Assembly: GCA_963745835.1 (NCBI GenBank)
Contig: CAVUZH010000019.1
Location: forward strand, 320,001 to 384,000
DNA length: 64,000 nucleotides
Direction: 5' to 3'
Origin: an uncultured delta proteobacterium
GTDB taxonomy: Bacteria > Desulfobacterota > Binatia > UBA9968
The position numbers were made by a program, and so were the translations under genes. This document shows, piece after piece, positions 1-64,000 of the stretch (the first letter of the stretch is position 1; each line of letters opens with the position of its first letter). A model generated the notes under the pieces. It saw only the letters and a program-made list of their open reading frames with translations, searched no databases and was not told the DNA's origin.

Positions 1-39
1 CGCCGCTTTAGAAAGTTTATCCAAGAGTAAACATTCGCC

Positions 40-1068
40 TCAGTTCCCCAGTATTTTTTTCATTCTGTCAATGATCGTTTGAGGTTGGGACATCACTTCC
101 TTCGCGAGTTTCTCCATGTCCTCGCCGGCAACCGGATCCAATTCATAATTCCTTTTTTCAGCTTCGGTTTTGAGCTCGGGATCTTTGACCGCACTCACAA
201 ATGCGTCGCGGAGAAGTTTGAGCCGATCAGCCGGCATTCCGGCGGGGCCGACCAACGGCCGGCCGAACACACCACCCGCAAGGATCAGCGTAGCGACACG
301 CCGTGATTGATCCGTCGTCTTGTATCGATCCATCAACTCATAGATTGTCGGCGTGTCCGGCAGACGAGCGTCACGTTTGCGCGCCGATTGCGCGATGCTT
401 TTGACGAAATTGTTCTTGCGCCAGGTATGAAACGGCTCGCGCGCAAAGAAAGATTCAATCGTCATGGCTCGACAGTGGATCTCGCCCTTCTCCACCGCAA
501 GATCGATGGGGCCGCCGCCCTGATAGCCAAGAACGATGGTAAATTTCGCCCCCACGGTTTCTTCCAGTAACCTGGGAAAATAGAAACCGGTTCCGGCGGC
601 GCCGCCGGAACCGCATTTCGGCGGTTCGCTAGCATTGCGGATATCTTCGATCGTTTTGTACGGACTGTCGGTGCGCATATAAAGGTGATGTTCGCTCTCC
701 GAGGGCGAGCCGATGAAGCTGTACTTGCCCCAATCGTATTGCACTTCTTTGCGGCCGACGAGCTGATCAAAATACAGAGTGGGCGCGATCCAACCCAAGG
801 TAAGTCCGTCCGGTTTAGCGACGCTGAATACATAATTAGCGGCGATCATCGAGCTGGCTCCCGGCATATTCTGAATGATGAAATTCGGATTGCCGGGAAT
901 GTACTTCGTCATATGTTGGGCGATGAGCCGCGGCCACATGTCGTTGACGTCGCCGGCCGGATATCCTGTGACGATTCGAATCGTCTTACCTCCAAAGAAA
1001 TCGGTCTGCGCCTGCACAATCGAGATCTCAAGAAGGAAAAAAGAAACCGCCAGCAACAGTGTCTTCAT
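40..1068 (-). CDS. Tripartite tricarboxylate transporter (Bug/TctC family) substrate-binding protein
   Basis: Signal peptide; GYPAGD..D and NMPGASS..AAN motifs; GYQGGG; LPDTPT, typical of Bug/TctC. Confidence 0.9.
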   Translation of the reverse strand: MKTLLLAVSFFLLEISIVQAQTDFFGGKTIRIVTGYPAGDVNDMWPRLIAQHMTKYIPGNPNFIIQNMPGASSMIAANYVFSVAKPDGLTLGWIAPTLYFDQLVGRKEVQYDWGKYSFIGSPSESEHHLYMRTDSPYKTIEDIRNASEPPKCGSGGAAGTGFYFPRLLEETVGAKFTIVLGYQGGGPIDLAVEKGEIHCRAMTIESFFAREPFHTWRKNNFVKSIAQSARKRDARLPDTPTIYELMDRYKTTDQSRRVATLILAGGVFGRPLVGPAGMPADRLKLLRDAFVSAVKDPELKTEAEKRNYELDPVAGEDMEKLAKEVMSQPQTIIDRMKKILGN

Positions 1069-1206
1069 AGTGATCCTCGGAAGTTACCACCCGCCAATGT
1101 TTGTCGCACCTGATCATAGGTCGCTGCCAACGCCCTCATAGTACAAATAAGACTTCTTGGTCAATTGCCATCAACCGCGTTCGGACGATCTCAGGAGAAT
1201 CGTCGC

Positions 1207-1235
1207 TTGACGCAGTACTGTAATTGAACTAGCTT
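1207..1235 (+). promoter_or_regulatory. Putative sigma70 promoter of the MBL-fold gene
   Basis: TTGACG-17 bp-TAGCTT, 33 nt upstream of ATG 1269 with AAGGAG RBS. Confidence 0.5.
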
Positions 1236-1268
1236 CCGGTCCAGGAATTCAGTTGCCAAGGAGACAGC

Positions 1269-2177
1269 ATGCTGGCCAAACTCAAGCTGGTTATTTTCGT
1301 TGCAGTCGTTATCGTGGGCATCGCATTTGCCGCGTGGGCGCAGGACCTCGGCCCAGGATTTCATAAGATCAAAGACGGCATCTATACTTTCGCGCCGGAT
1401 CAACTCACGACTACATGCAGCTTCGTGATCACCGAGGCGGGTGTGGTGATGATCGATGCCTGCAACAGCCCGTTGGATTCGCGCCGAATGGCGGATGCGA
1501 TCAAAAAGGTAACCGACAAACCGATCATGTTCTTGATTGATACCGAGACGCACAGCGACCATACCGGCAACCACTTTATCTTTTCGCCGCCGGCGACCGT
1601 CATCAATGCTCAAGGCGCGGCAGACGGGATGAAAAAAGAGTACAACCCCAAACGCGCTGAGACTCTCGCCGCGAAATCTCCCGAAATGCGCGAAGCATTG
1701 AAGGGGGAAAAGATGATTCCGCCGCACATCGAGTACAAAGATCGCATGACCATCAACCTCGGTGAGCGGACTTTCGAATTGATCTATCTGAAAAATGCCC
1801 ACAGTGTCGCCGACACAGCGGTGTGGATGCCTAAAGAACGGGTACTGTTCGCGTCATCGGCAGCCAACGTGCGCACGTTTATCAATTTACGCCCCACGGT
1901 GGTGTTACCGGACGTCATCGCCAGCTTTAAACTGATGAAATCGCTTAATCCGGAGGTAGTGATCGCCGGGCACGGGGAGCCCACCAGTACGACTATTTTC
2001 GACGAATACGAGGGATTCTATAATCTTCTGATGAAGCGGGTCGGCGAAATGGCGGCGCAAGGGAAATCTCTGGACGAAATCAAAAAAGAGCTGAAAATGC
2101 CGGAATACACTCACTGGCAGGGTCAAGATCGTTTAGCCGTCAACATTGATGCGGCGTGGAAGGTGGTCAAGAAGTAA
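1269..2177 (+). CDS. Secreted metallo-beta-lactamase-fold hydrolase (cyclase-like)
   Basis: Signal peptide, VVMIDA, ETHSDH (HxHxDH-like), AHS, IAGHG. Confidence 0.85.
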   Translation: MLAKLKLVIFVAVVIVGIAFAAWAQDLGPGFHKIKDGIYTFAPDQLTTTCSFVITEAGVVMIDACNSPLDSRRMADAIKKVTDKPIMFLIDTETHSDHTGNHFIFSPPATVINAQGAADGMKKEYNPKRAETLAAKSPEMREALKGEKMIPPHIEYKDRMTINLGERTFELIYLKNAHSVADTAVWMPKERVLFASSAANVRTFINLRPTVVLPDVIASFKLMKSLNPEVVIAGHGEPTSTTIFDEYEGFYNLLMKRVGEMAAQGKSLDEIKKELKMPEYTHWQGQDRLAVNIDAAWKVVKK

Positions 2178-2200
2178 TAAGGTAAAGCGGACTTGTTCCA

Positions 2201-3046
2201 ATGCGAACGAAGGCGATGCTCATCACATTGATGGCGACGAAAGTGCTTCTGCTCGCACTGTTATCAATGTCCTGTCCGTCCAGTAGCGCGGTTGCCCAGC
2301 AAGAAATTGTAACCCTGCCAACACGAACGGGCGTAACCCAGTCGTATTTCCTAACGAGCATCCCGAAAAATCCCCAGGCACTCGCGCTGCTATTTCCCGG
2401 TTCAGGGGGCTTAATACAACTGCGAGCCGAAAACGGAAAGCCCAGATTCAACCAGGGTAATTTTCTCGTGCGCAGCCGCGCTGAATTCATCAAGCGCGGA
2501 GTCGCCGCCGCGATCATAGATGCGCCATCTGACCAGCAAAGTGGCTGGGGCATGAGCGACGAATTCCGTCTCGGTAATGAACATCTGAGCGACATTTCCC
2601 GCATCATTGAAGAGCTCGCAAAGCGGTTTCCCGAGGTGCCGTTATTCTTGATAGGTACGAGCCGTGGAAGCATTTCCGCGGCAGCCCTCAGCAGCAGGCT
2701 CGGTGAACGGACTGCGGGCACGGTTTTGACCGCGACGATGCTTCGCCATACCCCTAAAAAGTCGAAAGAGCCAGGCGAGGGTCTGAGCAAATTTGACTTT
2801 GCAACGGTCAAGGTGCCATTGCTGTTGGTACACCATGTGAGCGATCAGTGTGCGTCTACGCCTTACGGCGATGCGGCACGGCTGTCAGAAAAATTTCCAT
2901 TGATTTCGGTGTTCGGCGGAGCCACACCGCAATCGGGCCCATGCGAGCCATTTAGCCAGCACGGGTTTTTGGGCAAGGAGTCCGAGACAGTCGAGCAAAT
3001 CGTGAACTGGATGCTTAAGAAGCCGTTCAGCCAAGAAGTTAGATAG
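2201..3046 (+). CDS. Secreted alpha/beta hydrolase
   Basis: Signal peptide, GTSRG nucleophile elbow, VHHVSD, HGF. Confidence 0.8.
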   Translation: MRTKAMLITLMATKVLLLALLSMSCPSSSAVAQQEIVTLPTRTGVTQSYFLTSIPKNPQALALLFPGSGGLIQLRAENGKPRFNQGNFLVRSRAEFIKRGVAAAIIDAPSDQQSGWGMSDEFRLGNEHLSDISRIIEELAKRFPEVPLFLIGTSRGSISAAALSSRLGERTAGTVLTATMLRHTPKKSKEPGEGLSKFDFATVKVPLLLVHHVSDQCASTPYGDAARLSEKFPLISVFGGATPQSGPCEPFSQHGFLGKESETVEQIVNWMLKKPFSQEVR

Positions 3047-3155
3047 ACAAGTTCGATGTCCAACATCGAGCACTACCAGGTTCACCAGATTCAACAGTTC
3101 AAGTCGATAACCAAATGGTGAGACCGTTTGCTGAGAGGATTGTTGGAGGAAGATC

Positions 3156-4136
3156 ATGGAATACGTACAATTTGGCACGAGTGAGTTCAAGGTTTCCCGA
3201 ATGGGACTCGGCTGCATGAGTATGTCGGGCGTGTATGGGCCGGCGGATGACAATGAATCCATCGCTACACTGCACCAAGCTTTCGATCTCGGTATCAATT
3301 TCATCGATACTTCGGCTAGCTACGGCAGCGGTCACAACCATGAGCTGATTGCCAAGGCTCTCAAGGGCAGGCGCGAGCGGATCGTCATCCATTCAAAGTC
3401 GGGCAGCCCGCGCGCGCCGGACGCCAGTGGCATGCGCAGCGGCAGCACGCCTGAATACTTGACACAGAATTGCGAACAGAGCGTTAAGCGGCTGGGCATA
3501 GATTGCTTGGATATATTCTGCATGTCCCGGGTCGATCCAAATATCCCGGTTGAGGATTCGGTAGGCGCTATGGCGCAACTCGTGCAGCGCGGGCTAACCC
3601 GATACATTGGGTTGTCGGAAGCGAGCGCAACGTCAATCAGACGAGCGCGCAAAGTTCACCCGATTGTTTCGCTGCAGATGGAATACTCGTTGTGGTCGCG
3701 TGATCCGGAAGCAGGAAATATCGCCGCATGCCGTGAATTCAACATGGGCTTCATGGCCTACTCACCGCTCGGACGCGGGTTTTTCGCGGGCGCTGTCCAC
3801 GATGTCAAGGACATGACAGATGGCGACGGCCGCAGCAATCATCCGCGTTTCCAGCCGGAGAATCTAGCACGCAACCTGAAACTCCTGGGGCAGTTCGAAG
3901 CTTTTGCCCGAGAGAAAACTGCGACTCCAGCGCAGCTCGCTGTGGCCTGGCTGCTGGCGCAAGGCAACGACATCATTCCAATTCCGAGCAACAAGACGCG
4001 CCGTCATCTGGAAGAAAATATCAGGGCGATCGATATCCGGTTGAGCAAGGACGATCTCGCGCGTCTCGACCAGATTTTCCCGCCAGGAGCCGCGGCCGGG
4101 CCCCGCACGAAAGATTTGCATCGGGTGAATGTCTGA
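3156..4136 (+). CDS. Aldo/keto reductase
   Basis: GLGCMSMS, DTSASYG, IGLSE, AYSPLGRG, AQLAVAWLL, IPIP motifs. Confidence 0.93.
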   Translation: MEYVQFGTSEFKVSRMGLGCMSMSGVYGPADDNESIATLHQAFDLGINFIDTSASYGSGHNHELIAKALKGRRERIVIHSKSGSPRAPDASGMRSGSTPEYLTQNCEQSVKRLGIDCLDIFCMSRVDPNIPVEDSVGAMAQLVQRGLTRYIGLSEASATSIRRARKVHPIVSLQMEYSLWSRDPEAGNIAACREFNMGFMAYSPLGRGFFAGAVHDVKDMTDGDGRSNHPRFQPENLARNLKLLGQFEAFAREKTATPAQLAVAWLLAQGNDIIPIPSNKTRRHLEENIRAIDIRLSKDDLARLDQIFPPGAAAGPRTKDLHRVNV

Positions 4137-4239
4137 GGTCGCTTCGGATCGGTTCAATCCGTGCTAATTTTCCTTGGTCCACGTCACGATCCGCTCTTCC
4201 GCTATTTTTGCACGAAGGGATGCTTCTCTGTTCGATCTT

Positions 4240-5073
4240 TCATCCGTTGCGCCAACCATGAACGGGTTGCCATCCGAGCAGTCGTTTGGCGCGAGCGTTG
4301 GAGTATGCTCCCTTGCTGCCTGTCAGACCGCAGGCTTTGTCGCCGATGCTCGGCATGACCCGCGGATAAAGTTCGCAGAGCGGTTCGGCGACAGTGCTAT
4401 CGTCGGCGACGATGAACAAGATAGTGCCGCTTGGAATCGCGCGCTCAATTGCCAGTCGAAACGCGACAGCCAGATCGCGCGCATCCACGTAACTGTATGC
4501 GTGGAAGCCGCTGGCTCGACGGCCTTGGTCTTTTTTCATTTGTTCGAGCTCGTCCGGAGTCACCACACCGCTTGGGCGCAAGATCACGGTCTCTAAACCC
4601 TTGCGGCTGTAGGAACGGGCGATGGTTTCGCCGATCTCTTTTGATAGACCATAGACATCTTCAGCTCGTAGCGGATGATCTTCATCGATGGGAAGGTACT
4701 CAGGCGTGAAGCGTTCGCCATAGCTCCAGCCGACGATAGCATTGCTGCTCGCGGAGATGACTCGTCTGACGCCGAGGCGGAAGGCGGCATGATGAACGTT
4801 GAACGTGCCGACGACGTTGGTTTGATAGGTCACGGTGGTAGTCGCGATGTTAGGATTGTGAATGGCCGCAAGGTGAATGACGGCTTCGGCGCCTGCCATA
4901 GCCTCGATGACTTGGCCGAGATCTTGGATGTCTCCGACTAAATACTTGACTATGCCATGTTCCGGTCCGGGTGTGCGGTCGAACACGGTGAGTTCGTAAC
5001 TGGGATTATTGAGCAGCTCGCGGACGAGCCATCGGCCAACTTTGCCGGCTCCGCCGGTGATGAGAAGTTTCAT
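4240..5073 (-). CDS. NAD-dependent epimerase/dehydratase (extended SDR)
   Basis: TGGAGKVG Rossmann motif, HLAA, YGLSK catalytic YxxxK. Confidence 0.92.
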   Translation of the reverse strand: MKLLITGGAGKVGRWLVRELLNNPSYELTVFDRTPGPEHGIVKYLVGDIQDLGQVIEAMAGAEAVIHLAAIHNPNIATTTVTYQTNVVGTFNVHHAAFRLGVRRVISASSNAIVGWSYGERFTPEYLPIDEDHPLRAEDVYGLSKEIGETIARSYSRKGLETVILRPSGVVTPDELEQMKKDQGRRASGFHAYSYVDARDLAVAFRLAIERAIPSGTILFIVADDSTVAEPLCELYPRVMPSIGDKACGLTGSKGAYSNARAKRLLGWQPVHGWRNG

Positions 5074-5267
5074 TATGTGGATTCGTCTATCATGCAGATT
5101 ACCTATGACGGCGCATGCCTGTCCCGATTCGCATCGGAGAATTTACCGCGGAGCCGCAGAGGGCACGGAAAAAAGGTTCTTAGAGAAGAACTCTGTATGC
5201 ATTCTATGTCTCTCTGCTTTGCTGTTGTATTTTAATTTGTCACTTCGCAGGCTCGCATTTCGACCGA

Positions 5268-6296
5268 TCACAACCCGTAGAGTGCCCGGGCGTTGTCACT
5301 GACTATCTTTTTAGCGATCGAGCCGCTTAACCGGGTATCGTCCAACACACCACGTAGCGCCAGGAGCTCGGTGGCGCTATCGGCATGGCCGTAATCAGTA
5401 CCGACCACCAGATTGTCTTCTCCGGCATGACCAATGATGTATGGAAGATCATCGCTGGTCTCGCAGCCGACATAGAAGCGGCTCGCGCGCAGCAAGTCTT
5501 TCTTATTCAATTCTCTGCCCTGGAGGTGGTAGCGCTTGGCGAGATCGGTTAGCACGTAGGGGAGCCACTGCGCGCTGACTTCGAGAAAGGCCACCTTCAG
5601 TCTTGGAAAACGTTCGGGGATTCCGTCCATGATCAGGTTGTGAAACGCACCCACCAGTACCAGCTTGAACTTCGAAAAGCCGATGGTTTCGTATTTGAAG
5701 TAGTTGAATAAGATCGGACTTCCAGTGGCGGAATGAATGCAAATGGGCAAGTCCAAGCGGCTGGCCGCGTCATAGAGGGGGAAAAAGTAGGAGTCGCTCA
5801 GCAGCAGATCGCATTCCGATCCGCGTAGAAATATGCCGACCGCGCCGTTCTCTTTCGCGAATCTTGCTTCGTCATAAACTTTGTCGATACTGAGCAGCGG
5901 CAACACCGCCACCCAGCGCAGCCGATCTTTTGCCTGCCGCCAGATATCCGCCATCCAGCGGTTGTAGCTGCGGCATAGCGCGAAATCGATTTCCGACCGA
6001 GGCGTGAGCGGAATAATAAAAATCGTCGGAAAAATGATTTGAATGTCGACGCCGAGCTCGTCGATGTGCTTGAGACGGGCAGTGACATCGCGCAATTCCC
6101 GCGAAGCCATCGGCGTGTTCTTGCCGACATTGCGCGATTTGAGCCGCAGCGTGCCGTCGACCAACCAATACTCGTCATCTGAGGAACCATCGTTGGAACT
6201 GACGACCTGGGGTCTAAACTTACGCTCAGGGCCTTCCATATATTCCCAAGTTTTTTCCGTTTCAAGGACGTGGGCATCGGCATCGATCTTGAGCAT
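5268..6296 (-). CDS. Amidohydrolase family 2 protein
   Basis: DADAH, YNRWMAD, ICIH, FLE, GTDYGHAD. Confidence 0.9.
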   Translation of the reverse strand: MLKIDADAHVLETEKTWEYMEGPERKFRPQVVSSNDGSSDDEYWLVDGTLRLKSRNVGKNTPMASRELRDVTARLKHIDELGVDIQIIFPTIFIIPLTPRSEIDFALCRSYNRWMADIWRQAKDRLRWVAVLPLLSIDKVYDEARFAKENGAVGIFLRGSECDLLLSDSYFFPLYDAASRLDLPICIHSATGSPILFNYFKYETIGFSKFKLVLVGAFHNLIMDGIPERFPRLKVAFLEVSAQWLPYVLTDLAKRYHLQGRELNKKDLLRASRFYVGCETSDDLPYIIGHAGEDNLVVGTDYGHADSATELLALRGVLDDTRLSGSIAKKIVSDNARALYGL

Positions 6297-6469
6297 GGTC
6301 AAACCTCTGTCTTAAGTTGTCTTCGTGATAGGTCATTGTTAGCTGCTTCGTTCATAACACCCGCTGGAGCTGCGCGTCAACGAAGATGCTTGACACTGCT
6401 TGACTCTGTGATAGGTAGCGTTTTTCACGACCTACAGTGATGTCCTCTTCAAGATCATCAAGGCAGGCA

Positions 6470-7321
6470 ATGCGACGATTCGATTTAGTAGAACCAACCA
6501 GCCTCGAGGACGCTTGCGGTCTCATCGCCAACAACAACGATGCCATAGCTATCGCCGGCGGCACGGCGCTTTTGACTATGATCAAACATGGCATCTTCGT
6601 TCCCAAGACGCTTATCAATTTGAAGAAAATCCAAGCCGCCAGCGACATCACCTACGACGCACAAACCGGGCTGCGTATTGGCGCGCTGACGACAATCTTG
6701 GATATCGAAGCGTCGCCCATAGTAAGGCAACACTATACGGTGCTTGCTGAAGCGTGCCATGTAGTTGCGAACATTCGCATTCGCAACATGGCTACTATAG
6801 GCGGTAATTTGGCGCACGGCGATTATCAATCCGATCCGCCCACGGTTCTGGTGGCGCTGGAGGCCGTCGTCGAACTTTTAAGTCGCAACGGAATGCGCCA
6901 GATGAAATTGTCCGAATTCTTCAAAGGCAGTTACGAGACCGCGATCGAACCGGGAGAATTGATCTCTGCAGTGATCGTTCCGCCGGCGCGCCATCTTCAT
7001 GGAACCTACGCCAAATTTACTACCGGCTCCTCGGAAGAGAGGCCCTGCGTCGGAATTGCCGCCTTAACGAGAATGGACGAGGGCGTTTGCCGTGAACTTC
7101 GTTTGGTTATTGGGGCGGTGTCGCCGAAACCGCTGCGCGTGCAAAGCGGCGAATCAATGGCGCGCGGAGAGCGGCTTACACCGGAGATGATCGAGCGCAT
7201 CGCCAAAGATGCCAGCCGTAACGCTGATCCGATCGATGACTTGCGTGGGACCGCCGATTACAAGCGCCACTTGGTTCATGTGCTGGTTCGCCGAACGCTA
7301 ATCGCGGCCGCGCAGATGTGA
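6470..7321 (+). CDS. Xanthine dehydrogenase family FAD-binding subunit (CoxM/CutM-like)
   Basis: AGGT, IRNMATIGGN, DDLRGTADYK; start taken at second Met. Confidence 0.92.
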   Translation: MRRFDLVEPTSLEDACGLIANNNDAIAIAGGTALLTMIKHGIFVPKTLINLKKIQAASDITYDAQTGLRIGALTTILDIEASPIVRQHYTVLAEACHVVANIRIRNMATIGGNLAHGDYQSDPPTVLVALEAVVELLSRNGMRQMKLSEFFKGSYETAIEPGELISAVIVPPARHLHGTYAKFTTGSSEERPCVGIAALTRMDEGVCRELRLVIGAVSPKPLRVQSGESMARGERLTPEMIERIAKDASRNADPIDDLRGTADYKRHLVHVLVRRTLIAAAQM

Positions 7322-7331
7322 GAAGAGAACG

Positions 7332-9650
7332 ATGGCTCTGGTCGGTACAGATGTCACGATGGCAGGAGGTTTGGCCAAGGTCACGGGTGCGGTGAACTAT
7401 GCGCCCGACCTCGTGCTGCCGCGCATGCTCTATGCCAAAGCGCTGCGCAGCCCATTCCCCCACGCAAAGCTTTTGCGCGTAGACGCGAACAAGGCGCAAA
7501 AGTATCCCGGCGTTGTGGCTGTCATCACTCACGATGACCTAACCGGTTTAAATCCCTATTTTGGACCGGTGGTCGACGATCAACCCGTAGTCGCTACCGA
7601 TCGCGTGCGCCATGTCGGTGAAGTCGTCGCGCTCATCGCCGCGGAAAGCCGCGAGATTGCCGAAGAGGCGCTGGATTTGATCGAAGTGGACTACCAAGAG
7701 TTGCCGGCGGTGTTCGATCTTCTCGAAGCCGCGAAGCCTGGCGCGCCGGTGCTGCACACGCAGCGCAATGAGACCAACGCCGGCGTGCACCGCGAGGAAT
7801 TCAATTTCGAGTTGGGTGGCAACGTATGCAGCGTGTACCGCGTAGCAGACGGCGACATCCAAAAAGGGTTTCAAGAAGCCGAAGAGATCTTTGAGAATAC
7901 ATACCTGCTGCCGCCTGTGCAGCACGGTCATATAGAGCCCCATGCGGCCACTGCCTACTGGGAGCCGAGCGGCAAGTTGGTGGTCCATTCGGCCTCGCAA
8001 AATCCCTCCGGCGTGCAGGAGCAGCTGGCGCATATTTTTAATTTGCCGGAAAATAAAGTGCGCGTGATCGTTCCCATTCTCGGTGGCGGGTATGGCGGCA
8101 AGACCCATGCGAGGCTGGAGCCCGCTCTGGCGCTACTCGCACGCAAGGCGCGCCGCCCGGTGCAGTGGGTTTTGACCAGGGACGAGGTCTTTCTCACCGG
8201 CAGACGCTACGGCGCGCTGGTGAAAATCAAAACCGGAGTAAAACGCGACGGTGCCATCGTCGCGCGTCAGGTCGAGGTCTTTTATGAAATCGGCGCTTAT
8301 GCGCTCAACGGCCCGGTCAACGCCAAAACCGGCTGTTATGTCTCGAGCGGTCCCTACAATATTCCCAACCGGAGTCTGTCAACGTACTCTGTGTACACGA
8401 ATTTGCCGCCCACCGGACCCTTTCGCGGCGTCGGCGTTTCTCATGTCTGTTGGGCTTACGAATCCGAGATGGACGACATCGCGCGGCGGCTTGGTCTCGA
8501 TCCACTGGCGTTGCGCCTGAAACACCTCGTTAAAGAGGGTGATGTATTCGTCACCGGCGAAAAGCTGGTTTCTGTCGGCATCACCGATTGTTTGGAGCGC
8601 GCCGCTGCAGCGATCGGCTGGAATGGAAAGGAGGAACAGTCATCGCCAGCGGATGGAAACAACCTGGTCCGCGGCAAAGGGCTTGCGGTTACGATCAAAA
8701 GCACGACCACGCCGACGACGTCGTCGGCAAATGTGCGTCTGAACGCCGACGGTTCAGCTATTCTTCTTACCAGCAGCGTCGATATGGGGCAGGGGGCATT
8801 GACTTCGCTGGCGCAAATCGTCGGCGACGAGTTGGGGTTGCCGTTTGAGAACGTCTCCGTGAGCTTGCCCGATACCGACATTACGCCCTACGATAAGTCG
8901 ACGAGCTCAAGCCGCACGACCTTTCATATGGGGCAGGCGGCGCAGAAAGCGGCGCGCGAGATCAGAAATCAGTTGCTCGAAGTCGGGGCGAAGAAACTCG
9001 AGGCGCGAATCGAGGATTTAGAATTACGCGGAGGCGCCGTGTCGGTGCGCGGCGTTCCCGATAAACGCCTGTCGATCACGGACATCTTCAAGGCGCGTTT
9101 TGGATCGTCGGTCGGCAGTATCTTCGGCGGGTATTGTTTTAAGAGCGAAGGGGGTTTGAACCCCAAGACCGGAAAGGGAAAGGCTGCGGCATTCTGGTTC
9201 TTCTCCGCCTGCGGCGTTGAAGTCGAAGTCGATATCGAAACAGGCAAGGTACGTGTCCTCAATATCGTGACGGCGGTGGACGTGGGCAAAGCAGTCCATC
9301 CCAAACAGTGCGGGTTGCAGAACGAAGGGTCGATGTTGTCGGGAATGGGCTCGGCGCTCTTTGAAGAAATGCTCTATGACAACGGCCAGCCGATCAATAG
9401 TAACTTCTTAGAGTACATGCTGCCGTCAATGGAAGATCATCCGCTGGAGTTTCATTCGGTGTTGGTGGAAACGCCCCACCCCGAGGGTCCCTTCGGTGCC
9501 AAGGGAATGGGAGAAGCAGCGTTGCCGTCGGTAGCACCGGCCATCGGCAATGCCATCGCCAATGCGCTGGGCGGCATTCGGATAAGAGACTTACCGATCA
9601 AGCCGGACAAGATTATCGCGATGCTTAATGCAGGCAAGGAGCGAAGCTAA
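7332..9650 (+). CDS. Xanthine dehydrogenase family molybdopterin-binding subunit (CoxL-like, not form I CODH)
   Basis: LRSPFPHA, GGGYGGK, GPFRGVG, DMGQG, SSRTT, GAKGMGE. Confidence 0.93.
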   Translation: MALVGTDVTMAGGLAKVTGAVNYAPDLVLPRMLYAKALRSPFPHAKLLRVDANKAQKYPGVVAVITHDDLTGLNPYFGPVVDDQPVVATDRVRHVGEVVALIAAESREIAEEALDLIEVDYQELPAVFDLLEAAKPGAPVLHTQRNETNAGVHREEFNFELGGNVCSVYRVADGDIQKGFQEAEEIFENTYLLPPVQHGHIEPHAATAYWEPSGKLVVHSASQNPSGVQEQLAHIFNLPENKVRVIVPILGGGYGGKTHARLEPALALLARKARRPVQWVLTRDEVFLTGRRYGALVKIKTGVKRDGAIVARQVEVFYEIGAYALNGPVNAKTGCYVSSGPYNIPNRSLSTYSVYTNLPPTGPFRGVGVSHVCWAYESEMDDIARRLGLDPLALRLKHLVKEGDVFVTGEKLVSVGITDCLERAAAAIGWNGKEEQSSPADGNNLVRGKGLAVTIKSTTTPTTSSANVRLNADGSAILLTSSVDMGQGALTSLAQIVGDELGLPFENVSVSLPDTDITPYDKSTSSSRTTFHMGQAAQKAAREIRNQLLEVGAKKLEARIEDLELRGGAVSVRGVPDKRLSITDIFKARFGSSVGSIFGGYCFKSEGGLNPKTGKGKAAAFWFFSACGVEVEVDIETGKVRVLNIVTAVDVGKAVHPKQCGLQNEGSMLSGMGSALFEEMLYDNGQPINSNFLEYMLPSMEDHPLEFHSVLVETPHPEGPFGAKGMGEAALPSVAPAIGNAIANALGGIRIRDLPIKPDKIIAMLNAGKERS

Positions 9651-10112
9651 GTGACGATTACCATCTTGACCACGATCAATGGATCACAGCAAGAGGTCGC
9701 CGTTAGACCGAATCAGACGCTGTTGGAGTTCCTACGCGAGAATCTGTCGCTTCAGGGTTCCGTGGAAGGCTGTGGCGTGGGAGTCTGTGGTTCCTGCACC
9801 GTACTGGTCGATGGCCGGCCGGTGAGCTCCTGTCTCATGCTCGCCAGCAATGCCGAGGGCAAGAAGGTAACTACCATCGAAGGTTTGTCGCACAGCGGCG
9901 AACTCGACCCGGTGCAGAGGGCATTTCTCAAACATCAAGCTTTTCAGTGCGGATACTGCACGCCGGGCATGATCATGGCAGTGAAGGGACTGCTTGCGGA
10001 TAATCCTCATCCCAGCGAAGAACAGGCACGTGATTATCTGTCGGGGAATCTTTGCCGGTGCGGCACCTACAGCGAAGTACTGGCCGCGGTCAAAGAATTG
10101 GCGGAAGAGTGA
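9651..10112 (+). CDS. (2Fe-2S)-binding subunit (CoxS-like)
   Basis: CGVGVCGSC..C and QCGYC..CRC motifs; abuts the large subunit gene. Confidence 0.94.
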   Translation: MTITILTTINGSQQEVAVRPNQTLLEFLRENLSLQGSVEGCGVGVCGSCTVLVDGRPVSSCLMLASNAEGKKVTTIEGLSHSGELDPVQRAFLKHQAFQCGYCTPGMIMAVKGLLADNPHPSEEQARDYLSGNLCRCGTYSEVLAAVKELAEE

Positions 10113-10221
10113 GGGCGCTGGAGTTATGGTGGACTGGAGTAGTGGAGTTTTGTGGGAGGGGCGAATAATCGGATAACCGATAAGTGGCCGCAGCGAATTG
10201 GGGTCGGAAAGGAGTCTTGTC

Positions 10222-11277
10222 ATGCCAAGTCCAGTTCGAATTTATGCCGGTACCCAAGAGGGATTGTTCGTCTGGCGTTCCAAAAATTCTTCCTGGAATC
10301 GTATCGCCGTTTTTTTCGAGACCGGCACCATCGATTCCATAGACGGGCTCCGCAGTCGACCCAACGTCGTCTATCTCGGTGTCACTCAAGACGGTCTCTA
10401 TCGCACCCAAGATGCCGGTAAGAGTTGGTGCCGGGTGTTCGAAGGCAACGTCCGCGCCGTAACCGTCGATCCCACGGATGATCAAGTCATCTATGTGGGT
10501 ATCGAACCGATTCACCTTTACCGCAGCGAGGATGGCGGCGAGAGCTGGGAGGAATTGACGGGCGTTCAGGATCTGCCTTCACAAGTCAAAGCCAAATGGA
10601 GCTATCCGCGGCCGCCGCACAGAGAGCATGTACGCCACATATTCGTCCACCCCGATGATCCTAAAATTCTCCACGTCTGCTTGGAACATGGCGGGATCAT
10701 CCGCAGCTTTGACCGAGGCAAGACCTGGCAGGATGTCAGCGGTGGCATTGACTATTTGGATGTCCATCACATCAGTAGTGCGCCCAGCCGCAAAGATCTC
10801 TATTTCGTCGCTACCGCTCGAGGATTTTTTAAAAGTAGCGATCCGGGCCAGGGTTGGCAGCGCGCCGAGACGGGATTCTCGCGCGACTACTTCCACGATT
10901 TTGTTTTTTTGCCCGGCGCCACGCCGGCAATGCTGGTGGCCACGGCAGACAAGTCGCCTGGTTATTGGGATCGCCCGGAGCGCGCTCAGGGCGCGGTTTT
11001 TCGTAGCCGCGATTTTGCCGAGAGTTGGGAGCGTGTCGGGGTGGGAAAGTGGCTGCCGGAAAACATGCAGCAGATGGTCTGGGCATTGGCGCAACATCCG
11101 GAAGATCCGTCTATCGTTTATGCCGGTCTCGGCGCGGTCTCGCGCGGCCGCTCGGCAGACGCCACCCAGAAAGGACATGGGGACATACTGGTGAGCCTGG
11201 ATCAGGGCGACAGCTGGGACCGGTTGCCATTGGATTTGCCGGCCGATCGCGTGCTCTTTGTGGCTTCTGATTCTTGA
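10222..11277 (+). CDS. BNR/Asp-box repeat beta-propeller protein
   Basis: Repeated S/T-x-D-x-G-x-S/T-W boxes; AAGGAG RBS before ATG 10222. Confidence 0.8.
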   Translation: MPSPVRIYAGTQEGLFVWRSKNSSWNRIAVFFETGTIDSIDGLRSRPNVVYLGVTQDGLYRTQDAGKSWCRVFEGNVRAVTVDPTDDQVIYVGIEPIHLYRSEDGGESWEELTGVQDLPSQVKAKWSYPRPPHREHVRHIFVHPDDPKILHVCLEHGGIIRSFDRGKTWQDVSGGIDYLDVHHISSAPSRKDLYFVATARGFFKSSDPGQGWQRAETGFSRDYFHDFVFLPGATPAMLVATADKSPGYWDRPERAQGAVFRSRDFAESWERVGVGKWLPENMQQMVWALAQHPEDPSIVYAGLGAVSRGRSADATQKGHGDILVSLDQGDSWDRLPLDLPADRVLFVASDS

Positions 11278-11314
11278 TTTTCGAAGCGCTGGCCAAAGCG
11301 CAACGGAGGAGATC

Positions 11315-12358
11315 ATGAAATCCTATCGAACAGCGTGCTTTGGCATGACTCGATTATTTTTGCTCGTGGCGTTGTTGATGATATTCGCTGAACCAACCTG
11401 CGCGCAAACTCCAGATCTGATCCAGGACGCCAAGAAAGAAGCCGAGGTCACCGTTTTCGGATCGCTCGAAAATGACGTCGCCGCGGCCATCAACAAGGGA
11501 TTCGAGGCGAAGTATGGCATTAAGACCAACTACTTCCGCGGCTCGTCGACAGTGATCATTGATCGAATCACGACCGAGCACCGCACCGGTAAAATGAGCT
11601 CGGATGTCGTTTACACGACAGCGGAGCCAATGAAGTTCATAAACAAAGAGAAAGGACTCTTGGCTCGTTACGTGTCACCGTCGGCGAAAGAGTATGACAA
11701 GAAATTGATCGACGACTTCTTTGGCCCCAACTATCGCAGCGTGATCATCGGCTTCATCTACAACAAAAACATGATTAAGCCGGAGGATGCGCCAAAATCT
11801 TACGAGGATATCGTCAGCCCAAAGTGGAAAGGGAAGATTGCGATGGGGAATCCGACTCTCCACGACACCACTATCGACTGGCTCTCAAGTCTCCATTTCG
11901 TCTTCGGCTCAACTCAGAAAGCCAATGAGTGGATAAAAAAGCTCGCCGCTTTGGAGCCGCTTATGCTGGATTCAATGGTGCCGGTCGGCGAGCGCATCGC
12001 CTCGGGAGAAGTGCCCTTGGGTGTTGCTTACGTGAAGTATGTTCATCTGTGGAATCGAAAAGGCGCACCGATGGATTACGTGAAAGGACTTCCTGTATAT
12101 CTGGGCGACGGCAATTACATCGGTCTTACCAACAAAGCGCCGCATCCCAATTCGGCAAGGCTTTTCGTCGACTATTTCCTCGGCCAGGAGAGCTCGGAGA
12201 TAATGGCCAATGTGGGTGAGTTCGTCAATCGCCCGGGCATTTATCCGCCCATCGAGGGCGCGGAGCAAGTCGCCGGTAGGTTTGTCCAAGTGGTCTCCAT
12301 GACGGCGGATCAATACTCAAAAAAGAAAGAAGAGTATCGACAGATCTTTCGGCGATAG
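11315..12358 (+). CDS. ABC transporter substrate-binding protein (AfuA/Fe3+/thiamine-like family)
   Basis: Signal peptide, AKKE..V, PKSYED..PKWKGK, APHPNSARLFVDY. Confidence 0.88.
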   Translation: MKSYRTACFGMTRLFLLVALLMIFAEPTCAQTPDLIQDAKKEAEVTVFGSLENDVAAAINKGFEAKYGIKTNYFRGSSTVIIDRITTEHRTGKMSSDVVYTTAEPMKFINKEKGLLARYVSPSAKEYDKKLIDDFFGPNYRSVIIGFIYNKNMIKPEDAPKSYEDIVSPKWKGKIAMGNPTLHDTTIDWLSSLHFVFGSTQKANEWIKKLAALEPLMLDSMVPVGERIASGEVPLGVAYVKYVHLWNRKGAPMDYVKGLPVYLGDGNYIGLTNKAPHPNSARLFVDYFLGQESSEIMANVGEFVNRPGIYPPIEGAEQVAGRFVQVVSMTADQYSKKKEEYRQIFRR

Positions 12359-12468
12359 TCAAAACACAATCCGGACTTTCACAGCGCTGCGCCATCACAC
12401 GGCAACACAAACCTGCAAACGCGTTTTTGTCGGAACCATCGCTCAGCTCAGAGCAGTGCCAGTCGAGC

Positions 12469-12835
12469 GGATCGCCTTGGCTTGGTTGCCTTATTGGAAT
12501 TGGTGGGTCGGAAAACATATCGAGCATGTTCTCGAGCCGCGCACCGACTGTAAAGAGAGCGACTGGGGATGAGAACCCTACGAATTGCCCGGCACTGTCC
12601 ATGAACCTGATGACGATATTCTTGAGGGCAGAATCTTGAGCGGCTTTGAACGCGATGAGAACCTGCTCTCGATCATCGATCAGCTCGGCAGCAAACGGTT
12701 CATGTATGCCAGCGACTATCCGCATAGCGACATGGACTGGGGCCGAGTTCAGGCGATCAAAGATCCGAAGCGCGCACCAGCAATGAAAAGGCGGCGCTCC
12801 TCGGCGAAAATGCCCGGCGCTTTATAATCTACTGA
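12469..12835 (+). pseudogene. Degraded 3' fragment of an amidohydrolase_2 gene
   Basis: GWLPYW-like, MYASDYPHSD and KAALLGENARR motifs lie in different frames; no 5' half. Confidence 0.7.
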
Positions 12836-12932
12836 TCTGAAATCTGCCATCGGCTGCCGATCATGGGGTGAATGAGTAGTGTGTTTCTGGAATCGGTAAC
12901 CACTTTCAATGTCGAGAAATCGAGCGAACGGC

Positions 12933-13913
12933 TTATTTCTTGTAGAGCTCTTTGAGCTGCCCGCTCTTTTCCACCCTTTCGAGAAAACTCATGTCAACAA
13001 ACTGTTCGGGCTTGGCGGTTTTCGCCGCCGGTACCGAACGCGCCAGATCGTCCAGAGCGTTTTGCAGACCTGTCATGTTGACGTAAGGCGCCGGCTCGAC
13101 CACTTTGCCGACGTAAAAGTCGTAGGTTTTCCCGAGTAACACCGGGTCCGTGACGGTGGTGTACTTAGCCAGCGTTTTGATAGCAAACTCACGAGCGGTT
13201 CTCACGCGGTGTACTCCTCTCACATAAGCGCGCATGAAGCGGTCAATGGAATCGGGTTTGTTGCGGATCAACGCCCCTGGCACTGCCATAGCTGGATTCG
13301 GATAGGCGTAGTCCATATCCGTGACGCTTACCAGTTCTTTAAAACCTAAACTCTCGGAAAGAAACTGTGTCGGCGGCGAAACCAAGGCCGCCTCGATAGC
13401 GCCTGACTTCAAAGCCCCGAAGATCGAGGTCATGGAACCCAGCTGAAGAAGGATTACGTCCTTTTGCGGGTCGAGGTTGTGTTTTCGCAACGCGTAGCGG
13501 GCAGAAACGTCGGAGCTCGAACCGAATCGCGTCACACCGATGCGTTTGCCGCGTAGTTCCTGAATACTCTTCACTTCAGGCTTGGTATGAATCGAAAAGA
13601 TCATCTTGTTCACATTGTTACCGATGATCTTCATATCGGCGCCGCCGATTGCGGCCGCCATGATCGGCCCACCACCCAACGAGGCGATGTCCACGTCGCC
13701 GGCAACTATCACCTGAGAAAGCTGCGTCGCGCTGGGAATGAAGATAATCTGATCATCTAAATTTTCCTTGGCGAAGAAACCGGCTTCACGAGCGGCCCAG
13801 ATGCCGATGTAGGCGCCGCTGATTGAGCTATAGGCGATGCGCATTCTGTCGGCGGCAAATACCGTAGACGTATGGAAGAGGATAACTAGAAGAGCGCTGA
13901 CGAGCTGTTTCAT
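12933..13913 (-). CDS. ABC substrate-binding protein (NMT1/SsuA-like)
   Basis: Signal peptide after AAGGAG RBS, ELRGKRIGVTRFGSS, KPEQFVD. Confidence 0.88.
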   Translation of the reverse strand: MKQLVSALLVILFHTSTVFAADRMRIAYSSISGAYIGIWAAREAGFFAKENLDDQIIFIPSATQLSQVIVAGDVDIASLGGGPIMAAAIGGADMKIIGNNVNKMIFSIHTKPEVKSIQELRGKRIGVTRFGSSSDVSARYALRKHNLDPQKDVILLQLGSMTSIFGALKSGAIEAALVSPPTQFLSESLGFKELVSVTDMDYAYPNPAMAVPGALIRNKPDSIDRFMRAYVRGVHRVRTAREFAIKTLAKYTTVTDPVLLGKTYDFYVGKVVEPAPYVNMTGLQNALDDLARSVPAAKTAKPEQFVDMSFLERVEKSGQLKELYKK

Positions 13914-14128
13914 GCTGAGCTCCTTTTTTGCCGGTATCAACGGGTCTACACTCACCAGTTTACGGACATTTGGCTCTTGCGATCATACAACGATCAGTGA
14001 ACATTTCGATAGTCTATAGAGCGCGCTTGCAGCGCTATCGATTCCGCCCTTGATACTTGGTCTCGACGGTCGAGAAGGTTCATGATATTGAGCTGCCATT
14101 CTCATCGAAACAGCGCGAGGCTCCGAAC

Positions 14129-15112
14129 GTGAAGATCCAATTCAATATCGCAGTGGCATTGGTGATCGCAACGGCAATTCCTGCAAATTTGGCCGCGCAA
14201 ATGAAGACGCGGATTGCCTGGACTTCGTTTGCCAGCAACATGGCCGGCACCTGGGTAGCGCAGGAAGAGGGACTTTTTAAAAAGAACGGAGTCGAAGCGG
14301 AGCTGGTGCATATTCCTTCGACGTCGCGGGCAATTCAGACAATGCTCGCCGGCGAGATTGCGTTTACTTACATGGATGGCCGTAATTCGGTGCAGGCGGG
14401 ATTGAAGGGAATCGACGTCGTCATTCTTGCCGGCGTCGCTAATCGGTTGGTGTTTTCTTTTATGTCGCGCCCGGAGATTAAAAACTTTGCCGAGCTCAGA
14501 GGGAAAAAGATTGGTATCACACGCTTGGGATCCTCGACACATAGCGTAACCCTCTGGACAATGTCAAAAATGGGCCTCAGGCCGGAAGAGTATCAGTTAC
14601 TTCAGCTAGTCGATGTGCCCAATATTCTGACCGCGATCATGGCTGGTCAGATCGAGGCCGGCGCTTTATCACCACCAACGAATTTTCGCGCGCGTAAAGC
14701 CGGGCTCAACGAACTGATTGATCTTACCAAGGAGGGGCCCGAATACGTCTCCGTCGCGATCGGTTCCACCCGTACTTTCGTAAAGGCGAATGAGGACCTA
14801 ACGCGGCGTCTAATCCGGGGTTATAGCGAAGGAGTCCAATTGCTCAAAGCCAACAAGGCGGTCGGAATAAGAGCGATTCAAAAGTATGCGCGGATCAAAG
14901 ATCCGGATATTTTGGAAGCGACTTATGGCGAAGCGCGGAGCTACATCGAGACAGTTCCCTATGCGACGAAAAAAGGCCTCGAAACTATCATCAGTGAATT
15001 GGCCTCGACGGAAGCAAAGGGAAAACAAGCGAAGCCTGATGATTTTCTAGACACGCGGTTCGTGAGTCAGTTGGAGAAGGAAGGCTTCTACAAGCCAGCG
15101 TCTGCAAGGTAG
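14129..15112 (+). CDS. ABC substrate-binding protein (NMT1/SsuA-like)
   Basis: ELRGKKIGITRLGSS, KPDDFLD; GTG start estimated from signal peptide. Confidence 0.85.
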   Translation: MKIQFNIAVALVIATAIPANLAAQMKTRIAWTSFASNMAGTWVAQEEGLFKKNGVEAELVHIPSTSRAIQTMLAGEIAFTYMDGRNSVQAGLKGIDVVILAGVANRLVFSFMSRPEIKNFAELRGKKIGITRLGSSTHSVTLWTMSKMGLRPEEYQLLQLVDVPNILTAIMAGQIEAGALSPPTNFRARKAGLNELIDLTKEGPEYVSVAIGSTRTFVKANEDLTRRLIRGYSEGVQLLKANKAVGIRAIQKYARIKDPDILEATYGEARSYIETVPYATKKGLETIISELASTEAKGKQAKPDDFLDTRFVSQLEKEGFYKPASAR

Positions 15113-15253
15113 CGGCATCTCGCAAGCTCTATCGCACCGGAGACTCAGAGGAGGCATCCACGTCAACCATTACCGTCGAGCAACCGTCGAGATCTGGGAC
15201 GTCATGTTCTTATAAGCGTTCATTGTTTCGTCGATTTGAAAGGATCAAGTTTT

Positions 15254-16081
15254 ATGCCGAACGTGAAACTGCCGAGCGGTGTTGATCTTTACTACGAAGC
15301 GCACGGTCAAGGCGAGCCGTTGGTTTTGGTGCCATCAACGGCTTATTCCAGCGATGTTTGGAAGCCGTCACAAATGTCGCTGGCGCATTCTTTGAATTTG
15401 ATTCTCTTTGATCCACGCGGTTGCGGTCGATCCATTGCGACGCAAGAGGTTTTTACAATCGAGCAAATGGCCGTGGACATAGTGGCCTTAATGGATCATC
15501 TGGAAATTCCCAGCGCGCACCTTTTGGGTCACTCCATGGGCGGCAGGATCGCCTTATCAATGACAGAGAACTTTCCGGGTCGGGTGAAAAGTCTGATCAT
15601 GGCTGCGAGCGGTTCAGGTCCGGCAGCGCGGCCGGGTGCTGATTGCATTCCCGGTCTGCCGCATCGGCTGGTTCTCGAAATGGTTGAACTGGGTTTCGAA
15701 AGGTTTATTTACAATGAAATCTGTGAATCAGACACGTTCTTTACCGAAGACTACCGCAGGCACAACCGCGACAAAGTCGAAGAGTTCTACAGATTGGCAT
15801 GGGCAACTCATGCGAAGCTACCGGAGTTTATTCACCTCTGTATGGCGCGCCACAATTTCGAGGGCACGCATCGTTTGGGTGACGTGAAGGCGCCGACATT
15901 AGTGCTGATTGGCGATGCTGATAGGAGTGGCAGTAATCACGTGGCGCAATCCCAGGTACTTGCGGATCGTATTCCCGGTGCGGTGATGAAAATCTTACAC
16001 GGCCAGTCGCACGGCTTTTTCTGGCAAGCGCCGGAAGAAACCAATGTGGCCATCCTGGACTGGGTTAAACGGCATAGTTAG
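15254..16081 (+). CDS. Alpha/beta fold hydrolase
   Basis: DPRGCGRS, GHSMGG nucleophile, PTLVLIGDAD, SHG. Confidence 0.9.
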   Translation: MPNVKLPSGVDLYYEAHGQGEPLVLVPSTAYSSDVWKPSQMSLAHSLNLILFDPRGCGRSIATQEVFTIEQMAVDIVALMDHLEIPSAHLLGHSMGGRIALSMTENFPGRVKSLIMAASGSGPAARPGADCIPGLPHRLVLEMVELGFERFIYNEICESDTFFTEDYRRHNRDKVEEFYRLAWATHAKLPEFIHLCMARHNFEGTHRLGDVKAPTLVLIGDADRSGSNHVAQSQVLADRIPGAVMKILHGQSHGFFWQAPEETNVAILDWVKRHS

Positions 16082-16165
16082 TGTTAGGCCGACAATGCTC
16101 TTTTGACTAGCCTGCCCACGGCATTGTCAACGTAAATTGCGAGGCGATCTTGAAGGAGACCCGCG

Positions 16166-16762
16166 ATGGCAAAGTTAGTTGACCCTTGGGATCATCATGA
16201 CTGGAGTTCTCAACAATACGTTAATCAATGGGCAGAGGGTCAAGATAAACGGGAGGTAGAACGGGAGGAGGTCTTTCGCTTGATCGCGAGAACTCTGTCT
16301 GACGATTCGCAGGCGGCTCTCACAATATTGGATTTGGGCGCGGGCTACGGCGCATTAACCCAATTCTTGCTCAAGCATTTTCCCAACTCCACAGCGCTCT
16401 GCCAAGACGGATCCGAAGAGATGGCAAAGCTCGGTCGCAAGCGCATGAAACATCTTACGGGACGCTTCGACTATGTCCTTTGTGATTTCAGCAAGCCCGG
16501 TTGGCGTCAAAAGATAAAAGGGACTTTCGATGCGGTCGTATCGGCCATAGCCATCCATAATGTGCGATCACCGGAGATCATCAAATCGATCTACGCGGAA
16601 ACGTTTTTGTTGGTCAAAACCGGTGGTCTCTTTCTGAATTTCGATCGAATGGCTTCTTCAAAAGAAGACCAACTCGCGTGGCTACGAGACGCAGGCTTCA
16701 GGGATGTGCAATCTTTCTGGGACGGCGGCAGACGAGCGCTGGTCGGTGGGTACAGAAGGTGA
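16166..16762 (+). CDS. Class I SAM-dependent methyltransferase
   Basis: LDLGAGYG motif I, FDAVVS..AIH, GGLFLNFD. Confidence 0.9.
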   Translation: MAKLVDPWDHHDWSSQQYVNQWAEGQDKREVEREEVFRLIARTLSDDSQAALTILDLGAGYGALTQFLLKHFPNSTALCQDGSEEMAKLGRKRMKHLTGRFDYVLCDFSKPGWRQKIKGTFDAVVSAIAIHNVRSPEIIKSIYAETFLLVKTGGLFLNFDRMASSKEDQLAWLRDAGFRDVQSFWDGGRRALVGGYRR

Positions 16763-16908
16763 GTTGCCCGCAAGCTAAACTTTCAACCTCCTTTGCGCCA
16801 TAAATAGTTTTGTTCAAGAGTTCAAAAGTTCAACGTCATCCTTCTGAGTCGGACAATGGAATCGCGCCAAACGCGTAGAAACTTCGAGCTACTAGATATT
16901 AATGTCGA

Positions 16909-18348
16909 CTAAGAACCTTGCCCCTGCCGCTTGTCGACCCCGCGCATAGACGAAGCCACGATTGCAATCACCGTTAGCCCAGCAATAAGCAGCCAGGAAT
17001 TTTGAAATGCCCTGATAAAGACTGCCGGGTTTTCTCCCCATTGCGTGTAGGGCGGCACGCCCGACTGATCCAGCCCATAATGATTAAGCCAGCGCAAAAA
17101 CAACACGCTGCCAATCGCAACGCCCACGGCATTGGCGATGTTGGCACTAGTTAACGATATCCCGCTCACTGCTCCGACGTAACGAGGCTCCACCGCGCTA
17201 AAAATCGCGCTTAGGTTGGGCGCCTGAAAAATCGACCAGCCTACGCCCAGGATCATCAGGGGAATCATCACGGAAATGTAGTTCGAATCTGCTCCTAATC
17301 GGGAAAATCCAAGCATACTGATCAGACTCAAGGCGGATCCGGTCGTGCAGAGCAATCGCGAGCCTAGGCGGTCTCCCAACCAGCCGCCAAGCGGCGCGAG
17401 AAAGACGATCACCAGAGAAAAGAAAATAACCGTGAGGCCGACTTGGGTGGGAGAAAAGTGCAAAATTCCCTGCAGGTAAAATGGCAACAGGAAGAATGTC
17501 GAACTGTGGGAGATCACGACGAAGAGGTGGCTCAGAACCCCAGCGGTGAGCACTCGTATCCTGAAGAGCGACAGATCGAGCAAGGGGGCAGGACTTTTGC
17601 GTTCAAAGCGGACCAGCAATACGGCAGATATCGCGGCAACTGGAAAGATTACTAGCGAGACCCAGGTGACTCCGGACTTGGCAATCTGCTGCAAGCCCAA
17701 AATGAGCGTCACCGCCGTTGCGAACAATGTGAGCATACCGGGCAGATCTAGGGCATGGATTTGTCGTTGCAGCGGGGTTTCCGGCAGCACCTTCCAAGCC
17801 ATGTAAGCTGCCGCCAGAGCCACCGGTAGGTTCAGAAAAAAAATCCAACGCCAGCCCACCGTATCGATGAGAACTCCCGCAACTGAAGGGCCGCTGATGT
17901 AGCCCAAGTGAAAGGCCATCGAGGCGAACCCTAGGGCTCGGCCTCTCTCTTGTTGTGCATAGACAATCGATAGGATGGCCCTGCCATTGGCCAAGACCAT
18001 AGCCCCGCCAATCCCGGCCAACACCCTGAATGCGATTATCTGCCATAAGCCGGTGCTTAGACCCGAACACACAGATCCCAGCGCGAGTAGCAGAAATCCG
18101 GATCCATAGATTTTTTTGCGACCCCTTATGTCGCCCAGGCGAGCCAAGCTCAGCACAAAGCCAATGATAGTCAGCTGATAAGCCAGAGGGATCCACTGGA
18201 CCACCGCCATCGAGCTATCGAAATGAATCGAAATGGTCGGCAGCGCAACGATGATTGAACGCGAGTCGAGCGCGGTCATGAACTGCCCGAGACAAACATT
18301 GATCAGCGCGAGCCGCTGCAATCTGGCGGATAGATGTGTCGCCGACAT
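16909..18348 (-). CDS. MFS transporter, DHA2 (EmrB/QacA-like)
   Basis: LD..I..VALP, LGDIRGRK, GWRWIFFLNLP; many TM segments. Confidence 0.92.
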   Translation of the reverse strand: MSATHLSARLQRLALINVCLGQFMTALDSRSIIVALPTISIHFDSSMAVVQWIPLAYQLTIIGFVLSLARLGDIRGRKKIYGSGFLLLALGSVCSGLSTGLWQIIAFRVLAGIGGAMVLANGRAILSIVYAQQERGRALGFASMAFHLGYISGPSVAGVLIDTVGWRWIFFLNLPVALAAAYMAWKVLPETPLQRQIHALDLPGMLTLFATAVTLILGLQQIAKSGVTWVSLVIFPVAAISAVLLVRFERKSPAPLLDLSLFRIRVLTAGVLSHLFVVISHSSTFFLLPFYLQGILHFSPTQVGLTVIFFSLVIVFLAPLGGWLGDRLGSRLLCTTGSALSLISMLGFSRLGADSNYISVMIPLMILGVGWSIFQAPNLSAIFSAVEPRYVGAVSGISLTSANIANAVGVAIGSVLFLRWLNHYGLDQSGVPPYTQWGENPAVFIRAFQNSWLLIAGLTVIAIVASSMRGVDKRQGQGS

Positions 18349-18796
18349 CAAAGTATATGAATAGGAACCGATTAACTGGACATCTAGCCGGAATCGCGCG
18401 CTGACTCTCTGAGGGAGAAGGATTGAGGGGCACGACCGTTATTGCAGATATCGAAGGAAATCAGCGAACCAGATCTCCTGTTGAGTGTTTATTTAAACTT
18501 AAACTAAGAATTTACGCGGCTTGGTTAGATATGGCAACGCAACGCTCCTGCCTGGCCTGGTCGATTTTTTTGGACGTCCTTCACGGCAGGAATCGAGCTG
18601 ACCTGCCATGCGGCAATCGAATTAGGTCCCGATGATTGATGCTCATGAAACCGATGAACATCCCATGCTGGCGACGTGTTACGCGTCACTCAATGAAAGT
18701 TTGGCGTTAGACCCTTGCCAATCGGAATTTGCGGATTATATTTACGTCGTCCCGGCTCAGCGACAACAAAAACACGCGTTTTTTCAGAGGTGAAAC

Positions 18797-20068
18797 ATGG
18801 CATTAGTGAAACATGAGAAGACGCTCGCCCCAGTTTATCCTCCATCAGGCAGACCTCTTCGTATCGCGCAGATAGCACCCCTATATGAGAGCGTGCCGCC
18901 CAAACTTTATGGCGGTACGGAACGCATTGTCGCCTATCTGGTTGAAGAGCTTGCGCGCCGGGGACATCAAGTTACCCTTTTTGCCGCCGGCGATTCGACC
19001 GTCAATGTGCCTCTATGGGCCGGAGTTCCAAAATCGCTCAGACTTAGCGGACTCGATGATCTCGGCGCGATGTTCCATTTACCGATGCTCAGCGATGTGT
19101 ACGACCAGGCCGCTCGTTTCGACATAATTCATTCGCATGTCGACTGCCTCAGTTTTCCTTTGGCACAATTTGCCCAGGTACCGACCGTGTCAACCATGCA
19201 TGGCCGACTGGACCTCAAGGAGTTTTTGCCGATCTACCGTCATTATAAAGATCAGCCGGTTATCTCGATCAGCCACGATCAGCGCCGGCCGCTCCCTGAG
19301 ATGAACTGGGTCGGCACTGTCTATCATGGCCTGCCACGCAATCTGCTAAAGTTTCGGTCCGAACCAGGCAAGTATCTGGCCTTCCTGGGGAGGCTTTCTC
19401 CGGAGAAGCGGCCGGACCTGGCCATCGAGATTGCCCGTCGCTCAGGAATACCACTTAAGATCGCAGCGAAGATCGATCGGGCTGATCGCGAATATTTCGA
19501 TACTGTTATAAGGCCGTTGCTGTCCACCTCCGGGGTAGAGTTCATCGGTGAAATAAATGAGGCACAGAAGCAGGAATTCCTGGGCGGAGCGCTCGCTTTG
19601 CTGTTCCCCGTTGATTGGCCCGAACCTTTTGGGCTGGTGATGATCGAGGCACTTGCTTGTGGCACTCCCGTCATTGCCAGGCCATGTGGGTCTGTGCCTG
19701 AGGTTCTCCGTCACGGGATCAGCGGGTTTATCGAATCCTCTATCGACGATCTGGTTGAGGCAGTACAAAAGGTCCGTGATATCCCGCGCCGGACATGCCG
19801 CGACGAATTTGAAAGACGCTTTACCGCCGAAGTGATGGCGGACAACTACGAACAGGTTTACTACCAGCTGGCCGACGTGAGCGGGAAGGCGCAAGAGACA
19901 ACCGTGCGACGGACGATCCGCGATGTGACGCTCGCCCGACAAGCCGCCCGGCAGTGGCACCGAAGGCCGGAAGGTGACGGTGTGAACACACGCCCGAAAA
20001 GCGATGCGCCGGTTCTGAAGCTATTTTCAGGTCGTGATGGGAGGGATCCGACAAATCTCGATAGTTAA
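18797..20068 (+). CDS. Glycosyltransferase family 4
   Basis: VPPKLYGGTER, GRLSPEK, EPFGLVMIEALACGTPV. Confidence 0.93.
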   Translation: MALVKHEKTLAPVYPPSGRPLRIAQIAPLYESVPPKLYGGTERIVAYLVEELARRGHQVTLFAAGDSTVNVPLWAGVPKSLRLSGLDDLGAMFHLPMLSDVYDQAARFDIIHSHVDCLSFPLAQFAQVPTVSTMHGRLDLKEFLPIYRHYKDQPVISISHDQRRPLPEMNWVGTVYHGLPRNLLKFRSEPGKYLAFLGRLSPEKRPDLAIEIARRSGIPLKIAAKIDRADREYFDTVIRPLLSTSGVEFIGEINEAQKQEFLGGALALLFPVDWPEPFGLVMIEALACGTPVIARPCGSVPEVLRHGISGFIESSIDDLVEAVQKVRDIPRRTCRDEFERRFTAEVMADNYEQVYYQLADVSGKAQETTVRRTIRDVTLARQAARQWHRRPEGDGVNTRPKSDAPVLKLFSGRDGRDPTNLDS

Positions 20069-20095
20069 GTCGCTGGCAACCCGAAGGTTGGAGGG

Positions 20096-20392
20096 ATGAA
20101 CATGTCGAATTCAGAAGTGGCCCCTAAAGCAACCGAGCTGCTCGATTCGTTGCCCGATGGATTAAATACTTGGTATTTGAGTAACCAGGCTAGCTCATCT
20201 AATCCTTGGGAATTCAGTGTGGGTGAACTCTACGGGTGCGTCTGTCACCGAGCTCTCGATGAGCTTGCACGATCGCCGATCAAGTCGAATCCTATAACTG
20301 GCCTGCAGCTCCCCGAGCAAGCGCTGAAGAAAGCAGGCTGGGATCAGCGGTCAGCGTCCGAGGCAGCATCGGCTGCCGTCACTCACATCTAA
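20096..20392 (+). CDS. Hypothetical protein
   Basis: 98-aa ORF after GT4 with GGAGG RBS; no recognisable motif. Confidence 0.35.
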   Translation: MNMSNSEVAPKATELLDSLPDGLNTWYLSNQASSSNPWEFSVGELYGCVCHRALDELARSPIKSNPITGLQLPEQALKKAGWDQRSASEAASAAVTHI

Positions 20393-20413
20393 GGCCCTGC
20401 CGATCGATCGCAG

Positions 20414-21052
20414 TTATAAACGGCCTCTTAAACGGTCAGCTTCAATCAACAGCGGTTTGATCTTTTCGGCGATACGCTCGGCGATTAGACGATAACCGGC
20501 GCTGTTAGGGTGAATCTGATCACTTCTGAGTTTCGTGTCATTGAAAATTCCTTTCATCACCTGTGGAATATAGATTGCGCCGAACTCCGCCGCGGTTTCC
20601 TCAAAGATCGGACCGTATTCATCAGTAAAGAAACCGAACTTAATGCCAGCGATTGCCACCATCGCGCCATGACCCTGTATTCGCCGGACGATTTCCTTTA
20701 GATTCTCTCGAGTCTCGCGCGCGGGTACCTGACGTAAAAAATCATTTCCACCCAACAGCAAAATCACCAGCCGCGGATTCTTGTCCACAACCGAAGTACG
20801 GACTCGTTGTAGCGCTCGCGCAGTCGTATCGCCACGATGGCCGGCGTTCAGCACCCGCATTCCCAACAGCCGCGACAATATAGTCGGATACTCCTCCCCT
20901 GGTTCGGCGCCGACCCCTTCCGTGAGACTGTCACCGAAACAGATGATTGTCTCCCCTGCCGACCCGACGTTGCGGATCGTATCAAATCGCTCGCCGCGGC
21001 ACGCGCATAAAATCAGGAGTAGAGCAAGCGGGATTCCGAGAGTAGGATTCAT
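20414..21052 (-). CDS. SGNH/GDSL arylesterase (TesA-like), probable lipoprotein
   Basis: FGDSLT, NAG..GDTT, GGND, DQIHPN; LCAC lipobox-like. Confidence 0.92.
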   Translation of the reverse strand: MNPTLGIPLALLLILCACRGERFDTIRNVGSAGETIICFGDSLTEGVGAEPGEEYPTILSRLLGMRVLNAGHRGDTTARALQRVRTSVVDKNPRLVILLLGGNDFLRQVPARETRENLKEIVRRIQGHGAMVAIAGIKFGFFTDEYGPIFEETAAEFGAIYIPQVMKGIFNDTKLRSDQIHPNSAGYRLIAERIAEKIKPLLIEADRLRGRL

Positions 21053-21075
21053 CTCCCGTTGAAATCGAGTTCAGC

Positions 21076-21315
21076 TTAGAGAATGGACGGCCGCGGTCGA
21101 GCAGTTTGCCTCCGGTTTGGCGGCGGCTGATCCTTCGTCTTAGTGATTCTTTTTGCGGTTTCTATCTTCACTGCTGGAAGTCCCAACCTTTTGGCTAGCC
21201 GCGCGCATGAAGAGCACACAACCATATTGAGCAGAACAACGCCCGCCTCTTCCGTGATTACGCGATAGAGTTTTTGCTTTGTAATGTGATTGCAGCGACG
21301 GCAAGTAAACTCCAT
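21076..21315 (-). CDS. Small putative zinc-ribbon protein with basic tail
   Basis: CRRC...CSSC pairs; AAGGAG RBS upstream. Confidence 0.6.
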   Translation of the reverse strand: MEFTCRRCNHITKQKLYRVITEEAGVVLLNMVVCSSCARLAKRLGLPAVKIETAKRITKTKDQPPPNRRQTARPRPSIL

Positions 21316-21458
21316 TAATTATCTCCTTGCAATGCGCGGTAAACGCGCTTGATGATAGTTGATTAAATTCTCAGTGTGTGAAGAGTAAAAACGAAGGTTA
21401 CAGAGCAATACCAGAACGGGCAAGAAAAAAATCGCCGCGATAGTTTATAAATCCTGGC

Positions 21459-21493
21459 TTATCCACAAGGCCATGTGAATAAGTTGTTCATAA
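21459..21493. promoter_or_regulatory. Cluster of three DnaA-box-like 9-mers
   Basis: TTATCCACA (21459-67, +), TTATTCACA (21474-82, -), TTATGAACA (21485-93, -) in an AT-rich intergenic region. Confidence 0.55.
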
Positions 21494-21757
21494 CACCTGT
21501 TTGCTCTGGCTAGACAGTAGCTGCATCGAATTGCCTAAACCATGAGCTAACACAAAGAAATTTTGTTGAAGGATTTTAGCCGGTACGATCACCGTAATCT
21601 CTTGCGAGCCGTCACAGGTTACGGTTTTTCACGATATCGGGGATCATCGACAAATTAGACATCGAATCTTACACGCTCGGCAAAGCGCTATAATGGCGCG
21701 CGTCAGCGGAAGTTTTTTTGGGTACTTATGGACCGTACGCTTCGGCACGTGAGCGCT

Positions 21758-22003
21758 TTAGTATTCTGCCGGCGCGGTTGATGGCTTCACGACCTTCTTG
21801 ACGCCATCGCCAACTGTATTCGCCGCATCGCGTGTTCCGTGCCCGATTTCTTTGGCAACGTCACGAGTGCCGTGACCAATCTCTCGAGTGACATCCCGAG
21901 TTGTGTGACCGATCGTTCGCCCCGCTTCTTTAATGTGAGCACAACCTAATACAAAGCCAGCTACAACAAGTAGCAAAAGAGTTTTCAGGAGATATTCAAC
22001 CAT
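21758..22003 (-). CDS. Small lipoprotein with three 11-aa amphipathic repeats
   Basis: VLGC lipobox; IGHxTRD repeats; GGAGG RBS. Confidence 0.75.
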   Translation of the reverse strand: MVEYLLKTLLLLVVAGFVLGCAHIKEAGRTIGHTTRDVTREIGHGTRDVAKEIGHGTRDAANTVGDGVKKVVKPSTAPAEY

Positions 22004-22215
22004 TGTCCCTCCAAACTCGCCGCAGCGATTTTAGAGGAGCATGATATCACACCTAAAAAATCATTGACGATAAGAGAATCCAGCCGGATCTTATGCCGCC
22101 GCTTGCCACAATCGACAACAACATGACAGAAGTAGGTTGGATTCTACCTTAGCGGATATGCACCGAATTCCGATCAACTACCCAAGCGCCGTGCTAGATT
22201 GGGGTTATCACGGCG

Positions 22216-23325
22216 TCAGTCCAACCAATCGTTCTCCTTGAGCTTTCTCGGCAGATAGGTTTTGGTCAGATACTGAAAATCTTTATTGGCGAGGGCATCG
22301 AGCTCGTACTTAAGGCCAATAGAGAGCATTCCCTTTATTTCGTTCTGCCATTCTTTTTTCTGAAACCACTTGTACTTCAGCAGCTCGCGCGCACGGTTGA
22401 TATCTTTGTCGTTGAGTTTGATCCCAACATTGCGCGGCAGGCCATAGCGGTCGGGGTCGCTGCTCGAGAAACCGATGAACTTCGCCTTCGGGATGGCCAT
22501 TCTCTCGCTTTCGAAAGCTAGATTGATCGAGCCCTGCTTGATGACCGAGTAGATGTAATACCCCCATGGGTCGTTGTCTACGAGAACGTAAACCGGAAGT
22601 TTGTATTCTTGATGGAGCCGCCGCGCCAAGCGGCGCACGCCGCGCGGTGGTTGGCCGTTTCCGGTCAGCAGGATGCAATTGTACCTGCGCCAGAACTTGT
22701 CTTCGGAAAGCCGGTTCCACTGAGTGCCTTTCTCGACAAGCAGGACAAAATCAGCGGTGCATTTGCTGATCTGAATGTATTCCGGCTCGACGATCGAAGG
22801 AACCGAATAACCGCCCTTGCCAAGCCTGGTGCAGTCGACGCGATCGCCGTCATCGACCAGCACTAGCGGTCCCACAACGGTCCCCGAGTTTTCGGCCCGT
22901 ACATGGAGCTCCTCACGGAGCGCTTCCAGAGTGACTTCAAGATCCTCGATCAACGGGTCGGATTCGTTCTGCCCATCGAATGTATTTTCGTGAGAGTTCT
23001 TAATCGTATGCTTCGTGCGGTAATAGATTTCCCGAAGCGAGGTGGTCAGGTTGGCTCGCTGCAGCTCAGCCAAGGCATCGGCAACGAGCACTGTCTGCAT
23101 GAATTTCTTCGCCATGCCGACATTGAAGAACGAGCGCGCCTGCTTGCGCCGGCCCATCTCGATGATGCCGCGTTTCTCGTTAAAATTGACGTTGGCGAGG
23201 CTGCGCACGGGTATTGAAAGGGTCGGATCTTGACTGCGTTGCGCCGCCGTAATCACCGAGTCGGCCACTCCGACGAGCTTCTTCTCCACAACATCGCTAT
23301 GACTTTTTATGCTTTTACGAGCCAT
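22216..23325 (-). CDS. top6A: DNA topoisomerase VI subunit A
   Basis: LREIYY catalytic Tyr, LVEK and DNDPWG TOPRIM motifs, ELDAL. Confidence 0.95.
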   Translation of the reverse strand: MARKSIKSHSDVVEKKLVGVADSVITAAQRSQDPTLSIPVRSLANVNFNEKRGIIEMGRRKQARSFFNVGMAKKFMQTVLVADALAELQRANLTTSLREIYYRTKHTIKNSHENTFDGQNESDPLIEDLEVTLEALREELHVRAENSGTVVGPLVLVDDGDRVDCTRLGKGGYSVPSIVEPEYIQISKCTADFVLLVEKGTQWNRLSEDKFWRRYNCILLTGNGQPPRGVRRLARRLHQEYKLPVYVLVDNDPWGYYIYSVIKQGSINLAFESERMAIPKAKFIGFSSSDPDRYGLPRNVGIKLNDKDINRARELLKYKWFQKKEWQNEIKGMLSIGLKYELDALANKDFQYLTKTYLPRKLKENDWLD

Positions 23326-23333
23326 GTTTTTTC

Positions 23334-25356
23334 CTATCTCTTGCTGCGCTTCGAGCCCGCCGCCGGTTTTTTTGAGGCCGTCCTGGGTTTTCTACGGCTT
23401 TTATTTTTGGAGCCGCTGTGCTGTTTCGGTTTTGCCGGCTTCTTCCTCAGATTTGCCAGAGACTCAGCGCTATCAATCGATTCGACTGCTCCCGCCAACG
23501 GTTCGTCTTCGCGCGCTTCTTCCGGCGGTGCGAGTTCGCTCCTCTCGTCGCCGGCAATCACCGGCGCATCTCCTTCTGTGCCTTCCGGAGTGACAATAAT
23601 GGAAAAAGGAAGACCTTCGGGGCCGACGTTGCGGCCCAGGGCTTCGTCTGTTTTTTGGCCACCAGTGCGTTTGGCGGCAATTTTTTGCAATTGCTCTTTG
23701 AGTTTTTCTTTGGGCAGCTTTCCGCCCTTGAGACGATTACATGCTTCGACAACTTCTTCGATATAAAGCTCGAATATATTGCGTCGGCGGAACTCACTCT
23801 TGGCGTGCTCGCGTCGTCTAAGAAATACTCCGAGCCGCCGACCGCACTCTTGCAGAGCCAGTTTGATTTCCTTTCGGATCTCGTCGTAATCGGCGATAGC
23901 TTCCTTCGATTCGCTGGTGAAAGGGACCCAAACTGACGCCATATGAATGAAGATCACCATCGGACCGGCGGGCAGCGCGCCTCGAGATTGAGGAACGCCG
24001 TAGTTACGCCACGTGGTATCGAGCACGGCCTTGAAGGTCGAGCAGGCGGACTGCTGATACAAGAGCGGCACCCGGTTGGCGTAACGGATCACACGCGCCA
24101 GCTCATTATCGTTGTCTTGCTGCTCCCCTTCAGCGAGTGCAACCCTAGGCTGTTCGGGTTTCTCGGGCGCCTGTTCGGGCGCCTTGCCATAGGCCAGGCC
24201 GGCCTCGATCAAGAAAGGGTTGCCCCGATAAACAGCAGGGGGCCGAGTGACGGCCGTGTAGAATTCTCCTTTGATTTGCTTATAGAGACCATGGAGGATC
24301 GCCCTTTCACCGATCGGCGAGATGCAGTTGCTGGGCGGCGCCATAATCTTGGTCGATTGAATCGCTCTATAAAGAGCCTCGGCGGCGGATCCATGAACAT
24401 TTCGCGGACGAATGCCCGACGACAGCTTTGCTGTCTTGCAGATCTCCTGAGCGAGATTACTCGATACCCGGCTGAAATCGCTGCTCAAAAATCCCGCGAG
24501 CGACTGGCTTTTACTGTCGTGCAGCATCCTCAGTAAAATTCCGAACTCGATGCCGTAGGGGTGCGGCTTGATTTCACGCGGTTGTGGCGGCAGCTCCTGA
24601 ATTGTTCGCGGATACTCTTTAGTTTCGCCCTCCGGAGTCTGATAAACGAGCTTCGACGTGCGGGTTGGCAATCGCGGTCTGCTCTAGATATTCATCCACC
24701 GAAGCCCGTCCTTTTTGATAGCGGCCTTCTATTTCGAGCGTCACCTGAGTGCCGCGATGGTTCTCCCAAGCGATCTTCTTGTTCTCAAAAATCCGGGGCT
24801 CGTTCTTCTTGGTATCGATCTGAACCTCGAAATAATGAGCCGGGGACTTGGCGCTGATGCGGGACGTGATCTGCACCGGTTTGCCGGTGGTGAGTTGCGC
24901 ATACATGCCGGCAGCCGATATGCCGATCCCCTGCTGTCCACGGCTCATGCGCAATCGGTGAAATTTGGACCCGTAGAGAAGCTTGGCAAAAATTTTCGGA
25001 ACCTGCTGGCGGACAATACCCGGCCCGTAATCGATCACGGTGATGCGAAATCGATTGGCCTGGCTCGGTGGCGGCGCCGCATTGCCATTCGGAGCGACCT
25101 CCAGCCTGACAATTACTTCGGGTAAGATGCCGGCTTCCTCACAGGCGTCAAGCGCGTTGTCGACAGCTTCTTTGACGCAGGTGAGCAGAGCCTTTCTTGG
25201 ATTGTCGAAACCCAATAAGTGACGGTTTTTGGTAAAGAACTCGGAAACTGAGATTTCTCTCTGACGTGCGCCCATTTCTACCGCCGATAGCGAGATCTTT
25301 GGCGGACCAGGTGGAACTTCGACTAAGTCAGTGGACTTTACTTGAGCCTTGGACAT
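23334..25356 (-). CDS. top6B: DNA topoisomerase VI subunit B (one +1 frameshift near 24654)
   Basis: EAVDNALDA, DYGPGI, SRGQQGIG GHKL motifs in 5' ORF; KPHP, RYANRVPL, VPFTSESKE in 3' ORF; removing one base gives ANPHV-KLVY. Confidence 0.92.
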
Positions 25357-25734
25357 TTTGATTATTTGCTCCGTGAATCAGAATCGTAGTAGCTGGTTGC
25401 GTTTGAGAGTTGACTACGTTGAAAGCACTCGCGCATCGAACGTAGCGTTACGAATTTATGGATACGGCAAAATTTGGTCAGTAGTGATTGACGCTTGCTA
25501 GTATACCAGACGCGAGACTTTTTTGTACTAGCGGGAATGGAAACAGCGACTTTGATGAGCTTGTTTTAGTTCAGAGATCGAAGGCAAGCCGATGAAAAGA
25601 AAGTTTTATGCGGAAAGAGTAAATTGGGAGATAAAGCTCGCCGGGGCGTAACTTTGCTGGCGCTATCATTTAGCTAGGCACAAGAACTTAGCTAAGCACA
25701 AGATCGGCACAAGAATAGATCGGTGTCCGCCTCT

Positions 25735-26739
25735 TTATTGCCAGCCGTAAAAACGTTTTGCGTTTTCCCCCAAAATTCTATTCTTGGCCTGCTCCGAGAT
25801 GTCCTTCCTGCCGCGAATCGTTGATACGACATACGGAAAGATACCGTCCCAGTGCGGATAATCGGAAGCAAAAAGGACCTTATCATCGCCGATTCGTTCG
25901 AGCACATAGGGAAGGGTCTCTTCTTCGGGCTCGGTGGCGAAAAACAGATTGCCATGCTTTACGTACTCGCTAGGTTTTTGCTTGCATGCGGGCGTTTCCA
26001 CTTTGCCGCGCTTCTCCCATTCCTCATCCATTCGTTCCATCCAATAAGGAATCCAGCCTACGCCGCATTCAAGAAAAGCGATCCGCAGCTTTGAGAAACG
26101 TTCCGGAATGCCACCGTAGATTAGGCCGACAAACTGAATCACCGTCTCCACCGGCCGGCCGATGGTATGCATGAACATGAAGCTGTCGAAGCGGATTTCT
26201 CCGGCCGGGCCGGCGCGCCGGTTATGCACACAGAGCGGAACATTGAGCCGCTGAAGCTCGTCATAAATCGGCCAGAAAATTTGCGAGCCGAGGTGTTCCT
26301 TCATTCCCTGAGTCGCTACCGCGATGGCGGATAGCCCGAGCTTAGTGATCGCCCGGTTTGCCTCTTCGACAGCCGCTGCGGGATCCTGAAACGGCAGCAA
26401 AGCGACGCCTTTTAAGCGCGGCGATTGTCGGCACACTCCGGCGATAAAGTCATTGTACGCGCGCGCATAAGCAACGGCATAATTGCGCTCGATCAACCCG
26501 TTGACAGCAAAGCTGCTCGTGGGAAACAAAACTGAACTATCGATGCCTTCCTTGTCCATGTCTTTGAGTCGGGTGGGCACATCGCAGTCCTCCAACCCGC
26601 CGACCAGGCCGCCCATGCCGGTATCCATGCCGTCGGACGGGAGCAGAGGACGGCCGCGCTTGCTATGCGGCTCGGCTAAATGTTCTCGGACATCGGCGTC
26701 CTTTTCAACGATGTGGCCGTCTGCATCAATGGTATTCAC
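25735..26739 (-). CDS. Amidohydrolase family 2 protein
   Basis: DADGH, AYND, LCVH, FLECGVGW, ASDYPHWD. Confidence 0.9.
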   Translation of the reverse strand: MNTIDADGHIVEKDADVREHLAEPHSKRGRPLLPSDGMDTGMGGLVGGLEDCDVPTRLKDMDKEGIDSSVLFPTSSFAVNGLIERNYAVAYARAYNDFIAGVCRQSPRLKGVALLPFQDPAAAVEEANRAITKLGLSAIAVATQGMKEHLGSQIFWPIYDELQRLNVPLCVHNRRAGPAGEIRFDSFMFMHTIGRPVETVIQFVGLIYGGIPERFSKLRIAFLECGVGWIPYWMERMDEEWEKRGKVETPACKQKPSEYVKHGNLFFATEPEEETLPYVLERIGDDKVLFASDYPHWDGIFPYVVSTIRGRKDISEQAKNRILGENAKRFYGWQ

Positions 26740-26774
26740 GTGACCTCCTGTTCAAATCGAATCAATCCTGGCAA

Positions 26775-27077
26775 TTAGTTTTTGTCTTCGACCCGAAGAG
26801 AACTCAACCATTCTTCATGCACATCAACCCAGATAGAATCTTGATCGCGGCACAAAGAGAGTGCGCTCAAATCGAACCTGACGGTGTAAAGCGGATCGTA
26901 CAGGCCGCGATGATCTTTGGGATTTTCTAAAACACCGTGAACCAAACCAATCACGCCGCGTTTGCCGCGGATATATTCGGGCGTCCGTGGATTGTTCCGA
27001 TGGGCCATTTCCGTAGCGACGACAACCGCGTCGCCAATTTTAAATTTACAATCGCTTGCGCTCATAGGTCTCGTCAA
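26775..27077 (-). CDS. Nitrile hydratase beta C-terminal SH3-like subunit (thiocyanate hydrolase alpha-like)
   Basis: FKIGDAV, RTPEYIRGKRG, PLYTVRF, VDVHEEWL; ATGA overlap with upstream gene. Confidence 0.85.
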   Translation of the reverse strand: MTRPMSASDCKFKIGDAVVVATEMAHRNNPRTPEYIRGKRGVIGLVHGVLENPKDHRGLYDPLYTVRFDLSALSLCRDQDSIWVDVHEEWLSSLRVEDKN

Positions 27078-28147
27078 TCGGGTCGAACTCTCGGCGTCTC
27101 CGGCACTGCTCCGGGCCGCCGCGCTTCGCTTAGCTCGGAAGGTTCCTTTGCTAACCCGGCGCCAATCAAACTGTCGATGGTGACAAGCTTGGCCAGTTCC
27201 TCCGCCGGCATGCCTTCAGTGCCGGCAGGTCGCTTTGGCAAAACAAAATAGCGAACGTCCGAAGTGCTGTCCCACACCCGAATCTCCTGTTCGGCAGGAA
27301 GCTCTAGCGAGAACATCTCCTGGAGCACAGCGCGTGGCGTCTGCACAATTCGTTCTTTATAGATATCATGCTTATACCACCATGGGGTATCGCCGAGAAT
27401 GTCGTACGGATAGCAGGAGCATAAAGTGCAAACGACGACATTGTGAACAGTCTCGGTATTTTCCACAACGCGCAACTTGCCGATCTTGCCCTGGTGCACA
27501 CCCATTTCCCTGAGCGCTTCCCTTCCGCTCGTCAGCAAAGCCTGTTTAAATTCCGGATCTGTCCAGGCTTTGGCGACGATGACCGCGCCGGCCCAGGGCC
27601 GCTCCTCATGAAGTTGCTTCCAGCGCTGCTCTAACTCTTGTCGTGTTGCCCAGTGCCGCTCGATCAGGGCTTGCACGAAAACCTCGAGCAGTTCCTGGTA
27701 ATCTTTTAGATCCTGCTCCAAACTGATCATGCGCTCTTCCAGGGTGCCGTGATGCTCTTTCTTTTTGATCCTGAAAAAATCATCGTAATCGCCGCGCTCC
27801 TTGCGGTTATCTTCGATTACCATGTCCATGCCTTCGACGCTGCGTGAAGAAACAAGCGCGATCCCCTTGACGTACTCGTCGAGCCATTCTTCCAGATAAC
27901 GCACCCGAGCTTCCAAATTTTTGCCCTGAGGTTTTCTCGTCTCGAAGAATTGGTTAGCGCGTTTGAGCGCGGCGCGCGCCTTTAGCAAATCGTAAAACGT
28001 AACGATACCCCGGCGGATGAGATAAATAATGCGCGGCTCCAAACGCTTCGCCCGGTAGTATTCCAAGTCCTCTTCGACGGCGGTGATGTGAGCCTCATAA
28101 TCGTGCATGTGCCCTTCGAAAGGCTTGTGTCCATGTTTGCCTGACAT
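27074..28147 (-). CDS. Co-type nitrile hydratase alpha / thiocyanate hydrolase gamma-like subunit with long N-terminal extension
   Basis: VVCTLCSCYP metal motif (CTLCSC at 27413-27430), VAKAWTDPEFK, RVWDS, RYFVLPKRP.GTEG; 357 aa. Confidence 0.88.
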   Translation of the reverse strand: MSGKHGHKPFEGHMHDYEAHITAVEEDLEYYRAKRLEPRIIYLIRRGIVTFYDLLKARAALKRANQFFETRKPQGKNLEARVRYLEEWLDEYVKGIALVSSRSVEGMDMVIEDNRKERGDYDDFFRIKKKEHHGTLEERMISLEQDLKDYQELLEVFVQALIERHWATRQELEQRWKQLHEERPWAGAVIVAKAWTDPEFKQALLTSGREALREMGVHQGKIGKLRVVENTETVHNVVVCTLCSCYPYDILGDTPWWYKHDIYKERIVQTPRAVLQEMFSLELPAEQEIRVWDSTSDVRYFVLPKRPAGTEGMPAEELAKLVTIDSLIGAGLAKEPSELSEARRPGAVPETPRVRPD

Positions 28148-28260
28148 ATCGATTCTCCGTTACTATTGGTGCTTGGACGAGCTAAGAATATGTCCCGCGC
28201 TATCCATAAGAATGGCGGCTTTTTCTCGGCCTGTTGGGCACCTAATCACTGTAGCAGCCG

Positions 28261-29979
28261 TCAGTGAGTGTCGAAAATCTCCTGGTACTGTTTCAGCTTG
28301 TCTTTGGTAGCGTCGCGCTCCGCGGCGCTTGGCTTTGCCGCATCCGCTGCCGGCGGCAAGCATCCGAATTTCAGGAGACAGGCCATCAACAACAGCCGCG
28401 CTTTAGTAGCGGTAAGATTATTGCCGGCGATGGCTAAAGGGTCTCGTTTGGCGTCGACAAAGCCGCTGGCGTTGCCCCTGCCGACTTTAACCACTGGCAT
28501 GCCGCTAAAAGTGGCTCGTTTGAGGGCCGCATCAACGGAATTGCTCATCGCACCAAAAGGCGCTGAGCCTTCGGCGACAAAACCAGCCAGTGGCGCAGTA
28601 TGCAGGTTCCTGTCGATTCGCGCGAGAATATCGACTTCTTGCTCGGCGCTGCCGGCAGTGTCTTCGGGAAGGTAGCGCGCATGCTTGAGTAGAGTGACCT
28701 TTGGAATTGCTGTCGCCAGCAAATTTCTTGTCCCATCCTTTATTGGCACCGCAATGGTGCCGATATGTGATCCTTGCATTCTGGAACCCTGAACCTGATC
28801 CGGCAGGTGTCGCGTATTCACCAACGAGTTGTGCGTATGCCGCTTGACCGTTTTGAACGAGAACTGCGGCGCGCCGGGATGGCCGATCCTGCCGATAATG
28901 CCGCCATGACCGCCCGTGGCAACGTACCCACCCGGGCGCGCGTCGGCTTTTTGCACGTCGCGCGAGGTGAAAATCTGTTCGTCCAGGATAGCCACGGCGC
29001 CGACGCAATCGTTTCCCGACTCATCAGCCCAAATTCTTGAACTGATATAATCCACCGAATCAACGATGTTGCGATCTCCGTCATTGCCGATGGCGCCATG
29101 CGGCCGTTGGGAAGAATTTCCGACAATAGGCACCGCCGTATCGATCAATAGATTGAGCCAATAAATTGTTTCTTCGACGAATGGGCTTCCCTCCAACCAA
29201 ATGGCGCCAGAATACTTTCCGCTGCTCAGCGCGCCTTGGACGATGTTGGTGACCCGTGCGAGTGCCGACATCGGCGGCTCTTGACGCAAGTACGGCGGTC
29301 GATAAGGAAAAAAATCCGTGCCGCGGATTTCCGGCGCAATCTCGCCGCTTCCCATATCCGTGCGCTCGCCGGCGCTTCGTCCTTTCGCGTACCCGCCGGA
29401 AGGGAGCGCGCGGTAGAAGTCAAACTCGGCCTTGCCGCTAAGCAAACAACCGACGCCCTCCTCGGATATGCCAAGACGATCTATTTCTTCAAACAGCCTG
29501 GCACCGTCGGGGAAAAATGGCACCCGGCAGAGTTCTGCCGGCACATCTTTATCTGTTCCGTCCATTTCCCAGGGCTGGCCATTGGCTTGTCGCGCCATAT
29601 AGGGCAAAGGATAAAGGCCGTCCTCCGGCTTGAGCGTGACTTCATAAACCGGTTTGTCCTCAGGACTCATGCGCTTTTGATGAAAAGCGCCGGCGGCGTC
29701 GAGATAGCCGTCCGGAGGTCCGTAGAGTTCCGCCGAGTCGCGTTCCAGTGGGTGAGCGCTAAATTGTTCGACATAAACAGTCACTGGCGCAGCGAGCCGT
29801 TGCGGCCTTAGAACATCGAAACGAAGGGGAGTACCATCGGGCTGGTTCCGCGGCGATAAACCATATTTCGCACGCGCCTTGTTGCTCGTCACCAATGGCT
29901 CGCTGTTTTGGATGGTCGCCGTCGGTCCTGAAAAAACTGCGATACGAGGCTTTTTACCAGCCTTCATTGGGTCTGCCAC
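28261..29979 (-). CDS. Divergent asparaginase/glutaminase-fold protein
   Basis: FSGPTATI, WLEGSPFVEET, SQRP..DGDRN, RDVQK, NLTATKARLLLM align with the asparaginase motif order. Confidence 0.75.
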   Translation of the reverse strand: MADPMKAGKKPRIAVFSGPTATIQNSEPLVTSNKARAKYGLSPRNQPDGTPLRFDVLRPQRLAAPVTVYVEQFSAHPLERDSAELYGPPDGYLDAAGAFHQKRMSPEDKPVYEVTLKPEDGLYPLPYMARQANGQPWEMDGTDKDVPAELCRVPFFPDGARLFEEIDRLGISEEGVGCLLSGKAEFDFYRALPSGGYAKGRSAGERTDMGSGEIAPEIRGTDFFPYRPPYLRQEPPMSALARVTNIVQGALSSGKYSGAIWLEGSPFVEETIYWLNLLIDTAVPIVGNSSQRPHGAIGNDGDRNIVDSVDYISSRIWADESGNDCVGAVAILDEQIFTSRDVQKADARPGGYVATGGHGGIIGRIGHPGAPQFSFKTVKRHTHNSLVNTRHLPDQVQGSRMQGSHIGTIAVPIKDGTRNLLATAIPKVTLLKHARYLPEDTAGSAEQEVDILARIDRNLHTAPLAGFVAEGSAPFGAMSNSVDAALKRATFSGMPVVKVGRGNASGFVDAKRDPLAIAGNNLTATKARLLLMACLLKFGCLPPAADAAKPSAAERDATKDKLKQYQEIFDTH

Positions 29980-30099
29980 CTAAATCTCCGCTGCTGACGA
30001 ACGTTGGGAGTTGAACGAGTGTGCTCACGGGTCCGGAGCTTTCAAAGCCGATCGCGAGACTCTACTCAAGCTTACCGCAACACCGACCTGGCCAGCAAA

Positions 30100-30693
30100 T
30101 TACTTGAGCTCGTAGGGAATCTGCTCCGGCCCGTAGCCTTGCCAATATCTTTTTGTCGCCGGATCATAGCGTCCCTGTAAGAAACCGCCGGCTTTTTGGG
30201 CCCGGACGATAATCGCAACCGTGCGCTCTTCGCCGCTCTGTTCGGCATGAATCTGAAAAGGCCCGACGAGGTCTACTTTTCCCGGACCTACGTTTACTTT
30301 CTCCGTCTGACGGATATCGGCGTAATCGGATTTTGCGCCATCATCAAGCCGCTCATACCGTTCAATTGACTCATGACCGTCAAGCACCCCATAGAGGGTC
30401 CAGTTGTGCGCATGGTCATGGATCTGTGTTCGCGTCTTTGGGCTCTTTATCAAGCCGTTGATGACGAACTTATACTCCGGATCTTCGTAAAAAAGCAGAT
30501 TTTGCGCGCGCTCATCGCCTTGCCGGCAAGCAGGCCAGTCCTTTGACTGTTCTTTTATCGAGCGATCGCCGATCAAAGCCTCCAGCAAGGGAGTCATCTT
30601 TTTCCATCGCTCGGCAGGATCTTTTTCCTGAGTGAAAAGCTCACGTGCCGATGTGATGAACCGTTGAACTGCAGATTGCGAACTGGAAGTCAT
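30100..30693 (-). CDS. Cysteine dioxygenase-like cupin
   Basis: IHDH..W.LYGVL.G.E and QIH, a 3-His cupin pattern. Confidence 0.75.
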   Translation of the reverse strand: MTSSSQSAVQRFITSARELFTQEKDPAERWKKMTPLLEALIGDRSIKEQSKDWPACRQGDERAQNLLFYEDPEYKFVINGLIKSPKTRTQIHDHAHNWTLYGVLDGHESIERYERLDDGAKSDYADIRQTEKVNVGPGKVDLVGPFQIHAEQSGEERTVAIIVRAQKAGGFLQGRYDPATKRYWQGYGPEQIPYELK

Positions 30694-30783
30694 AAGTCCT
30701 CCTGTGTCCCGGTAACCGTCAAGTAATTATTAGTCAGACTGCCCGCTCCAGGTCAAGGAGAATGGCGCGTTTATCATGGGGAA

Positions 30784-30807
30784 GACAGGGCGGGAGGCCC
30801 GCCTGTC
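30784..30807. terminator. GC-rich hairpin downstream of ahcY (terminator or REP-like)
   Basis: GACAGGGCGGG-AGG-CCCGCCTGTC; weak U tract. Confidence 0.4.
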
Positions 30808-30847
30808 CGAAGCACTGAAGATTGACCTTACGAATTTACCAACGAGT

Positions 30848-33324
<2,477 letters not shown>

Positions 33325-33395
33325 GGTGAACCTCCAGGCGCTCGTGGAACTGATTAATCCCTCTCATATAGCCAATAAGAGGGGGGGATTCAACC

Positions 33396-33671
33396 TTACT
33401 CGTTCTCGTTGAACCTTTTGTCGATTAGCCTCTCGATCGCTTTGACCGCTTGTTCAGCGTCCTGACCAGCCGCTTCCACTTCGATGGTGCTTCCCTGGGT
33501 CGCCGCCAACATAAGCACGCCCATGATGCTGCGGCCGTCGGCTGATTGACCGTCTTTCGAGATAGTGACTTGGGCTGAAAAGCGGTTGACGGTTTGAACC
33601 AGCAGCGCTGCGGCCCGCGCATGAACCCCGAGTTTATTTTTGATTTCCATTTTTTTAACGACCTTGACCAT
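33396..33671 (-). CDS. ptsH: HPr family phosphocarrier
   Basis: NKLGVHARAA (His15), DGRSIMGVLML (Ser46). Confidence 0.95.
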   Translation of the reverse strand: MVKVVKKMEIKNKLGVHARAAALLVQTVNRFSAQVTISKDGQSADGRSIMGVLMLAATQGSTIEVEAAGQDAEQAVKAIERLIDKRFNENE

Positions 33672-33674
33672 GGA

Positions 33675-34541
33675 TCATTTTTCGATGTCGCGATGTTTGA
33701 CATGAATGCGGAATTTGCCGCCATTCAGTCTTTTATGTAACTCTTCCACTAAAACCACCGAACGATGACGCCCGCCGGTGCAGCCAAGGGCGACTGTCAA
33801 ACTGCTCTTCCCTTCGCGCTCGTAAAGCGGCAAGGTAAACTCCAGCAAGGAATACAGCCGATCGAGAAAAATCCGGGTTTCTTCATTCTTCAGGACGTAT
33901 TCTTCCACCTCGCGCTCCAAGCCGTCATGAGCGCGCAATTCACTGACAAAGTACGGATTGGGCAAGAAGCGAACGTCCAGGATCATATCGGTGTCATGGG
34001 GAATGCCGTACTTGTACCCGAACGACGTCAGAAAAACGTTCATGCTGCGGGAATACGGCGACTGGCAGAACCGTTCTTCCATCTCCCGCTTGAGCTCATG
34101 CACGTTCAGGTTGCTAGTGTCGATCACTTTGTCAGCCAGTTCACGCATTGCCTCAAGCGCCCGGCGCTCACGCGAAATCCCCTCTTGGATAGGTTCCTCG
34201 CCTGCAAGCGGATGAGGTCGCCGGGTCTCACTGAACCGCCTCAACAATACTTCATCCGAAGCGTCGAAAAAGAGCACTTGAACGTGGTGCCCGGCATTGC
34301 GCATATCGGCCAGAACCCCCGGCAACGCTTGCAGAAATTGCCCGGCTCTCAGGTCGACGCCGAGAGCGATCCGAGTGATTCCTTCGTTGTAACCGACGCA
34401 GAGATCGATAAATTTTGGGATAAGCGGCGCGGGTAAATTGTCGATGCAGAAAAAGCCGTTATCTTCCAAGGCCCGGATTGCGACACTTTTCCCGGACCCC
34501 GAGAGACCTGTGACGATGATGACTGCTAGATCATCCGTCAT
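33675..34541 (-). CDS. rapZ: RNase adapter RapZ / P-loop protein
   Basis: GLSGSGKS, DNLP, ETRRPHPL, SFGYKYG, DVRFLPNP, GCTGGRHRSV. Confidence 0.96.
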   Translation of the reverse strand: MTDDLAVIIVTGLSGSGKSVAIRALEDNGFFCIDNLPAPLIPKFIDLCVGYNEGITRIALGVDLRAGQFLQALPGVLADMRNAGHHVQVLFFDASDEVLLRRFSETRRPHPLAGEEPIQEGISRERRALEAMRELADKVIDTSNLNVHELKREMEERFCQSPYSRSMNVFLTSFGYKYGIPHDTDMILDVRFLPNPYFVSELRAHDGLEREVEEYVLKNEETRIFLDRLYSLLEFTLPLYEREGKSSLTVALGCTGGRHRSVVLVEELHKRLNGGKFRIHVKHRDIEK

Positions 34542-34547
34542 AGCAGA

Positions 34548-35009
34548 TCAAAACTTCTGATCTTCGGTTGCAATGATGTCGTAAAGATCCTGGCTGCTCC
34601 CGGCAGTCAATAGCCGGCGCCGCAAATCCGGATCCTTCAGCAAACGCGAGATTCTCGCCAGCGCCTTCAAATGATCGGCCGCTGCGTCTTGAGGGGCGAT
34701 CAAGGTAAAAAACAAATAGGTCGGTTCGCCGTCAAGGGATGCGAAATCAACTCCGTGCAAGCTGCGTGCAAACAAACCCGATATCTTTTCAACCGTCGGC
34801 AACTTGCCATGAGGGATCGCCACGCCTTCGCCGATCGCTGTGGTGCTAATCTTTTCCCGATCCTGCAAAACGCGCAACACCTGAGCAGGATCGAGGCCCG
34901 ATGGTTTATCGGCGAGCTGATTGGCCATCTCCTCGAGGACTTCCGACTTTTCTTTTCCGCTGAGGTCTGCAATGACCCGCTCGAGGGTTAAAAAATCGGT
35001 AATCTTCAC
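34548..35009 (-). CDS. ptsN: PTS IIA-like nitrogen regulatory protein
   Basis: RE..STTAIGEGVAIPH, HLKALARISR; rpoN operon context. Confidence 0.92.
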   Translation of the reverse strand: MKITDFLTLERVIADLSGKEKSEVLEEMANQLADKPSGLDPAQVLRVLQDREKISTTAIGEGVAIPHGKLPTVEKISGLFARSLHGVDFASLDGEPTYLFFTLIAPQDAAADHLKALARISRLLKDPDLRRRLLTAGSSQDLYDIIATEDQKF

Positions 35010-35323
35010 TCTGGCGGCTTTCTTCTGGGCTCGAGCTTTATCTTATCCTTTTGCTTTCGCAATTGTCGTTTCAAGTTGTCGGTCACGAGATCGATGGCTG
35101 AATAGAGATCTTCCGTTTGTTCTTTAGCATGTATGACGCCAAGGGCGTGCAGTTCCACTTCGGCTGTCTGCCGTTCTTTAGATTCAACTGAAAGAACCAC
35201 ATGAGCATCTAAAGACTGCGAAAAATATTTGCCCAGCCGATGCATTTTCTCTTCCGCGTACTGCTTCAATGCGTCCGTGGGCTGGGTGTGACGAAAGGTA
35301 ACGGAGACTTTCACGTCGCTCAT
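35006..35323 (-). CDS. hpf: Ribosome hibernation promoting factor (short HPF/RaiA)
   Basis: TFRH..TDALKQY, DLYSAID; directly after rpoN. Confidence 0.92.
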   Translation of the reverse strand: MSDVKVSVTFRHTQPTDALKQYAEEKMHRLGKYFSQSLDAHVVLSVESKERQTAEVELHALGVIHAKEQTEDLYSAIDLVTDNLKRQLRKQKDKIKLEPRRKPPE

Positions 35324-35347
35324 CGCGCTGCGCTTTCCTTTGATTTC

Positions 35348-36817
35348 TTATTTACGAAAAAACGGCTGGCGCCGCTTTGAGGAGGGAAGAATACCCATCG
35401 CTTCGCGGTACTTGGCCACGGTTCGGCGCGCTATGTCTATGGAACAATCTGATAGCAGTGCGGCTATGTGTTGATCGCTGAACGGTTTGCGCGGATCTTC
35501 GCCGGCAATGATGCCGCGGATCTTCTCTTTAACGCTCTCGCTGGCGACATCCTCTCCGTTTCCGCTTCTGAGACCGCTCTGGAAAAAAAACTTAAGCTCG
35601 AACAATCCTTGCGGCGTGTGGACGTATTTATTGGCCGTTGCACGGCTAACGGTAGATTCGTGCATATGAATATCTTCGGCGACATCACGCAGAACCATCG
35701 GCCTTAATTGGCTAACACCGTGGTCAAGGAAATCCAGCTGGAACTTGAAAATACTTTGAGTCACTCGGTAAAGGGTTTGCTGGCGCTGCTGAATGCTTTT
35801 AATCAGCCAAGTGGCGGCACGTACTTTTTCCTGGAGATACTGCCGTGCCTGCTCTTCCGCCACTCCCTCTTGCCCTACCATGCGGCGGTAAAGCGGACTC
35901 ACGCGCAACCGCGGAACGCCATCATCATTCAGATAGATGACATACTCGCCGGCGATTTTTTCGACAAAAACATCGGGTAAGACGGTGCGCACATCGTCTT
36001 GTTCAAAACCGCGCGAAGGTTTCGGTTCAAGGGATGTAATCAGATGCGCCGCATCGGCGATCTCATCGATGGTGGTCCCCAGATCACGCGCAAGCTTCTC
36101 ATACCTTTTAGACTCTAGAAAACCCAGATGATCGGAGACGATCCGAGCTGCTAAGCTGTCGCCGAGCTCGAGGTTTTGCAATTGAACCAGCAAGCACTCG
36201 CGGAGATCGCGCGCCGCGACGCCAACGGGATCGAAGAATTGAATGCGCTTTAAGACCCTTTCGGCTTCCCCCGGATCGGTTTGAGTAGCGGCGCAAATCT
36301 CGTCCACAGTCAACGCCAGGTACCCATTTTCCGAAAGGTTCTGGATGATGTATTGCCCGATCATCGACTCGCGTTCGGTAATCTTTGAAAGCCGGAGCTG
36401 CCAAAGCAGATGATCTTCGAGGGAGGTTTTTTTGGTTAGACTGTTCTCCCATGAGGGAGGTGCGTCGCCGTCCTCCGAACCGGCTTCGGCGGTTAGGGAG
36501 CCATGCATGGAGTTGGAATGGGTGTCGAGGTATTCCTGCCAATCATAGGTGCCTATTTTGTCGACCGCCGAAAGCTCCCGATTGACCACCGGCTCGGTTA
36601 GCCCAACCTCGCCGGCGTTTTCGCTTCGCGATTGATCGCTAGTCTCGCTTTCCTCGTTTGACCCCTCTTCCAGCGCAGGATTCTCCTGTAGCTCTTTTGT
36701 GACCATGTCTTCCAGTTCGACGCGTGACAGCTGCAGCAGCTTGATCGCCTGCTGCAGCTGTGGCGTCATAACCAACTGCTGGGCGAGCTTTTGAACTTGT
36801 CGAATTTCCAGAGCCAT
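35348..36817 (-). CDS. rpoN: RNA polymerase sigma-54 factor
   Basis: MTPQLQQAIKLLQL, HESTVSR, ARRTVAKYRE RpoN box. Confidence 0.98.
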   Translation of the reverse strand: MALEIRQVQKLAQQLVMTPQLQQAIKLLQLSRVELEDMVTKELQENPALEEGSNEESETSDQSRSENAGEVGLTEPVVNRELSAVDKIGTYDWQEYLDTHSNSMHGSLTAEAGSEDGDAPPSWENSLTKKTSLEDHLLWQLRLSKITERESMIGQYIIQNLSENGYLALTVDEICAATQTDPGEAERVLKRIQFFDPVGVAARDLRECLLVQLQNLELGDSLAARIVSDHLGFLESKRYEKLARDLGTTIDEIADAAHLITSLEPKPSRGFEQDDVRTVLPDVFVEKIAGEYVIYLNDDGVPRLRVSPLYRRMVGQEGVAEEQARQYLQEKVRAATWLIKSIQQRQQTLYRVTQSIFKFQLDFLDHGVSQLRPMVLRDVAEDIHMHESTVSRATANKYVHTPQGLFELKFFFQSGLRSGNGEDVASESVKEKIRGIIAGEDPRKPFSDQHIAALLSDCSIDIARRTVAKYREAMGILPSSKRRQPFFRK

Positions 36818-36818
36818 A

Positions 36819-37541
36819 CTAGAACTTAAACCCCTCCCCCAAGTAAAATTTTCTCGCCTTCGGACTCTCCGAAATGTCTTCGGGCGTCCCTTGTTCGAGG
36901 ATCGAGCCCTCATTCAAGATGTAGGCGCGATCGCAAATCCCCAGCGTCTCCCTGACATTGTGATCGGTGATCAAGATGCCGATGCCGCTTGTAATTAACT
37001 CGCGGATGATCTTTTGGATCTCCGCCACTGCGATGGGATCGACGCCGGTAAAAGGCTCATCGAGCAAGACGAACTGGGGCGACAGCACCAGCGCCCGGGC
37101 GATTTCGACTCTGCGGCGCTCGCCCCCGGAAAGAGTGAACGCTTTGTTTTTAGCCAAATGAGCTACGCCGAGCATGGTCAGCAATGTTTCACAGCGCTCT
37201 TGACGCTCGACGCTGTTGAGATCGAGGGTTTGAAGAATCGCCTGCAAATTATCTTCAACGGTCAAACGCCGAAACACCGAAGACTCCTGCGGCAGATAGC
37301 TAATGCCGGCCCGCGCTCTCTGGTATATCGGCGCGGCGGTCAAATCTTTATCGTTCAACAGCACTTTTCCCTGGTCCGGATGAACTAAGCCCACCATCAT
37401 GTGAAAGGTCGTGGTTTTACCCGCTCCGTTCGGGCCGAGCAGGCCCACCACCTCACCGCCATGAACCTCTAAATTGACTCCATTGACGACGCGGCGACCA
37501 CTATAGCTTTTCGCCACCGCCTCCGCCCTCAAAACACTCAT
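36819..37541 (-). CDS. lptB: LPS export ABC transporter ATP-binding protein
   Basis: [36 protein letters not shown]. Confidence 0.96.
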
Positions 37542-38113
37542 TTTGCCGTGCTCGAGCCGGCCTCAGACTTAGCATCATCCTTCTTTTGCAATTCCTCCGG
37601 AAATATCGTCACCTGCACTCTGACTGAGTCCTTGCCTTCGGCCACAGCACGGTCTTGATCGATATAGTAGATAATACGCGAACCCGTGATTTGGCTGTTG
37701 CCTTGTCGCATCACTGGATTTCCGGTTAATGTGACGGTCTTGGCCTGGTCGTCGAATATTGCTTTATCTCCGGTTGCCATCCGATTGCCCTGCACCGCGT
37801 TTACTTTTCCGTCCGCGATGATCTGTTTGATTTGTTTCATCTCGGGATCAAACACGGCGGTCAACGTTTCGCTACGCATGGTCATTTCCGACTGGATTGT
37901 CACTACCCGGCCTTTGTAAGTGATGGTATTCTTCTTTTGATCAACTTCCATCCAATCCGAAGTGATATAGATCGGCTCCTTTTTGTTAAAATCAAAAGCG
38001 CTCTCATCACTTTTGCTTTTGCCGTCATCCCTGGATGCGCCGCGTACGGGAGCGACGATAAACCCGGCCAGCAAGATTACTGCAAGCCTAAAAGTTAAGT
38101 TCGGAGACTTCAT
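37538..38113 (-). CDS. lptA: LPS transport periplasmic protein LptA
   Basis: Signal peptide, OstA-like beta-jellyroll (PIYITSD, LTGNP), synteny. Confidence 0.88.
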
Positions 38114-38124
38114 GATCCTCGCAG

Positions 38125-38736
38125 CTAGCTGTCGCCGGACTTAGCTTTTTGCTTAGCCAGCTTCTCGGGTTCCAATTTGGTCTTTACGTCACGAAGCAAG
38201 CGCACTTTGCTGTCTCCCAAATCAACCTCCATGCTGGAGCCTTGCAAGTCCAAGCCTTCACCACGCAACGTGGTCCGCTGCGGCATGACAATCTGTTCCT
38301 TTGCCGGCAGGTAAATCGCTTCTTGTGACTTCAGTAGATAGCCGCTGTAAGAAATCTCGATGCCGCCCTCGAGTTGCATCTTCTCTAGCTCTTTATCGTT
38401 GAGATAGACGTGAGCGATCTCAGCCGATGCTTCGGCTACCTCTCCTTTTTTATCGTAATATAGAAACCGAGGTTTCTGGATGACCGCTTGTCGCTGATCT
38501 TTATCGTAATTTGCTTCCTCGCCGCGCAGTTCCCATACCGTTCGGCCATTTTCAACTTTGGCTCGGCGAAAATCTTTGATACTGAGTGCCGACTCGGGTA
38601 ACTGATCCAATAGTTGAATAGGATTTTCTCTGATGTCGCGCAGCTTATTCGCCCAAATCTCTGCCGTGACCTTATAGCCAACCCCTCCGAGCGACGCCAA
38701 AATTGCCGCTAACAATAAGAATCGTCTTTTACGCAT
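38125..38736 (-). CDS. lptC: LPS export periplasmic protein LptC
   Basis: N-terminal TM anchor, WEL.GE.A motif, position between kdsC and lptA. Confidence 0.82.
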   Translation of the reverse strand: MRKRRFLLLAAILASLGGVGYKVTAEIWANKLRDIRENPIQLLDQLPESALSIKDFRRAKVENGRTVWELRGEEANYDKDQRQAVIQKPRFLYYDKKGEVAEASAEIAHVYLNDKELEKMQLEGGIEISYSGYLLKSQEAIYLPAKEQIVMPQRTTLRGEGLDLQGSSMEVDLGDSKVRLLRDVKTKLEPEKLAKQKAKSGDS

Positions 38737-38753
38737 TGGACAACCGAGTTACG

Positions 38754-38782
38754 AACGTACCACTCTTTGCTAATTCTGTAAA
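38754..38782 (-). promoter_or_regulatory. Putative internal sigma70 promoter for lptCAB-rpoN
   Basis: TTTACA-17 bp-TACGTT with TG extended -10. Confidence 0.5.
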
Positions 38783-38787
38783 GCAAT

Positions 38788-38803
38788 AGGCATGAAAATT
38801 GCT
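38788..38803 (+). promoter_or_regulatory. Sigma54 -24/-12-like site on the opposite strand
   Basis: AGGCATGAAAATTGCT = GG-N10-GC, close to TGGCACG-N4-TTGCW. Confidence 0.5.
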
Positions 38804-38846
38804 CAGCAATTTACAATTTCAGCAAGTTAGCGATATCATGAGCTAT

Positions 38847-39368
38847 TTAACCGGCGAAATTCCACTTATTCTGCGCCTTTAGCAATAATTCCGCGACCTC
38901 GCGAACGGCGCCTCTACCGCCCGGTCTTTCGGTCACGTAATCGACGGATCGGAATAATTCCTCCCACCCATCCTTTACCGTTACCGCCAAACCAACGCGG
39001 CGGAGGATCTCTGCATCACCGATATCATCGCCGATGTAAGCAATCTGAGTCTCCGCCAAACCTGATTGGCGCCGGATCTCTCCATACGTAGTGGCTTTAT
39101 TTTGAACTCCCTGGCGCATGATCCGAAGGCCCAGTTCTTTGGCTCGATACCGCACGGCTTTGGAATTTCGCGCGGTGATAAGACCGACCTCAATACTTGC
39201 CCGCATGAGCAAAACGATGCCTTGCCCATCGCGCACGTCGAAGTGCTTTGTTTCCACTCCTCGGTCGTCGAGGATGATGCGGCCATCGGTCAACACCCCA
39301 TCGACATCGAGCAGAAGCAATTTTATAGCTCTGGCCTTGTTTCGGACCGCTGTAGAAATGCGCTTCAC
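38847..39368 (-). CDS. kdsC: KDO 8-phosphate phosphatase
   Basis: LDVDGVLTDG, FDVRDG, YIGDD..D, GGRGAVRE. Confidence 0.95.
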   Translation of the reverse strand: MKRISTAVRNKARAIKLLLLDVDGVLTDGRIILDDRGVETKHFDVRDGQGIVLLMRASIEVGLITARNSKAVRYRAKELGLRIMRQGVQNKATTYGEIRRQSGLAETQIAYIGDDIGDAEILRRVGLAVTVKDGWEELFRSVDYVTERPGGRGAVREVAELLLKAQNKWNFAG

Positions 39369-39377
39369 GGATGGGAG

Positions 39378-40346
39378 TTAAAGGCCAGCTTTTAGGAGAT
39401 CGTGGAGATGAATCACACCCGAGGGTTTGCCATCCTCATCGAGAACAAACAGGCTGGTGATGCTGTGTTGCTCCATCAGTGCGACCGCTTCCGCGGCGAG
39501 AGAATCAGCCGCTATGTTCTTGGCATTCCGGGTCATCAGCTGTTTGGCATTGTATCTGAAGATATCACCTTTGGATTCCAAGCCACGTCGCAAGTCGCCG
39601 TCGGTGATGACTCCCGTCAGTTTCCCCGCTGCATCGACAACCCCGGTGATCCCGAGCCGCTTCGAAGTGATCTCGAAAAGAGCGTCCTTGATGGGCGTGT
39701 CTTCGCGAATCAGAGGAAGTTTATCGCCACGATGCATGAGATCTTCGACGCGCAAGAAAAGCCGTCTGCCTAAAATTCCTCCGGGGTGCCGCATCGCGAA
39801 ATCTTCTTGATTGAATCCTTTCGTCTCGAGAAGTACCACCGCTAACGCGTCGCCCATGGCCAGAGTTGCCGTGGTGCTCGCAGTGGGGGCCAAACCTAGC
39901 GGGCACGCTTCTTCTCTCACGCTGACATCGAGAACCACGTCCGCTGCCTTTGCCAGGGTTGACTCTGGATTCCCGGTCATGACGATCATCTTCAGAGCGT
40001 GCCGCTTGAAGTGGGGGATGATCTTGAGGATTTCTTCAGTTTCTCCGCTATTGGAAACGGCAAGAATGACGTCGCCCTTCATGACCATGCCTAAATCACC
40101 GTGAAGCGCATCGCTTGAATGGAGAAAAAAGGAAGGCGTACCCGTGCTCGCCAAGGTTGCCGCAATCTTGCGACAAATCAGACCCGATTTACCCATCCCG
40201 GTGACAACCACCTTGCCGTTGCATTCGCCGAGCAACTTGATGGTCTTGCAAAAATTTTCATCAAGACGATCCAGCAGAGATCGAAGTCCCTCAATCTCGA
40301 TGTTCAACACCTCTCTGGCACGGGCCAAAATGGCTTTTTGGTTCAC
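39378..40346 (-). CDS. kdsD: Arabinose-5-phosphate isomerase (KpsF/GutQ)
   Basis: GMGKSG, HGDLG, EACPLGLAPT, HPGG, CBS pair. Confidence 0.96.
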   Translation of the reverse strand: MNQKAILARAREVLNIEIEGLRSLLDRLDENFCKTIKLLGECNGKVVVTGMGKSGLICRKIAATLASTGTPSFFLHSSDALHGDLGMVMKGDVILAVSNSGETEEILKIIPHFKRHALKMIVMTGNPESTLAKAADVVLDVSVREEACPLGLAPTASTTATLAMGDALAVVLLETKGFNQEDFAMRHPGGILGRRLFLRVEDLMHRGDKLPLIREDTPIKDALFEITSKRLGITGVVDAAGKLTGVITDGDLRRGLESKGDIFRYNAKQLMTRNAKNIAADSLAAEAVALMEQHSITSLFVLDEDGKPSGVIHLHDLLKAGL

Positions 40347-41173
40347 GAAACCGAACTACCTTTCACCATCTCGTCGATCTGTTTCACGGCTCCGATTAAT
40401 TTTTCAAAATCCTTCAATTGCAAAGAGTTCGGGCCGTCACTCAAGGCCTGATCCGGGTTTTCATGAACCTCCATGAATAATGCGTCGACCCCGACAGCCA
40501 CCGCCGCGCGTGCCAATGCTGGGATATACTTGCGCTCGCCGCCGGACGCGTGACCGAGTCCGCCAGGTAGCTGCAAGCTGTGAGTGGCGTCAAAGATCAC
40601 TGGATATCCGAGCTCGCGCATCCACACCAGCGAGCGCATGTCAGAAACAAGATTGTTATACCCGAACGAAACTCCGCGCTCTGTCAACAACACCCGATCG
40701 TTCCCGGTTGAAAGTATCTTATCGACAACATTGGCGATATCCCAAGGCGCAAGAAATTGGCCTTTTTTGACGTTAACGACTTTGCCGGAATTGGCCACAG
40801 CGACGACGAAGTCGGTCTGCCGACAAAGAAACGCCGGAATCTGCAAAACGTCGGCGATCTCCTGAACCGCGGCTACCTGCGCCGATTCATGAACATCGGT
40901 TAAGACCGGCACACCGATTTTGCGTTTAACCTCAGCGAGAATCTCCAATCCACGCTCCAGTCCCGGTCCACGAAATGAACTCGCCGAAGATCGGTTCGCC
41001 TTGTCATAAGAAGACTTAAAAATGTAAGGAACACCTGCGCGATCGGCCGCTTCTTTCAGCAACGAGGCGTGCCGTAACGCGGATTCCTGGCTTTCGATGA
41101 CACAGGGCCCCGCGATGACCGCCAGTGGTCGACCGGCGCCGATTTTAAAATTGCCTATCTCAACCAGTTTCAT
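40343..41173 (-). CDS. kdsA: KDO 8-phosphate synthase
   Basis: AGPCVIE, KANRS, IPAFLCRQTD, KKGQF, DATHS. Confidence 0.97.
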   Translation of the reverse strand: MKLVEIGNFKIGAGRPLAVIAGPCVIESQESALRHASLLKEAADRAGVPYIFKSSYDKANRSSASSFRGPGLERGLEILAEVKRKIGVPVLTDVHESAQVAAVQEIADVLQIPAFLCRQTDFVVAVANSGKVVNVKKGQFLAPWDIANVVDKILSTGNDRVLLTERGVSFGYNNLVSDMRSLVWMRELGYPVIFDATHSLQLPGGLGHASGGERKYIPALARAAVAVGVDALFMEVHENPDQALSDGPNSLQLKDFEKLIGAVKQIDEMVKGSSVS

Positions 41174-41202
41174 AGTTTCGATTCAAAATGGCACAGAGAT
41201 CG

Positions 41203-42858
<1,656 letters not shown>

Positions 42859-42989
42859 TCAGTTGGCACAATCTCTAGATAATGCTCCGCTCTTCAATCT
42901 TCAGAAATCGACTCCTACGGCCTCTACGGCCTCTCGCCAGCTCGGCAACATGAAGATGAACTTCAATTCTACAGGTGCCGATGTTCCTT

Positions 42990-43763
42990 TCACTTGGTAC
43001 GGCCTCTTAGGTAACGCTCCGCTTTCTGCAAATCTTCAGGAGTATCCACTTCTACCGATCTCTCGTCGACCTCCGCGACATGAATCCGGTAACCATATGC
43101 CAACGCCCGCAGTTGTTCCAAACTTTCGATCTGCTCCAGTGCGGTCGGACGCAAGCGGGCAAACTTCAGTAGAAACTCACGCTGGTAGACGTACAAGCCC
43201 AGGTGGCGGTTGCCCCATAATCGCCTTTTTACACTAGGCCGAACTTTGCCGCCGTTCAGATCGATTCCATCGTTGCGCGAGTAAGGAATCGGTGCCCGGG
43301 AAAAATACAGAGCGAATCCTTTGCGGTCGATTACGACTTTGACAATATTCGGGTTGAGCCACTCGTCCTGATCGAAGATTGCGGTGCAAACGGTGCCCAT
43401 CGGAATTGATCGGTCACGCTTCATCGGCCGAACCGCGCGGGTGATCGTTTCTGCCTGAATAAACGGCAAATCACCCTGAACATTGACCAGGATATCCGCC
43501 CTGACTTTGCGCGCCACCTCCGCGAGCCGATCCGTTCCACTCGGATGGTCCCTGGCAGTCATAACGACTTCGCCGCCGAAATTTCTTACGGTTTCTTCGA
43601 TGCGCAGATCATCGGTGGCTACCACAACTCGGTCCAATTCTTTAGCGCGTGAGGTGCTTTCGTAAACATGCTGGATCATCGGCTTGCCGCCGATCGAGGC
43701 TAACGGCTTTCCCGGAAGACGGGTGGAACCATAGCGCGCCGGGATAATCGCCACTACTGACAT
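42990..43763 (-). CDS. kdsB: CMP-KDO synthetase
   Basis: IPARYGSTRLPGKPL, SGTDR, NVQGD, LYFSR, ESLEQLR. Confidence 0.97.
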   Translation of the reverse strand: MSVVAIIPARYGSTRLPGKPLASIGGKPMIQHVYESTSRAKELDRVVVATDDLRIEETVRNFGGEVVMTARDHPSGTDRLAEVARKVRADILVNVQGDLPFIQAETITRAVRPMKRDRSIPMGTVCTAIFDQDEWLNPNIVKVVIDRKGFALYFSRAPIPYSRNDGIDLNGGKVRPSVKRRLWGNRHLGLYVYQREFLLKFARLRPTALEQIESLEQLRALAYGYRIHVAEVDERSVEVDTPEDLQKAERYLRGRTK

Positions 43764-43826
43764 AAACGTGCGCTTCAGAAGTGTGATGACTGCGTGAGAA
43801 AGGTCAAAGTTGCGTTCTCGTCGTCG

Positions 43827-43868
43827 AAATAAAAAACCGCAATGGCTTTCAGCGAAAGCACATCACGG
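43827..43868 (-). terminator. Leader intrinsic terminator (attenuator) of the kdsB-pyrG operon
   Basis: CCGUGAUG-U-GCUUUC-GCU-GAAAGC-CAUUGCGG followed by UUUUUUAUUU, starting 7 nt after the -10 box. Confidence 0.75.
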
Positions 43869-43874
43869 AATTCA

Positions 43875-43903
43875 ATAATACGCCCAGGCTAAAAGGGTGT
43901 CAA
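43875..43903 (-). promoter_or_regulatory. Near-consensus sigma70 promoter of kdsB-pyrG
   Basis: TTGACA-17 bp-TATTAT. Confidence 0.8.
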
Positions 43904-44047
43904 TGTGATTTGCTGTAGCCGAACCATCCTACCTCGCGTCCGGCATCGAGTCGCACCAGTGGCGATCATGGTAAGCGCGGCAATCCAACTTGACTAATCA
44001 ATGTCCTCCTATGATAGGAGTGATCGGGAAGTAGGAGGACGAGCGGG

Positions 44048-44983
44048 ATGGCGGACTTTATAAAAATCGATGCGGGATTTGCGACCATCGGACAGGGCGC
44101 CGGCCCCATGATGGTGACCTGGAAGGCCGGATTATTTAAAAAGCACGGCCTCGATGTTGACAAACCCCGTATCATGGGCGGCGCCAAAGGAGTTGTCCGC
44201 GGCCTAACCATCGGGGAAATTCAGTTCGGCAATTTGGCAGCGCCGGCGCCGTTGAGATCTAATGTCAAAGGCGAAACTGATTTGATCTTTTTGACCGGCG
44301 GCATAAATCAACAATTCGTCATGGCCCGCCCGGGAATAACTGGCCGCGAACAGCTCACCGGCAAAAAGATAGGCTTCGTCGGCGATGGCGGTCTGAATGA
44401 CGCGCTGGTGAGTTTCATTATCGAAAAATTGGCAGCCGCGGGCATAAAAGGCATAGAGAAAGAACCTGTTCCCGCCGGCGGCGATCAGCAAATCGCATCG
44501 CTCATCAGCCAAAAATGCGATGCCATAGTCATCACTCCGCCAGAATCGATTGACGCCCAGCGAAAAGGCTGTAAGTACCTAGTCGATTTCGCCGAGCATG
44601 GCCTTAATTATGCGCTTGGCGGGATTGCCGCGCGCCGCGATTATGTCGAGAAAAATCCCGAGATCACAAGAAAGTTTATCAAAGCATATGTTGAGGGGAT
44701 GCACCGCTACCGGACAGACCGCGATTTTACGGTGAACGTCCAGGCTGAATATAGCGGCATTGCGGATCGCACGATAGCGGAAGAAACCTACGATCTCACC
44801 CGCCCGGGTATGCCGCCGGTTCCTTATCCGGTTGTTGCTTCGCTGCAAGTTTTGCTTGATTTTATGTCCAAGGAAGTTCCTGAGGCGAAGAATGTCGATG
44901 CGCGGCGCTTTGTCGACGATCATTTCATTCGAGAGCTTGAGGAAAACGGATTTATTGCTGCGCTTGCCGGTTCCAAGAAGTGA
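44048..44983 (+). CDS. NMT1/SsuA-like substrate-binding protein, no obvious signal peptide
   Basis: GLFKKHGL, LTGKKIG, RKFIKAYVEG, FVDDHFIRELE. Confidence 0.82.
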   Translation: MADFIKIDAGFATIGQGAGPMMVTWKAGLFKKHGLDVDKPRIMGGAKGVVRGLTIGEIQFGNLAAPAPLRSNVKGETDLIFLTGGINQQFVMARPGITGREQLTGKKIGFVGDGGLNDALVSFIIEKLAAAGIKGIEKEPVPAGGDQQIASLISQKCDAIVITPPESIDAQRKGCKYLVDFAEHGLNYALGGIAARRDYVEKNPEITRKFIKAYVEGMHRYRTDRDFTVNVQAEYSGIADRTIAEETYDLTRPGMPPVPYPVVASLQVLLDFMSKEVPEAKNVDARRFVDDHFIRELEENGFIAALAGSKK

Positions 44984-45053
44984 ATCTTCGGCGGCGTGCT
45001 GAGAAATTGCTCCCTTCTATGTCGCTGACCATAGGTTCGTTTAGGAGAAAGCC

Positions 45054-45827
45054 ATGCGCATGATGTTTCTGAACCACTCTTTTAAACGTCACTCCGCCGA
45101 GCTTGAGACTCATATCCAGCGACTTCTGAAAAGCTACGCCTCGCCCGAGACCACCTTTGAGCTCGCCTATCCCGAAGATCTTGGCGGCGGTGAAGTACTG
45201 AGCCTACTGGAACAGGGAAAGGCACTATCAGGGCTGCACCACATTCTGGAAACACCCGCTTTGGTCAAAAAAGCCATCGAAGCCGAGCAACTACGATTCG
45301 ATGCGGTCATCCAGAGCAACACTTTCGATCCCGGTGTCGAAGCCAGCCGGCTTGCGGTGCGCATACCGGTCATTGGGCTGCTGCGCGCGTCGTTACATTT
45401 TGCAGCGACGATTTGCGACCGGTTCGGCCTGATCGTGCCGCTGCCGTCGCATATGCCTCATACCATGAGATTAGTGCAATCCTACGGCATGACTCGATTC
45501 GTAAGCGGTATCAAAACCGTGAACCTTTACGACACCGGTGACTTGTCCGGATATCACGATCTCGTCGTTGAACGGACCCTCGCCGTAGGACAAGAGCTTG
45601 TTGAACAAGGAGCCCAAGCGATTATTCCACTCGGGGGCAAGATTTACCCATACGTTGTAACGCCAGAAGAGCTAGGGCCCAAACTCGGTGTGCCGATCAT
45701 CAATACCAAAGCCGTCGGCGTGAGCTATGCCGAACTGATGGTCAGATGTCGAATCACACACAGCCAACGTGCCTATCCATGGTCGGCCGGGCTAAATCCC
45801 GAGAACGTGTCTATGCGCCAGCAATAG
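45054..45827 (+). CDS. Asp/Glu/hydantoin racemase family protein
   Basis: FDAVI..NTFDPGVEASR..VRIPVIG, GAQAIIPLG, GVPII. Confidence 0.8.
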   Translation: MRMMFLNHSFKRHSAELETHIQRLLKSYASPETTFELAYPEDLGGGEVLSLLEQGKALSGLHHILETPALVKKAIEAEQLRFDAVIQSNTFDPGVEASRLAVRIPVIGLLRASLHFAATICDRFGLIVPLPSHMPHTMRLVQSYGMTRFVSGIKTVNLYDTGDLSGYHDLVVERTLAVGQELVEQGAQAIIPLGGKIYPYVVTPEELGPKLGVPIINTKAVGVSYAELMVRCRITHSQRAYPWSAGLNPENVSMRQQ

Positions 45828-45984
45828 CTCCTTGGTATGATCAACAGGCCAATGATTGATTGTTGCATTGCACAGTTAACAGTTCAAAAGGAAGGAAGAC
45901 ACCTCTGTTGAAATCACGACACCCCAGGCCTGCGAAAACCATCGCATCATTTCACATGGCAGTGTCGCCGGCGGAGGATAGATT

Positions 45985-47079
45985 ATGATTATCGACGCTG
46001 ATGGGCATTTCTTCGAGACCGAAGAGATTTTCGAAAGATACATGGAGCCCGACCTGCGAAACTATCGGCCTCGCCTTCTGAGCGACGAAGACGGCCACAA
46101 TTTCTGGGTGGTCGACGGGCAGACATCTTACAAGCGACCATCGATCAAGGGAGCTGGCGCTCCGGGCACCGCAGCGCCTCCCGGAAAAAAAATCCAGTCG
46201 GCGCGCCGCGCTTCCGCCGGCAGCCAGACGTTAACTAACATAAAGGAGCGGCTCGATGACTTGGACAAAGAGGGTATCGACATCCAATACCTCTACCCGA
46301 GTTTTTTGCTCCACATCAATGCATTGGCCGACGGCATACTAGCGATGGGGGTGTGCCGTGCCTACAACACTTGGCTGGCGCAGGCTTGCCGGAAGGCGCC
46401 GGATCGGCTGAAAGGGATCGGCGTGGTTTCTCTACAGAATGCTCATGGCGCGGCAAAAGAATTATCGCGCATCAAAGATCTGGGCATGACCGCCGTGATG
46501 ATTAACGGCACTGCCGGCAGCAAACGGCTGGACCATCCGGATCACGATCCATTCTTTGCCGAAGCGAACCGCCTGAACCTACCCATCGCCGTTCACTTCA
46601 GCCTTCAATTTCCAGTGGTCGACAAGCTCTTTGAGCATCATTTTCCCAACCGTGTACTGGCGGGTATTTTCCCAATCATGGCGGGCCTTACCAGCGTGTT
46701 TTGTTCGGGTTTGCTGGACCGCTTCAAAAAAATCAAGTTCGCGTTTCTTGAAGGCGGCATCAGCTGGGTGCCTGCCCATGTCGAGCGCATGGATGATCAC
46801 TTTGAAAACCCGCGCTATGGCGCGCGGGACCTGATTAGCCATCCACCGAGCGAATACTTAAAATCGGGACGGATATTCTTTGGCTGTGAGGGTAACGAGC
46901 CCTTTCTGCCCCGGGTTATAGACGATCTTGGCGAAGACTTACTTATGTTTTCTTCCGATTATCCCCACGCCGACCGCACCGAAGGGACCGCAGGTTATCT
47001 AAAAAACCGCAATGATATTTCTAAAGTCGCGCGGCAAAAGCTGCTGGCCGATAATGCCCAGCGTTTTTACGGTATATGA
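45985..47079 (+). CDS. Amidohydrolase family 2 protein
   Basis: DADGH, AYNTWLA, IAVH, FLEGGISW, SSDYPHAD. Confidence 0.9.
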   Translation: MIIDADGHFFETEEIFERYMEPDLRNYRPRLLSDEDGHNFWVVDGQTSYKRPSIKGAGAPGTAAPPGKKIQSARRASAGSQTLTNIKERLDDLDKEGIDIQYLYPSFLLHINALADGILAMGVCRAYNTWLAQACRKAPDRLKGIGVVSLQNAHGAAKELSRIKDLGMTAVMINGTAGSKRLDHPDHDPFFAEANRLNLPIAVHFSLQFPVVDKLFEHHFPNRVLAGIFPIMAGLTSVFCSGLLDRFKKIKFAFLEGGISWVPAHVERMDDHFENPRYGARDLISHPPSEYLKSGRIFFGCEGNEPFLPRVIDDLGEDLLMFSSDYPHADRTEGTAGYLKNRNDISKVARQKLLADNAQRFYGI

Positions 47080-47214
47080 GATTCGTGGCGTGTTTAGATC
47101 GGGCTTCAACCATTCAGCTGCGATCGGAGATATGGTCGTGCAATGCAAATATCTAAATTTGACTGAAGCGAATATCAACCGGCACGTCTAATCATATATA
47201 AGGAGGAGAAAAAT

Positions 47215-47631
47215 ATGAAAAAACAGATATTTAAATTGGTTGTAGTCGCTGTCACTGCCTTATTCTTTGGTGGTATCGCCAGCGCGCAGGACACGAAATC
47301 CGGAAAAACCGGCAAATCGTCGGCGGACTCTCAAACGATGGAGAAATCGACCAAGGCGAAATCGGGGACAGCAACCGGCGAGGTCACCTCTGTGGATGCC
47401 AAGTCGGGGCAGCTGACTGTCAAGGCCAAAGGTAAGGACCTCGATTTGATGGCCGAGTCCAAGTCTGCCAAGAACGCGCTGGGTAAGGTAAAGATAGGCG
47501 ATACTGTCCAAGTTACCTACACCGACAAGGACGGCAAGATGGTTGTCAGCTCGGTGAAAGCCGAGTCCAAGGGCATGAGTAAATCGGAAGAGAAAACGTC
47601 CGGCACAAAGGCTGAAAAGAAACAACCTTAG
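47215..47631 (+). CDS. Secreted Lys-rich small beta-barrel (OB-like) hypothetical protein
   Basis: Strong AAGGAGG RBS, signal peptide, G.VTSVD..G.LTV and KIGD.V.V.Y pattern. Confidence 0.75.
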   Translation: MKKQIFKLVVVAVTALFFGGIASAQDTKSGKTGKSSADSQTMEKSTKAKSGTATGEVTSVDAKSGQLTVKAKGKDLDLMAESKSAKNALGKVKIGDTVQVTYTDKDGKMVVSSVKAESKGMSKSEEKTSGTKAEKKQP

Positions 47632-47655
47632 CTTGGTTTGTCGGCAGTTCTTAAG

Positions 47656-47687
47656 GGGGTAGCCGACGGATCGGCTACCCCTTTTTT
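47656..47687 (+). terminator. Rho-independent terminator
   Basis: GGGGTAGCCGA-CGGA-TCGGCTACCCC + TTTTTT. Confidence 0.9.
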
Positions 47688-47823
47688 GTTCGTTTTCAAA
47701 CCTTTATAGGACCAGCGGACGAGGCTCATACCTGCCGAGGAGCTTATTGCTTTCAAGGTTCTTGTCTACTAGACTTTTGACTATAAGGCAGTAGCTGTTT
47801 GTGTCTCAAAAGGAGGAGTGGAG

Positions 47824-48006
47824 ATGGACCTGCCGAAATGCCAAAAGTGTAACAACGGGATTTTGATTCCGTTATCCGACTATGGGCAGGATGGTGCTTC
47901 GGTGATGTTTAAAGCCTGGGCCTGTACCAATCCGGATTGCGGGTTCTCTTTGCGAGTAGATAAAGGTGAAGTGACTTACGGCAAGAGAATTGAGCCGAAG
48001 CATTAA
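47824..48006 (+). CDS. Small zinc-ribbon-like hypothetical protein (60 aa)
   Basis: AGGAGG RBS; CQKC...CTNPDC. Confidence 0.75.
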   Translation: MDLPKCQKCNNGILIPLSDYGQDGASVMFKAWACTNPDCGFSLRVDKGEVTYGKRIEPKH

Positions 48007-48052
48007 ACCACCTCCCCAATCCTCGATCAGCATATCTCTAGACGCTGCTATC

Positions 48053-48709
48053 TCATGCCGGCAAGCTTTGATTGAAACTTTGAATCGCCTTACCAAACAG
48101 TTCGCAGCCTCTCTTTAAAGCTTCTAAACATTTCTTTTGAGTTTTGTCGTCTGTGGCATAACGTCTGAGGATTTCAGGGGCAATCCACTCATGCCCCGCT
48201 TCGTCGGCAAGTAAGGTATCGCGGTAAACCGATGCGGTCTGCGGGTCGATGGATTCAACCCGTGCGATAAACGATTGTGAGGTTCTCGGGAAAAATTCCT
48301 CGTGACCGAATTGAACACTGGCGATCAACTCACAAAGCGACTCTAACGAAGCATGATAATCCCACAGTTCCTTTAGTTCTTTCAGTGGCTGATTCCAAAG
48401 CGCGTCGGGATCGCCATTCAATTCAGCAATTCTTTTGCGCAGGATGGACGTGTGTTTCAATTCATTGACCACATACTCGGACATGGGCTGTTGCAGATCC
48501 AGATCGGGAATTTGTCCAACCCAGCGGGCAGTGACTTCGGCGGCCTTGCGCTCCATGACCACGCCGAACTGCAGGCGCCGCAACACAATCGCCGGGCTGA
48601 GCGGCTTTTCCGCGCCGTAACTCTTCCGTTCGGCATTCATCTTCTCCCAGAACGCCTCCCGGCAACTGATTAACTCGGCAAGAAACTCTTCCGCTTTCAG
48701 AGCTTCCAT
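48053..48709 (-). CDS. Ferritin-like diiron-carboxylate protein
   Basis: Helical; E(RKAAE), NELKH, EE, DEAGH: two ExxH motifs. Confidence 0.75.
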   Translation of the reverse strand: MEALKAEEFLAELISCREAFWEKMNAERKSYGAEKPLSPAIVLRRLQFGVVMERKAAEVTARWVGQIPDLDLQQPMSEYVVNELKHTSILRKRIAELNGDPDALWNQPLKELKELWDYHASLESLCELIASVQFGHEEFFPRTSQSFIARVESIDPQTASVYRDTLLADEAGHEWIAPEILRRYATDDKTQKKCLEALKRGCELFGKAIQSFNQSLPA

Positions 48710-48849
48710 TGGTTAGTTCCTCCGCAAATCGAGCGCATGCTAATTGACAGCAGGCGCGTTTTGGGTTTTAACTTACAGGAAATTCCGCCGCTGTAAAGGC
48801 TTCTTGTCCCAGGAAAATCTTGGTCGGCTGACAATCGAATGTAAACTGT

Positions 48850-49605
48850 ATGGAATCCCAAGAAGCTAAAATTTACGTCGACAACTTGTATAAGGACCTG
48901 TACGAGCACTGGGATCGCAAGATCAATCAAGGTCCATTCATGAGCCGACTGCGCGATGGCACTTTGCCATTGGCGTGCTTGCGGCGGTTTTTCAAAGATT
49001 GGGGGCTCTTCTCAATCGAAGTGGTGGCTTTGAACGCGGTATCTTATTACGTCCACTTACCTTTTTTCGTGCGCAATTATGATTTGTTGCCGGCCTTTAC
49101 AGATAAGATCGCCGAAGAGTTGGTTTCTCCCAAACCCCCGGGCCACACATTGATTCTGCTTGAAACAGCCAACGCGCTAGGGCTGTCCAAAGAAGAGCTC
49201 TTTGAGCAACCAGCGTCGGCCCCCGGGCGCGCAATCAGCGATTATTCACGGCGCGTATTTCAGGATGGCTCGATAATCGAGCTGTGGGGCGCCCATGTTT
49301 ATGAAGAAACGCTCGGACACTGGGCCAAGCAATGGGGCGAGGCCTTGGTATCGCATTACGGCCTGAGCCAACGGCAGGCGATTTATTTTACCGCGCACGC
49401 TGAAGCCGATCTGGTGCAGCATGAAGAGCACATGGGCCATGGGCCGCTAAACCGGATGATCCTGCAGCGCATCCTGGAACAAGGATTGACTGCAACTAAG
49501 CTCGGCTATGATCCAAAATACTGCGGTTTTACCATGGTCGATTTGCACGCTCTGATGGAATGGCACGCTTTGGAGAATCCGTATCAATCGGCCAATCCCG
49601 CCTAA
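48850..49605 (+). CDS. Heme-oxygenase-like (PqqC/TenA/CADD) iron redox protein
   Basis: PF..L.DGTL, AEE....PGH, YEE, YFTAHAEAD..H..H. Confidence 0.75.
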   Translation: MESQEAKIYVDNLYKDLYEHWDRKINQGPFMSRLRDGTLPLACLRRFFKDWGLFSIEVVALNAVSYYVHLPFFVRNYDLLPAFTDKIAEELVSPKPPGHTLILLETANALGLSKEELFEQPASAPGRAISDYSRRVFQDGSIIELWGAHVYEETLGHWAKQWGEALVSHYGLSQRQAIYFTAHAEADLVQHEEHMGHGPLNRMILQRILEQGLTATKLGYDPKYCGFTMVDLHALMEWHALENPYQSANPA

Positions 49606-49692
49606 AGTTTTATCATCTGTGCTATGCCCTATCCGCAACATTTCACGTCGCGCCAAATTACTATCGCAATTGGTATTTAGAAAGCTGGTTGC

Positions 49693-50631
49693 GTGATCCG
49701 CGTCAGAGCGGTAGCGGTTGGGTTGCTTTTATCGTCGTGTTTTTTTTGTTTCCTTGCCGGCGCAGAGCCGCCCGGCAACTGGCAAATTCGCGCGCCATTA
49801 CCTTCATCTCGCACCGAAGTCGCCGCCGCCGAAATCGGCGGGAAAATTTACGTGATCGGCGGCTACGGCAAGAGTGGCAATTTGGTTGAAGCATACGATC
49901 CACAAAAAGATCGCTGGCATCGGCGCGCTTCGCTGCCCAAACGGCTACACCATACCGGCGCCGCGGCGGTGAACGGAAAGCTCTATATCATCGGCGGCTA
50001 TATCTCCGGCACGGGTCCGGTCGACACAGTTTACGAGTACGACCCGGCCGTCGATCGCTGGACGGCAAAAAAGCCGATGCCTGCGGCCCGAGGCGCGCTT
50101 GCGGTCGGCGTAATCGCAGGAAAGATTTTTGCGGTGGGAGGCGTAGGCCCGGACGGAAAGAACACTGCTGCCAATCAGGCCTATGATCCGCTTAGAGATC
50201 ACTGGACCCATCACGCACCGATGCCAACTCCCCGAGACCATCACGCCATCGCTGTTATCAATGGAAAACTTCATGCAATAGCAGGTCGCATCAACGGAGA
50301 TCACGATCGCAGCATCGGGGTTCATGGAGAATACGATCCGGCAACCGATGGTTGGAGTATTCGCCCGGCGATCCCGAGCATCAGAAGCGGGATTGCGGCG
50401 GCGACTCTCAACGGCAGAATTTTTATTTTCGGCGGCGAGTATGGCCGCAAGACACAGAACCGGGTCGAGTCCTTCGACCCGCTGAACAACCAATGGCAGA
50501 GCTGGGCGGACATGCCGACCGCGCGGCACGGACTTGGCGCCGTAGCCTGGGGAGAATCAATCTACGTCATCTCTGGCGGACCTAAGCCAGGAACAAGTTT
50601 TTCCTCGGCCAATGAAGTTTTTACCCCGTGA
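49693..50631 (+). CDS. Secreted Kelch-repeat beta-propeller protein
   Basis: Six IYVIGG...YDP..W kelch repeats; signal peptide. Confidence 0.9.
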   Translation: MIRVRAVAVGLLLSSCFFCFLAGAEPPGNWQIRAPLPSSRTEVAAAEIGGKIYVIGGYGKSGNLVEAYDPQKDRWHRRASLPKRLHHTGAAAVNGKLYIIGGYISGTGPVDTVYEYDPAVDRWTAKKPMPAARGALAVGVIAGKIFAVGGVGPDGKNTAANQAYDPLRDHWTHHAPMPTPRDHHAIAVINGKLHAIAGRINGDHDRSIGVHGEYDPATDGWSIRPAIPSIRSGIAAATLNGRIFIFGGEYGRKTQNRVESFDPLNNQWQSWADMPTARHGLGAVAWGESIYVISGGPKPGTSFSSANEVFTP

Positions 50632-50664
50632 ATTAAGCTATGCAGCCGACGAGAGACGCAGCCA

Positions 50665-51678
50665 CTACTCTCCGGTGTTGAAGAAACTGAAAATCCGATA
50701 GGGTAGCCAATTGAGATCGCCGGGAAATCTTCCGGATACGAATCCAACATGACCGCCGGAATCTGGATATTCCAGAATGACACATGGGGAAACTTCTCCG
50801 GACTCCGGCAATACAGCAGCCGGAAGAAACGGATCGTTGCGCGCATTGAGTAGCAGAGTCGGAACGCGGATATGCGCCAGACGCCGTTTGCTGCTCGACT
50901 TGTCCCAGTAATCTTCGGCGCTATCGAAGCCGTGCACCGGAGCGGTAAAAAGATCGTCGAGCTGACGAAATGTTGATGCCGCGCGCACCCGTCGCAGATC
51001 AATTTTCAACTCGTGCCTAGCAACCTTGTACAGTGACTTCTGCTTGAGCGTTCTGAGAAAATAGCGCGTGTAGATCAGTTTACGACAACCGCGATCCAAC
51101 ACACCGGCAGCGGCTGCCAGATCTATCGGAGCTGAAACAGCCGCCGCTTTCTCGATAATCTCAAGCGCCCGGTCGCCCTGCTCGCCGAGCCACTTGAGCA
51201 GCACATTGCCGCCGAGCGAGACACCGATTGCGTGTATTTTCGCTCTCGGATTGTTCTTTTTAAGCCGCCGGAGAATCCAGTCGATCTCGCTCGAATCGCC
51301 TGAATGATAGGCGCGCACCAGGCGGTTGTGCTCGCCACTGCAGCCGCGAAAATGCGGTATCACGCCGCGCCAACTTCGGCGCCCTGCATAATTCATCAAG
51401 CTTTGAGCGTAGTGACTGCTGGAACAGCCTTCCAGCCCATGAAAAAGCACTAGCAGATTCGCGCTGCCGTCGCTGGAATCGAGCCAATCGAGATCGATAA
51501 AATCGTTATCGGGAGTTTCCCAACGTTCGCGCCGCAGGCAGAGATGCGTCTCGCGCTTGAGAAAGTAAGCATAGAGGGTCTGCAGATGACCGCCCGGCAA
51601 CCACCACGGCGCCCGGTATTCTCTGAGCCTATTCTCTCCGAACGAAAATTTTGCGGAGTCACGCCAGTCAGTTTCCAT
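50665..51678 (-). CDS. YheT-family alpha/beta hydrolase
   Basis: GGHLQT, HGLEG.S.SHY, FRGCSG, GVSLGG, GGHVGF; start taken at METDW because upstream codons come from a repeat. Confidence 0.9.
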   Translation of the reverse strand: METDWRDSAKFSFGENRLREYRAPWWLPGGHLQTLYAYFLKRETHLCLRRERWETPDNDFIDLDWLDSSDGSANLLVLFHGLEGCSSSHYAQSLMNYAGRRSWRGVIPHFRGCSGEHNRLVRAYHSGDSSEIDWILRRLKKNNPRAKIHAIGVSLGGNVLLKWLGEQGDRALEIIEKAAAVSAPIDLAAAAGVLDRGCRKLIYTRYFLRTLKQKSLYKVARHELKIDLRRVRAASTFRQLDDLFTAPVHGFDSAEDYWDKSSSKRRLAHIRVPTLLLNARNDPFLPAAVLPESGEVSPCVILEYPDSGGHVGFVSGRFPGDLNWLPYRIFSFFNTGE

Positions 51679-51683
51679 ATTGG

Positions 51684-51826
51684 AAAAATTCGAAATCCGA
51701 AGCTCGAAATCCGAAACAAACCAAGCCAATCAACTCGCGTCACAATTTTGAAGCCGAAACCGCTAAATTTGGAGGATTCGAATTTTGAACATTCGAATTT
51801 GTTCGAGTTTCGGATTTCGAATTTTT
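51684..51826. repeat. Palindromic heptamer-repeat element, copy 1
   Basis: 25-bp inverted arms AAAAATTCGAAATCCGAAGCTCGAA / TTCGAGTTTCGGATTTCGAATTTTT (1 mismatch), built from ~7-nt units. Confidence 0.8.
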
Positions 51827-51859
51827 ATTTTTTCCGGCCAGCTTGTTGCTTTCGCGCGA

Positions 51860-54818
51860 TCATTTTCCCGACTTCGGCAACGTCGCTGGCGGCACGAAAC
51901 CATGGCGCAGCGTGTTCTCGGAGATGGTTCTGGGCTCGAGAAACTGCAGTAGATAATCCGGCCCGCCTGCTTTCGATCCGATGCCGGACAGCTTGAGTCC
52001 GCCGAACGGTTGGCGCTCCACCACTGCGCCGGTGATGCCGCGATTGACGTATAAATTGCCCACCCGGAATTCCTTGCGCGCCAGTTCAATATGCGCCGGG
52101 GAGCGGGAAAATACCCCACCGGTCAGGGCGAAAGAGGAGCGGTTGGCAATCTCGAGCGCGTCCTCGAAGTTCCGTGCTCTGATGATCGAGAGCACCGGAC
52201 CAAAAATCTCTTCCTGAGCTAACCGGCTCTGCGGCGCGACTTCGCTAAAAATTGCCGGGCCGACAAAGAAGCCTCCTTCCGGCGCGGCCATGTGGAGCGC
52301 GCATTGCGCCTCCTTGATACCGACGTCAATGTAATTCTCAATGCGTTCTTTGGCCTCAGCATCGATCACCGGTCCGATAAAATTGCGCGGGTCTGCCGGT
52401 GGGCCGATCTTGAGGCTTTTCACCGCTTCGATGATCCGCGACAGCAAGCGATCGTGCACCTCGTTGAGCAGAATAATCCGCGATGCGGCCGAGCATTTCT
52501 GGCCCTGATAGCCGAACGCCGAGTCGATAATGTGAACAACGGCCTCATCGAGATCGGCGTCGTTATCAACGATCACGGCGTTCTTGCCGCCCATCTCGCA
52601 TACCACTCGCTTGACATGAGTTTGGCCCGGCTTGAGTCGTATAGGCCTGCTTTAATATTTCCAGCCCCACTTCCCGCGAGCCGGTAAAAGCAATGGCGTG
52701 AATACTCTGCTGGCGCACGAGATGCGCTCCCAGAGGGCCGCCGCCTTGAAGCAAGTGACACGCCGGCCGGGGCAATCCCGCTTCACGTAAAATATCGAGC
52801 AGATGAGCGGCCATTAGTGGTGATTGCTCGGCTGGCTTCATGATCGCGCAGTTCCCGGTCACCAGCGCAGCGGCGGTCATGCCAGTGAGAATGGCCAAAG
52901 GAAAATTCCAAGGCGCAATGATCGCGGCGATGCCCCTGGGCTCGTATAGATAGACATTGCTCTCGCCGGCGAGATGTTGCGTGATCCGCGGTTGGGCCAG
53001 CCGGAGCATCTCGCGGGCATAATATTCGAGATAATCGATCGCTTCGATGACATCGCCATCTGCTTCACGCCAGCCCTTACCGACCTCCAAGACTTCCGAC
53101 GACGCGAGCTCCAAACGTTTGCGCCGCATGATTTCCGCCGCACGCAGAAGAACCTCGGCGCGTTTTTTGGCAGGCGTGGCGCGCCACTTCGGGAAAAAGC
53201 CGGTTGCCGCATCGATAGCCTCGTCGGCCTCTTCTGTGCTGGCTATCTTTACTCGGCCAACAACTTCCTTAGGATTGGCCGGGTTTAGCGACTCTAACCA
53301 TTCGCCACTGCGTGCCGCTTTCGTCTGTCGTTCGATTCGCTCGCTGGTGGCCTGCAGCGCACTGTAAAATTGAGCCCGGTTCTCCGGACGCGCAAAATCG
53401 ATGGCCGGCTCATTGCGAAAGGGCGAAGTTTCGCCCGGATGAGCCGATTGCGGATGACTCGGAGCGGTTCGAGCCGTCGCATTAGGCGCAGCGATCAGAG
53501 TCTCGATGTCCTTCTTATCGGCATAGGTCTGCCGTAGGAAAGAAGTATTCGAAGTGTTCTCCATCAGGCGGCGGATCAGATAGGACATTCCCGGAAGCAG
53601 CTCGCCGACTGGAAGATAGACACGAACCCTCTGGCCATTTTCGATGATCGCCCGGCGAAACGGTTCGGCCATGCCGTAGAGCATTTGAATTTCATAGCCG
53701 TTGGGCGGCACACCCAGATGATTGGCTGTGACAATCGCATGGGCGAGACTACGCAGGTTGTGGCTGCCGAAAGCGGCATCGACGACGTCATGGCTTTCCA
53801 GCAACAAGCGGCTAAGCCGTTCGTAATTGGCATCAGTTTCCGTCTTAGCTAAGAATACCGGAACGGGCCAATTTTTCTGCTGCGCCCATGCTACCTCGCT
53901 GTCCCAATAGGCTCCTTTAACCAGTCGAACGCCGATGCGCCGGCCGCGCTGTTTGGCCCAGCCAATCAAATCGGCCAAATCGCTCCCGGTGTCGCGCAAA
54001 TAAGCTTGAACCGCCAGCCCCACTCGGGGCGACTCTGCAAACTCTTCCTCTTCAAGGAGCGCCCGGAATATTTGAAACGTAAGCGGCTTAAACGCGTACT
54101 GTTCCATATCGATGGTTATGGCGGCATCGAGCCGCGCTGCTTCGCGCAGGATCGAACGTAACCGCTGCCGCACGATGACTTCAGTCTCGGGATCGAGCGG
54201 ATCGAAGCGTGCGCACAATGAAGAAAGCTTGACCGAAAGGTTGACCCGGGGAATCGCTCCAGACGGCGACTCATCGATTTGCGGCCGTGTCGGCCATGCC
54301 GCCGCTGCTGCCGACAGACTGCGGAGCAAATTCAGATAACGGTTCTGCATCGCAACAGCTTCGCCATCGCTGACTGTGGCCTCGCCGACCACGTCCAGGG
54401 TAAAGGCGGCCGGTTCTGCTCTGAGCCCGGAAAGAATCGGGATCAGTTCGTCAGCCTGCTCTTCAGCGATGAAGCGTCGGGCAAAACTCACAACATTGCG
54501 GCGCACCACCGGAGCAACCCATCTACCGGCCTGGAGCGCTTGGGCGACATAGACCAGCCCGCCTAATGCGTGGTCCACCCGGGCGAAGTATTCTTCCAAG
54601 TGCCGGCCGATTTCCGTCGAAGATTGCAGGCTCGGCAATACGTCGACAAAGCGGAACAAAGCAGTGCGTAGCGAATCATCTTCCAGCGACCAATCGATCA
54701 TTCGACCCAACAGATCGCGGGCTTCGAAGATGGACGGCTTGTGTTCTGCGGCCTTCCGGTAAAGTGATCGGGCCAGTGTCTGAACCGCTTGCTCGGTGGT
54801 GTTCGGTCGGGTTGTCAT
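51860..54818 (-). CDS. putA: Bifunctional proline dehydrogenase / P5C dehydrogenase (one +1 frameshift near 52632)
   Basis: LFRFVDVLP, RLVKGAYWD, YLIRRLMEN, PWNFPLAI, FTGS in 5' ORF; EMGGKN, GQKCSA, EEIFGP in 3' ORF. Confidence 0.93.
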
Positions 54819-54998
54819 CTCATTTGTAAATGATAGCTGAATCGCGGGCGATCAAGTGACCGCCGCTGTTTGTGTTTCTGTAGAACATCATAATACGATC
54901 GCGGCCAGCGGTGAAAGTCAGCTCGCCGATCGCGTGTTTTTTCTGCGCCAACGAAGTAAGAACGTATGTCGTGAGAGCACCGTAGAATAGATCAACGA

Positions 54999-56714
54999 AT
55001 GAAACATTCTATGAACGAGCCTGTCCAACCACCGTCTTCAACCATCACCGGCGCCGAAGCCGTGGTTGAGATGCTGCGAGCCCACGAAGTCGAAGTGATC
55101 TTCGGCCTATGCGGCGATACCAGTTTACCGTTTTACGACGCGCTCGCGCGCCTGCCGCATGGCATGCGTCACATCCTCGCACGTGACGAGCGCTCCGCCG
55201 CCTACATGGCGGACGGCTACGCGCGCATATCGGGCAAAGTCGGCGTATGCGAGGGCCCGAGCGGCGGCGGCGTGACGTACATCGTTCCGGGGCTAGCCGA
55301 AGCCAACGAATCTTCCGTGGCGCTGCTCTGCATCAACTCGGATATTTCCGTTGTCGCGCGCGGTCGCTACACCTTGACGGCACTTGACCAAGGCGCGCTC
55401 ATGCGCCCGGTGACGAAGTGGAACAAAGTTCTCGATCGCGCCGGAGACATACCTGCGGTTTTTCGACAGGCGTTCCGGGAAATCACCACCGGCCGCCCCG
55501 GTGCGGCGCATATCGCTCTCCCCTTCGACGTACAAAATGGTTTCGTGAATCGCACCGAGGTTTGGGGCGAGGCAAAGTTCGGCAGCTATCCGGCCCAACG
55601 CACTGCACCCGACATGGATTCGGTCGAGCACGCCGCTCAGCTGCTGCGCGCGGCGGCCCGGCCGGTTTTTATTTGCGGCGGCGGTGTCGTCGTCTCCGCA
55701 GCGGAATCGGAACTGCTTGCGCTCGCCGAGCGGATCTCGGCTCCGGTAGCTACGACCATCAGCGGCAAGGGATCCATCGACGAACATCATCCCCTTGCCG
55801 CCGGCGTAGTCGGCTCCAACGGCGGGACGCCCGAAACCCGTTCCATCGTCGATCAAGCCGACCTAATCGTTTTCGTCGGCTGCCGCGCCGGCTCGGTGAC
55901 GACTGAACGCTGGCGCCATCCCGTGCCGGGCAAAGTGAAAATCGTTCATCTCGATGTCGACGCTGCGGTGCCCGGAACGAATTATCCAACCGCCGCCGCC
56001 GTTATCGGCGACGCCAAACTGGCACTGAGAATGTTGGATGAAGCTCTGGGAGACGTGCGGCGGCCACTCGATTCTGCGCTCGTGCAAAACGCCAAAGAGC
56101 AGAAATTCGCCAAGTTCCAGTCGCTCGCGGAATCGGCAGAAAAACCGATCAAGCCTGAGCGCGTGGTCGCCGCGCTCGCTGGCGCGATCGACCGCGATGC
56201 CATCATTGTCGCCGATGCCGGCACACCGTGTCCGTACTTGTCCGCCTACTATGAACTGCGCGGTGCGGGCCGGCGGTTTTTCTCCAACCGCGCTCACGGG
56301 GCTCTCGGTTACTCGCTGTCCGCCGCGATCGGCGCTCACCTCGCCAAGACCGCAGTAAAATGCATTTCAGTGATGGGCGATGGCAGCTTTGGATTTAGCT
56401 GCGGCGAGCTCGAGACCGCCGCGCGCTATTGCCTGCCGATTACTTTTGTGGTGATTGCAAACGCCAGCTACGGCTGGATCAAAGCCGGTCAGAAGTCCGG
56501 CTACGGCAAACGTTACTTCTCGGTGGATTTCGCTGCCACCGATCACGCCGCCGTCGCCAGCGCCTTCGGCGTCAAAAGCTGGCGTGTGACCGAACCCGTA
56601 AATGTTGCGACGACGCTGAAAGAAGCACTGGCGTACGGCGGTCCCAGCTTAGTCGATATCGTCTGCCAGCCGCTCGAGGAAGCCAACGCTCCGGTCTCGG
56701 AGTGGATTGCATGA
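54999..56714 (+). CDS. Thiamine pyrophosphate-binding enzyme (acetolactate synthase-like)
   Basis: RDERSAAYMADGYAR, GRPG, GDGSF...N TPP motif. Confidence 0.9.
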   Translation: MKHSMNEPVQPPSSTITGAEAVVEMLRAHEVEVIFGLCGDTSLPFYDALARLPHGMRHILARDERSAAYMADGYARISGKVGVCEGPSGGGVTYIVPGLAEANESSVALLCINSDISVVARGRYTLTALDQGALMRPVTKWNKVLDRAGDIPAVFRQAFREITTGRPGAAHIALPFDVQNGFVNRTEVWGEAKFGSYPAQRTAPDMDSVEHAAQLLRAAARPVFICGGGVVVSAAESELLALAERISAPVATTISGKGSIDEHHPLAAGVVGSNGGTPETRSIVDQADLIVFVGCRAGSVTTERWRHPVPGKVKIVHLDVDAAVPGTNYPTAAAVIGDAKLALRMLDEALGDVRRPLDSALVQNAKEQKFAKFQSLAESAEKPIKPERVVAALAGAIDRDAIIVADAGTPCPYLSAYYELRGAGRRFFSNRAHGALGYSLSAAIGAHLAKTAVKCISVMGDGSFGFSCGELETAARYCLPITFVVIANASYGWIKAGQKSGYGKRYFSVDFAATDHAAVASAFGVKSWRVTEPVNVATTLKEALAYGGPSLVDIVCQPLEEANAPVSEWIA

Positions 56715-56773
56715 GAAGGCGCTAGGCATCAGGCAAAAGTTTTCTTTCTTTCCATTAGCCGTTGCCTAATGCC

Positions 56774-57235
56774 TCAGTTCTTCAGTCGCACCTTCGAGCC
56801 GAATTGGGCGCAGTCTTCGTCGGTTTTGAGTCCAGCGGCGCGGATGCCGTGGGCGGCGAGTTCCTCGTCGCGCTCCTGAGTATCGCCGGTGACGCCGACG
56901 GCGCCGAGCAGCTCGCCATCGGCGTCGCGAATCAGCATGCCGCCGCCCTCGGGGAAAATCTGGTCGTCGGAAGCGCGGATCAGATACTGCATGAACAGCG
57001 GCCGCTCTTCGGTGCGCATGCGCACCAATGATGACGAGCGGCCGAGTGCGAGCGCGGCGTAGGCCTTACCGAAAGCCATCTCGAACCGCAGCATCGCGGA
57101 ATCGTCCTCTTTCTGGAATGCTTTGATCTTGGCGCCGGGCTCGACGACGATCACGCTCATAGGCCGGCAGCTCTGCTCACGAGCGCGGGCAAAGATGGCC
57201 GCGATGATCCGATTGGCTTGCTCCAGAGAAATCAT
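56774..57235 (-). CDS. GlcG/HbpS family heme-binding protein
   Basis: A.GKAY.A, GG.LIR...LGAVGVTG...QERDE. Confidence 0.88.
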   Translation of the reverse strand: MISLEQANRIIAAIFARAREQSCRPMSVIVVEPGAKIKAFQKEDDSAMLRFEMAFGKAYAALALGRSSSLVRMRTEERPLFMQYLIRASDDQIFPEGGGMLIRDADGELLGAVGVTGDTQERDEELAAHGIRAAGLKTDEDCAQFGSKVRLKN

Positions 57236-57342
57236 GCCGACCTCCTCGCTTGCCCAGGCATCGATTCAATCATCCGCGAAGATTGACCACATCTAACTTT
57301 GGCCCTGCCAAGCCGAAGGCCGGTATGCCGTTCGCTAGAACT

Positions 57343-58197
57343 TTAGCTGAACAGCACGGTTGCCAGCTCTGAGCGGTACTTGTCTGTCAGCGGATGGTCG
57401 GGCCCCAGCACTTCGAAGATCTGCACCATCGCTTTGCGCGCGCCGTCGTCCCGGAACTCGCGATCGCTTTTCACGATGTCAAGAAACTCACTCAGAGCCT
57501 CTTCGAATTTTTCATTAGCGGCCAACGCCTGAGCAAGTTCGAAGCGGGCCTCTAAGCTGTCCGGCTGAGCGGCCAGCTTCTGTCTCAAAGTCGCTTCGTC
57601 GACACTCTGATCGCCCTGCAGTTGCAAGCGCGCAATTAGACGATCGGCGATCTTTCGTTCTTCGGCGGCTGGCGAGATTCTTTCCAGAGTCTCCAGTGCG
57701 CCATCCCGATCGCCCGCATTCATCAGCACGCGGCCCAAGCCAAGTAACGATTTTGCGTGCGTCGGTTCTGCATCGAGAATGGACTGATAAATCGTCTGGG
57801 CGTCGGCTGATTTTCCCTGCTCTTCCAGGTCGGCTGCCTCATCGGCCTGCTCATCGTACTCGGAAGGCAAATATCTCGACAGCATCTCGCGCACCGCCGG
57901 CTCCGGTAACGCGCCGGTGAACTCGCCGGCAATCTCTCCATCCTTTATCAACTTGACTGCCGGAATACCCTGGACGCCGAACGCGCCCGCAATTGACGGG
58001 CTCTCATCGACGTTAATCTTGGCGAGCACGAACTTGCCGGAGTATTCGTCCGCCAACTTCTCGAGCACGGGGCCTAGTACCCGACACGGACCGCACCAGG
58101 GCGCCCAGAAATCAACCAGAACCGGAACCTCGTGAGAACGCTCCAGCACGTCAGCCTCAAAGTTATCCTCACCAGCTTCAATGGTCCAATCGTTCAT
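57343..58197 (-). CDS. Thioredoxin-TPR chaperedoxin (CnoX/YbbN-like)
   Basis: FWAPWCGPC thioredoxin domain followed by TPR helices; C-terminal YRSELATVLF. Confidence 0.9.
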   Translation of the reverse strand: MNDWTIEAGEDNFEADVLERSHEVPVLVDFWAPWCGPCRVLGPVLEKLADEYSGKFVLAKINVDESPSIAGAFGVQGIPAVKLIKDGEIAGEFTGALPEPAVREMLSRYLPSEYDEQADEAADLEEQGKSADAQTIYQSILDAEPTHAKSLLGLGRVLMNAGDRDGALETLERISPAAEERKIADRLIARLQLQGDQSVDEATLRQKLAAQPDSLEARFELAQALAANEKFEEALSEFLDIVKSDREFRDDGARKAMVQIFEVLGPDHPLTDKYRSELATVLFS

Positions 58198-58229
58198 ATG
58201 CTCAAGGTAATCGATTCGTGCAACAAGAT

Positions 58230-58475
58230 CTACTTGGCGATAATCTCCTTGGCGAAATTGCGGACCTTCGCCGCCACCGGACGCATGCAGTAAACAATCG
58301 TTTCCTGTATCTCGTCTTCGCTGGCGCCATTCTCGCGTGCCTTGTCCAGGTGAAGCTTGGCGCCGTGTTCGTGCCCAATGGCGAAGTTCACCGCCATCAA
58401 GATCAGCTGAGCGGTTTTCGCATCAAGAGATCCTTCTCGATACTTTAAATTAAAGAACTCGGCTTCTTTTGGCAT
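58230..58475 (-). CDS. Carboxymuconolactone decarboxylase/AhpD-like small protein
   Basis: LDAKT.QLI, H...AR.NGASEDEI.E; AGGAGG RBS. Confidence 0.8.
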   Translation of the reverse strand: MPKEAEFFNLKYREGSLDAKTAQLILMAVNFAIGHEHGAKLHLDKARENGASEDEIQETIVYCMRPVAAKVRNFAKEIIAK

Positions 58476-58502
58476 GACATACCTCCTAATGTTTTATTGG
58501 GC

Positions 58503-58994
58503 TCATTTACCATAGGAATTCGGCTCGAAGCGTGCGCCGTTGAGAGTGTACTCGCTTTTTACGTCTGTCGGATTGCGAATCGTTTGAATCACGTAGCATC
58601 CCGCTTCAGCATTGCGGAGGACTTTGGCGATTTTTTCGGCGGGCTCTGTGGATGTGACTTCGCAACGCGTCTCAACGCCCAAACCCTCCGCCCGAACTGT
58701 TTCCAGTAATACCGAACCTTCGTTCTTAAAGCGCGCGGTCACCAAGACCCTCGCTTTATCGATGTGCGTTTTGAGCATTTCCCCGTACCGGGAAATCTGG
58801 GTGAGCAGTCAAAATCCAACTGCAAGCCCGAAGTACGCTAGTGGCGGAGGCGCCGAGTTGTCGCCGCCGATCCGCTCGGCTTCGTCGCAGTAGACGGTAA
58901 AACCTCGCGCATGGCCTTCTTTGCGCATCCGCTCCATGGTCTCGGCATCCGCCTCCAAGACGATTTCCCGTTTCACTTGCATGTCATCAGTCAT
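58503..58994 (-). CDS. OsmC/Ohr-family protein, probable selenoprotein (in-frame UGA at 58809-58811)
   Basis: DE...GGD.SAPPPL..GF-UGA-LLTQ continues in frame into AEAGCYV; hairpin downstream of the UGA. Confidence 0.8.
58777..58796 (-). promoter_or_regulatory. Putative bacterial SECIS element
   Basis: AUUUCCC-GGUACG-GGGAAAU, loop begins after 19 nt following the UGA and starts with GG(U). Confidence 0.65.
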
Positions 58995-59207
58995 AAATTT
59001 TTTCCTCATGAAAGTTTGCGATGACCTGCAACATACGTGGATTTGAGCTGTCATTGCAACTTACTCGCAAGGCCAACGGAATTGTTCAGTCAACGCATCC
59101 GACTTGATTAAAGCCGAAGGCGGAGAGGGACGACATAGGACCGCAAAGCTTTGATGACGGCGGGGCCTGGCGGCCGGCCTTTTGCCGCTAGATTGCCAAC
59201 TCCAGAG

Positions 59208-60323
59208 CTATTCCTTTGATCGTTGCTCGTCAGCCAAAGATGCAGGGTAGGTCAACCGCTGTCTCTCCCCTTCTATATATTCTTCGGAGTAAAGATCCAG
59301 CAAAGCCCGTAGCAGAGCAAACACAACCGGGCCTAAGACAATTCCCAGCGCGCCGAACAGCGCAATGCCGCCCAATATGCCAAAGAAAAGAAGCAAAACT
59401 GGAAGACCCAGGCGATTACCGATTAGTAGCGGCTTTAAGACATTGTCGACGGTTCCAACAACCCCCAGACACCAGCCCATGAGTAAAAAACCCCGCAGCA
59501 TTTCGCCCTGAAAAAGGAGATAAAGACAGACCGGAATCGAAACCAAGGTCGAGCCGCCAACCGGCAGCAGCGCAAAAAAGGCCGTGACTACTCCCCATAA
59601 AGCGGCAAAAGGAACACCCGCCACCCAATAAGCCAATCCCGCTAGTAGTCCCTGGATGACGGCAACTACAAACGAGCCATGGATTACCGCAAGAACCGCG
59701 TCGACAATGTTTTTGAACAACCGCTCTTGATGCTCACGGTCCATCGGTAATAGCCGCTGGATACGGCGGAAGAAATCTTTGCCATCACGGAGCAGAAAAA
59801 AAAGTGTGAACAGCGCAATGATGAAATTGGCAATCACCAGCAAGATGTTCTGGGCGACGCCTTTTACCTGGGAAACGATGAAACCCGAAGATACCTGCGC
59901 GCCTTGGGCCAAGATCTCTTTCCAATTGATTTTGAAGTCGATCAGGCGAAACGAGATCACATCCCACCAGATAAGAATGCTCTGCACCCATGGCGTCTCT
60001 GCCCACCGGGCAAGACCGTCATCGGTCATCAGAGAACGCACCGTCTGCACCAGTGTGATCGCCTCGTCGGTCAAAAACCAGCCGAGCTCGATTCCCGGAA
60101 TGATGACGAGCATCGTAATCGCAACGATCACGATCAGGGCGGCCGGCGTGGCCTGCCAGCGCAACAATTTGAGCAGCCAGGCATAGACGGGATAGACCAG
60201 GATCGCCAGTATCACGGCCCAGGCAATCGCCTTTAAAAAAGGCGTAAGAATTAGAAAGGCGAAATATAGAATGAGCAGAAGCAGCGCGAAGAAAAACGCC
60301 GTGCCCAACCATTGACGATTCAC
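59208..60323 (-). CDS. AI-2E family (PerM) transporter
   Basis: PF...I.WA.ILA, LFFLLRDG, DNVLKP.LIG, FG.LG...GP. Confidence 0.92.
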   Translation of the reverse strand: MNRQWLGTAFFFALLLLILYFAFLILTPFLKAIAWAVILAILVYPVYAWLLKLLRWQATPAALIVIVAITMLVIIPGIELGWFLTDEAITLVQTVRSLMTDDGLARWAETPWVQSILIWWDVISFRLIDFKINWKEILAQGAQVSSGFIVSQVKGVAQNILLVIANFIIALFTLFFLLRDGKDFFRRIQRLLPMDREHQERLFKNIVDAVLAVIHGSFVVAVIQGLLAGLAYWVAGVPFAALWGVVTAFFALLPVGGSTLVSIPVCLYLLFQGEMLRGFLLMGWCLGVVGTVDNVLKPLLIGNRLGLPVLLLFFGILGGIALFGALGIVLGPVVFALLRALLDLYSEEYIEGERQRLTYPASLADEQRSKE

Positions 60324-60562
60324 ACAAACCCCCTACCGCTAGATTCGGCTAGCCAACTCTACGCACAAGGTTCATTGGCTGCAAGCTATGTTGCGGGTTG
60401 TTCAGCCAGTTGCCACAGAGCAAGTTTGCTACTGCGCTGTAGCAAATCAACTACTCCTCGGAGACTGCGAGCGGCGCAGCGGATATTGTTCCGAATTAAT
60501 TCAGCAACTTGGTTTTGACCTGCATCATCGTTCGGCTGGTACAACCCTTGCGCTAAAGGGTT

Positions 60563-61684
60563 TTGGTGAAAGCACGACCATACATCGGCTACCGACCGCA
60601 GCTCAGAATTCAGGATCTTCGATCCGATCAGCACAAAGCCAAAGCTCGTCCATACGAGACGCTCCGGGCAGGCTCCGAGCCAAGCCGAAGATCGATTCAT
60701 CCAAAATGGACCGCAATTTTCGTTGTGGTTGTCACGCTGGCCGCCCTTGCGATTGTAGCCGAGGCGCAGCAGCCAAAAAAAGTCTGGCGGATCGGATTTT
60801 TATCCTCGATGGCTCCCGGCCCTTATGCGCATTTGTATAATGCCTTTCAGCAAGGGCTAGGCGATCTAGGCTATATCGATGGGCAAAACGTCATGATCAA
60901 AGCAAGATGGGCCGAGGGTAATACCGAACTCCTGCCGGGGTTAGCCGCGGATTTGGTAGAACAAAAAGTCGATCTCATCGTTTCAACCGGGGGGACTCTC
61001 ACCGCAATGGCGGCAAAAGCGGCGACGACCAACACCCCGGTTGTTTTCACCGCCGGCGGCGATCTTGTCAGAGTCGGACTGATTTCCAGCCTGGCGCGGC
61101 CAGGCGGTAATCTCACCGGACTGAATTTGCTGACCACCGAGCTCGGCATCAAACGTCTCGAGCTGTTGAAAGAAGCCTTCCCAAAAATTCGCCGCGTCGG
61201 CATTCTGGGAAATCCCACAAATCCAAACCACACGACTCAAGTAAACGAAACGCAAGCCGCGGCAAAGGAGCTGGGCCTGCAGGTCCAGGTACTGGAGGCG
61301 CGTAATCTGAACGAGGTGGAGGCCGTGTTTTCAAATCTATCTGAAAAGAGCGTCTCGGCGCTGCTCATGCTGCCGGATGCGATGCTCAATGCGCACCGGG
61401 AACGAAGCGCGGAGCTGGCAACCAAAAGCCGCGTTCCGGCGATCTTCGAATTCAAGGAGTTCGTCGAAGCCGGCGGTCTCATGAGCTACGGGACTAATAT
61501 CGTAGCCGTGTACCGGCGCGTCGCGGTCTATGTCGACAAGATTGTGAAAGGTGCCAAGCCGTCGGACCTGCCAGTGGAACAACCGACGAATTTCGAATTC
61601 GTGATCAACCTAAAGAGCGCTAAGCAGCTGGGATTGACCATTCCACCCAATGTCCTGGCTAGAGCAGATCGAGTCATACGATGA
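60563..61684 (+). CDS. ABC substrate-binding protein (ABC_sub_bind/COG2984), true start uncertain
   Basis: AQQPKK, LGY..G.N, SLARPGGNLTG, GAKPSDLPVEQPT, IPPNVLARADRVI. Confidence 0.88.
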   Translation: MVKARPYIGYRPQLRIQDLRSDQHKAKARPYETLRAGSEPSRRSIHPKWTAIFVVVVTLAALAIVAEAQQPKKVWRIGFLSSMAPGPYAHLYNAFQQGLGDLGYIDGQNVMIKARWAEGNTELLPGLAADLVEQKVDLIVSTGGTLTAMAAKAATTNTPVVFTAGGDLVRVGLISSLARPGGNLTGLNLLTTELGIKRLELLKEAFPKIRRVGILGNPTNPNHTTQVNETQAAAKELGLQVQVLEARNLNEVEAVFSNLSEKSVSALLMLPDAMLNAHRERSAELATKSRVPAIFEFKEFVEAGGLMSYGTNIVAVYRRVAVYVDKIVKGAKPSDLPVEQPTNFEFVINLKSAKQLGLTIPPNVLARADRVIR

Positions 61685-61691
61685 CCTGTTT

Positions 61692-61830
61692 GAAACCCGA
61701 AATTCGAAATCCGAAGCTCGAAACAAATCGAAACGACAAAGGGGGGAAAACTCTGAACGGTGCTCGGGAACTCAAATTCCGCTTTCGCGTGCGTTTGTTT
61801 CGGATTTCGATATTCGGATTTCGGATTTTC
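61692..61830. repeat. Palindromic heptamer-repeat element, copy 2
   Basis: Shares 24-nt AAATTCGAAATCCGAAGCTCGAAA with copy 1; right arm TTTGTTTCGGATTTCGATATTCGGATTTCGGATTT. Confidence 0.8.
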
Positions 61831-61835
61831 TTTAG

Positions 61836-61883
61836 ATGGATTCCCCCAACGTGCTGTCACGAGCCGATAAGGTGATCAGATAA
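61836..61883 (+). pseudogene. Orphan 3' tip of another ABC_sub_bind paralogue
   Basis: Reads MDSPNVLSRADKVIR*, compared with PNVLARADRVIR* at the end of the neighbouring genes. Confidence 0.7.
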
Positions 61884-62389
61884 GTCCGATCCCGACGAGT
61901 TTGATGCGAGCAACGTCATAGGAGCCCTGGCCGGTTTTCATCACCGCTCGGCTGGTTTAGCAGCAAGCTTTGATTCAGAGATTAATGAGACAAAAAGCCG
62001 ACAATAGACTATGGTTGGGCCTCGCTTCCGCCGCAATCGGGAATAGCCAAGTCAAAGTATCGACGATCTGAGATCGGTGTGAAGTTTTGCAGTCTCCTCT
62101 CGCTCGCAAGCCATGCGGGCATGGCGGAAGCGTAGCAGCGGAATTTGCAACATCGACTTAGGTTTTCGACTACGTTGCAGTACGCCTTTTCTATCCTTGG
62201 CATCGGCCTACAACGAGCAAAGCAGATCAATCCAGCACCACTCCATTGGATGCGTCACCGCTAATGGAGCGGCCAATCAAATCGGTGACGATCCCGCGTC
62301 ACCTCCTGGCGCAGCGATTAAAATGATTTGATAGCGCATTCGCCTTTCGACTTGCCGGGACACCTTCCAGTGCACTGACAAAAACTATC

Positions 62390-63379
62390 ATGCGAAAATT
62401 TTCTTTCACGGTCCTCATTGGCGTGCTGTTAGCATTGTGCGTTCCGGCACATGCGCAGCAAGCGGCGAAAGTTTTCCGCATCGGCTTCATGGCAGGTGTG
62501 AGTCCGCCTCCCGCCGAACCTTCGCGCTCCAACATAGAAGCTTTCCGCCACGGCTTACGAGAATTCGGTTACATCGAAGGAAAGAACGTCGTCATCGAGT
62601 CCCGATGGGCCGACGGTAAACTCGATCGACTTCCGAACCTCGCGGCGGAGCTCATTGGCCTTCAGGTCGAAGTTATCGTAACAGGCGGAACACCGGCGGT
62701 CATCGCCGCCAAGCAAACCACCAGCACAATTCCGATTGTTGCGGCAAGCGCAGATAACCTGGTAGAGGCGGGCGTGGTTGCAAGTCTCGCCCGGCCGGGT
62801 GGAAACGTTACCGGGTCGACGAGGGTCGATGCGGACTTCAGCGCAAAGCGCTTGGAGCTTCTGAAAGAAACCTTTCCCAAGCTTACTCGTCTAGCTGTGC
62901 TTTCTCATGGCGCCTTAGGAGGTGATAAGGAGGAGCTGGAAGAAACTCAGGCAGCAGCCGCCTCTTCAGGCGTTCAGATTGAATCCTTCCAGGTACAGGA
63001 CTCGAGCCGGTTTATCAGCGTTTATGCCGAGATGAAAAAAAAGCGCGCCGATGCCCTGATCATTTTTACCAGTAGCTTCACTTCATTTCACCGGAGAAAA
63101 CTCCTGGAACTCGCCACCGAAAGCCGTCTGCCAACCATGTGTGCCCAGGCGGCGTGGATCGATGCTGGTTGTTCCATGTCCTATGGACCGAATCTTACCG
63201 AATTTTACCGGCACGCAGCTTACTTCGTCGATAGAATCTTTAAAGGCGTCAAGCCAGCAGATCTTCCAGTGGAGCGTCCGAGAAAATACGAGCTGATCAT
63301 CAATCTAAAAACAACAAACCAGATTGGGCTGACGATCCCGCCGAATATTCTGGCGCGAGCGGATCGGGTCATTCGATGA
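62390..63379 (+). CDS. ABC substrate-binding protein (ABC_sub_bind/COG2984)
   Basis: Signal peptide, GYIEGKN, SLARPGGNVTG, KPADLPVE, ILARADRVI. Confidence 0.92.
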   Translation: MRKFSFTVLIGVLLALCVPAHAQQAAKVFRIGFMAGVSPPPAEPSRSNIEAFRHGLREFGYIEGKNVVIESRWADGKLDRLPNLAAELIGLQVEVIVTGGTPAVIAAKQTTSTIPIVAASADNLVEAGVVASLARPGGNVTGSTRVDADFSAKRLELLKETFPKLTRLAVLSHGALGGDKEELEETQAAAASSGVQIESFQVQDSSRFISVYAEMKKKRADALIIFTSSFTSFHRRKLLELATESRLPTMCAQAAWIDAGCSMSYGPNLTEFYRHAAYFVDRIFKGVKPADLPVERPRKYELIINLKTTNQIGLTIPPNILARADRVIR

Positions 63380-63417
63380 GGCCTAAGCCCAAATCAGCAA
63401 GCGCAAAAGAAACCCCG

Positions 63418-64000
63418 ATGAAAGCTAAGCTTGCGGGGTTCCTTTTAAGCGCCACGGTCCTTGTGCTTTGTGTTCCTGCCGATGCACAGCGACCAACGGG
63501 TAAAATTACGATTGGCTGGTTGTCTGCTGTTGGCGAGGGAAGCACCGGTCAACAGGAAATTATTCGAATTCTTCGTGAGTTCGGCTATGTCGAGGGCAAA
63601 AATATTCACTTCGAATTTCGTTATGCGCAAAACAAGCTCGATCGCCTCCCGGCTTTGGCTGAGGAGTTGGTCAGTCATAAAGTCGATGTACTCATTACAC
63701 CGGGCACACCGAGCGCCTTGGCTCTACGTAATGCTACTAAGACGATCCCGATAATTTTTGTCGATGTAACCGATCCAGTTGGGGCCGGGTTGGTCAAAAG
63801 CCTGGCCCGGCCTGGAAGCAACCTTACTGGTTTCAGCAGTATCGAGTCGGTACTGGTGGGAAAACGGCTGGAGTTGCTCAAGGAAACACTCGGTGATCTT
63901 TCGCGAGTAGCCGTGCTCTGGGATCCGCAGAATTCCGGCGCCCGACACGAATGGGAAGAGAGCCAACGCGCGGCGCGCGATCTGGGGTTGCGGCTTCACT
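63418..64000 (+). CDS. ABC substrate-binding protein (ABC_sub_bind), truncated by window end
   Basis: Manual translation MKAKLAGF..AQRP..FGYVEGKNI..DPVGAGLVKSLARPGSNLTG; absent from ORF track because it has no stop in the window. Confidence 0.88.
   Translation, partial: MKAKLAGFLLSATVLVLCVPADAQRPTGKITIGWLSAVGEGSTGQQEIIRILREFGYVEGKNIHFEFRYAQNKLDRLPALAEELVSHKVDVLITPGTPSALALRNATKTIPIIFVDVTDPVGAGLVKSLARPGSNLTGFSSIESVLVGKRLELLKETLGDLSRVAVLWDPQNSGARHEWEESQRAARDLGLRLH

Follow-up and report, generated by a model that had tools for sequence, protein, structure and literature searches.

Regulation "without repressors", whereby RNA polymerase itself senses the nucleotide pools, is classically exemplified by the pyrimidine genes, and two logics of this kind are known, namely, start-site switching that acts on translation and start slippage that acts on a terminator. 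Transcripts of the Bacillus pyrG gene start with GGGC, and the extra G residues added at low CTP pair with the 5' arm of the leader terminator and act as an antiterminator; similar leaders are found also in streptococci. The enteric pyrC and pyrD genes, as described in the part of the source that we draw on, start at a C located 6-7 nt past the -10 hexamer when CTP/GTP is high and at a G when it is low; the two additional C of the longer transcript close a 5' hairpin (PMC6524683). Bacterial transcription starts are distributed over positions 6-9 after the -10 hexamer in proportions of 8, 55, 29 and 7%, respectively, with the mode at 7 bp; the start itself is preferentially a purine preceded by a pyrimidine, and the levels of the initiating NTPs shift the choice (PMC5730371, in the portion consulted). 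For intrinsic terminators, the part of a preprint available to us identifies GC(U)7RU as the form of strong termination sites, with bases -11/-10 being the last paired bases of the stem, and reports that changing these two bases while preserving the stem nearly abolishes termination (10.64898/2026.05.29.728758).

Here we analyze the leader of a kdsB-pyrG locus in which features of both logics seem to be combined. The window, that is, the whole 64,000-nt stretch of DNA under analysis, comes from contig CAVUZH010000019.1 of the Binatia genome UBA9968 (GCA_963745835.1); window coordinates are used and the minus strand is read throughout (Table 1). The first-pass annotation of this DNA invoked enteric pyrC and Bacillus pyrG as points of reference, and its accounts of both agree with the literature as far as the cited portions go.

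Table 1. Features of the kdsB-pyrG leader and of the genes downstream (window coordinates)
Feature	Position	Strand	Remarks
-35 hexamer TTGACA	43898..43903	-	TTGAC kept in 77/77 aligned relatives
-10 hexamer TATTAT	43875..43880	-	17-nt spacer from -35; TA...T kept in 77/77 aligned relatives
TGAATT, six bases from -10 to hairpin	43869..43874	-	purine-free at position 6
CCGU	C7 43868, C8 43867, G9 43866, U10 43865	-	candidate alternative starts; invariant in 77/77
Terminator hairpin, 32 nt	43837..43868	-	outer 8 pairs, bulged U, inner 6 pairs, loop GCU
U tract UUUUUUAUUU	43827..43836	-	adjoins 3' end of stem
Remaining leader to kdsB ATG	43764..43826	-	without conserved structure; fold of full leader similar to shuffles (z about 0)
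kdsB (CMP-KDO synthetase, 257 aa)	42990..43763	-	NF003952, E 3.4e-93
pyrG (CTP synthase, 548 aa)	41203..42849	-	NF003792, E 1.2e-257
kdsA, kdsD, kdsC (rest of presumed operon)	38847..41173	-	

The promoter scan covered 1.5 kb and detected three promoter-like sites, compared with 1.1 +/- 1.2 in shuffled sequences; the promoter at the hairpin matches the consensus in 11 of the 12 positions, and the other two sites in 9 of the 12. The hairpin, CCGUGAUG-U-GCUUUC-GCU-GAAAGC-CAUUGCGG, contains two G-U among its eight outer pairs and was missed by the terminator scan of the same tool because of the bulge. It consists of a stable G+C-closed stem directly adjoined by a U-rich tract, the arrangement by which intrinsic terminators are recognized (with a tract of 7-9 nt). 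The promoter, its spacing, the hairpin and the U tract all lie on the minus strand where the first-pass annotation had placed them; the distance to the kdsB ATG (43763), given there as about 65 nt, is 63 nt counted from the U tract and 73 nt from the end of the hairpin. The starts at C7, C8 and G9 are predictions from the sequence. On the plus strand, no U tract follows the hairpin, and the upstream neighbor, a sulfonate-binding-protein-like gene that begins at 44048, is on the opposite strand; therefore the hairpin cannot terminate transcription of an upstream gene. Rfam covariance models produced no matches with E values up to 10 in the interval 43600-44150 on either strand. The leader does not resemble a riboswitch: there is no ligand-binding core but only a single hairpin, the interior and length of which vary between families. 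The window hairpin does not include a Shine-Dalgarno sequence.

The genes kdsB-pyrG-kdsA-kdsD-kdsC presumably form a single operon, judging from their tight spacing on the same strand, with kdsB rather than pyrG in the first position. The kdsB-pyrG spacer in the window is 143 nt long and contains a weak promoter-like site. Across the loci compared, pyrG comes after kdsB in 29 of 30, the remaining locus ending at a contig edge, and the gene upstream of the leader varies from genus to genus.

The placement of the hairpin immediately next to the promoter is exceptional in this genome. When the entire 7.28-Mb genome was scanned for sites in which a hairpin followed by a T run starts 4-9 nt after a promoter-like pair of hexamers, only 7 of the 2669 terminator-like hairpins were found to adjoin a promoter-like site, and only at the kdsB-pyrG element does the promoter score 11/12, the other six being at 9/12. 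A covariance model that combines the promoter and the hairpin has one match in the same genome. Thus, neither search of the whole genome recovered a convincing second copy, and from this single occurrence it follows that the layout is not a general device of this organism.

Sequences from RNA libraries give a weak hint as to the 5' end. All 24 sequencing runs considered consist of assembled contigs, a type of record that cannot show transcript ends; parts of the stretch are present in 17 RNA-library runs, and RNA libraries may contain DNA. Two contigs from different studies that are 96-97% similar to the window (X3 and X4) extend from inside kdsB across the U tract into the 3' arm and stop within the hairpin loop, at 43851 and 43853, without loose ends; another contig (X2) stops at 43846. 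These stops of X3 and X4 are what a 5' end near 43866-43868 might look like after assembly. The contigs of four runs do not cover 43867-43920, a gap that is not counted as evidence, and none of the records in these four runs bridges the U tract with 31 letters on both sides.

The element is strongly conserved among the close relatives, here designated families f1 and f2. KdsB was detected in 40 of 41 related genomes, and among the 27 gene-anchored loci of f1 and f2, three are lost to contig ends and the remaining 24 all have the element upstream of kdsB. Searching the order with the covariance model yielded one match each in 81 of the 123 genomes, including 75/89 in f1 and 5/5 in f2, with no matches among the 28 genomes of f3; in the class sample, 8/8 genomes of f1, 2/2 of f2 and the source genome itself were recovered but none of the 140 genomes from 17 other families, and the other 150 genomes of the phylum sample likewise gave no match. 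The tallies of KdsB, covariance-model and class-pattern matches include four unpublished genomes (G012, G018, G068 and G089), which were left out of the alignment of 77 leaders, one per genome. A degenerate pattern run against public records yielded 68 matches, of which 64 are titled as Candidatus Binatia or Deltaproteobacteria metagenome-assembled genomes; the other four look like chance hits, in line with the roughly 3.5 expected by our own estimate.

The alignment reveals a start region under tight constraint. The first-pass annotation had singled out the six-base distance from the -10 hexamer to CCG as a feature that relatives should share, and it holds in all 77 aligned leaders of f1 and f2, as does the CGG that precedes the U tract, although the kinship of these relatives means that invariance across 77 leaders overstates the independent support. 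The sequence Y-C-C-G occupies positions 6-9 after the -10 hexamer in the window and in the 77 relatives. All 77 have A at position 3 and, at position 6, either T (73 leaders) or C (four); no leader of the 77 has a purine at positions 6-8, so that G9 is the first purine of the usual start window. A run of G at the start region, in turn, is absent from all 77. Four T columns of the U tract are invariant, and 75 of the 77 leaders have 6-8 T within the first 8 nt. The leader between the U tract and kdsB is a different matter, with conservation that stops at the genus level.

The stem that the same annotation expected to covary does so. In the 24 gene-anchored leaders, 94.6% of the cells of the named structure are paired, and shifting the 3' partner by 1-3 columns reduces this value to 38.7-50.5%; both one-sided and two-sided changes occur, the latter in 4 of the 14 stem pairs. 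The closing pairs C-G, C-G and G-C are invariant in these leaders, whereas four of the five non-closing outer-stem pairs vary, and so do the inner stem and the loop. The substitutions are of the type UG/UA (20 and 4 cases) and GU/AU/GC (12, 7 and 5 cases). U10 is invariant, its partner being G or A.

Beyond these families, the element can be traced across Candidatus Binatia by its ends rather than by its interior. Among the pyrG-anchored loci in other families, 8 of 23 (L182, L183, L187, L189, L190, L193, L194 and L201, the last with a long-range closure read by eye) have a terminator-like hairpin between a TTGACA/TATAxx promoter and kdsB. All eight hairpins start with CCGU and end with RCGG followed by 5-8 T, around interiors unrelated to that of the window. 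The hairpin starts six bases after the -10 hexamer in five of the eight; the other three, all from family f79, have a distance of seven bases and a CCCG run that lies one base further from the best -10. In several families, the G is preceded by three or four C, as in GAAACC-CCGUGG.

In a class sample of 401 genomes, the strict pattern TATA-N8-CCGTR-N14-44-RCGG-TTTTT matched 49 genomes, compared with four for the pattern read backward. The matches include 21 of 63 genomes in f1, 4/4 in f2, 2/3 in f5, 8/19 in f83, 3/3 in f85, 5/5 in f87, 3/3 in f88 and 3/7 in f90; one of them, in genome G074, corresponds to a weak hairpin at a different genomic location. Leaders escape this pattern when they have TATTAT or TATGAT, when CGGC or CGGA precedes the T run, when the hairpin is long, or when the start is offset as in f79. 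Furthermore, the pattern demands CCGTR and RCGG and hence demonstrates the diversity of the interiors, not the invariance of the closure, for which the gene-anchored set of 24 plus eight leaders is the unbiased support. In the 16 loci that were fetched from f5, f85, f87, f88 and f90, kdsB is immediately 3' of the element in every case, and the hairpins are 23-49 nt long with energies from -17.4 to -32.6 kcal/mol. An in-frame kdsB ATG lies 0-1 nt past the U run in 14 of these 16 loci, so that the whole leader is hairpin-U6-8-AUG; with the ATG abutting the U tract, an added translational effect is possible in these families.

Thus, distant families retain a TATA-type -10, six intervening bases, CCGU...RCGG and U5-8 around unrelated interiors, which argues against an aptamer or a protein-binding site in the body of the hairpin and points to constraint on the stem closure and on the start region, to judge from the sequence comparison. 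In families f3, f4 and f82, the operon is present but the element is not. A 5' hairpin with CCG(U) at the same distance but no U tract is seen in some members of f81, f83 (genus g166), f7 and f6. In four such variants (L185, L186, L197 and L202), folds from C7 and G9 differ by 0.3-1.5 kcal/mol; occlusion of the pyrC type was considered for them and rejected, the start-codon region showing no clear change. Outside the class, three genomes of the phylum sample matched (G748, G260 and G176), with weak hairpins or without kdsB, and the sole good hairpin among them precedes only a 23-codon frame; on inspection, all three look like chance matches. The reverse-pattern control matched about 15 genomes of that sample.

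A comparison of the folding energies of transcripts from C7 and G9, which the first-pass annotation had proposed, brings out the role that the first two bases could play. From C7, the window hairpin folds with -16.8 kcal/mol (z -4.35; none of 200 shuffles as stable), and from G9 with -12.2 kcal/mol, which is still a stable hairpin, with the 3' GG left unpaired before the U tract. The mean energies in the 77 leaders are -16.1, -14.2 and -12.2 kcal/mol for C7, C8 and G9, respectively, the outliers of the range coming from one or two rows in which the regular expression shortened the hairpin. The shift from C7 to G9 costs about 4 kcal/mol in this set and leaves two unpaired bases ahead of the U tract in 75 of the 77 leaders; in the 16 fetched leaders of f5, f85, f87, f88 and f90, the difference is 4.0 kcal/mol and the GG is unpaired in every one. 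By the general rules of intrinsic termination, a start at G9 would be expected to lose termination. The comparisons between relatives and the folding energies all agree with the interpretation given in the first-pass annotation.

Taken as a whole, this is very probably a conserved, functional leader terminator that controls kdsB-pyrG. Given the layout of the element, its single occurrence in the genome and its conservation throughout the class, we infer start sites whose choice depends on the nucleotide pools and sets termination; that the element is, as the first-pass annotation proposed, a CTP-sensing attenuator at the 5' end of the operon, which works through the choice between C7 and G9 with RNA polymerase as the sensor, we consider to have an even chance of being correct. 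Under this model, two pyrimidines, C7 and C8, would occupy the favored start positions of a sigma-70-type promoter, with G9, the sole nearby purine, two bases on. When CTP is plentiful, initiation would occur at C7 (pppC-C), the first two bases would pair with the GG before the U tract and complete a canonical intrinsic terminator, and most transcripts would be only about 40 nt long. With CTP low relative to GTP and UTP, the start would shift to G9 (pppG-U), and the hairpin would still form but end two bases before the U tract; it would therefore fall short of the upstream edge of the RNA-DNA hybrid, allowing the polymerase to continue into kdsB and pyrG. Termination is accordingly predicted to decrease from C7 (high) through C8 (intermediate) to G9 (low). 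Under the rule given in the accessible part of the preprint (10.64898/2026.05.29.728758), the C7 stem would reach the hybrid edge, with GG-U7-AU in most families and GG-U6-AU in the window.

The proposed read-through start would need GTP and then UTP, and the terminating start two CTP, a requirement that would also account for the invariant U10 with its variable partner. CTP synthase takes UTP as its substrate, with GTP as an activator and CTP as an inhibitor, and the direction of the proposed regulation is right for CTP homeostasis. In the commonest form of the element, where the entire 5' leader is hairpin-U7-AUG, termination would fall inside the start codon; the two start bases would, in addition, determine the extent of unpaired RNA, including the freed GG, that the ribosome encounters before the AUG. 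The full version of the proposal, to which we assign somewhat less than an even chance, is that the polymerase picks pppCC or pppGU and thereby builds or truncates a terminator at +1; that CTP is read against GTP and UTP and sets CTP synthase without a protein, a ligand-binding RNA or an antiterminator; that the device is ancient in Candidatus Binatia; and that in its hairpin-U7-AUG form two bases set both termination and the unpaired RNA before the AUG.

Alternative structures and coding potential were considered as well. A conserved alternative (antiterminator) fold was not found in the leader. A downstream antiterminator, GUCAUCACAC (about 43789-43780), could pair with the 5' arm but is located 3' of the terminator and has lost this ability in genus-level relatives. 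A leader peptide within the hairpin (AUG UGC UUU CGC UGA) was also rejected, its stop being not conserved and a ribosome site being absent; nor is the candidate AUG invariant, with U in 74 of the 77 leaders and ACG or GUG in some.

A terminator so placed need not sense anything. A constitutive leader terminator, ending a fixed fraction of transcripts whatever the nucleotide pools, would damp a very strong promoter or make an RNA of ~40 nt, its 5' hairpin would also shield the read-through mRNA from 5'-end-dependent decay, and CC...GG would be kept because terminators need a G-rich stem base. The hairpin with its U tract is a good terminator by itself, without a conserved antiterminator fold; the families that lack the U tract still hold a 5' hairpin; and, in the portions of the sources cited, the greA leader of Escherichia coli ends two-thirds of transcripts regardless of growth phase (PMC2836576) and the -11/-10 stem bases are constrained in sequence (10.64898/2026.05.29.728758). 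Along these lines, the invariance of the closing GG may instead reflect a requirement of intrinsic termination as such (G at -11, either C or G at -10), in which case the 5' CC could be a passive partner of GG. The stem of the window ends in GG, not GC, and the sequence reads GG-U6-A-U; in 14 of the 16 leaders from other families, it reads GG-U6-8-AUG, in agreement with the pause form GS(N)7RY. A purely constitutive role does not account, however, for a stem the first base of which always coincides with the modal start, positions 6-8 being pyrimidines and position 9 being G in all 77 leaders, for a U10 that is invariant while its partner is G or A, for the presence of GG rather than the reported optimum GC, or for the restriction of the device to a single copy per genome, located at the CTP synthase operon. 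On balance, we regard this explanation as unlikely.

The remaining explanations retain regulation but assign it to something other than the choice of the start. A protein or small RNA that acts at the stem base or the U tract (for example, a PyrR-like protein, Hfq or NusA/NusG) would make the start site irrelevant; within f1, the 5' arm CCGUGAUGCGCUUUC is conserved beyond the need for pairing, and the terminator of the rimP leader, which has no antiterminator in the part of the report cited, has been proposed to act via a protein (PMC2965389). Nevertheless, only the 4-bp closure and the U tract are constant, whereas interior, loop and length change between families, which leaves very little surface for specific recognition, and no candidate regulator gene is linked to the locus, so that factor-dependent attenuation appears distinctly unlikely. 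Polymerase might also sense CTP in another way, through reiterative transcription on the C run or through CTP-limited initiation or escape. Runs of three or four C in several families, together with the precedent of Bacillus pyrG, which senses CTP through GGG slippage, favor the former, but slippage typically occurs at three or more identical bases whereas f1 and f2 have no more than CC, with T before it in 73 of the 77 leaders, and an added 5' C would not obviously break the terminator; a CTP-limited promoter, for its part, would lower pyrG expression at low CTP, which is the wrong direction. Both versions are thus quite improbable. Finally, the inverted repeat overlaps +1 to +32, a typical position for an operator, and terminator-like palindromes have been discussed as dual-use elements (PMC2965389, in the same portion), but a repressor acting on DNA at the start site is highly improbable: two of the eight outer pairs are G-U, that is, mismatches in DNA, the variation follows RNA rules (UG/UA; GU/AU/GC), the interiors of 23-49 nt or more leave the spacing of half-sites unfixed, and the U tract is conserved.

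If the attenuator model is correct, the two logics known for pyrimidine genes would be joined here in their simplest form, with a terminator that is complete or not depending on the first base of the transcript. Such a device needs only about 75 bp of DNA and would be a compact synthetic part for CTP sensing. The element also offers a naturally occurring case in which to test the reported requirement that the last two stem positions of a terminator be paired, and it illustrates that the logic of a conserved regulatory RNA can be recovered by comparative analysis from a wholly uncultured lineage. Full-text literature searches did not turn up any example in which the choice of the start site is directly coupled to an intrinsic terminator; a "pyrG motif" mentioned only in the supplement of one paper (PMC11109978) and a Pseudomonas study that describes 3'-end formation in the pyrG-kdsA leader, with no mechanism given, could bear on priority.

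Among the described systems, short terminated RNAs from a promoter-proximal hairpin with a U tract are known from the leaders of greA (GraL) and rimP, which, in the parts of the reports drawn on, have no visible alternative structure, similar to the element described here (PMC2836576, PMC2965389); their hairpins, as far as these parts describe them, do not begin at the start site, and closure is not tied to the choice between a pyrimidine and a purine start. That a two-base difference at the 5' end can give RNAs distinct functions is illustrated by the 3G and 1G RNAs of HIV-1 (PMC12172438, as covered in the section consulted), a conceptual parallel only, given that this is a eukaryotic virus transcribed by Pol II, without a terminator or sensing of nucleotide pools.

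The closest comparisons are with the two pyrimidine systems. With enteric pyrC and pyrD, in the portion of the source cited, the element would share a sigma-70 promoter with a C start 6-7 nt past the -10 hexamer followed by a G two bases on, two extra 5' C that complete a hairpin and CTP/GTP as the signal (PMC6524683). The hairpin of pyrC and pyrD hides the ribosome-binding site and acts on translation, whereas here the U tract adjoins the hairpin and the ATG is 63 nt off, so that the output would be termination; the genes differ too, being those for dihydroorotase and dihydroorotate dehydrogenase in the enteric case and those for CTP synthase and the KDO pathway here, where the switching is itself a prediction. 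With pyrG of Bacillus subtilis, the element has in common a leader terminator before the gene for CTP synthase and the proposed sensing of CTP within the first few nucleotides. However, kdsB lies between leader and pyrG in the window, the start region is UUCCGU, and the terminator begins at +1; with the hairpin starting at the first transcribed bases, there is no upstream RNA to form an antiterminator. Low CTP would shorten the RNA by two bases here, whereas in Bacillus it lengthens the transcript. Thus, the element belongs to neither the pyrC nor the Bacillus pyrG type: its proposed sensing is pyrC-like, and its proposed output is like that of Bacillus pyrG.

By sequence comparison, what travels with kdsB is the promoter-hairpin unit alone. 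The divergent sulfonate-binding-protein-like gene that adjoins the leader is found beside it in the genus and two other genera (loci L001-L007 and L019) and nowhere else. The distance of the element from kdsB also varies: it lies approximately 200 nt farther than normal from this gene in L007 (genome G008) and approximately 280 nt farther in L026 (genome G027), which suggests insertions between the terminator and kdsB. The leader of the Binatia-labelled records is shared by nine public records (L086, L093, L101, L109, L111, L112, L114, L122 and L128) with titles that name Limnocylindrales, Verrucomicrobiia, Acidiferrales or Syntrophobacter(aceae); the labels or bins of these nine may be wrong.

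Between the -10 element and the hairpin, all 77 aligned leaders have A as the third base past the -10, and 73 of the 77 have A as the fourth (alignment A2, columns 43-44); the readings proposed here do not account for these two A bases. The hairpin itself contains a short frame, AUG UGC UUU CGC UGA, in which the AUG and the stop both lack conservation among the aligned leaders. Downstream, a gap of about 140 nt separates the kdsB stop from the pyrG ATG in the source genome and the two relatives closest to it (L001-L003); it is just about 20 nt in the same-genus loci L004-L006. A promoter-like site in this gap could allow pyrG to be transcribed, in part, independently of the leader.

Features of the kdsB-pyrG region (window positions)
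Feature	Positions	Strand	Remark
Short frame	43864-43850	minus	within hairpin
A bases 3 and 4 after the -10	43872-43871		
kdsB stop to pyrG ATG	42850-42989	minus	
Weak promoter-like site GTGAAA-16-TAGAAT, 9/12	42993-42966	minus	in kdsB-pyrG gap
Sulfonate-binding-protein-like gene	44048-44983	plus	divergent; adjoins leader

Several families carry variants of the start region and hairpin. In family f79 (L182, L190 and L194), the leader has CCCG in place of CCG; the hairpin begins at position 8 and the G is at position 10, counted from the best-spaced -10 (TATATA, 17-nt spacer). In L186 and L197 (family f81) and L202 (f7), CCGUAG six bases past the -10 opens a 5' hairpin with CGG closure that is not followed by a U tract; in L197, GGAG lies immediately 3' of the stem. 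The leader of L185 (family f83, genus g166), also without a U tract, may be a translational variant: its 5' end, GUGAUCGCG, pairs with CGCGAUCAU, within the conserved kdsB codons for V-A-I-I-P, in a structure that encloses the GUG start codon.

A further arrangement is found in families f5, f85, f87, f88 and f90 (L203-L218), where 14 of 16 leaders have 0-1 nt between the U tract and the in-frame kdsB ATG downstream of it, so that the 5' UTR consists of the hairpin and U6-8 alone and contains no Shine-Dalgarno sequence. With the ATG abutting the U tract, termination would fall within the kdsB start codon, given that the GG-U7-AU of these leaders agrees with the pause-like motif described for strong terminators in a recent preprint (10.64898/2026.05.29.728758).
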